Notes: generated by a model not told the origin, from the sequence alone. A stretch of 36,164 nt of DNA from Bacteroidota bacterium (GCA_039196145.1 JBCCUY010000001.1:1-36164), one strand, 5' to 3'; numbered from the stretch's first letter, positions 1-36,164 are shown. Program-made: numbers and translations.

Positions 1-44
1 GTCAGAAAATGAATATATCTGATAATAATTCCTAACATTCCTAT

Positions 45-52
45 TAAATTTG
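45..52 (+). promoter_or_regulatory. Bacteroidota sigma70 -7 element (TAAATTTG) for aspS
   Basis: Exact TAnnTTTG match 19 nt upstream of the aspS ATG. Confidence 0.7.
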
Positions 53-71
53 CCCCTCTATAATTAATGTC

Positions 72-1820
72 ATGTACAGAAGTAATACGTGTGGTGCCCT
101 AAGGGCATCCAACATCAATTCCGAAGTTGTTTTAAGTGGTTGGGTACATAAGGTTAGGGATAAGGGCTTTGTAGTTTGGATAGATCTTAGGGACCGCTAT
201 GGGATTACGCAGCTGGTGTTAGATCAAGATCGTACCCCTAAGGTGTTGTTGGAAAATGCAAGGGAGCTAGGCAGGGAAACCGTAATCCAGATCAAAGGTC
301 TGGTGATTGAGCGTGCCTCCAAAAACCCAAATATACCAACTGGTGATATTGAAGTACTTGTGCAGGAGCTCCAGGTTCTTAACGAATCTATTGTGCCTCC
401 CTTTACCATTGAGAACGATACCGATGGTGGTGAGGATATCCGAATGAAATATAGATATCTTGACATTCGAAGAAACCCGGTCAAGGAAAATCTCATTTTC
501 CGCCACAAAGTGACCATGGAAGTGCGCAAGTATCTTTCCGATGAAGGTTTTATTGAAGTGGAAACGCCCTATTTGATCAAATCCACTCCCGAAGGTGCAA
601 GGGATTTTTTGGTGCCGAGTCGTATGAACGAAGGTCAGTTTTACGCCTTGCCCCAATCCCCACAAACCTTTAAGCAGTTATTGATGGTGGGAGGAATGGA
701 CAAGTATTTTCAGATTGTGAAATGCTTTAGGGATGAGGACTTGAGAGCAGACCGTCAACCCGAGTTTACCCAGATAGATTGTGAAATGGCCTTTGTGGAA
801 CAGGAAGACATCCTCAACGCATTTGAAGGTCTTACCAAACATTTGCTCAAAGAAATTCATGGTATAATTACTCCCGACTTTCCACGAATCACCTATGACG
901 AAGCCATGCGAAAGTATGGTAACGACAAGCCAGATATCCGCTTCGGAATGGAGTTCGGGGAATTGAATGCTGTTGCCCAACATAAAGATTTTAAGGTGTT
1001 CAACGCAGCGGAATTGGTTGTGGGTATTGCCGTGCCTAGTGGAGCTTCGTATACCAGAAAAGAAATCGACAAGCTTGTTGACTGGGTGAAACGTCCCCAA
1101 GTTGGTGCCAAAGGCATGGTCTACGTCAAGTGCAATGAAGACGGTTCGTATAAGTCTTCCGTAGACAAGTTCTACGATCAGGAAGATTTGGCCAAATGGG
1201 CAGAAGTAACCAATGCCAAAGCAGGGGACCTAATTTGTGTTCTATCCGGAAATACCAACGAGACCAGAACACAACTCAGCGCGCTGCGAATGGAGTTGGC
1301 CGAACGATTGGGCCTCAGAAAACCGGATGAGTTTGCCCCACTTTGGGTGATTGATTTCCCATTACTAGAACTTGATGAGGAAACCGGAGCCTATCATGCC
1401 ATGCACCACCCATTCACTTCACCAAAACCGGGACAGTTGGAATTACTGGAAACCAATCCCGGTGGGGTCAAGGCCAACGCCTACGATTTGGTGCTGAATG
1501 GAAACGAAATTGGTGGAGGATCTATTCGTATCCATGATAAGGAGGTACAGGCAACCATGTTCAAACATCTTGGGTTTACCCCTGAAGAAGCACGGGAACA
1601 ATTTGGGTTTTTAATGGACGCATTTCTATACGGAGCCCCTCCCCATGGTGGTATCGCCTTTGGTTTAGATCGATTGGTGTCGATTTTGGGTGGACAGGAA
1701 ACCATTCGTGATTTCATTGCCTTCCCCAAAAACAACAGCGGAAGGGACGTTATGATCGATGCGCCGGCAACAATTGATGGGGAGCAGTTGAAGGAATTAG
1801 GCCTGAAGTTAATGTCATAA
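72..1820 (+). CDS. aspS: Aspartate--tRNA ligase
   Basis: N-terminal OB fold ([12 protein letters not shown]), class II motifs [18 protein letters not shown] and [12 protein letters not shown]; 582 aa. Confidence 0.98.
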
Positions 1821-1830
1821 TCAAATATAA

Positions 1831-3408
1831 ATGGTAGTTCAGAACCCTATTTTAAACAAGTTTTTGGCCATTATATCCCTGGCTTTCCTGATTTCTTGTT
1901 CAACCGATGGTGAAAAGGAAATTGTAAGTGATGACACTCCCCTAGTTGAGGACACCACTCCGCCTACCATAAGCCTACAAGGACTTGTAGCCAATCAAGT
2001 TTTAACTGAAATAATCCAAATTTCCGCAGACCTATCCGATGATAATGATCAAAACGTCAATCTAAAGGTCCTTCTGGATTCAGAAGAAATCTATGACAGT
2101 AATTCCGCATATTCTTTTGAATTTGACCCGAATTTATATGCTCCGGGAGAAAAAACACTTCGATTCGTAGCAACCGATAACGCCAATAACGCCAATTCGA
2201 TTGAAATTAACGTCAAAATTCAACGCATACTACTTCGATTGATTATTGAGGAAGATTACATACGGAATCCCATAGACAAGGCCTATGCATTTCTATCGGA
2301 TCTCCAAGGCAACCCATTGGATAGTACAGAAATTGGCAACCAAACAGACCATACGTTCCTTGCTCCCTTTAGCTTTGACGATCAACAAGACTTTGTTTTG
2401 ACAGTAGTGGCCAAAGAAGTTAATGGCGCCATTAATATAGAGTCGACTCCCCACCTAAACCGAGAAATAGTATCGGATTTTTATCTCAAAAATGAAGGTA
2501 GGTTTGACTTTGAATCAATACAAATTGAATATGGTTCCACAGGGTTTTCACATCTTGAAGGGCTTGGATATGGGTATTTTATTTTTACCCCCGATCAGAA
2601 CGTCGGTACCTTGGATTTGTTAGATAGACAAAACCCAACCGAACACATCTTTGTTTTATCCCCAGGAGGCCCTGTAAACGGAACGCATTTTGTCGCCAAG
2701 CTTGAAAGGAATACCATTTCTGACCCTTTAGTACTAACCTCGGATGATTTCAGCTCAGACAATATATCGGTCCGAGACTTTCCGTACGCGGATACTTCCC
2801 AGATCGGTCTCCTCGGTTACGAAAGTGAGGATGATTTTCAAAATTACAGATTTCACAATGTATTGTTCGGAGTTGGCCAAATCATAAATTCCAATAGAAT
2901 TCTGCATCCCTATGTGGATAACCTTCCCTTTTACAGTCACTCCTATACCGACCTCTACGGCACCAATTTGGATGGTTACAGGTATCTTGGTGAAGGACTC
3001 CCGTTAAATGAATATAATCCTGCAGTAACTGACCTTGTGACCACTTTGGGTAACGCATCATTAAATATATCCCTTACACCTACAACTAATTTCTTTAGTG
3101 GGAAAATCCACCTAAAATCCGAAAACCAAAACTCAAATTGGGTTGTAGGTTTTAACGCTTATATGGATAAGGATTTAGCTCTGCCAAAAATGCCCAACTT
3201 GGGAGGGTTGGAAACTCTTGACCTTACAGACTATTCGATTAAATCCTCTCGAATTTCCCAGTATGACAATGTTTCGTCTTATGATGAATACATAACGAAG
3301 GTAAAAAGTATGGCAATCAACTATTACCAACATTCTTCGTTTGTGGAACATATTACCGTATGGCCCGAACTTAACAATCGTGAAGAATACCTGGATCCAC
3401 TTCAATAA
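1831..3408 (+). CDS. Lipoprotein with N-terminal bacterial Ig-like domain, function unknown
   Basis: Lipobox FLISC; DTTPPTISL...LRFVATDNANN Ig-like signature; acidic, beta-rich C-terminal region. Confidence 0.75.
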   Translation: MVVQNPILNKFLAIISLAFLISCSTDGEKEIVSDDTPLVEDTTPPTISLQGLVANQVLTEIIQISADLSDDNDQNVNLKVLLDSEEIYDSNSAYSFEFDPNLYAPGEKTLRFVATDNANNANSIEINVKIQRILLRLIIEEDYIRNPIDKAYAFLSDLQGNPLDSTEIGNQTDHTFLAPFSFDDQQDFVLTVVAKEVNGAINIESTPHLNREIVSDFYLKNEGRFDFESIQIEYGSTGFSHLEGLGYGYFIFTPDQNVGTLDLLDRQNPTEHIFVLSPGGPVNGTHFVAKLERNTISDPLVLTSDDFSSDNISVRDFPYADTSQIGLLGYESEDDFQNYRFHNVLFGVGQIINSNRILHPYVDNLPFYSHSYTDLYGTNLDGYRYLGEGLPLNEYNPAVTDLVTTLGNASLNISLTPTTNFFSGKIHLKSENQNSNWVVGFNAYMDKDLALPKMPNLGGLETLDLTDYSIKSSRISQYDNVSSYDEYITKVKSMAINYYQHSSFVEHITVWPELNNREEYLDPLQ

Positions 3409-3497
3409 GTTTGGCTTGAATTCCAGTACTTCGACCAATCTATCCTTTTTTTTGCGAATTTTGGTTTTAATTATTCCGTACGCTAAGCTTTCGTAAA

Positions 3498-5279
3498 GTG
3501 GGTTACGCCAAAAATGCGCTTAAGAAATTTTTAAAGTGGCGATATAAAAATATCTCCAACAAAACCTTCGTGCATATCATGAGTGTTGTGGTTGGGTTTT
3601 TGGCAGGATTGGCTGCAGTTTCCCTTAAGAACATCACCTATTTTATCCAAGCCTTATTGGAAGGAGGAATCGTAATTTCTGAAAACCAACTTTACTTTAT
3701 TCTTCCGGTAATCGGTTTGACCTTGGTTTACCTATATGTGAAATTTGTGCACAAAAGACCGATTCAGCATGCCGTTTCTTCCATAATTTTCTCACTCTCC
3801 AAAAAGGGAGGCCTATTGTCGACCAAAAACATTTACACCCCACTAATTGCTGCGCCGTTGACAGTAGGTTTTGGTGGGTCGGTAGGATTGCTGGGACCTG
3901 CGGTTAAATCCGGTTCGGCCATAAGTTCCAACTTGAGTAGGTTGTTCCATATTGATGCGAAGACCCGTTCGCTCTTAGTGGCTTGCGCATCGGCCGGGGC
4001 TATTTCGTCCATTTTTCAATCCCCTATTGCAGCCATCATTTTTGCTGTGGAAGTGTTTACCCTGGATCTTACCATGCTTTCTATGCTTCCTTTGTTATTG
4101 GCCTCCATTTCTGGGGTACTTACCTCGTACTTCTTTTTGGGAAACGAAGTACTCTTTAGCTTTTCCCTTTCTGAAGGGTTTGAACTAAAAGACACTTTCT
4201 TTTACATTATATTAGGTGTGGGCACGGCCTTTGCCTCTATTTACTTTACCAAAATGTACTTTGCCATTCTTGGCTTTTTTAAACGATTTAAAAGTCCCAA
4301 ATACAAACTTTTGGTTGGGGGAATTGCCATAGGAATAATGCTCTACGCCATTCCACCGCTTTACGGGGAGGGCTTTGGGTTTATCAACAATTTATTGGAA
4401 GGTAATCACCTTAAAGCACTTGGGAATACCCCATTTGACGCTTTTACCGATAACATCTGGGTCGTTATAGCCCTTTTGTTTGGAATTACCATTTTTAAGG
4501 CCATTGCCATGACCACCACCTTTGCAGCGGGAGGCGCTGGTGGAACCTTTATTCCTACCATGGTCATGGGAAGTGCACTAGGGAACGTAGTGGCCAAGGT
4601 TATAAATAATCTTGGATTCGGATTTGATGTTTCCGAAAGTAATTTTACTCTCATTGGTATGGCCGGATTGATTGCTGGGGTAATCCACGCGCCGCTTACG
4701 GCAATATTCTTGATTGCGGAGATTACAGGGGGCTATCAACTTTTTGTACCCTTGATGATTACCGCTTCCATATCCTATCTCATCACCAAAAATGCGTTGG
4801 ACTATTCCATATATACCAAAGAACTAGCTAAAATTGGTGCGGTTTTGACCCATAACAAAGATCAAATGGTCCTAGGTCTTATGGAGATGGACAATGTGAT
4901 TGAAACCAACTTTAAATCTGTACACCCGGAAATGTCCTTGGGTGAAATGCTCCACCAATCCGTAAGCCAGTCCAAAAGGAACATTTTTCCGGTACTGGAT
5001 GAGCAACAAAAGCTGATGGGCATCATAGTATTGGACGATATCCGTGAATTCATGTTCGATACCGATCTTTATAAGACCATCTTCGTCAAAAATCTGATGC
5101 ATGCTCCCCCGGAACATATTTTTTATGACTCGGACAACATGAAAAAGGTCATGCAAAAGTTCCAGGATAGTGGTGCATGGAACCTTCCCGTAATCAAAGA
5201 TGGGAAATACCTTGGCTTTATCTCCAAATCAAAATTGTTGACGGCGTACCGAAGAAAACTGATAAACTACACAAGATGA
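3498..5279 (+). CDS. ClC-family chloride channel/transporter with C-terminal CBS pair (GTG start)
   Basis: GGSVGxxGP, GGTFIP, HAPLTAIFLIAEITG and SIY motifs; two CBS domains at the C-terminus. Confidence 0.92.
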   Translation: MGYAKNALKKFLKWRYKNISNKTFVHIMSVVVGFLAGLAAVSLKNITYFIQALLEGGIVISENQLYFILPVIGLTLVYLYVKFVHKRPIQHAVSSIIFSLSKKGGLLSTKNIYTPLIAAPLTVGFGGSVGLLGPAVKSGSAISSNLSRLFHIDAKTRSLLVACASAGAISSIFQSPIAAIIFAVEVFTLDLTMLSMLPLLLASISGVLTSYFFLGNEVLFSFSLSEGFELKDTFFYIILGVGTAFASIYFTKMYFAILGFFKRFKSPKYKLLVGGIAIGIMLYAIPPLYGEGFGFINNLLEGNHLKALGNTPFDAFTDNIWVVIALLFGITIFKAIAMTTTFAAGGAGGTFIPTMVMGSALGNVVAKVINNLGFGFDVSESNFTLIGMAGLIAGVIHAPLTAIFLIAEITGGYQLFVPLMITASISYLITKNALDYSIYTKELAKIGAVLTHNKDQMVLGLMEMDNVIETNFKSVHPEMSLGEMLHQSVSQSKRNIFPVLDEQQKLMGIIVLDDIREFMFDTDLYKTIFVKNLMHAPPEHIFYDSDNMKKVMQKFQDSGAWNLPVIKDGKYLGFISKSKLLTAYRRKLINYTR

Positions 5280-5533
5280 AAATGAGATATATTGTTCTGC
5301 TTGTGCTATTGGCTTCTGCAACTTCCATCATCTATGGTTTTAGCATAAAAGAAGAAAACCCAAAGGGCGGTAATAAATTCATAGGTATTGGGACCGTAGG
5401 ACTTTTCCTTGTGGCAATGCCGCTTTTTTTGATAAAGGAAAGTAAGGGCAAAAACATGAAAGATTATATGTTAACGCGGGAGAATATTAAAAAGATGCAA
5501 GAAAAGGGAGAGAAAAATACTGAGAATCAATAA
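5276..5533 (+). CDS. Small two-TM membrane protein (85 aa, MKMRYIVLL...)
   Basis: ATG at 5276 overlaps the ClC stop (ATGA); two hydrophobic segments; the 5177 start in the ORF track lies well inside the ClC gene. Confidence 0.75.
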   Translation: MKMRYIVLLVLLASATSIIYGFSIKEENPKGGNKFIGIGTVGLFLVAMPLFLIKESKGKNMKDYMLTRENIKKMQEKGEKNTENQ

Positions 5534-5613
5534 TTTTCTTAAGATTTAAAGTGGAATTCTCCCAAAGCAATCCAAAAAAAGCTACATTAGTACTTTAACA
5601 ATTATTTATTTTA

Positions 5614-5808
5614 ATGACTGGCACAGTAAAATTTTTTAATGGATCTAAAGGTTATGGGTTCATTACCAACGACGACACAGGAAAGGACATTTTTGTTCAT
5701 GTAACCGCATTGAACGGAGTGGAACTAAACGAAGGTGACAAAGTAGAATACCAAGAAGAAGAGGGAAGAAAAGGAATGGTTGCTGCACAAGTGCAGGTAA
5801 TCGGATAA
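5614..5808 (+). CDS. Cold-shock protein (CspA family)
   Basis: RNP1 KGYGFI and RNP2 IFVH motifs; 64 aa. Confidence 0.96.
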   Translation: MTGTVKFFNGSKGYGFITNDDTGKDIFVHVTALNGVELNEGDKVEYQEEEGRKGMVAAQVQVIG

Positions 5809-5832
5809 CAATATTTTATTTTGATTAAGTTG

Positions 5833-5862
5833 AACCCCTGATATAAACATCAGGGGTTTTTT
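5833..5862 (+). terminator. Intrinsic terminator after csp
   Basis: AACCCCTGAT-ataaac-ATCAGGGGTT perfect 10-bp stem running into a T tract. Confidence 0.88.
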
Positions 5863-5880
5863 GATGGATTATAGCAAGAT

Positions 5881-6252
5881 TTATTGTTTTTCCTTATCCT
5901 TTTTATCCAAAGGGCAGGAACATAAAGCTGCATAAAGTGCTGAATTTTTTTTCTTGTCCAATTTTGAACAAACTGTAGGCTTTCTGCAACCTTTCTTGGC
6001 TCCACTTTTCTTCACTGGACTTTCTCCAGATTGGCATCTGGCAATTCCATCCATAATTCCTTTGGCATACTCAATTTGTCCCTTATTCCTCCATTCATCC
6101 GCATGCCTTTCTCCTACTCGCATTGCTTGCGAGCTATTGCAATACATTTTTGCGGTATTCAACCCTTGTTCAAAGGTCCACTTTTCCTGAGCACTGGAAA
6201 AGAAGACCATCGTTAATCCCAAAACCAAAGTCATGTAAATTTTCATATCCAT
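5881..6252 (-). CDS. Small secreted Cys/Lys-rich hypothetical protein
   Basis: Signal peptide ending FFSSA-QE; six Cys; Lys-rich C-terminal half; AT-rich leader. Confidence 0.65.
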   Translation of the reverse strand: MDMKIYMTLVLGLTMVFFSSAQEKWTFEQGLNTAKMYCNSSQAMRVGERHADEWRNKGQIEYAKGIMDGIARCQSGESPVKKSGAKKGCRKPTVCSKLDKKKNSALYAALCSCPLDKKDKEKQ

Positions 6253-6435
6253 TATTTATTAGTTAATTCCAATAAATATAAGTAATCTTTTTCTTACAGT
6301 TTAAGATATGGTTCATATGAAAACTGCGAGCACCACACCTTACTTTGAGTGGGGTATAGGCCTATGGCTTTGTTTGAAATTGTTAAAAGGGAATTGGGCT
6401 AAGTTGTCCCAACAATTTGGTTAATGGTCAAGACG

Positions 6436-6891
6436 TCAATTCAAATTCCTCCGCTGGATAAAAAAACGTTTTAGCATTTCTGAAGCTTCGTTTTCCATAA
6501 TCCCACCAACTACTTCAGTTTTGGGATGTAAATGTCCTCCCATTACATTAAAGCCCCTTTCTAAATCCTTGGCACCGTAGACCACCTTGGAAATCTGGCT
6601 CCAATACAAAGCCCCAGCGCACATTTGGCAAGGTTCTAAAGTTACATAAAGAGTGCATCCATGAAGATATTTGCCTCCCAGAAAATTGGAGGCGGCGGTA
6701 ATGGCTTGCATTTCGGCATGCGCGGTAACGTCCATTAACCGTTCCGTGAGGTTATGGGCCTTACCTATTATTCTGTTGTTGACTACCACAACGGCACCTA
6801 CGGGAACCTCCCCACTTTGATAGGCAAGTTCAGCCTCTTGCAGGGCTTTTTTCATGAAGTAGTTATCATCAAAAGGTGTTACCATGGCCAT
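6436..6891 (-). CDS. tadA: Zn-dependent nucleoside deaminase, tRNA adenosine deaminase TadA-like
   Basis: GEVPVGAVVV, TAHAE and TLEPCQMCAGA motifs. Confidence 0.85.
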   Translation of the reverse strand: MAMVTPFDDNYFMKKALQEAELAYQSGEVPVGAVVVVNNRIIGKAHNLTERLMDVTAHAEMQAITAASNFLGGKYLHGCTLYVTLEPCQMCAGALYWSQISKVVYGAKDLERGFNVMGGHLHPKTEVVGGIMENEASEMLKRFFIQRRNLN

Positions 6892-6936
6892 CTTAAAACT
6901 TGAAGCACAATAGTAGTTATTAATCCCATTGAAAAC

Positions 6937-6963
6937 AAAAAACCCTCTGCAAAAACAGAGGGT
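6937..6963 (-). terminator. Intrinsic terminator of the 6990..8075 lipoprotein gene
   Basis: ACCCTCTG/CAGAGGGT 8-bp stem followed by a U run on the minus strand. Confidence 0.8.
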
Positions 6964-6989
6964 CTTTCCAATTCTTGGTCGGGATCGGT

Positions 6990-8075
6990 TTATTCTTTTT
7001 CAAAGTAAATGATATAGGTTTCGCCCTGTCCAAAATCTTCATTTATGATCAGGCTATTACCATCCAATTCTATAATACCGTCAAAGACCAATTCGCCCTC
7101 ACCGGCATTTAGCACTTCGGAATCTGTTTCTTCTTTATACGTTTCTGTATACTTATATTCAACGATGGTCAATCGCTTGGTCTCCGCAACATATGCCCAG
7201 TTCCCCTCACCTCTGTAGCTGTAGTCATACTCCTTATACGTAACATCACAAGTTTCTGCAAAAACGGCATCATCCAAGAACTCATCAACACCGCTTGACT
7301 CCGTCACATAGGTTCCATCCGCGTTCAAAATGAGAACCGCTGCATCCAAAGTTTCGCACTCGGTAACAGATTTATACGATTCATCAAGACTACAATACGT
7401 AGAATACTCATCACAGTTTTTCTCGCCAATGATCTCTGTGGTGGTCTCACCATTATAGGTATCCTCATATTGCTTAATGTTCCAAGATCCTGAAATGGCA
7501 CTATTGCCCCCCCAGCTTTCAACGGTAACACAAACTTCTTCCGGGGCACTAATATTCCCTTCGGCATCGTAAACACAGATAACATAACAGAAAGTTCCCG
7601 GTTCAATATTGGTATTGAAGTCAACATCCAATTCAACCTCGGTATCTTCTTTGGCCGTTCTTGAAGAAAGTCTACCTTTCTTACCTGTTGCCTTATTAGA
7701 GGAATTGGCCGCCAAATCAATATCATAATAGGTATCCGATACCGTCCCATCATTGGACTTAAATTGAATATAGGCACCGGTTATCGCTCCATCGGAACTC
7801 AATGGGACATCAAAGCCCTCGCCCAACAAAGCAGTTTTGGAAGCTTTGGACACATCAAGTGAAATAGCTTCATTCGGGGTAGGTGGTGTTCCTGTTTCCT
7901 TTTGCCCTCCGGCAATGACCACATTATCCGAGACCACATCTATCTCTAAAGGGGTCTGTTCAAGTGCTTCGATGGCCTGATCATTATCTGTATTTAGGCT
8001 AGAAGATTCGTCTTTGCTGCAAGATGCAAAAAGTACCAAAGCAGCCAAGGTCAAGGTTTTAAGGTTGTTGTTCAT
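6990..8075 (-). CDS. Acidic lipoprotein with probable lipocalin-like C-terminal domain
   Basis: Lipobox LFASC followed by SKDE; ISGSW...LILNADGTY...GNW pattern resembling Bacteroidota lipocalin-like domains. Confidence 0.7.
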   Translation of the reverse strand: MNNNLKTLTLAALVLFASCSKDESSSLNTDNDQAIEALEQTPLEIDVVSDNVVIAGGQKETGTPPTPNEAISLDVSKASKTALLGEGFDVPLSSDGAITGAYIQFKSNDGTVSDTYYDIDLAANSSNKATGKKGRLSSRTAKEDTEVELDVDFNTNIEPGTFCYVICVYDAEGNISAPEEVCVTVESWGGNSAISGSWNIKQYEDTYNGETTTEIIGEKNCDEYSTYCSLDESYKSVTECETLDAAVLILNADGTYVTESSGVDEFLDDAVFAETCDVTYKEYDYSYRGEGNWAYVAETKRLTIVEYKYTETYKEETDSEVLNAGEGELVFDGIIELDGNSLIINEDFGQGETYIIYFEKE

Positions 8076-8187
8076 TTTAAATAAAGGATTTTATGGTTTT
8101 CAGCTGCCTAAACTAGCTTAGTTTGGATAGTTTTAAGAATCTTTGTTGTAGGGAACGGACAAACCCGTTGTCAAAGCTTAAAAACTG

Positions 8188-8195
8188 TAGTTTTG
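8188..8195 (+). promoter_or_regulatory. -7 element (TAGTTTTG) for dxs
   Basis: Exact TAnnTTTG with upstream TTG at 8168-8170; supports ATG 8211 as the start. Confidence 0.65.
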
Positions 8196-8210
8196 CATTT
8201 TAATCCCACA

Positions 8211-9992
8211 ATGGACTACCCTTTATTGAGCAACATAAACAGCCCCAAGGATTTAAAAAAAGTCCCGAAAAAAGACCTCCCATCCCTTGCGAAGGAACTT
8301 CGAAGATTTATCATTGATATAGTTTCCACAAAGGAGGGGCATCTTGGTGCAAGTCTAGGAGTGGTCGAACTCACCATAGCGCTCCATTATGTTTTTGACA
8401 CCCCAAAAGATAAACTGATTTGGGATGTGGGTCATCAAGCCTACGGGCATAAAATCCTGACGGGCAGAAAGGAGATTTTTGACACCAACAGACAATTGGG
8501 CGGTATTAGCGGATTTCCCAAAAGGAGCGAAAGTTTATATGATAACTTTGGAACCGGTCATAGTTCCACGGCCATTTCTGCAATTCTTGGAATGGCCCTT
8601 ACCTCAAAACTAAAGGGAGATACTACCACCCAACATATTGCTGTTGTTGGAGATGCCTCAATCGCAAGCGGAATGGCTTTCGAAGGATTGAACCATTTAG
8701 GGGTTACTAACACCAACGTCCTGATAATTTTAAATGACAATGCCATTGGTATTGACCCCAGTGTTGGAGCCCTTAAAAAATACTTGACCAATGTGAAGGC
8801 TGGTACCGCAAAAGATGAGAACATTTTTGAATGTCTCAACCTAAATTATTCAGGACCTATTGACGGACACGACTTAAATACCTTGACATCTGAGCTTCGT
8901 CGGTTGCAATCGCTTTCCGGACCAAAACTCCTTCATGTGATCACCACCAAGGGCAAGGGACTTAAAAAAGCAGAAGAAAACCAGGTGATCTACCATGCGC
9001 CAGGGAAATTTGACAAACATACCGGGGAACGCATCAAAAAAGATAGTACCGCCCAACCACCAAAATATCAAGATGTTTTTGGACACACTATTGTAGAATT
9101 GGCCAGAGAAAATGAAAAAATTGTGGGCATTACCCCGGCCATGCCCACGGGAAGCTCCATGAAATTTATGATGGATGAGATTCCAGCAAGGGCATTTGAT
9201 GTAGGAATCGCAGAACAGCATGCCGTGACCTTAGCAGCAGGAATGGCCTCTGAAGGATACATTCCATTTTGCAATATCTACTCCACTTTTTTACAAAGAG
9301 CTTATGACCAAGTTATCCATGATGTAGCCCTGCAAAACTTACCTGTCATCTTTTGTTTGGATCGTGCTGGTCTTGTTGGCCAGGATGGGCCAACCCATCA
9401 TGGTGTTTTTGATTTGGCCTATTTAAGATGTATTCCAAACCTCACGGTCTTTGCGCCAATGAATGAAATGGAACTTAGAAATATCCTGTTCACCGCACAA
9501 ATGGGATTAAAAGGACCAATTGCCATAAGATATCCTCGCGGAAGAGGTGCCAACTTGGACTGGAAAAGCAAGTTTGAACCCATTGAAATAGGCACAGCCC
9601 GATCTTTGAAAAAAGGGTTGGACGTGGCCATCTTATCCCTGGGACATATTGGAAATACGGTCACCAAAGTTTTGGAAGGCTTGGGTCAACCTGAACGTGT
9701 GGGACACTATGATATGCGATTTGTCAAACCACTAGATCAAAACACGCTTAAAACCGTTTTCGAAACCTATGACCATATTGTCACTGTAGAGGATGGCTGT
9801 GCCCTGGGAGGATTTGGGTCTGCAGTCCTGGAGTTCGCAAACGCACAGAATTATCGAAATCCCGTTAAACTTTTTGGCATACCGGATAAGTTTGTTGAAC
9901 ATGGAACAATGGGTGACACCCACACCTTGGCTGGTATAGATTTTGATGCACTATTTTCTTATATAAAATCAACCTTAAACCAATGCGATTAA
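8211..9992 (+). CDS. dxs: 1-deoxy-D-xylulose-5-phosphate synthase
   Basis: GHLGASLGVVEL, WDVGHQAYGHK, ThDP motif GDA...NDN, DRAGLVGQDGPTHHG. Confidence 0.96.
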   Translation: MDYPLLSNINSPKDLKKVPKKDLPSLAKELRRFIIDIVSTKEGHLGASLGVVELTIALHYVFDTPKDKLIWDVGHQAYGHKILTGRKEIFDTNRQLGGISGFPKRSESLYDNFGTGHSSTAISAILGMALTSKLKGDTTTQHIAVVGDASIASGMAFEGLNHLGVTNTNVLIILNDNAIGIDPSVGALKKYLTNVKAGTAKDENIFECLNLNYSGPIDGHDLNTLTSELRRLQSLSGPKLLHVITTKGKGLKKAEENQVIYHAPGKFDKHTGERIKKDSTAQPPKYQDVFGHTIVELARENEKIVGITPAMPTGSSMKFMMDEIPARAFDVGIAEQHAVTLAAGMASEGYIPFCNIYSTFLQRAYDQVIHDVALQNLPVIFCLDRAGLVGQDGPTHHGVFDLAYLRCIPNLTVFAPMNEMELRNILFTAQMGLKGPIAIRYPRGRGANLDWKSKFEPIEIGTARSLKKGLDVAILSLGHIGNTVTKVLEGLGQPERVGHYDMRFVKPLDQNTLKTVFETYDHIVTVEDGCALGGFGSAVLEFANAQNYRNPVKLFGIPDKFVEHGTMGDTHTLAGIDFDALFSYIKSTLNQCD

Positions 9993-11041
9993 TTTGTTTT
10001 CTAATTTTATTCCTTACTACCTCCTTTTTCATGCAGGCCCAGGTAAATCCGCTACAAGTATTTGAAAAAGATAGTGTAAAACCTGGATTTAGAGTGGTCA
10101 AAATTAAAGATGTAAAACTCAAGTACCTTACGAGGAGTGCTAAGCTTACCGATCCAAGAACACCTTTGAACCGGGTTAAGCCGCTCTTAAAAAAGTATAA
10201 AAAATTCGTTCCGCAATCTTTTTGGACCAAGACCAATGAGTTTGGAATGAATATTAACGAGGTTGCATTTGTAAATTGGAATGCGGGGGGGGACAATTCG
10301 GTTTCCGCCTTGGCCAATGCCAGGTTTACCCGAAATTACAAATTCAGGTATCTTAATTGGAACAATGAACTACGACTTCGCTACGGATTGAATGCACAGG
10401 AAGGGCGACAGCTTAGAAAAACGGATGATCAAATCCGAATTGCCTCGACCATTGGTTTCAGAAAGGACACCATCACCAACTGGTACTATTCTGTAAAGGC
10501 CAATTTCAATACCCAGTTTTCCAATGGTTTTAAATATCCTGATAGGGATACGCCCATATCCCGGTTTATGTCGCCGGGTTATCTTTTCCTTGGTGCAGGA
10601 ACCTCCTATATTCCCGAAGGGAAAAATTTCAATCTTTACATTTCCCCCATTACGCAAAAAGCAACTTTTGTACTGGATGAGGACCTATCGGACCAAGGCG
10701 CCTTTGGGGTGGATGCCGGCGACCATTTGTTTATGGAACTCGGTTTTTTGATCACCAATACCTGGGAAAAAGAAGTGCTCAAAAATATTCTTATGAACCA
10801 TCGGATAAGTCTGTATACGGACTATCTGTTAAGTTTCGGAAATGTTGATATTGACTGGGAACTCAACTTCAATCTAAAGGTAAACAAGTACATACAGACC
10901 AATATTGGCACACATATCATTTACGATGATGATATAAAGTTTGATGAATTGGTTGCGGATGATGGAACTGTTTTGGACCCCGGAGGGGCAAGGGTTCAGT
11001 TCAAACAACTGCTGGGTGTTGGTCTTACTTATGCCTTTTAA
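9983..11041 (+). CDS. DUF3078 family protein (probable outer-membrane beta-barrel)
   Basis: Signal peptide; NWNAGG, RKTDD and F.TQF..G motifs; C-terminal GLTYAF. Confidence 0.8.
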   Translation: MRLICFLILFLTTSFFMQAQVNPLQVFEKDSVKPGFRVVKIKDVKLKYLTRSAKLTDPRTPLNRVKPLLKKYKKFVPQSFWTKTNEFGMNINEVAFVNWNAGGDNSVSALANARFTRNYKFRYLNWNNELRLRYGLNAQEGRQLRKTDDQIRIASTIGFRKDTITNWYYSVKANFNTQFSNGFKYPDRDTPISRFMSPGYLFLGAGTSYIPEGKNFNLYISPITQKATFVLDEDLSDQGAFGVDAGDHLFMELGFLITNTWEKEVLKNILMNHRISLYTDYLLSFGNVDIDWELNFNLKVNKYIQTNIGTHIIYDDDIKFDELVADDGTVLDPGGARVQFKQLLGVGLTYAF

Positions 11042-12396
11042 AGCTGCTTGCCCATAAGTTTGTTGTGGATATGCACTGCCGCACTGTCCGATAAACTGGC
11101 CACAAAACAGCAGGTATCCAGCAGGATTTTATATACGGAATGCTGATGGTTTCTATAGGTTTCCGGAAGGCTTTTGACCAGCAACCGGTCATAATTGGTC
11201 GCACTTCCCTCCTTACTATGGATCAGCGCCTGGGTATAGGCATCCAAGATGTCCGAAATGATTTTGTAGCCTGCAATTTCCTTGTCGATGACCTCGGTGG
11301 ACTGGTATACTTTTTCCACACTCAACTTTATAATATCATCTATTTGGGCCTTATACTTCCCGCGATCCAGCAAAGCGGTATCAAACTCCCCTTTTAAAAT
11401 TTCCGACTCGTGATTTTCAAACACTTCTGCTGCATCCCTAATTAAAGTGTTGATGGCCAAGGCCCTCAAGTAGCTCAAGCGATCACTGGAACTGCTCATG
11501 GTATTGTATTTCTTCGTATTGATGTTGTCCTTCACCAAATTGATCAAATATTCTAGTGCATATTCCTCTGGAATCAGACCAAGGTTGATACCATCCTCAA
11601 AGTCGATGATGGTATAACAGATATCATCAGCAGCTTCCACCAAATAGGTCAATGGATGTCTTAGAAATCCAACCCCAGGGTTATTTTTGTTCTTGACCAG
11701 ACCAATCTCCTCTACCACCTCCATAAAGAACCCCTTTTCGGACTGAAAGAATCCAAACTTCTTGTCTGCAATATGTTTTGATGGTTTTTTTGGCAAGGAG
11801 GCTTTAGGATACTTCATAAAGGCCCCCAAAGTGGCATAGCTCAACCGAAGTCCTCCAGGAACTCCTTCCCTCGATTCAGTCAAGAGTTTAAATCCATTTG
11901 CATTTCCTTCAAAATCTACCAAATCCTGGTACTCTTCTGGAGAAAGCATGGGCTTATAGTGTTTACCATCGCCTTGCGCAAAGTAGTTCCCAATCGACTT
12001 CTCCCCACTATGGCCAAAAGGAGGGTTTCCGATATCATGTGCAAGCGCTGCGGCCGCCACAATGGCTCCAAAATCATTGAATTGATACCCATGAACCTCC
12101 TGCAAGGATGGATACTTGGCTAATATCTGCTGCCCGGCCACCCGACCCAAACTGCGGCCAACAACGGAAACTTCCAAGCTATGGGTAAGGCGGGTGTGCA
12201 CAAAGTTCTTTTTAGAGCCTACACTTATGGGCATAGGAACCACCTGTGTTTTATCCTGCAGACTTCTAAAAGCGGATGAAAAAATAATACGGTCATAATC
12301 CACTTCGAACCCCAGTCGGGTCTCCACCTGCTCCTTCCGTAAGCGTTTGTGGGTATCACCTTGTCTTTTAAGGGAAAGTAAGCGCTCCCATTCCAT
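11038..12396 (-). CDS. dgt: dGTP triphosphohydrolase (HD superfamily)
   Basis: LQDKTQV, HTRLTHSLEV, HDIGNPPFGH, EGNANG and EAADDICY motifs; start placed at MEWERLL (12396). Confidence 0.92.
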   Translation of the reverse strand: MEWERLLSLKRQGDTHKRLRKEQVETRLGFEVDYDRIIFSSAFRSLQDKTQVVPMPISVGSKKNFVHTRLTHSLEVSVVGRSLGRVAGQQILAKYPSLQEVHGYQFNDFGAIVAAAALAHDIGNPPFGHSGEKSIGNYFAQGDGKHYKPMLSPEEYQDLVDFEGNANGFKLLTESREGVPGGLRLSYATLGAFMKYPKASLPKKPSKHIADKKFGFFQSEKGFFMEVVEEIGLVKNKNNPGVGFLRHPLTYLVEAADDICYTIIDFEDGINLGLIPEEYALEYLINLVKDNINTKKYNTMSSSSDRLSYLRALAINTLIRDAAEVFENHESEILKGEFDTALLDRGKYKAQIDDIIKLSVEKVYQSTEVIDKEIAGYKIISDILDAYTQALIHSKEGSATNYDRLLVKSLPETYRNHQHSVYKILLDTCCFVASLSDSAAVHIHNKLMGKQL

Positions 12397-12484
12397 GCAC
12401 ATCGTTATTTTGGGCGAAGATATGTCAAAAGATAAATTCCACTTCCCCCAACCTAAAATAATCGCTTTGTTCATGCATAATTTC

Positions 12485-12502
12485 GTAACATTTTATTAAC
12501 CT
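12485..12502 (+). promoter_or_regulatory. Candidate Pho-box-like direct repeat
   Basis: GTAACAT and TTAACCT with 11-bp period, upstream of imperfect -7 CATTTTTG (12522-12529) and the phosphate transporter. Confidence 0.4.
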
Positions 12503-12546
12503 TGTTGCGAATTTATAGTGGCATTTTTGCCATATTTCAATAAACC

Positions 12547-14826
12547 ATGGGGGAGAACATCTACATTTTTATGGTTGTTGCCTTGGCTATTTTGGCAATC
12601 ACCGATTTGGTAGTGGGGGTAAGTAATGATGCAGTAAACTTTTTGAACTCGGCAATAGGGTCCAAAGCTATTTCCTTTAAAACTATTATGATTATTGCCA
12701 GTGTTGGTATCGCTTTTGGAGCGATGTCCTCCAGTGGTATGATGGAAGTGGCCCGAAAGGGTATCTTTAATCCCGGCGAGTTCGTATTTGAAGAAATCAT
12801 GTTCATCTTCATGGCGGTCATGATTACCGACATTCTGTTGTTGGATTTCTTCAACACTTTGGGAATGCCAACCTCAACCACAGTCTCCATTGTATTTGAA
12901 CTTTTGGGGGCTTCCGTGGCCATTTCACTGGTTAAAATTCTCAAACTGGATGGTGGTTTTTCCGATTTGGGAGCCTATATCAATACAGATAAGGCTGCCG
13001 AAATCATCTTCGGGATCCTCCTTTCAGTCTTCATTGCATTTACCATTGGCGCAATAGTTCAGTTCATATCCAGATTGCTTATTTCCTTTGATTATAAGGA
13101 CAAATCCAAATGGGTGGAATCTATTTTTGGGGGACTTGCCATTACTGCTATCATTTATTTTATCCTAATCAAAGGATTAAAGAGTGCTGCTCTTTTTGAT
13201 GGTGCCGTTTCCGAATTTGTGGCCACACAACCTGTGCTTTTTGTCCTTGGGAATGTGGTTTTTTGGATTTTGGTTTCCTGGGTAACAGCTAGTGTTTTAA
13301 AATGGAATATTTACCGTGGGGTCATTGCATTCGGAACTTTTGCTTTGGCCATGGCCTTCGCCGGAAACGATTTGGTTAATTTCATTGGTGTCCCTATAGC
13401 GGCCTTGCAATCGTTCCAAGATTGGCAAGCATCAGGAATTGCCGCTGCTGAATTCAACATGCAGGGACTTTCAGCTGCTGTGCAGACACCGACACTCCTA
13501 CTATTGCTGTCAGGCGGAATTATGGTCATCACCCTTTGGTTTTCCAGTAAGGCCAAGAGCGTTGTAAAAACCAGTGTTGACTTGGCTAGACAAGATGAAG
13601 GCGATGAACGTTTCCAACCCAATTATCTTTCAAGACAAGTGGTTAAACTCAGTATTGCCGCCTTTGAAAATTTGTCCAAGGTCATACCGCCCTCTGTTCA
13701 GCGAGCAGTGGACAAGCAATTTGTAGTTCCGTACACCTATGTCCCAAAAAGCAAAGTCCAGGATATGCCCGCTTTTGATATGGTAAGGGCCTCCGTTAAC
13801 CTCATGGTGGCCAGCGTTCTTATCTCCATAGCCACCAGTATGAAGCTTCCGTTATCCACAACCTATGTTACCTTTATGGTGGCGATGGGAACCTCATTGG
13901 CAGATCGCGCCTGGGGAGCGGAAAGTGCAGTATATAGGGTAGCTGGGGTTCTCAACGTAATTGGAGGCTGGTTCTTTACGGCCTTAAGTGCCTTTGTAGC
14001 CGCAGCGATCATTGCTTACATATTACATATCGGAAGGTTTACGGGCATGCTATTATTGCTTGTTTTTGCCGCCGTGGTATTACTTCGGAACTATATGTCG
14101 CATAACCGAAAGACCAAGGTGATCAAAGCCGAGGACAGTTTGCGTAGGGCCGAAAGCAGTTCCATTCAGGGAGTGATCGAGGAAAGTGCGGACAACATTG
14201 GGAACATGATCAAAAGAAGTAACCGCATCTATACAAATTCCATTAATGGACTGGCCCGTCATGATATCGAAACACTTCGCAAAAACAAGAAAGGTGTCAA
14301 TAAAATGTCCAATGAAATAGAAGACTTGAAAAACAATATTTTCTATTTCATTAAGAACTTAGACGAATCCAGTGTTGGTGGTGCAAGTAACTTCTACATT
14401 AGTCTTCTTGGGCTGCTCCAAGATCTTTCTCAATCGTTGGAATATGTATCCACCCTTGGGTACAAACACGTACACAACAACCACAAGAAGCTAAAGTATA
14501 CCCAAATTAAGGAACTAAAGGAGTTGGACACGACACTTGAACAGCTTTTCCAGAGTACCCAGGAAATTTTCCAGAACCGGAGTTTTGAAAAAATCCAAGC
14601 TATTCTTACCCGAAAACAAGAACTTTTTGATTTGGTTTCAGATAAGATAGAAAAGCAGGTGGCGCGGACCCGAACCGAAGAGTCAAGTCCAAAAAACACA
14701 ACCTTATACTTCTCTTTCCTAACGGAAACCAAGGATCTTATCAAGTCGACCCTCAAACTACTGGAGCTATATTATACCGAGCACGATAGTACCGTGGAAC
14801 CTGCCCGTATTCCTAAATCCAATTAA
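12547..14826 (+). CDS. Inorganic phosphate transporter (PiT/PHO4) with C-terminal soluble helical (PhoU-like) domain
   Basis: Duplicated PiT signatures GVSNDAVN/GMPTSTT and FAGNDLVN/LPLSTT; ~240-aa hydrophilic helical tail. Confidence 0.88.
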   Translation: MGENIYIFMVVALAILAITDLVVGVSNDAVNFLNSAIGSKAISFKTIMIIASVGIAFGAMSSSGMMEVARKGIFNPGEFVFEEIMFIFMAVMITDILLLDFFNTLGMPTSTTVSIVFELLGASVAISLVKILKLDGGFSDLGAYINTDKAAEIIFGILLSVFIAFTIGAIVQFISRLLISFDYKDKSKWVESIFGGLAITAIIYFILIKGLKSAALFDGAVSEFVATQPVLFVLGNVVFWILVSWVTASVLKWNIYRGVIAFGTFALAMAFAGNDLVNFIGVPIAALQSFQDWQASGIAAAEFNMQGLSAAVQTPTLLLLLSGGIMVITLWFSSKAKSVVKTSVDLARQDEGDERFQPNYLSRQVVKLSIAAFENLSKVIPPSVQRAVDKQFVVPYTYVPKSKVQDMPAFDMVRASVNLMVASVLISIATSMKLPLSTTYVTFMVAMGTSLADRAWGAESAVYRVAGVLNVIGGWFFTALSAFVAAAIIAYILHIGRFTGMLLLLVFAAVVLLRNYMSHNRKTKVIKAEDSLRRAESSSIQGVIEESADNIGNMIKRSNRIYTNSINGLARHDIETLRKNKKGVNKMSNEIEDLKNNIFYFIKNLDESSVGGASNFYISLLGLLQDLSQSLEYVSTLGYKHVHNNHKKLKYTQIKELKELDTTLEQLFQSTQEIFQNRSFEKIQAILTRKQELFDLVSDKIEKQVARTRTEESSPKNTTLYFSFLTETKDLIKSTLKLLELYYTEHDSTVEPARIPKSN

Positions 14827-14831
14827 GTCGT

Positions 14832-15536
14832 ATGCGAATTCTAACCGTTCTTTTATCTTTTTTCTGTTTCAGCGGCCTTTATGCCCAATCCCCTTCAGCC
14901 GAAGAGGTGCTTAACAAGGCCATAGCATTCCATGACCCTGGTCAAAACTGGGGTAGCTTCAAAGGAACATTTGACATCAGAATGGAAACACCAAATGCTG
15001 CGGATCGCCTTAGCAAAATTCAAATGGACTTCCCAAAAAGAACCTTTACTTTGCGTGTGAAACAAGATGGGGCGGCTTACACTTATTCCTTTGTTGGTGA
15101 CTCCTGCACCACCCGACTTAATGGTTCTGCCTCCATTTCGGACAAGGACCGAGAAGCGTACCGTTTAACTTGTGAACGGGGCAAGATGATGCAAAACTAC
15201 TACACTTATTTGTATGGTTTACCCATGAAAATAAAAGACCCGGGCAGTAACCTTGACCCGAGGGTTCAGACCAAAACTTTTAAGGGAAAGGAATACCTTG
15301 TTTTAAAGGTGACGTATGATGAAAAGGTTGGAGATGATGTTTGGTATTTCTATTTTGACCCCAAGACTTATGCCCTGGAGGTATACCAGTTCTATCATGA
15401 TGAAAGCAAAGGCGATGGGGAATATATACTTTTAAAGGATTTGGAAGAAGTCAATGGCATTAAAATGCCTAAAATCAGGGCCTGGTACTATAACAAAGAT
15501 GATAAATATCTTGGAACTGATTTTCTAGGGGATTAG
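14832..15536 (+). CDS. Exported protein, DUF6503-like
   Basis: Signal peptide LYA-Q; KAIAFHD and YYTYLYGLPMK segments recalled from this family. Confidence 0.65.
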   Translation: MRILTVLLSFFCFSGLYAQSPSAEEVLNKAIAFHDPGQNWGSFKGTFDIRMETPNAADRLSKIQMDFPKRTFTLRVKQDGAAYTYSFVGDSCTTRLNGSASISDKDREAYRLTCERGKMMQNYYTYLYGLPMKIKDPGSNLDPRVQTKTFKGKEYLVLKVTYDEKVGDDVWYFYFDPKTYALEVYQFYHDESKGDGEYILLKDLEEVNGIKMPKIRAWYYNKDDKYLGTDFLGD

Positions 15537-15538
15537 TT

Positions 15539-16123
15539 TTACCGATAAAAATTCATCTCGTCCATATAGACCCAAACAGTTTCGGGTAGTAAGGGTCTAA
15601 CGTTTTTCCCCTCCTTGTGGGCTTTGCGAATGAATGTGGAAGAAACTTCCATTATAGGTGCTTCTATTCGATGGATTTTGGGATGATTCCCAAACCGATG
15701 TACTACCTCACCCTCAGATATTCTAGGATATACATAAATATTATGGAGTTCCAAGATGGCCTCATAGTTCTTCCACTTGTGAAAACCCTTTAAATTATCC
15801 TCACCCATAATCAAGGAGAATTGATATTCCTTCCCATATTCTTCTCCCAAATGTACCAGGGTATCAATGGTGTAATTGGGTTGGGGCAAATCAAACTCGA
15901 TTTTACTGGGCTTTAGTTTGGGATAGTCCTTAACCGCCTCAAATACCATTTGATAGCGATGGTGATCATCCAAAAGTGATTGCTTGGTCTTAAAAGGGCT
16001 TTGTGGGGTAATCACAAACCAAACCTCATCAAGGTCCGAAAACTCAACCATATGGTTGGCAATGGCCAAATGGCCAATATGAATTGGGTTGAAGGTGCCG
16101 AAATAAAGCCCCACTTGTTTCAT
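15539..16123 (-). CDS. nadD: Nicotinate-nucleotide adenylyltransferase
   Basis: GTFNPIHIGH, YTIDTL, IMGEDN and VSSTFIR motifs. Confidence 0.96.
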   Translation of the reverse strand: MKQVGLYFGTFNPIHIGHLAIANHMVEFSDLDEVWFVITPQSPFKTKQSLLDDHHRYQMVFEAVKDYPKLKPSKIEFDLPQPNYTIDTLVHLGEEYGKEYQFSLIMGEDNLKGFHKWKNYEAILELHNIYVYPRISEGEVVHRFGNHPKIHRIEAPIMEVSSTFIRKAHKEGKNVRPLLPETVWVYMDEMNFYR

Positions 16124-16126
16124 ATC

Positions 16127-16720
16127 CTATTTCGCCTTAGGGATATCCGTCCCAACAAAATCTGCCACCAATTTATGCGCTTCTTCCAAGGCCACCTCAA
16201 GGTCGTAGTTTTTGATCACCTTATCAAATTGTGGGGCGGTTGCCAGTTCAACAGAAGCTTTGGCTACCCGCATATTGATTTTATCGTCGCTCTCCGTACT
16301 CCTTTTTTTCAATCTGATTTTAAGTTCATCTACGCTGGGAGGCTTTACAAAAACGGCAAGTGTCTCCACTGGAAATTTCTTCTTGATCCGAAGACCGCCC
16401 ACCACATCAATATCAAAAATGACGTTCTTGCCCTCGGCCCATAATCGCTCCACTTCACTGTTCAACGTTCCATAAAAGTTATCACGATAAACCTCTTCCC
16501 ATTCCAAAAAATCACCACTTTTAATATGCTTTTTAAACTCTGGAATGGACATAAAATAATAATTGACCCCGTCTCGCTCCTCTCCCCTTCGTTGTCTTGA
16601 GGTGGCCGAAACGGAAAAAGCCAAATTAAGTTCAGGTTGCTTTAACAGATGCCGAACAATAGTGGTTTTACCGCTCCCTGAAGGGGCTGAAAAAATAATG
16701 AGCTTCCCTCCTTTTTTCAT
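16127..16720 (-). CDS. gmk: Guanylate kinase
   Basis: P-loop APSGSGKT, SATSR..R.GE, DGVNYYF, YGT. Confidence 0.96.
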   Translation of the reverse strand: MKKGGKLIIFSAPSGSGKTTIVRHLLKQPELNLAFSVSATSRQRRGEERDGVNYYFMSIPEFKKHIKSGDFLEWEEVYRDNFYGTLNSEVERLWAEGKNVIFDIDVVGGLRIKKKFPVETLAVFVKPPSVDELKIRLKKRSTESDDKINMRVAKASVELATAPQFDKVIKNYDLEVALEEAHKLVADFVGTDIPKAK

Positions 16721-17574
16721 AAAACATTCAGCATTTGTTCCTTAATTTTCTCCAGCTCATCTTTCATCTGCACTACCAATTGCTGCATTGGGGCATAGTT
16801 GGCCTTGGAACCAATGGTATTGATTTCCCTCCCAATTTCCTGGGCAATAAAACCCAATTTTTTTCCATTGGAATCTTTGGATTTCAGGGTGGTCTGGAAA
16901 TATTTCAAATGGTTGTCCAAGCGCACTTTTTCCTCCGTGATATCGTACTTCTCCAAATAATAGATCAATTCCTGTTCAAATCGGTTTGCATCCGCCTCGA
17001 CCTTAAGGTCTGCCACGGCCTTTTCCAAACGTTCACGAACCGTATGCAAACGTTCTGGGTCCATAATCCTTACTTTTTCCAATAAACCACCTAGGCTGGA
17101 AAGACGTGACATAAAATCCCGTTCAAGGGTATTTCCTTCCTCACTGCGGAATTTTTTGATTTCGCTCAAGGCCTCTTTTACCGCAGCAGTTATGGCACCA
17201 TATTCCGCAGCATCTATGTCGTTTTTGTCCGTTTTCATGGTATCGGGCATTCTAAGGGCAAGTTCAAGGAGCTTAATGTCCTCGCCTTTGGCAATACCCG
17301 CCAATTGCTTCATATACTTTTTAACCACGCCCTGGTTCACTTCTGCTGTGGTTTCCTCGCCTGTTATTTCAACATAGAGTCCAAAGTCGACCTTGCCCCT
17401 TACCAGGGTATCGGCAATCATTTTGCGTAACTCCAATTCCTTCTCTCTATAGGATTGGGGAATTCTGGCATTTATATCCAGATTCTTGCTGTTGAGGGAT
17501 TTGATTTCAATGGTGATTTTTTTGGATGGAAGTTGCACCACGTGCTTTCCAAAACCAGTCATGGATTGAATCAT
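16717..17574 (-). CDS. yicC: YicC/YloC family endoribonuclease
   Basis: SMTGFG N-terminus, DITEE.VRL, QEIGREINTIGSK, EKIKEQ; adjacent to gmk as usual. Confidence 0.93.
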   Translation of the reverse strand: MIQSMTGFGKHVVQLPSKKITIEIKSLNSKNLDINARIPQSYREKELELRKMIADTLVRGKVDFGLYVEITGEETTAEVNQGVVKKYMKQLAGIAKGEDIKLLELALRMPDTMKTDKNDIDAAEYGAITAAVKEALSEIKKFRSEEGNTLERDFMSRLSSLGGLLEKVRIMDPERLHTVRERLEKAVADLKVEADANRFEQELIYYLEKYDITEEKVRLDNHLKYFQTTLKSKDSNGKKLGFIAQEIGREINTIGSKANYAPMQQLVVQMKDELEKIKEQMLNVL

Positions 17575-17594
17575 ATGGAATGATTAAATTTTGG

Positions 17595-17602
17595 CAAAGG
17601 TA
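17595..17602 (-). promoter_or_regulatory. -7 element (TACCTTTG) for yicC-gmk-nadD
   Basis: Exact TAnnTTTG on the minus strand 20 nt upstream of the yicC ATG. Confidence 0.7.
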
Positions 17603-17651
17603 ACCAAATTAGGATTTGGCCCCTTTCAATTCTAAACTGGGAAATGGATTC

Positions 17652-18410
17652 TTAATCCAGCTCCCGCACCCAAATATTTCTATAGCTGACCCTGCTATTG
17701 TCCCTATGATCTTGGAGTATCAAAGGCCGTTTTCCATGAGGTTGGTATGTTGACCAACCGATATATTCCGAAGGGCCTTCTACCTCAAAATGGTCTTGGA
17801 TCAGGACTCCGTTATGTAACACCGTTATGGTGGCGGGTTTTTTCAGGTTACCTCCCCTACTAAACCTAGGTGCATGGTAAATTACATCGTACGTATTCCA
17901 TTCTCCTGATGGTACTGAAGCCATGGCCAAAGGAACGGATTGCTTATAAATGGATCCCACTTGCCCGTTGACATAGGTGTTGTTGTCGTTATTGTCCAGA
18001 ACTTGGATTTCGTAAAGTCCTTGTAGAAAAACACCGCTATTGGCCCTATTCTGTCCAGACATTTGGACTTCTGCGGGAGACCTCCACTCAATATGGAGCT
18101 GAATGCTTCCAAAAGCCTGTTTGGTCTCAATATTACCCGTCTTATCCTTTACGGTCATACTACCATCCTGGTTAAGATGCCATTTCGCCGCCGTACTGTC
18201 GGCACTACTTCTCCAGGCATCCAGACTGGAGCCATCAAAAAGGACAATGGCATCACTTGGTGGTGCACCATTGCTGCCAGGGACCACTTTTGGAGGAACC
18301 GGTTCATAAACTTCTGTAGCTTCTGGATTTGTAGGTTCCACTTCCTGGGCGTACAAACCTATACCAAGGCACAACATAGCGGCCAGAAAAAGGGTTGTTC
18401 TTCTCCTCAT
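17652..18410 (-). CDS. DUF1080 (3keto-disac_hyd) family protein, secreted
   Basis: Signal peptide; PPSDAIVLFDG, LHIEW, NSGVF, YEIQVLD, LQDH and YRNIW motifs. Confidence 0.9.
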   Translation of the reverse strand: MRRRTTLFLAAMLCLGIGLYAQEVEPTNPEATEVYEPVPPKVVPGSNGAPPSDAIVLFDGSSLDAWRSSADSTAAKWHLNQDGSMTVKDKTGNIETKQAFGSIQLHIEWRSPAEVQMSGQNRANSGVFLQGLYEIQVLDNNDNNTYVNGQVGSIYKQSVPLAMASVPSGEWNTYDVIYHAPRFSRGGNLKKPATITVLHNGVLIQDHFEVEGPSEYIGWSTYQPHGKRPLILQDHRDNSRVSYRNIWVRELD

Positions 18411-18412
18411 AT

Positions 18413-19174
18413 TTAAAGTTGCTTGATTTTAATATTTCTATAGGCCACTACATCACCATGGTCCTGCAGTCCAATATTTCCTGTTTGGTATGCACCGAAA
18501 CCTTCCCAATCTGCAAATTTGGAATTGGCTACCATTTCGTCCCAAGCCTCACCGTGAACTGGAAAGTCAACAATTCTTTTTCCGTTCAAAATCACATGGC
18601 CAACATTTGTCTCGTGATTGACCATAATTTCAACCAGGTTCCATTCCCCAGCAGGTTTAACGGCTTTCTCACTAGGCGCTACCATATCGTATAGGGCTCC
18701 GGCCTGGTGCGTTGTCCCGTTTTTTGCATCTGGATGACCCTCATCGTCCAATACTTGGATTTCAGGACCAGTGAGGTAAGGTTGCCCAAATTTTTCATCC
18801 TCATGGACACCCCAAAAAATTCCGCTGTTTCCATTGGCGGCAATCTTCCATTCCAAGGACAGCACAAAATTTGTAAATGTTTTGTCGGTGACTATATTAT
18901 AGCTGACTCCCTCGGGTTTTTCTTCCGGAGGATAAAAAACCATGGCCCCATCTTCAAGTTTCCACGGTTCGGAGACACCTTCTCCGTTGTAGAAATGCCA
19001 CCCGTCAAATGAGGTACCATCAAACAAAACCGTCCATTGTTCCTGCTCTGAAACTGGCGGCTGAACCTCTTCAGTTGTCGAAAGCGAATCGGAATCCACT
19101 TCTTCTGACTTCGATTCCTTTCCGCGACATGCAAAAACTGCAATCGCCAAAACCAGCAATCCTATTTTTTTCAT
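18413..19174 (-). CDS. DUF1080 (3keto-disac_hyd) family lipoprotein
   Basis: Lipobox VFAC; LFDG, LEWK, GNSGIF, EIQVLD, GALYD, LQDHG and YRNIKIK motifs. Confidence 0.9.
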   Translation of the reverse strand: MKKIGLLVLAIAVFACRGKESKSEEVDSDSLSTTEEVQPPVSEQEQWTVLFDGTSFDGWHFYNGEGVSEPWKLEDGAMVFYPPEEKPEGVSYNIVTDKTFTNFVLSLEWKIAANGNSGIFWGVHEDEKFGQPYLTGPEIQVLDDEGHPDAKNGTTHQAGALYDMVAPSEKAVKPAGEWNLVEIMVNHETNVGHVILNGKRIVDFPVHGEAWDEMVANSKFADWEGFGAYQTGNIGLQDHGDVVAYRNIKIKQL

Positions 19175-20223
19175 AATCCCAATATTTTTTTCAGTTTTTC
19201 TTCATCGGTTGCCGCTCCCGCAAAATCATCAAAGGTCTTGGTGGTTGCCTCGATAATATGATCCTGGATAAACTTGGCCCCTTCCCTGGCACCCTGTTCC
19301 GGACTCTTGATGCAGCATTCCCATTCCATAACAGCCCATACATCACACCCGTATTGGGTAAGTTTGGAAAAGATGGTTTTAAAGTCGATTTGTCCATCCC
19401 CAAGCGAACGGTAGCGACCTGCCCGATCTCCCCAATCGTTATAGCCTCCAAAAGCACCTTTCTTTCCGGTTGGGTTAAACTCTGAGTCTTTGACATGGAA
19501 GGATTTGATAAACTCATGGTAGTGGTCTATGTAAGTAATGTAATCCAGTTGTTGGAGCACAAAATGACTTGGGTCGTACAAGATATTTACCCTCTTATGA
19601 TTACCGGTAGCTTCCAAAAAGCGCTCAAATGTATCCCCGTCATGAAGATCTTCCCCTGGGTGGATCTCATAGCACACATCTACGCCTTCCTCGTCAAAAT
19701 GGTTCAAAATAGGCATCCACCTATTGGCCAGTTCCTCAAAGCCCAATTCTACCAGACCAGGAGGTCTTTGCGGCCACGGATGTGCAGTATGCCAAAGCAA
19801 TGAACCTGAAAAAGTGGCATGGGCGCTAATTTCCAATCTTCTACTGGCCGTTGCCGCCTTTTTAACCGTTTCCGCGGCCCATTTGGTCCGTGCCTTTGGA
19901 TTATTTTTCACAGCCTCCGGTGCAAAATTATCGAACATAATATCATAGGCAGGGTGCACGGCTACCAGTTGCCCTTGCAAATGCGTTGACAGCTCGGTTA
20001 TCTCGAGACCATAGGAGTTGATTTTTCCTTTAAGTTCATCGCAATAATCCTGGCTTTCAGCAGCCTTATCCAAATCAATAAGAAACGACTCCCAAGTAGG
20101 AATCTGAATACCCTTATACCCTAAATCGGAAGCCCATTTACAAAGCCCATCGAGGGAGTTGAACGGGGGTTGGCTATCTACAAATTGTGCCAAAAAAACG
20201 GCAGGTCCTTTAATTGTTTTCAT
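19171..20223 (-). CDS. Sugar phosphate isomerase/epimerase-family TIM barrel (AP_endonuc_2), cytoplasmic
   Basis: Metal ligands YEIHP, YDPSH, FHVKD and MEWE; no signal peptide. Confidence 0.88.
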   Translation of the reverse strand: MKTIKGPAVFLAQFVDSQPPFNSLDGLCKWASDLGYKGIQIPTWESFLIDLDKAAESQDYCDELKGKINSYGLEITELSTHLQGQLVAVHPAYDIMFDNFAPEAVKNNPKARTKWAAETVKKAATASRRLEISAHATFSGSLLWHTAHPWPQRPPGLVELGFEELANRWMPILNHFDEEGVDVCYEIHPGEDLHDGDTFERFLEATGNHKRVNILYDPSHFVLQQLDYITYIDHYHEFIKSFHVKDSEFNPTGKKGAFGGYNDWGDRAGRYRSLGDGQIDFKTIFSKLTQYGCDVWAVMEWECCIKSPEQGAREGAKFIQDHIIEATTKTFDDFAGAATDEEKLKKILGL

Positions 20224-20245
20224 TCAATGTGATTTACTAACTCTT

Positions 20246-20274
20246 GATAAATCCGTAAAATTTTAGGATTTATC
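20246..20274. repeat. 29-bp near-perfect inverted repeat in the divergent intergenic region
   Basis: GATAAATCC-G-TAAAATTTTA-GGATTTATC, palindromic apart from one extra G. Confidence 0.7.
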
Positions 20275-20365
20275 GCCTATATTTAAGAAAAAATCAGGGA
20301 TGTTTTTATTTTCCCTTCGGGAGGTCATAAATATAGCGATAAGTAACAATTAAAATAACACAATT

Positions 20366-22069
20366 GTGGACGAAAATGTGGTTTACGATGCCATCGTAGT
20401 TGGCACTGGAATAACCGGTGGATGGGCAGCCAAGGAACTTTGTGAAAACGGCCTAAAGACCTTGGTCTTGGATCGCGGACCGATGGTAGAACATATCGTT
20501 GATTACAAGACCATGAACCTGGATCCTTGGGACATGCCCAACAACGGAGAACTATCCAGAAAAGACAAAGAAAAATACCATAAGCAAATTCGGGTCGGAT
20601 GGGCCCCAAAAGAAGATGTAAAACATTTTTTTGTCAACGATTTGGAACACCCCTACCAAGAGACCAAACGTTTCGACTGGATTAGAGGCTATCATGTTGG
20701 AGGACGGTCCATTACTTGGGGGAAGCAAAGTTACCGCTGGAGTGATATTGATTTTGAAGCTAACAAAAAAGAGGGCATAGCTGTAGATTGGCCGGTTCGG
20801 TACAACGACATTTCACCTTGGTATGACAAAGTGGAATCCTATATTGGAGTAAGTGGGGAAAACTTGGGATTAAAGCAACTCCCAGATGGAAAATTTCAAC
20901 CCCCCATGGAACTCAATTGTGTAGAAAAGGAGTTACAGCAATCCTTGCAAACAGGCTTTGATGATGGCAGACTTCTTACCATTGGACGGGCGGCCCACAT
21001 CACTGAGAAAACAACAAAATTTGAAGGACGGAGCACTTGTCAATACCGAAACAGATGCTGGAGAGGGTGTCCCTTTGGTGGATACTTTAGCAGTCTTTCC
21101 TCCACCTTACCCGCAGCAGAACGCACAGGCAATATGATCCTGAGAGCCAATTCCGTTGTCCATGAGGTCATCTACGACGAACGGACTAAAAAGGCCACCG
21201 GGGTTAAGGTGATAGATGCCGAGACCCATAAAAAAATGGAGTTCAAAGGAAAGATTGTTTTTCTATGTGCATCCGCCATGGCATCCGTTGGTATTCTTTT
21301 GCAATCCAAATCCAAATCGTTTCCAAATGGACTTGGAAACAATTATGACGAAGTAGGCAGAAATATCATGGATCACCATTATCAATTGGGAGCATCTGCC
21401 AAAGTGGATGGTCATTTGGACAAGTACTACAAGGGAAGACGACCCAACGGTTTTTATATCCCTAGGTTTGTGAACCTAAATGATAAAACCAAGCGGCCCG
21501 AATTTTTAAGAGGGTTTGGTTACCAAGGTGGAGCCAGCAGAAACAACTGGTCCGAGTCGGTAGCGGAAATGGGTTACGGAGCTGCACTTAAAGAAACTAT
21601 TCTTACTCCTGGGGGTTGGGAAATTGGTATGACCGGATTTGGCGAAATGCTACCCTATCATGACAATAGAGTAACCTTGAGCGAGGACAAAAAAGACCGA
21701 TGGGGATTACCTCAACTGGATTTTGACGTGGAGTTCAAGGAAAATGAGCTTAAAATGAGGAACGCCATTAAAAAAGAAGCCGTGGCCATGCTCAAAGCGG
21801 CAGGTTTTAGAAATGTAACGGATTGGGATAGGGAGACAGGACCAGGGCTGGGCATTCATGAAATGGGTGGGGCCCGTATGGGGCATGACCCTAAGACATC
21901 CGTCCTGAACAAACACAATCAATTACATGATGTCCCCAATGTTTATGTGACTGATGGTGCCTTTATGACCTCCGCAAGCTGTGTCAACCCATCATTGACC
22001 TATATGGCCTTTACGGCAAGAGCCGCTAACCATGCTGTAGAACTGTTTAAACAAAACAAATTTTCTTAA
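20366..22069 (+). CDS. GMC family FAD oxidoreductase (glycoside 3-dehydrogenase catalytic subunit-like), copy 1, GTG start
   Basis: GTGITGG Rossmann motif, CQYRNRCWRGCP Fe-S Cys motif, HEMGGARMG, NPSLTYMA. Confidence 0.9.
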   Translation: MDENVVYDAIVVGTGITGGWAAKELCENGLKTLVLDRGPMVEHIVDYKTMNLDPWDMPNNGELSRKDKEKYHKQIRVGWAPKEDVKHFFVNDLEHPYQETKRFDWIRGYHVGGRSITWGKQSYRWSDIDFEANKKEGIAVDWPVRYNDISPWYDKVESYIGVSGENLGLKQLPDGKFQPPMELNCVEKELQQSLQTGFDDGRLLTIGRAAHITEKTTKFEGRSTCQYRNRCWRGCPFGGYFSSLSSTLPAAERTGNMILRANSVVHEVIYDERTKKATGVKVIDAETHKKMEFKGKIVFLCASAMASVGILLQSKSKSFPNGLGNNYDEVGRNIMDHHYQLGASAKVDGHLDKYYKGRRPNGFYIPRFVNLNDKTKRPEFLRGFGYQGGASRNNWSESVAEMGYGAALKETILTPGGWEIGMTGFGEMLPYHDNRVTLSEDKKDRWGLPQLDFDVEFKENELKMRNAIKKEAVAMLKAAGFRNVTDWDRETGPGLGIHEMGGARMGHDPKTSVLNKHNQLHDVPNVYVTDGAFMTSASCVNPSLTYMAFTARAANHAVELFKQNKFS

Positions 22070-22078
22070 ATACCTACT

Positions 22079-22543
22079 ATGGAAAATGCTTCCGCCCGAA
22101 ATTTATGGGGTGATTTTTTAGACACCCATTTGGAGTTTGCATCAGAAGATGCGCCAAGGGTAATCCACTTTTGCGATAATGAAAAAGATGCCAACGCCTG
22201 TGCCGATCTGGTAAGCAAGGATATTAAGCGGGCCACCTCCCATTCGCTGCTTGGCCTTCAATACCGCAAGGAAAAACTTCCGAAGATTGGGGATTTTGCC
22301 GTGGTCACGGATTGGTCCGGAAAGGCCAAATGCATCATAAGAACCACGTCAGTGAAATTGGTCCCTTATTTCGCCATTCATGCCGAACATGCTCGACTGG
22401 AAGGAGAGGGCGATAAAAGCTTGGACCATTGGCAAAAAACCCACTGGGACTATTATACCAGAGAACTATCTGAATTTAACCGTAAACCACGGGAAAGTAT
22501 GATTGTGGTCTTTGAACGGTTTGAAAAGGTCTTCCAAAGATAA
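22079..22543 (+). CDS. ASCH domain protein
   Basis: KRATS, LPKIGD..VV.D and ARLEGEGD.SL..W...HWDYY motifs. Confidence 0.88.
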   Translation: MENASARNLWGDFLDTHLEFASEDAPRVIHFCDNEKDANACADLVSKDIKRATSHSLLGLQYRKEKLPKIGDFAVVTDWSGKAKCIIRTTSVKLVPYFAIHAEHARLEGEGDKSLDHWQKTHWDYYTRELSEFNRKPRESMIVVFERFEKVFQR

Positions 22544-22563
22544 TGGCCGCTTAAAGCGGCCAT
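22543..22563. terminator. Hairpin between convergent ASCH and Gfo/Idh/MocA genes
   Basis: ATGGCCGCT-TAA-AGCGGCCAT perfect stem; U tails weak. Confidence 0.6.
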
Positions 22564-22590
22564 CTCATTTCGTCTTATTTGTCTTTGGTG

Positions 22591-23727
22591 TTAATCCAAA
22601 TCCACCCAAACATTCCCCTGCTTATGGGAGGCTACGGTACTTTCAATAAAGTTCATTCCACGGACCCCATCCCTTATGGTCGGGAACTCTCCATCGTTAT
22701 ACGCTTCGCCACGGATTGCCCTGGCGGCTCCTAGGTAAATGTTAGCCATGGAGTCAAAAATGCCTTCAGGATGTCCGGCAGGTATTTTAGAAGCCTTCAA
22801 GGAAAGCTCCGTATTATAGGCATGACCTGGCTTGTAAACCTGCAGGGGTTCAGTGTCGCTCATTTTGTAAAGGAAATTTGGCTTTTCCTGTTCCCATCGA
22901 AAAGCGGCTTTTTCACCGTAAATCGCAATTGCCAATCCGTTTTCTTCGCCTGTGGCTACCTGACTGGACCTGACAACTCCCTTTACATGTTTATCCATTC
23001 TGATCAAAACAGTTCCGTCCACATCCATCTGGTTGTCATCGTACAGATAGTTGAAATCACACAACACGGACTTGATCTGTAACCCCGTGGTGTACTCAAT
23101 CAAGTTGGAGGCATGTACTCCTATATCCCCAATGCAGGAACTGATTCCCGCTTTTGTTGGATCCAAACGCCATACCGTAGATCGTTTTTCTTTATCATGA
23201 ATAACAGTATTGATCCAACCTTGATAGTATCGTGCATCAACCTTGTGGATTTTGCCCAGCTCTCCGTTTTTGATCATTTCACGCATCTGGCGCACCATGG
23301 GGTACCCTGTGTAAGTGTGCGTTAGCGCGAATACTTTTCCAGACTTTTGATGCACTTCCTGCAAGGTTTTTGCCTCCTCGTAATTCATGGTCATAGGCTT
23401 TTCACAAATGACATGAAACCCATTTTCCAAAAGTTTTTTGGCCATAGGATAGTGCAGAAAGTTGGGTGTTAAAACGGAACAGACCTGAATACGTTCATCT
23501 TCAGGTAGTTTCAGTTCCTCCGCTACCAGAGTGTCAAAATCTTTGTAGATCCTGTTGGTAGGTACATCAATCTCTTTTGCAAAAGCAAGGTTTTGTTCAT
23601 AATCGGGGTTGAACACCGCCCCAACAATTTCATAATTATCATTTATGAAGGAGGCTACTCTGTGGAGCACTCCAATTAGGGAATCCCCACCACCACCAAT
23701 AATTCCTAATCTAATTTTTTTTGGCAT
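22591..23727 (-). CDS. Gfo/Idh/MocA family NAD(P)-dependent oxidoreductase
   Basis: LGIIGGG, TPNFLH, HVICEKP and GDIGVH motifs. Confidence 0.93.
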   Translation of the reverse strand: MPKKIRLGIIGGGGDSLIGVLHRVASFINDNYEIVGAVFNPDYEQNLAFAKEIDVPTNRIYKDFDTLVAEELKLPEDERIQVCSVLTPNFLHYPMAKKLLENGFHVICEKPMTMNYEEAKTLQEVHQKSGKVFALTHTYTGYPMVRQMREMIKNGELGKIHKVDARYYQGWINTVIHDKEKRSTVWRLDPTKAGISSCIGDIGVHASNLIEYTTGLQIKSVLCDFNYLYDDNQMDVDGTVLIRMDKHVKGVVRSSQVATGEENGLAIAIYGEKAAFRWEQEKPNFLYKMSDTEPLQVYKPGHAYNTELSLKASKIPAGHPEGIFDSMANIYLGAARAIRGEAYNDGEFPTIRDGVRGMNFIESTVASHKQGNVWVDLD

Positions 23728-23739
23728 TCGATTTCTTTT

Positions 23740-24915
23740 TTACGCTTCTTGAGTATTTGGTTTTCGTTTTTTCATGTAGATATATAATCCAATAAATGCC
23801 ACAATTAAAATTGCTGGCAAAATTGACATTGTTCTTAGTGCTTCCATGGCATTTGCATTATCCATCAATTTCCCCATTACAGGCAGCACCACAGAAACGG
23901 AAAGCATTCCGGCTCCTCCCATTATGGAAAGCCCCAAAGCTCCTGTTTCTGGAAGATATTCGGCCACAAAACCCAGCATTGTTGGCCAGAAAAAAGTAAC
24001 TCCCACTGCAAAGACGGCGGCAGCGGCAAAAGTCATTCCTCCACTCGTAATGGTCAGCAACCAAAGTCCGATAAAGGTGAATATTGCAGAAAACAACAAC
24101 ATTCCCGCGGGCTGTAATTTATGTATGACCTTGCCAGCAAAGGCCCTCCCAAGGGCCATTATTCCATTAATAAATGCAAGCACCAGCAAGGGCACGGCCA
24201 CGGATTCCTTCAACAAAGATTCTATGCGTTGGGTCGTTCCCAATTCCGAAGCGGCGGTCAAGAACATACATAACACCATAAAGATAAATAGGGGCTTGCC
24301 CAAACTAGCAATCATTTTATTGTTACTGACACCCATTTGAACCCGTTCCGTAACCGGAAAGTTCTGGCCCAAAAACATAAATCCGTAAATAATCAGCGGA
24401 ATAAACAATACGCCCACCATAATCTGCCAACTCAATCCCATCACATCCATTATCAACCAGCCCACCAATGAGCCGATTACAATTCCTCCAGGGAACCATA
24501 CGTGAAACCGATTCAACATTTTTGTTTTGTTGTTGGTATACATGGAGGCAATCATTGGGTTAAGGGCTGCCTCAACCATACCATTTCCTATTCCCACGAA
24601 TAAAGTGGCCAAGAACAGAGAAGTTTGATCTTTGGCCAAAATGGTCCAAACAATCCCAATGGCATGGGTAATAAAGGCCATCCAGGTAATCTTTTTGATT
24701 CCCAGTGAATCAACCAACGGTCCACCAATAATCATCGCAATTGTAAAACCCCAAAACGCAGGTGTAAAAGCCCAGCCGATTTGCTCCAAGGTAAGCCCCA
24801 CACCTTCGGGTCCAAAAACTGTTTCCAGTCTTGCTCTTATTGCAAATGTCATCGACGTTACCAATAGCGCAACGCATGAAGCATAGAACAGCCTATTCTT
24901 ATTGATGTTTTCCAT
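23740..24915 (-). CDS. MFS transporter
   Basis: About 12 TM segments; motif A GPLVDSLGIK. Confidence 0.9.
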   Translation of the reverse strand: MENINKNRLFYASCVALLVTSMTFAIRARLETVFGPEGVGLTLEQIGWAFTPAFWGFTIAMIIGGPLVDSLGIKKITWMAFITHAIGIVWTILAKDQTSLFLATLFVGIGNGMVEAALNPMIASMYTNNKTKMLNRFHVWFPGGIVIGSLVGWLIMDVMGLSWQIMVGVLFIPLIIYGFMFLGQNFPVTERVQMGVSNNKMIASLGKPLFIFMVLCMFLTAASELGTTQRIESLLKESVAVPLLVLAFINGIMALGRAFAGKVIHKLQPAGMLLFSAIFTFIGLWLLTITSGGMTFAAAAVFAVGVTFFWPTMLGFVAEYLPETGALGLSIMGGAGMLSVSVVLPVMGKLMDNANAMEALRTMSILPAILIVAFIGLYIYMKKRKPNTQEA

Positions 24916-24936
24916 TTAAATCAAAGTTTTAGTTAA

Positions 24937-26163
24937 TTAAGGTTTATAAGTTACCTCTTCCTTTTTAAAGAAAAGGGCAAACAGCACTAACACAACAAAA
25001 GCAAAGAGAGATGGGATAATCCAAACATTTTCCCAGTCGTGAACATTTTCGGCCACAAGGTACATATCCGTAATTTTTCCGGCAATCCAGAAGCCGATCA
25101 ACATACCCACCCCGTAGGTGGCCAAAGTAATTAACCCTTGTGCAGCACTTTTGTATTTTTCCCCAGCTTTCGAATCCGTATAAATTTGACCCGACACAAA
25201 GAAAAAGTCGTAACAAATACCATGTAATGCAATACCCGTGAGCAGCATAAAGACCATCTCCCCAGCATTTCCATAGGCAAAAAGCAAATAGCGGACTGTC
25301 CAGGCCAACATTCCGGCCAAAATTGTTTTTTTGAATCCGAATCGCTTAAAAAAGACAGGCAACAGGAGCATAAACAAGACTTCTGAAATTTGACCAACGG
25401 TCATTTTGCCCGCTGGATTGGACACCCCGATTTCCCCTAAAAATTGTCCTGCATGTTGATAGTAGAAAGCCAGCGGGATACAAATAAGAATGGAGGCCAG
25501 GAAAAAGATAAGAAAGTTTCTATCCTTAAGGAGTTTCAATGCCTCCAAGCCCAATATTTCCGAAATGGTCACTTTTTCCTTTCGAGAAGATTTAGGGGGA
25601 GTTTTTGGCAAGGTAAAGCTAAAAAGTCCCAAAAGTGCAGAAGCTCCTGCAACCATTAAAAAGGTATTGCGAAGCAATCCATCACCTACGCCCTGTTCAC
25701 TGTCCCAACCTAAAAAGCTAATGGTCAAACCAGCTATGATCCATCCAATGGTTCCGAACACACGGATGTAGGCAAACTCCTTGGAAGGGTCTGTCATTTG
25801 ATTGAAGGAAACAGAATTTACTAGGGCCAGGGTGGGCATGTACACTATCATATAACCCAATACATAGGGATAAAAGGCTCCAAAATCCACGGCGTTGGCC
25901 AATTGGTACATCAAGAAAGCACCTATTAAATGGGATACCCCTAAAATACGCTCGGCATTAAAGTAACGGTCCGCAATAAGGCCAATAATAAAGGGAGCAA
26001 TAATTGCCCCCCAAGATTGTGTGGAATACGCTAGGGCAATCTCACCTCCACTTGCTTTTAAGGTATTGGGCAGATAAATCCCCATGGTCACAAACCAACC
26101 TCCCCAAATAAAAAATTCGAGGAACATCATGGACGAGAGTTGAATCTTGATCTTTGGACTCAT
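24937..26163 (-). CDS. Nucleoside:H+ symporter family (NupG/XapB/YegT-like) MFS permease
   Basis: MMFLEFFIWGGW, GLIADRYF, IRVFGTIGW, GQISE and HGICYDFFF; start placed at ATG 26163. Confidence 0.88.
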   Translation of the reverse strand: MSPKIKIQLSSMMFLEFFIWGGWFVTMGIYLPNTLKASGGEIALAYSTQSWGAIIAPFIIGLIADRYFNAERILGVSHLIGAFLMYQLANAVDFGAFYPYVLGYMIVYMPTLALVNSVSFNQMTDPSKEFAYIRVFGTIGWIIAGLTISFLGWDSEQGVGDGLLRNTFLMVAGASALLGLFSFTLPKTPPKSSRKEKVTISEILGLEALKLLKDRNFLIFFLASILICIPLAFYYQHAGQFLGEIGVSNPAGKMTVGQISEVLFMLLLPVFFKRFGFKKTILAGMLAWTVRYLLFAYGNAGEMVFMLLTGIALHGICYDFFFVSGQIYTDSKAGEKYKSAAQGLITLATYGVGMLIGFWIAGKITDMYLVAENVHDWENVWIIPSLFAFVVLVLFALFFKKEEVTYKP

Positions 26164-26170
26164 GTAGAAA

Positions 26171-26614
26171 TTATCTTTTATAAAATATATAATCCAACGC
26201 ATCCGGGGTAATGCCCGAAGCCCGAAACTCTGCAAGAATATGTCCCCTATGATGGGTAGAATGGTTGATCACATGAAACAAAATGTCCTTTAGGTCATTG
26301 GCATAGGTTCTCCCCTTGCTGTTCTGGTACTCTATTCTTTTGTTGAAATCGTCCGTGTTGGTTACAATCTCAAATGAAGTTCTTTGGTTTTCGTAATGGA
26401 TATCCTCCCACCGCCCAATATCGTGCACCTGCCACACTTCAAATTCCGCAGACTTATCCAGAATCCTATGATTCCAAGTATGATGCGCATTCAGAATATG
26501 ACTAAAAAGCTTAGAGCACTTCTCTGGAACCTCGTCCAAAGCAGTGCATTGCTCTATCAGCTTTTTATTGCAATAGAAATTGTAGTCGAAGAGCTGGTGC
26601 AAAAATCCCTTCAT
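26171..26614 (-). CDS. DinB family protein
   Basis: YN..CN, SHILNAH..W and HVINHSTHHRG metal-binding His pattern. Confidence 0.88.
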   Translation of the reverse strand: MKGFLHQLFDYNFYCNKKLIEQCTALDEVPEKCSKLFSHILNAHHTWNHRILDKSAEFEVWQVHDIGRWEDIHYENQRTSFEIVTNTDDFNKRIEYQNSKGRTYANDLKDILFHVINHSTHHRGHILAEFRASGITPDALDYIFYKR

Positions 26615-26635
26615 AAACCAAAGGTTGGATAATAA

Positions 26636-27619
26636 CTAGTTCTGAAACTTCTCTAATAATTTTTTGGTGGCAATGATTCCCTCTTCCTCACTTATTCCGC
26701 TTCCCTCATATTCCACACCAATGAAACCTGTGTATCCTGCATCTTTAACAATCTTTAGCATACGGCTGTAATCCGAATGAACCTCATCCCCATTTTCATC
26801 AAAATCATGCGACTTGGCACTTACTGCCTTGGCATAAGGCATAATCTCTTCCATTCCTTTATATCTGTCATACCATTCCAGGCATTCGGGCCACTCTCCC
26901 CAGGTAATACAGAAATTGCCAAAATCTGGCAGCGTTCCACAATTCTTCATATTTACCTCTTTAAAGACGTTGGCCAACAGCGCCCCCTTGGAGGATAAAC
27001 CCCCATGGTTCTCAACAATGATGTTGATGTTTTTGTCCTTGGCATATGTAGATAACTTGGTCAAGCCATCCACAGCAGCAGCAGTCCATTCTTCAGGATC
27101 CGAGCTTCCACTTAAATTCACTCTTATGGAATGGCATCCCAGCGCAGCGGCGGCATCCACCCATTTGTGATGGTTTTCCACGGCAGCATTTCTCTCTGAT
27201 TCATTCGGTGTGGCCAAATCTCCCTGGCCATCAATCATAATGATCAGGTTTTCCAGACCATGTTTTTTACTTTCGGCCAAACTTTTATCCACAAAATTCT
27301 TCATGGCCTCTTCGGAGAAATTATCCTTCTCCAGCTCTGGATAGTAAAGTCCGCTTACATATTCCAATCCTTCAAAGCCCCACCCTTTCGCTTTTTCAGC
27401 AAATAGATAGGGGTCCATTCCATCTTCCCGTATCATTCTGTGCATGGACCATTGGGCCAATGACAATTTAAACCATGGTTCTTCGGCGGTTTCCATTTCC
27501 ATGGAAGCTTCAGGTTCTACCTCCTCTTTTTTCTCTTTTTGCTTACAAGCAGTTGTACCGATAAGGAATATGGCCATAAGTGCAAATGTGGTATTCCTAT
27601 TAAATTTTGTTCTGTTCAT
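26636..27619 (-). CDS. Sugar phosphate isomerase/epimerase-family TIM barrel lipoprotein (AP_endonuc_2)
   Basis: Lipobox TTAC; SLAQWS, VENHGG, PDFGNF, SAKSHDF and GVEYEG motifs. Confidence 0.88.
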   Translation of the reverse strand: MNRTKFNRNTTFALMAIFLIGTTACKQKEKKEEVEPEASMEMETAEEPWFKLSLAQWSMHRMIREDGMDPYLFAEKAKGWGFEGLEYVSGLYYPELEKDNFSEEAMKNFVDKSLAESKKHGLENLIIMIDGQGDLATPNESERNAAVENHHKWVDAAAALGCHSIRVNLSGSSDPEEWTAAAVDGLTKLSTYAKDKNINIIVENHGGLSSKGALLANVFKEVNMKNCGTLPDFGNFCITWGEWPECLEWYDRYKGMEEIMPYAKAVSAKSHDFDENGDEVHSDYSRMLKIVKDAGYTGFIGVEYEGSGISEEEGIIATKKLLEKFQN

Positions 27620-27645
27620 AATGGTTGATTGCGTGAAATTAAAAA

Positions 27646-27661
27646 ACTACAACGTTATAGT
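27646..27661. promoter_or_regulatory. Candidate operator palindrome ACTACAACGTTATAGT
   Basis: 16-bp palindrome with one mismatched pair and a central AACGTT, in the leader of the leftward operon. Confidence 0.5.
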
Positions 27662-27687
27662 ACTGAATTCTCAATAAACATAGGGTT

Positions 27688-27724
27688 TAAATGTAGAAAA
27701 TTAATTCAATAATTAATACATTTA
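27688..27724. promoter_or_regulatory. Candidate back-to-back -7 elements (TACATTTA on each strand)
   Basis: Minus strand 27688-27695 and plus strand 27717-27724, each a one-mismatch TAnnTTTG. Confidence 0.45.
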
Positions 27725-27745
27725 TGAAATAAACAATCCTAATAG

Positions 27746-29464
27746 ATGAGCAAATTTTATTATAACGAAGAGCAGGAATCATATGATGCTATCGTAGTAG
27801 GAACGGGCATTAGCGGTGGTTGGGCTGCAAAAGAATTATGCGAGAATGGACTAAAGACCTTGGTCCTGGAACGTGGGAGGATGGTAAAGCACCGAGAGGA
27901 TTACCCCACTGCAAATCTAGATCCTTGGGATTTTCCCAACAATGGACAGCTTTCCCGTGAAGAAGCTGCGAAGCAAGAAAAACAGGCCAGAACTGGATAC
28001 ACCGTAAGGGCTCCACACAACTTTTGGTTTGTGGATGACCAAAAGCATCCCTATAATGAGACCAAGCGTTTTGACTGGATGCGTGGTTATCACGTAGGAG
28101 GGCGTTCCATTATGTGGGGAAGGCACAGCTATCGATGGAGCGACATAGATTTTGAGGCCAACAAAAAAGATGGTATTGCTGTGGATTGGCCCGTTCGTTA
28201 TAAGGATATTGCTCCCTGGTACGATAAGGTTGAAAGCTATATTGGCGTTACCGGTGAAAAGTTGGGTCTGCCCCAACTCCCTGACGGACAGTTTGAGCCC
28301 ATGATGGAATTGAACTGTGTGGAACAACATGTTCGCGAAAAAGTTTCGGAACATTTTGATGGTAGGGTGGTGACAGCGGGTAGGGTTGCCCATATCAACA
28401 GTAATAAAAAATTTGAGGGTGATGGTAGAACACGATGTCAATTTAGGAACAGATGTATAAGAGGATGTCCTTTTGGCGCATATTTCAGTAGTGTATCCTC
28501 TACATTACCTGCCGCGGAAAGAACCGGAAATATGACCCTGCGTCCCGATTCCATTGTCCATGAGGTTATTTACGACCCGGACACCAAAAAGGCAACAGGA
28601 GTAAAGGTAATCGACAGGGTGACCAAAGAATCCTATGAGTTTAAGGCCAAGGTGATTTTCCTATGTGCCTCGGCCATTGCTTCCACATCCATTTTGATGC
28701 AATCCAAATCGGATAGGTTTGAAAACGGTCTTGGAAACGATTCGGACCAATTGGGTAGAAACATCATGGACCATCATTTGGGCGTAGGTGCCTCAGGTAA
28801 ATTCGATGGCTTTGAGGATAAATATTACAAGGGCAGAAAGCCAAATGGCATTTACCTTCCTCGATTCAGAAACCTAGGTGGCAACTCAAATACAGACAAG
28901 TTTATTCGTGGTTATGGATATCAGGGTGGTGCAGGAAGAGGTAATTGGGAAGATATTATTGCCGAGGTATCGCACGGAAAAGAATTGAAGGATGCCATTC
29001 TTAAACCTGGAGGCTGGACCTTCGGAATGGGTGGCTTTGGCGAGGTACTTCCTTACGAAGATAACCGTATGACCATGGATTATGACAAGGTAGACGAATG
29101 GGGCTTGCCCACCGTGACCTTTGATGCGGAGTTTAAGCAGAACGAATGGAACATGCGTGAGGATATGAAAGACCAAGCTGTTTCCATGCTGGAAAAAGCC
29201 GGCCTTAGAGATGTGGAACCATTTGACCGCCCTGGCGCTTTGGGCTTGGGTATCCATGAAATGGGAACCGCAAGAATGGGAAGAGACCGAAAAACCTCTG
29301 TCCTGAATGGATACAATCAAGTGCACGATTGTAAAAATGTATATGTGACAGATGGTGCATTTATGACCTCAGCCAGCTGTGTCAACCCATCGTTGACCTA
29401 TATGGCCTTTACAGCTAGAGCTGCAAATCATGCAGCGGAAGAACTTAAAAAAGGAAACCTATAA
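27746..29464 (+). CDS. GMC family FAD oxidoreductase (glycoside 3-dehydrogenase catalytic subunit-like), copy 2
   Basis: GTGISGG, CQFRNRCIRGCP, HEMGTARMG and NPSLTYMA motifs. Confidence 0.92.
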   Translation: MSKFYYNEEQESYDAIVVGTGISGGWAAKELCENGLKTLVLERGRMVKHREDYPTANLDPWDFPNNGQLSREEAAKQEKQARTGYTVRAPHNFWFVDDQKHPYNETKRFDWMRGYHVGGRSIMWGRHSYRWSDIDFEANKKDGIAVDWPVRYKDIAPWYDKVESYIGVTGEKLGLPQLPDGQFEPMMELNCVEQHVREKVSEHFDGRVVTAGRVAHINSNKKFEGDGRTRCQFRNRCIRGCPFGAYFSSVSSTLPAAERTGNMTLRPDSIVHEVIYDPDTKKATGVKVIDRVTKESYEFKAKVIFLCASAIASTSILMQSKSDRFENGLGNDSDQLGRNIMDHHLGVGASGKFDGFEDKYYKGRKPNGIYLPRFRNLGGNSNTDKFIRGYGYQGGAGRGNWEDIIAEVSHGKELKDAILKPGGWTFGMGGFGEVLPYEDNRMTMDYDKVDEWGLPTVTFDAEFKQNEWNMREDMKDQAVSMLEKAGLRDVEPFDRPGALGLGIHEMGTARMGRDRKTSVLNGYNQVHDCKNVYVTDGAFMTSASCVNPSLTYMAFTARAANHAAEELKKGNL

Positions 29465-30114
29465 TGGAAAGAAGAGTAGCACTTAAAAATATGGGGCTTG
29501 TCTTTGGCTACGCCGTTGCAACCCCAACACTATTGGGAATTGTTCAAAGCTGCAAGGGCAAAAAGGTTCTGGATTGGACCCCGGAGTTCTTTACAAAGGA
29601 CCAGGGCACCGTACTGCACAGCTTATTGGATATTCTATTGCCCAAAACGGATACACCTTCGGCGACCGATGTGAACGTGCATTTGTTCATGGATAAATTT
29701 GCCAATGAGGTCTTACCTGTGGAACAACAAGAGTTCCTTAAGATGTGTATGGGCAAGTTTACCGATAAGGTCTTGGCAGATACCCAAAAAGAAACACTTG
29801 CCGACCTATCCCCTGAAGATTTAGAGCCTGCGTTTGCCACTTATCTAAAGAAACAAACGGACGAAGTGGAGGAAGCCCATGCTGAGGCCCTTGAGGCCTA
29901 CTTTATGGCGATAGAAGAAAATGGCAATGCTGTTTTGGACGATGAAATTGCCAGATATCAATTTGCGGGCAATGTAAGAAACACTGCGATTTGGGCCTAT
30001 AAGAGCAGCGAGTTTGTAGGCGAAGAGGTATTGGCTTATTTGCCAGTACCCGGTGAATATATAGGATGTGAGGATGTGGAAACCCTTACACAGGGCAGAG
30101 CCTGGTCCCTATAG
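29464..30114 (+). CDS. Gluconate 2-dehydrogenase subunit 3 family small subunit with Tat signal
   Basis: MERRVALK twin arginine, possible lipobox VQSC, ILLPKTDTPSA, YLPVPGEY.GC; TAATG overlap with the GMC gene. Confidence 0.88.
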   Translation: MERRVALKNMGLVFGYAVATPTLLGIVQSCKGKKVLDWTPEFFTKDQGTVLHSLLDILLPKTDTPSATDVNVHLFMDKFANEVLPVEQQEFLKMCMGKFTDKVLADTQKETLADLSPEDLEPAFATYLKKQTDEVEEAHAEALEAYFMAIEENGNAVLDDEIARYQFAGNVRNTAIWAYKSSEFVGEEVLAYLPVPGEYIGCEDVETLTQGRAWSL

Positions 30115-30141
30115 AAAAAGGAAGTCCATTTAAGTTTAAGT

Positions 30142-30170
30142 AAAAAAGCCGCTGTACAGCGGCTTTTTTT
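30142..30170. terminator. Bidirectional intrinsic terminator
   Basis: Perfect 28-bp palindrome AAAAAAGCCGCTGTACAGCGGCTTTTTT between convergent genes. Confidence 0.92.
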
Positions 30171-30284
30171 GAGGTTGAATCTTGCAATTCAAAAACAATA
30201 CCCTGACGGTTACTTGAGTGGGGTGAACCCTTCAAGGTATCTAAGCAATAAACACTATCGCATACTGATAAAGTTCAGCACAAA

Positions 30285-32762
30285 CTATGATCCACACATA
30301 AGGCAGTCGTCATCTGCCTCGCCTTCTTTGGCCCGTGCTATAAGTTCTTTCATTTCCTCCGGGGTCATGGGTTGTATATCGACCTCCTGTTGTTCCACGG
30401 CAGTAGCCTGCACTTGAATCCCCTCTGCCCCTTTTGGTGTGGCCGCAACCACTTCCGCTTCCGCCGCAACACTAACGGGAACTTCTTTTTTCTTGGTGTT
30501 GTCCAAAGTAAATTTAATGGCATCCACAGCCGCTTTGGTCCTCAGATAATACATTCCGGTCTTAAGTCCGCTCTTCCAAGCGTAAAAATGCATGGATGTC
30601 AACTTGGAGTAGTTGGCATTCTCCATGAACAGGTTCAACGATTGACTCTGATCAATGAAATACCCACGCTGCCTACTCATATCGATGATGTCCTTCATGC
30701 TTAGTTCCCATACAGTCTTGTAGAGTTCCTTAATATCTTCAGGAATCACATCAATATGTTGGATAGATCCGTTGGCACGCATCAATTCCTGCTTTAGATT
30801 CTCGTTCCATAGACCCAATTTTACCAAATCTTCCAAGAGGTGTTTGTTCACCACAATGAATTCCCCGGACAATACCCTTCGGGTATAAATGTTGGAGGTA
30901 TAGGGCTCAAAACATTCGTTGTTTCCTAAAATTTGGGAGGTAGATGCTGTTGGCATCGGAGCTACCAACAGTGAATTGCGCACTCCATGTTTTTTAACAT
31001 CCTTCCGGAGTTTTTCCCAATTCCATCTGCCGGAAAGTTCCTCATCCTTAATGCCCCAAAGGTTATGTTGGAATTCCCCATTGGCAATGGGGGACCCTTC
31101 ATAGCTGGAGTACACTCCATCTGTTTTGGCCTCTTCCATGGAAGCAGATACCGCAGCAAAATACAAGGTCTCAAAAATCTCTTGATTCAATTGCTTGGCC
31201 TCATCACTGGTAAACGGTAGGCGAAGCATAATGAACGTATCTGCCAACCCCTGTACCCCCAAACCAACTGGTCGGTGCCGCATATTGGAATTCTCGGCTT
31301 CTTTTACCGGGTAGTAGTTGCGGTCAATGACCTTGTTGAGGTTTTTGGTAACCCGCTTGGTCACTTTAAAGAGTTCTTTGTGATCAAACTTGCCGTTCTT
31401 CACAAACATGGGTAAGGCGATGGACGCCAAATTGCATACCGCCACTTCATCAGGAGAAGTGTACTCCAAAATTTCGGTGCATAGATTGGAAGACCGTATC
31501 GTACCCAAATTTTTCTGGTTGCTCTTTCTGTTGGCAGCGTCCTTGTACAGCATGTAAGGAGTTCCTGTTTCTATCTGGGATTCCAAAATCTTTTCCCAAA
31601 GATCGCGTGCCTTGATGGTTTTTCTTCCCTTGCCCTCTGCCTCATATTTGGTGTATAGGGCTTCAAATTCTTCGCTATGGTTGCTGAACAACCCAGGGCA
31701 TTCGTTAGGGCACATAAGGGTCCATTCCCCGTCAGCCTCTACCCGCTTCATGAATAAATCCGGTATCCACATGGCGTAGAACAAATCGCGTGCACGCATT
31801 TCCTCTTTTCCATGGTTCTTTTTTAAATCCAGGAAATCATAGATATCGGCATGCCAAGGTTCCACATAAATGGCAAAACTCCCCTTTCGCTTGCCCCCTC
31901 CCTGATCCACATAACGAGCCGTGTCATTAAATACCCGAAGCATGGGAACGATTCCGTTGGAAGTACCGTTGGTTCCGGCAATATAAGATCCTGTAGCCCG
32001 AACATTGTGAATAGAAAGTCCAATACCTCCCGCCGACTGGGAAATTTTGGCAGTCTGCTTTAGGGTATCATAAATGCCATCAATGCTATCGTCCTTCATG
32101 GCCAGTAAGAAACAGGAGGACATTTGTGGTTTTGGTGTGCCAGAATTGAAAAGGGTAGGTGTGGCATGTGTAAAATACTTTTTGGACATGAGCTCATAGG
32201 TCTCTATGGCCGAATCCAAGTCATCCAAATGAATTCCCACGGCAACGCGCATCAACATATGTTGTGGCCGTTCGGCAATCTTCCCATTTAATTTTAGGAG
32301 ATAGGAACGTTCCAAGGTCTTAAAACCGAAATAATCGTAGCCAAAATCTCGGTTATATATAATGGTAGAATCCAGTTTTTCCGAATTTTCCGAGATGACC
32401 TTAAAAACTTCATCGGACAATAAAGGTGCCTTCTTTCCAGTTCTCGGATTGACATATTCGTATAGATCCTTCATGGTTTCTGAGAAGGATTTTTTGGTGT
32501 TCTTATGTAGGTTGGAGACGGAGATACGCGCAGCCAACTTTGCATAATCTGGGTGTGTGGTAGTCATTGTGGCCGCTATTTCCGCTGCCAAATTATCCAA
32601 CTCAGATGTTGTCACCCCATCGTATAGCCCTTCAATGACCCTCATGGCTACCTTAACGGGATCGACTAGGTTATTCAATCCATAACAAAGCTTTCTTACT
32701 CGAGCCGTGATCTTGTCGAACATCATTGGCTCTTTTCTTCCATCTCTTTTTACTACATACAT
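30285..32762 (-). CDS. nrdA: Ribonucleoside-diphosphate reductase alpha subunit, class Ia, with ATP cone
   Basis: VVKRDG ATP cone, SSCF, SNLCTEI, VCNLAS, MPTASTS, GMYY, C-terminal CLMCGS. Confidence 0.98.
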
Positions 32763-32891
32763 GGGCTACAATTTTTTTTAAATGATACGCTTTTTGGTTC
32801 CGCCAATCGCATACACTTGCAGTTTTATCCACAAGGTCAGAGGTCAAGTTTTTCTGGTGTCCGGGGTAAGAGCACCTAGTTTGAAAGGTTG

Positions 32892-33878
32892 TTAGAAATC
32901 CGCGTCGAAGCTGATTTTTTGGGAGTCTGAGTCTTTTTCCTTGTTTAGAACACCTGCTTTTTGGTACTCTGACACCCGTTTCTCAAAGAAATTGGTCTTT
33001 CCTTGGAGTGAGATCATATCCATAAAGTCGAATGGATTCGTTGCATTGTATACCTTCTCACATTGCAGTTCCACCAAAAGTCTGTCCGTCACAAACTCAA
33101 GGTACTGGGTCATAAGTTTGGCGTTCATGCCGATAAGGCTTACTGGCAGGGACTCGGTGATGAACTCGCGCTCTATGTTCAAGGCATCCACGATGATTTC
33201 GGTGATACGCTCCTTTGGCACTTTGTTCACCAAATGTTGATTGTGCAGATGTACGGCATAATCACAGTGCATTCCCTCGTCCCTTGAAATCAATTCATTG
33301 GAAAAGGTCAGTCCAGGCATTAATCCTCTTTTCTTCAACCAGAAAATGGAACAGAAGGCTCCGGAAAAGAAAATTCCCTCAACCGCTGCAAAAGCAATCA
33401 GGCGTTCCGCAAAACTTGGTGACTCAATCCATTTTAGGGCCCAATCCGCTTTTTTCTTTATGGCCGGAAAGTTTTCTATGGCTTTAAAAAGCACTCCTTT
33501 TTCCTTCTCATCTTTTACATAGGTATCGATAAGCAGGGAATAGGTCTCGGAGTGGATGTTTTCCATCATAATCTGGAATCCATAGAAAAACTTGGCCTCG
33601 GAGTACTGCACTTCGTTGACAAAGTTCTCGGCCAAATTCTCGTTTACAATACCATCTGAAGCGGCAAAAAAGGCTAAGATATGCTTGATGAAGTATTGCT
33701 CGTCATCGCTCAACTTATTGTTCCAATCCGTTAAATCCTGATGTAAATCAATTTCCTCAGCAGTCCAAAAACAAGCTTCGCACTTTTTATACCACTCCCA
33801 TAGGTCATGGTGTTGGATGGGAAAAATGACAAATCTATCTTCGTTTTCTTCAAGAATGGGCTCTATTGCTGCTGACAT
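32892..33878 (-). CDS. nrdB: Ribonucleoside-diphosphate reductase beta subunit, class Ia
   Basis: [17 protein letters not shown] (radical Tyr), VEGIFF, RDEGMH and [10 protein letters not shown] motifs. Confidence 0.98.
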
Positions 33879-34093
33879 AAATGGTGTGTTTAAAATTATG
33901 AACTGGAGGTAATTTTCCCTGCGAATATGGCTAACAAAGATTCAAAATTGAAACCAGAATCTAAAGCTGCATTTATTAAAACCAGCTCAAAGTTTTTAAC
34001 ACAACATGTTGAAATCTAGGTTGGGAAGTGATGTTTCTTAGGGTTGGGGGTTGTGGTTAAAAGTTGGGATATCCATCCTAATAACCCATGAAT

Positions 34094-34137
34094 AAAAAAA
34101 GACCAAGAAGTATAAAAAAGTATACCTTTTGGCCTTT
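34094..34137 (-). terminator. Intrinsic terminator closing the peptide/structured-RNA unit
   Basis: GGCCAAAAGGUAUA-CUUUUU-UAUACUUCUUGGUC stem (two G-U, one mismatch) followed by U7 on the minus strand. Confidence 0.8.
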
Positions 34138-34154
34138 GTTTTAATGGAAATTGC

Positions 34155-34360
34155 GTTCAGGTCGGTGTCTGTTTGATTACATCACCAAAAGTACGGCCAT
34201 TCCCTGTTCCAATTCCGGAAAGTTGAGCCCTCAGGTAGTTCCCCCGAAACCTAAGAATCAACCGATGCCGTTCATTAACTTGGGATAAATTTTGCAAGCA
34301 GTTTCTAAAATCAAGAGGTTGGTTGCTACGGCCGTACGCTTGTTGGTAATGTATATGAAC
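34155..34360 (-). ncRNA. Candidate structured RNA domain (unassigned family)
   Basis: Long-range stems 34343-34353/34178-34188 (11 bp) and 34328-34337/34191-34200 (10 bp); inner hairpins 34222-34262 and 34207-34220; wobbles are G-U on the minus strand. Confidence 0.55.
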
Positions 34361-34374
34361 TTTTGGTTGGAGTG

Positions 34375-34494
34375 TTATTCGGAAACCGCAACTTTCTCCC
34401 AACCCGATTCTATCTTCAACTCCTTACTCCCTGATACTGCCGTAAAAATCAAAGCGACAATCAACAGAAGAAATAATATTGCGCATTTCTTCAT
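34375..34494 (-). CDS. 39-aa small protein MKKCAILFLLLIVALIFTAVSGSKELKIESGWEKVAVSE (not in ORF track)
   Basis: Hand translation; MKK, then a ~16-residue hydrophobic core and a short polar tail; lies just downstream of a promoter-like element. Confidence 0.6.
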   Translation of the reverse strand: MKKCAILFLLLIVALIFTAVSGSKELKIESGWEKVAVSE

Positions 34495-34531
34495 TGGAGT
34501 AGGGTTTGGCGGTCATTAATTTTGACAAGAC

Positions 34532-34539
34532 CAAAGTAA
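34532..34539 (-). promoter_or_regulatory. Near-consensus -7 element (TTACTTTG) for the small ORF/RNA unit
   Basis: One mismatch to TAnnTTTG; about 30 bp downstream of the LytTR repeats. Confidence 0.5.
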
Positions 34540-34568
34540 AAAACAAATCATCCAGGGAAGTCTGGCTA

Positions 34569-34601
34569 TGTATGAACGGTGCTCTTTTGTGTATAAATGG
34601 T
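34569..34601 (-). promoter_or_regulatory. LytTR-type direct repeat binding site
   Basis: ACCATTTATACA (34590-34601) and ACCGTTCATACA (34569-34580), 21-bp period; ACCGTTCAT fits the LytTR consensus [TA][AC][CA]GTTN[AG][TG]. Confidence 0.7.
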
Positions 34602-34753
34602 TTTTTGGTATTTTAATTTCCTACGAGGCCATAGGAAAATAATTACAGGAAAGGGAAATGCGGCCTGATTTTCCGTAGCGTATCATTTTCTACCGATTAT
34701 ACGTACAAAACATCCATTAACACATAATTTCTATACCTTAATCATATTAATCC

Positions 34754-34761
34754 TAAATTTG
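34754..34761 (+). promoter_or_regulatory. -7 element (TAAATTTG) for the LytTR operon
   Basis: Exact TAnnTTTG 19 nt upstream of ATG 34781. Confidence 0.65.
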
Positions 34762-34780
34762 GTTCTTATTTAAACCGAGC

Positions 34781-35515
34781 ATGTTAGAAGCTGTAATTGT
34801 AGATGATGAGGTCAAGGCCCTGCAAAGCTTAAGTTGGGAGTTGACCAATCTTTCCGATGAGGTGGATATAGTAGCATCCTTTACCGATGCGCATGAGGCT
34901 TTGTCCTATTTAGAGCGTAATACCCCAGATTGTCTTTTTCTGGATATTGAAATGCCGGCAATGGACGGTTTTCAGTTCATCAAAAACTTGAAGAACAAGA
35001 ATTTTCCTGTTGTGATCACCACGGCATACAACCAATATGCACTGAAGGCACTGAAGAACGAAGCTATTGATTACCTTTTAAAGCCAATTGATACGGATGA
35101 TCTGGAGGTGACCATCGAGAAAATAAAGAAGTACAATACCAAAAATCTTACTTCCGAAAAACTGGAGAAAATCCTGTTGAACTTCAATGCGGATTCCCAT
35201 AGCAAAAAGATAACCATAAACACGGATGGGAAACTGTTGTTCCTGAACAGTGATGATATTCTCTATGCGGAATCAGATGGGAACTACAGCACCATTTTCT
35301 TGAGTGATGGACAAAAAATCCTTCTTACCAAGAAGTTAAAAGAGGTGAACAATTTATTGCCAGACAACAGTTTTTTCAGAATTCACAATTCATACATTAT
35401 CAATCTCAATAAGATCAAGGAATTTTTAAAGACCGATGGATATGTGGTCTTGGAATCCAACCATAAAATCCCAGTCTCCCGACAAAAGAAATCCGATTTT
35501 CTGGATATGCTGTAA
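34781..35515 (+). CDS. LytR/AlgR family response regulator (REC + LytTR)
   Basis: VDDE, FLDIEMP, TTAY and YLLKP receiver motifs; FFRIHNSYIIN and PVSR LytTR motifs. Confidence 0.96.
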   Translation: MLEAVIVDDEVKALQSLSWELTNLSDEVDIVASFTDAHEALSYLERNTPDCLFLDIEMPAMDGFQFIKNLKNKNFPVVITTAYNQYALKALKNEAIDYLLKPIDTDDLEVTIEKIKKYNTKNLTSEKLEKILLNFNADSHSKKITINTDGKLLFLNSDDILYAESDGNYSTIFLSDGQKILLTKKLKEVNNLLPDNSFFRIHNSYIINLNKIKEFLKTDGYVVLESNHKIPVSRQKKSDFLDML

Positions 35516-35530
35516 CTCCCACCAAAACCT

Positions 35531-36164
35531 GTGTTCCCTATACGACCTATACCAACCATCCAACAGATTAGCTTCCAAAAGAATACTTCGGTACTTCTTT
35601 TGCTGCTTTTGATGGTTTGGTTTCCGCAAGCACAGGAAATACCTGAGGATTTTAAAGAAAAAACGGAACGGCTCATTCAAATGCGCCCAAAGACTTACCT
35701 TGTCTTAAACACGGAACTTAAATCAGAGAAGAGGGATACCACCTTGTTGCGCTACTTTGCCGATCAATGTGAAGAGAACAATTATTTGGAAGGTCAGGCT
35801 TATGCCCTTGACCATATCGGAACCAAATACCGGAACATTTCCAACTTTAAAAAGGCCGCAGACCTTCATCAAGAGGCTTTGCAAATTGCGGAACAGGCCA
35901 ACAATATTGAACTAAAGGTGTTGAGCTTGAACATGCTCGGTGTGGTCTATAGGCGAAGTGATGCAATCAAAACCGCATTGGATTACAACCAACAGGCCCT
36001 TGAACTTGCCGAGGAAGTACAAAATCCATCCCACCACATCCTCCGGAGCATTAATGTTTCCCTGAACTGTATTGGGGGGCTTTACCAAACCCTAGAGCAA
36101 TACGATTTGGCCATTTTACAGTTTAAAAGAGCCCTAAAGCTAGAGGAAGAATTGGGAAATAAAC
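35531..36164 (+). CDS. TPR-repeat protein, probable sensor histidine kinase N-terminus (partial, runs off window)
   Basis: Open frame from GTG 35531; hydrophobic LLLLLLMVWF; TPRs AYALDHIGTKY, SLNMLGVVYR...ALDYNQQAL, SLNCIGGLYQ...AILQFKRAL; kinase domain not visible, start uncertain. Confidence 0.75.
   Translation, partial: MFPIRPIPTIQQISFQKNTSVLLLLLLMVWFPQAQEIPEDFKEKTERLIQMRPKTYLVLNTELKSEKRDTTLLRYFADQCEENNYLEGQAYALDHIGTKYRNISNFKKAADLHQEALQIAEQANNIELKVLSLNMLGVVYRRSDAIKTALDYNQQALELAEEVQNPSHHILRSINVSLNCIGGLYQTLEQYDLAILQFKRALKLEEELGNK

Follow-up and report, generated by a model that had tools for sequence, protein, structure and literature searches.

In the agr system of Staphylococcus aureus, one of two divergent promoters serves the operon of the regulator itself and the other serves a structured RNA, RNAIII, which reportedly contains a small open reading frame (ORF) and whose loops are C-rich. 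RRNPP receptors are cytoplasmic TPR regulators that bind a re-imported peptide, and MgrB is a mini-protein, encoded in its own regulon, that exerts feedback on PhoQ. To our knowledge the regulatory RNAs of Flavobacteriaceae have been little studied, and literature searches turned up no report of a two-component system of this family that has an RNA output. The agr promoters P2 and P3 carry imperfect repeats 12 bp apart, bound by the LytTR regulator AgrA with the consensus [TA][AC][CA]GTTN[AG][TG] (PMC5600425, partial text); LytTR sites in general consist of 9-11-nt repeats separated by 11-13 nt (PMC5600425 and PMC4847170, both partial texts). The YpdAB and BtsSR systems of Escherichia coli pair a PF06580 kinase with repeats of 9-11 nt and a very small regulon, in which the one target of YpdB is a transporter gene (PMC4847170, partial text). 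Among Bacteroidota, the FimS/FimR system of Porphyromonas gingivalis has a kinase with a periplasmic TPR sensor, for which a protein signal has been suggested, and the available part of that source names no RNA output (PMC5706477). SamT, a further small protein of its own regulon, binds RstB (PMC13425233, partial text).

The locus described here is agr-like in layout but is not a member of the agr family; its place is among the LytS/LytTR systems, with an RNA output of a new kind. It occupies positions 34,094-36,164 of the window, the whole stretch of 36,164 nucleotides from a Bacteroidota bacterium that was analysed (GCA_039196145.1, JBCCUY010000001.1:1-36164). The regulator gene, lytR (34781..35515, plus strand), encodes a protein of 244 aa with receiver (PF00072) and LytTR (PF04397) domains, and its orthologues, 86-98% identical, occur in 23 of 24 other genomes of the genus; the window and these 23 orthologous loci make up the genus set of 24. 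Behind lytR, also on the plus strand, begins a gene for a LytS-type histidine kinase with a TPR sensor (35531..36164); its 5' part is recognized by TPR matches, and the rest is cut off by the contig edge. In a complete orthologue of 655 aa (L190:7102-9069) the TPRs are followed by a hydrophobic segment and then by the kinase domain, which matches PF06580. The preliminary description had expected a HisKA/HATPase kinase: the kinase assignment stands, through PF06580 and a weak HATPase_c match (E 0.009), and the HisKA part falls, since a domain search of this orthologue gave no HisKA match. With the kinase read from the orthologue, a PF06580 kinase adjoins a receiver-LytTR regulator, as in LytS/LytTR two-component systems. 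The best NCBIfam match of the kinase is FimS, at 84 bits against a cut-off of 600, so that by score it is not an orthologue; that of the regulator is BtsR, at 141 bits against a cut-off of 246. The likeness to the E. coli systems lies in the PF06580 kinase, the BtsR-like regulator, the repeats and the very small predicted regulon, and the difference in the TPR-array sensor and in the predicted target, a unit of mini-protein and RNA rather than a transporter gene.

On the minus strand, divergent from lytR, lie in order a repeat pair, a -7-like element, a 39-codon ORF, a foldable stretch and a hairpin followed by U7, each of them at, or at most one base from, the position given in the preliminary description. 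The repeat pair that faces the ORF (34600-34569, minus strand) is a predicted LytTR site with a period of 21. Its proximal repeat fits the AgrA consensus in full, and the distal repeat fits with one mismatch, at the spacing of 12 bp. A degenerate pattern for the pair has two matches in the window and none in 100 shuffles, the second match being a pair that faces lytR (34693..34724, plus strand; period 21, kept in the genus alignment) and is a predicted autoregulatory site, absent from the preliminary description. The RNA-side pair is visible in all 24 loci of the genus alignment. With a matrix trained on these 24 loci, so that some of the scored loci belong to the training genus, 72 of 74 loci show it at period 21 with a score of at least 16, compared with at most 2 at any other period from 17 to 25 and none in shuffles. 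The lytR-side boxes are weaker (at least 16 in 20 of 74 loci), and at no period other than 21 do they reach 16. The own genome, 89% complete, holds just four sites scoring at least 16, with the RNA-side pair ranking first and the lytR-side pair fourth.

The predicted -7 element of the ORF/RNA unit, TACTTTGG (34531..34538, minus strand), was placed by conservation one base from where it had first been put. It has the form TAnnTTnG, lies 30 nt after the boxes and keeps a constant distance from them across loci; from its position, transcription would start near 34526. On the lytR side, 29 nt after the boxes, stands TAAATTTG (34754..34761, plus strand), which we take to be the corresponding -7 element on the consensus TAnnTTTG. 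Paired direct repeats thus stand, as predicted sites, at two divergent promoters, in the manner of agr. Two other box pairs were seen away from the locus. One, scoring 21.9 and accompanied by a -7 element, precedes a 53-aa lipoprotein-like ORF that may be a regulon member or the target of a paralogue (L252:519-769, G000:C70). The other, scoring 22.6, lies 117 nt before a gene for a 443-aa exported protein whose end looks OmpA-like by eye (G000:C53:10411, minus strand; L253:164-1495), and in L243 and L250 a lytR paralogue is followed by a similar gene.

The 39-aa ORF (34375..34494, minus strand), listed as a frame in the preliminary description, is a real small gene under purifying selection. 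It encodes a basic start, a hydrophobic helix and a variable tail. A frame of 39-40 aa is present in 22 of the 24 genus loci, the remaining two having one cut to 22 aa and one degenerate (L011), and among 20 ORFs of equal length dN/dS is 0.14 for codons 2-21 and 0.31 for codons 22-39. Across the 80 loci with long flanks, a profile of the ORF matches 66 at 22 bits or more and 70 at 18 bits or more; it has a single match in its own genome and matches none of 21 loci of a sister clade near the locus. Residues F8, L15 and A18 are nearly invariant and would lie on one face of the predicted helix; the conservation of M1, K3 and C4 was partly imposed by the search pattern. The mini-protein is likely, from its sequence, to be membrane-bound. 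In databases its homologues are listed as hypothetical proteins, and the names assigned to them automatically are diverse. A longer product made by frameshift or read-through was considered and rejected: neither an 81-aa frame nor any of the other frames matches Pfam or is kept in relatives.

The preliminary description had also proposed a peptide-signalling module; in a form like that of agr or RRNPP, the ORF would be a pre-peptide and its exported tail the ligand of the TPR sensor. The signal-peptide-like start of the ORF, the presence of a TPR sensor together with the protein signal suggested for the TPR kinase FimS (PMC5706477, partial text), the divergence of tails among species, as is seen in pheromones, and the tail dN/dS of 0.31 within the genus all speak for such a role. 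Yet total lengths range from 21 to 70 aa, the part past the helix varies between 0 and about 50 residues, 4 of 55 ORFs lack the tail, and no motif is common to the tails; a propeptide of the AgrD type, with a conserved mature part, is absent, as is a kinase of the AgrC type. AgrB (PF04647) gave no match in five genomes, four of them at least 99% complete, in a search in which no control genome passed the cut-off either. The sister clade retains an orthologous kinase and the boxes with no such ORF nearby, and the TPRs, which in RRNPP receptors are cytoplasmic, here precede a hydrophobic segment and a LytS-type kinase domain (in L190). Quorum sensing by this route is therefore improbable. In place of the agr peptide the locus encodes a hydrophobic helix whose tail is dispensable, joined in most lineages by an additional gene for an exported protein.

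Beyond the ORF lies a structured RNA of about 180 nt (34175..34355, minus strand), consisting of two closing helices, side hairpins and an apical hairpin. The foldable region of about 200 nt had been noted beforehand, and the fold is confirmed by its stability (z=-4.4 for 34170-34360, exceeded by 0 of 200 shuffles) and by covarying stems; the match of a model of the RNA spans 34175-34355. The predicted transcript of 435 nt also folds better than shuffles (z=-4.2), and would end at a predicted intrinsic terminator, a hairpin with U7 (34137-34094, minus strand; z=-6.8). The folding agrees with the terminator proposed from the sequence; a simple terminator scan listed none and so missed this hairpin. 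Its stem varies across the genus, and terminator-like hairpins are found in 73 of 117 loci. At the centre of the RNA, the near-invariant core of the apical hairpin, GGTTTCGGGGGAACTACC (34234..34251, minus strand), has a G-rich loop and a 2-nt 3' bulge; taken by itself this hairpin is about as stable as its shuffles (z=-0.4).

A search with the 18-nt core yielded 120 loci from 20 of the 64 parts of a genome collection, or an estimated 390 or so overall, in Flagellimonas, Maribacter, Zobellia, Robiginitalea, Croceitalea, Eudoraea, Arenibacter, Cellulophaga, Pricia and relatives; these loci are preselected by the core, and kin among them are not independent. Pairs were counted in the 95 of 120 loci that could be anchored on outer letters only, 25 being dropped. 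The inner three pairs of the closing helix P2, formed by GTACGGCC (5' arm, 34330..34337, minus strand) and GGCCGTAC (3' arm, 34191..34198, minus strand), are kept in 94, 95 and 92 of the 95 loci, above all of 2,000 shuffles. There, G-U combinations number 47 and A-C combinations 1, which places the RNA on the minus strand. An alignment of 44 sequences contains 57 cells with two-sided change, compared with 17 after shuffling, and the proposed pairs form in 96% of cases, compared with 24-46% for slid controls; the constant columns of this alignment are constant through the selection of loci by the core. Where synteny or the model, rather than the exact 18-mer, was used to find the loci, stem and loop of the core again show few changes, one of which is compensated. 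Such fixed stem and loop letters would suit recognition of shape and sequence together.

The RNA appears to belong to none of the described classes. No Rfam family matched it above chance at gathering and E-value thresholds, and it is unrelated to RNAIII, its loop being G-rich where those of RNAIII are C-rich. Neither 6S-Flavo (RF01685) nor SRP RNA (RF00169) matched, and each of them has a canonical copy elsewhere in these genomes; a second, divergent 6S-like role is conceivable. A sponge RNA of the Csr/Rsm kind was rejected, CsrA being absent from all five genomes searched and found in three control genomes. The accessible literature that was searched gives no account of the RNA. Bacteroidetes motifs reported earlier are mostly in Rfam and gave no match, two that have no accession falling outside the comparison (PMC2864571, partial text). 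Rfp18 of Flavobacterium psychrophilum, a structured RNA from another member of this bacterial family, differs in size, at 97 nt, and in sequence, and supplement file 9 of that study, a source available in part, has no entry with the core word; its large appendix may bear on Rfp homologues (PMC9723704).

The joint conservation of repeat, ORF and structure upstream of lytR orthologues, which the preliminary description had named as a check, was tested and holds across many genera. In 74 of the 80 loci with long flanks a lytR orthologue lies divergent upstream of the RNA. Among 150 sampled genomes of the family, the RNA is present in 23, exactly those with a LytTR orthologue at least 78% identical. 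Outside the family, 150 genomes of the class gave one match, a chance one inside a glycosidase-like ORF, and viral contigs gave none; a further locus, L128, was rejected as a chance 18-mer match inside an ORF. In its own genome the model finds a single copy and no paralogue. The unit has also moved as a whole. In one genome (G146) the RNA, the ORF and boxes scoring 32.6 lie about 490 kb from lytR, which has lost its own outward boxes (score 0.3). Two other loci away from lytR retain boxes (L095, 26.4; L105, 18.4), and a third does so weakly, with the ORF (L141, 7.6). In L095, L105, L141 and L247 the box-ORF-RNA unit, far from lytR, was seen behind a gene that looks hflX-like by eye.

The sister clade carries the same input with a different output. 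Its 21 loci (L222-L242) have LytTR proteins of 56-70% identity, 19 of the 21 keep the boxes and the -7 element, and the two that were checked have a 663-aa kinase that is alike in layout by eye. In all 19 boxed loci terminator-like hairpins are preceded by a short motif that is conserved and non-coding, and the RNA described here is absent. Two candidate sRNA units lie 60-330 nt past the boxes: TGCTATTAATCA occurs in one (14 of 19) and TTAGTTTAGTTAATT in the other (12 of 19). A G-loop hairpin of similar shape occurs in 6 of 19, and one example folds with z=-3.5. A U/G-rich stretch of a sister-clade unit looks similar by eye to Rfp13, Rfp15 and Rfp18 of F. psychrophilum (PMC9723704, partial text). 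The intact relocation of the unit and the retention of the boxes before other units in the sister clade both speak for a regulatory link among the boxes, the ORF and the RNA. The LytTR tree (FastTree) is poorly resolved, and the ordering of events is left aside.

The compact transcript of about 430 nt that had been predicted fits the window but is lineage-specific: in 44 of 74 loci a gene for an exported protein of about 185 aa lies between the ORF and the RNA (for example L045:1683-2231 and L197:6437-7030, both minus strand). This protein has no Pfam or NCBIfam match, and its Atlas neighbours are hypothetical, with a weak lead to DUF6252. Several long spacers contain, upstream of the RNA, a promoter-like site that lacks boxes. 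With the interposed gene and these sites, the RNA may be partly independent of the regulator in some loci. Among the long-spacer loci (L197, L073, L092, L108, L111, L176 and L186) a TATTTTT promoter-like site precedes C-rich sequence with complementarity to the loop, and extra GGGGAAC-like words occur just upstream of or inside the RNA.

It could be asked whether the structure is simply a cis-acting 3' element for stability or processing of the message that encodes the mini-protein and the exported protein, with no role in trans. Its place at the 3' end of the unit, at most 45 nt from the stop of the exported-protein gene in 28 of 44 loci, and its occurrence in single copy would fit such an element. 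However, the RNA persists where the ORF is degenerate (L011) or where there is no room for it (L140, L126), a near-invariant apical hairpin of 18 nt would exceed the usual need of a stability element, and the depth of sequencing described below is concentrated on the hairpin half. A purely cis-acting role is unlikely. Still less probable, to the point of being nearly dismissed, is a leader or attenuator of the nrdBA ribonucleotide reductase operon: nrdB lies downstream on the same strand as the RNA in the window and in 41 of the 80 long-flank loci, but it has a conserved promoter block of its own, and the RNA persists both at loci that lack an adjacent nrdB and in units that have moved. The promoter block itself (about 33930-34015 of the window, minus strand) contains an inverted-repeat-like TCAACA..TGTTAA. 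It is also kept in 14 of 15 genus loci that have no nrdB within 1,100 nt, as an orphan promoter or as that of another gene.

A hint that the RNA is abundant in a relative comes from public sequencing runs, chosen through the RNA core itself; five shared a few words with L186, and four were examined. Two RNA libraries from one study of a relative gave 40 and 31 contigs, nearly all over the hairpin half; such contigs give neither ends, strand nor level. One core contig has a depth of 22,687, compared with 280 for an upstream contig of 1,283 nt in the same run, a comparison made without a silent-stretch control. Over the 5' half of the RNA one run has a contig of low depth and the others have none, a pattern that could stem from processing, from a reference too divergent or from bias in the library and is given no weight here.

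The preliminary description had likened the RNA to RNAIII and VR-RNA; in an action of that kind its G-rich loop would pair with C-rich stretches of mRNAs or other RNAs. Besides the loop itself, this action is favoured by the ordinary-looking short RNAs that stand behind the same boxes in the sister clade, 6 of 19 with a similar G-loop hairpin, and by the loop-complementary C-rich stretch behind a promoter-like site in L073, L092, L108, L111 and L197, which are kin. Against it, words complementary to the loop are not in excess upstream of 2,813 crudely called genes, and C-runs after -7 elements are commonplace (14 of 506). The best duplex, at -27.5 kcal/mol, was equalled or beaten by 7 of 12 shuffles in the one genome examined, so that no target beat its shuffles, and the letters of the stem are fixed as strongly as those of the loop. 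Base-pairing regulation is a possibility that we consider doubtful, though less so than any of the other alternatives. Protein binding is favoured over it because the sequence is fixed in the stem as well as in the loop and none of the targets rises above chance.

These considerations suggest a scheme for the whole unit. The TPR/LytS-type kinase would switch on the LytTR regulator by phosphorelay, and the regulator would bind the boxes of 21-bp period, both steps being drawn from knowledge of the LytS/LytTR family. From the RNA-side boxes it would drive one divergent transcript, holding the mini-protein and the structured RNA, and through the weaker lytR-side boxes it might regulate its own gene. 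A constrained ORF and a conserved RNA structure would then be borne by one predicted transcript, as is expected of a dual-function sRNA. The closing helices could serve to release or to stabilize the RNA. By analogy with MgrB and SamT, the mini-protein is likely to act as feedback on the kinase; the likeness lies in the predicted role and in the place of the gene in the system's own regulon rather than in any demonstrated relation of sequence. Through its near-invariant G-loop hairpin the RNA would probably bind a protein, as a decoy whose partner is left unnamed because CsrA is absent from the five genomes.

Matters of observation are the boxes, the constraint on the ORF as a coding sequence, the covariation and strand of the RNA, and the joint inheritance of all three; beyond them, we hold it quite probable that a regulator-driven transcript exists and that both of its products are functional. 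The full reading, in which that transcript yields a membrane mini-protein and a protein-binding decoy RNA, we regard as evenly poised. Tentatively, and with a good deal less assurance, one may go further and see here a new class of highly abundant non-coding RNA in marine Flavobacteriaceae, which would be cut out of the message for a mini-protein that modulates the kinase and would titrate a global regulator in organisms without CsrA, the RNA output being a swappable cassette for which the sister clade has unrelated RNAs.

The unit is present in single copy in an estimated several hundred genome records from algae- and sediment-associated genera. This single copy, the sharp definition of the operator and the very small size of the predicted regulon make it open to direct tests. 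Should the decoy reading prove true, the RNA would be bait for a post-transcriptional regulator yet to be named. An agr-like layout assembled from different parts, and the exchange of the RNA output between sister clades, bear on the evolution of such circuits.
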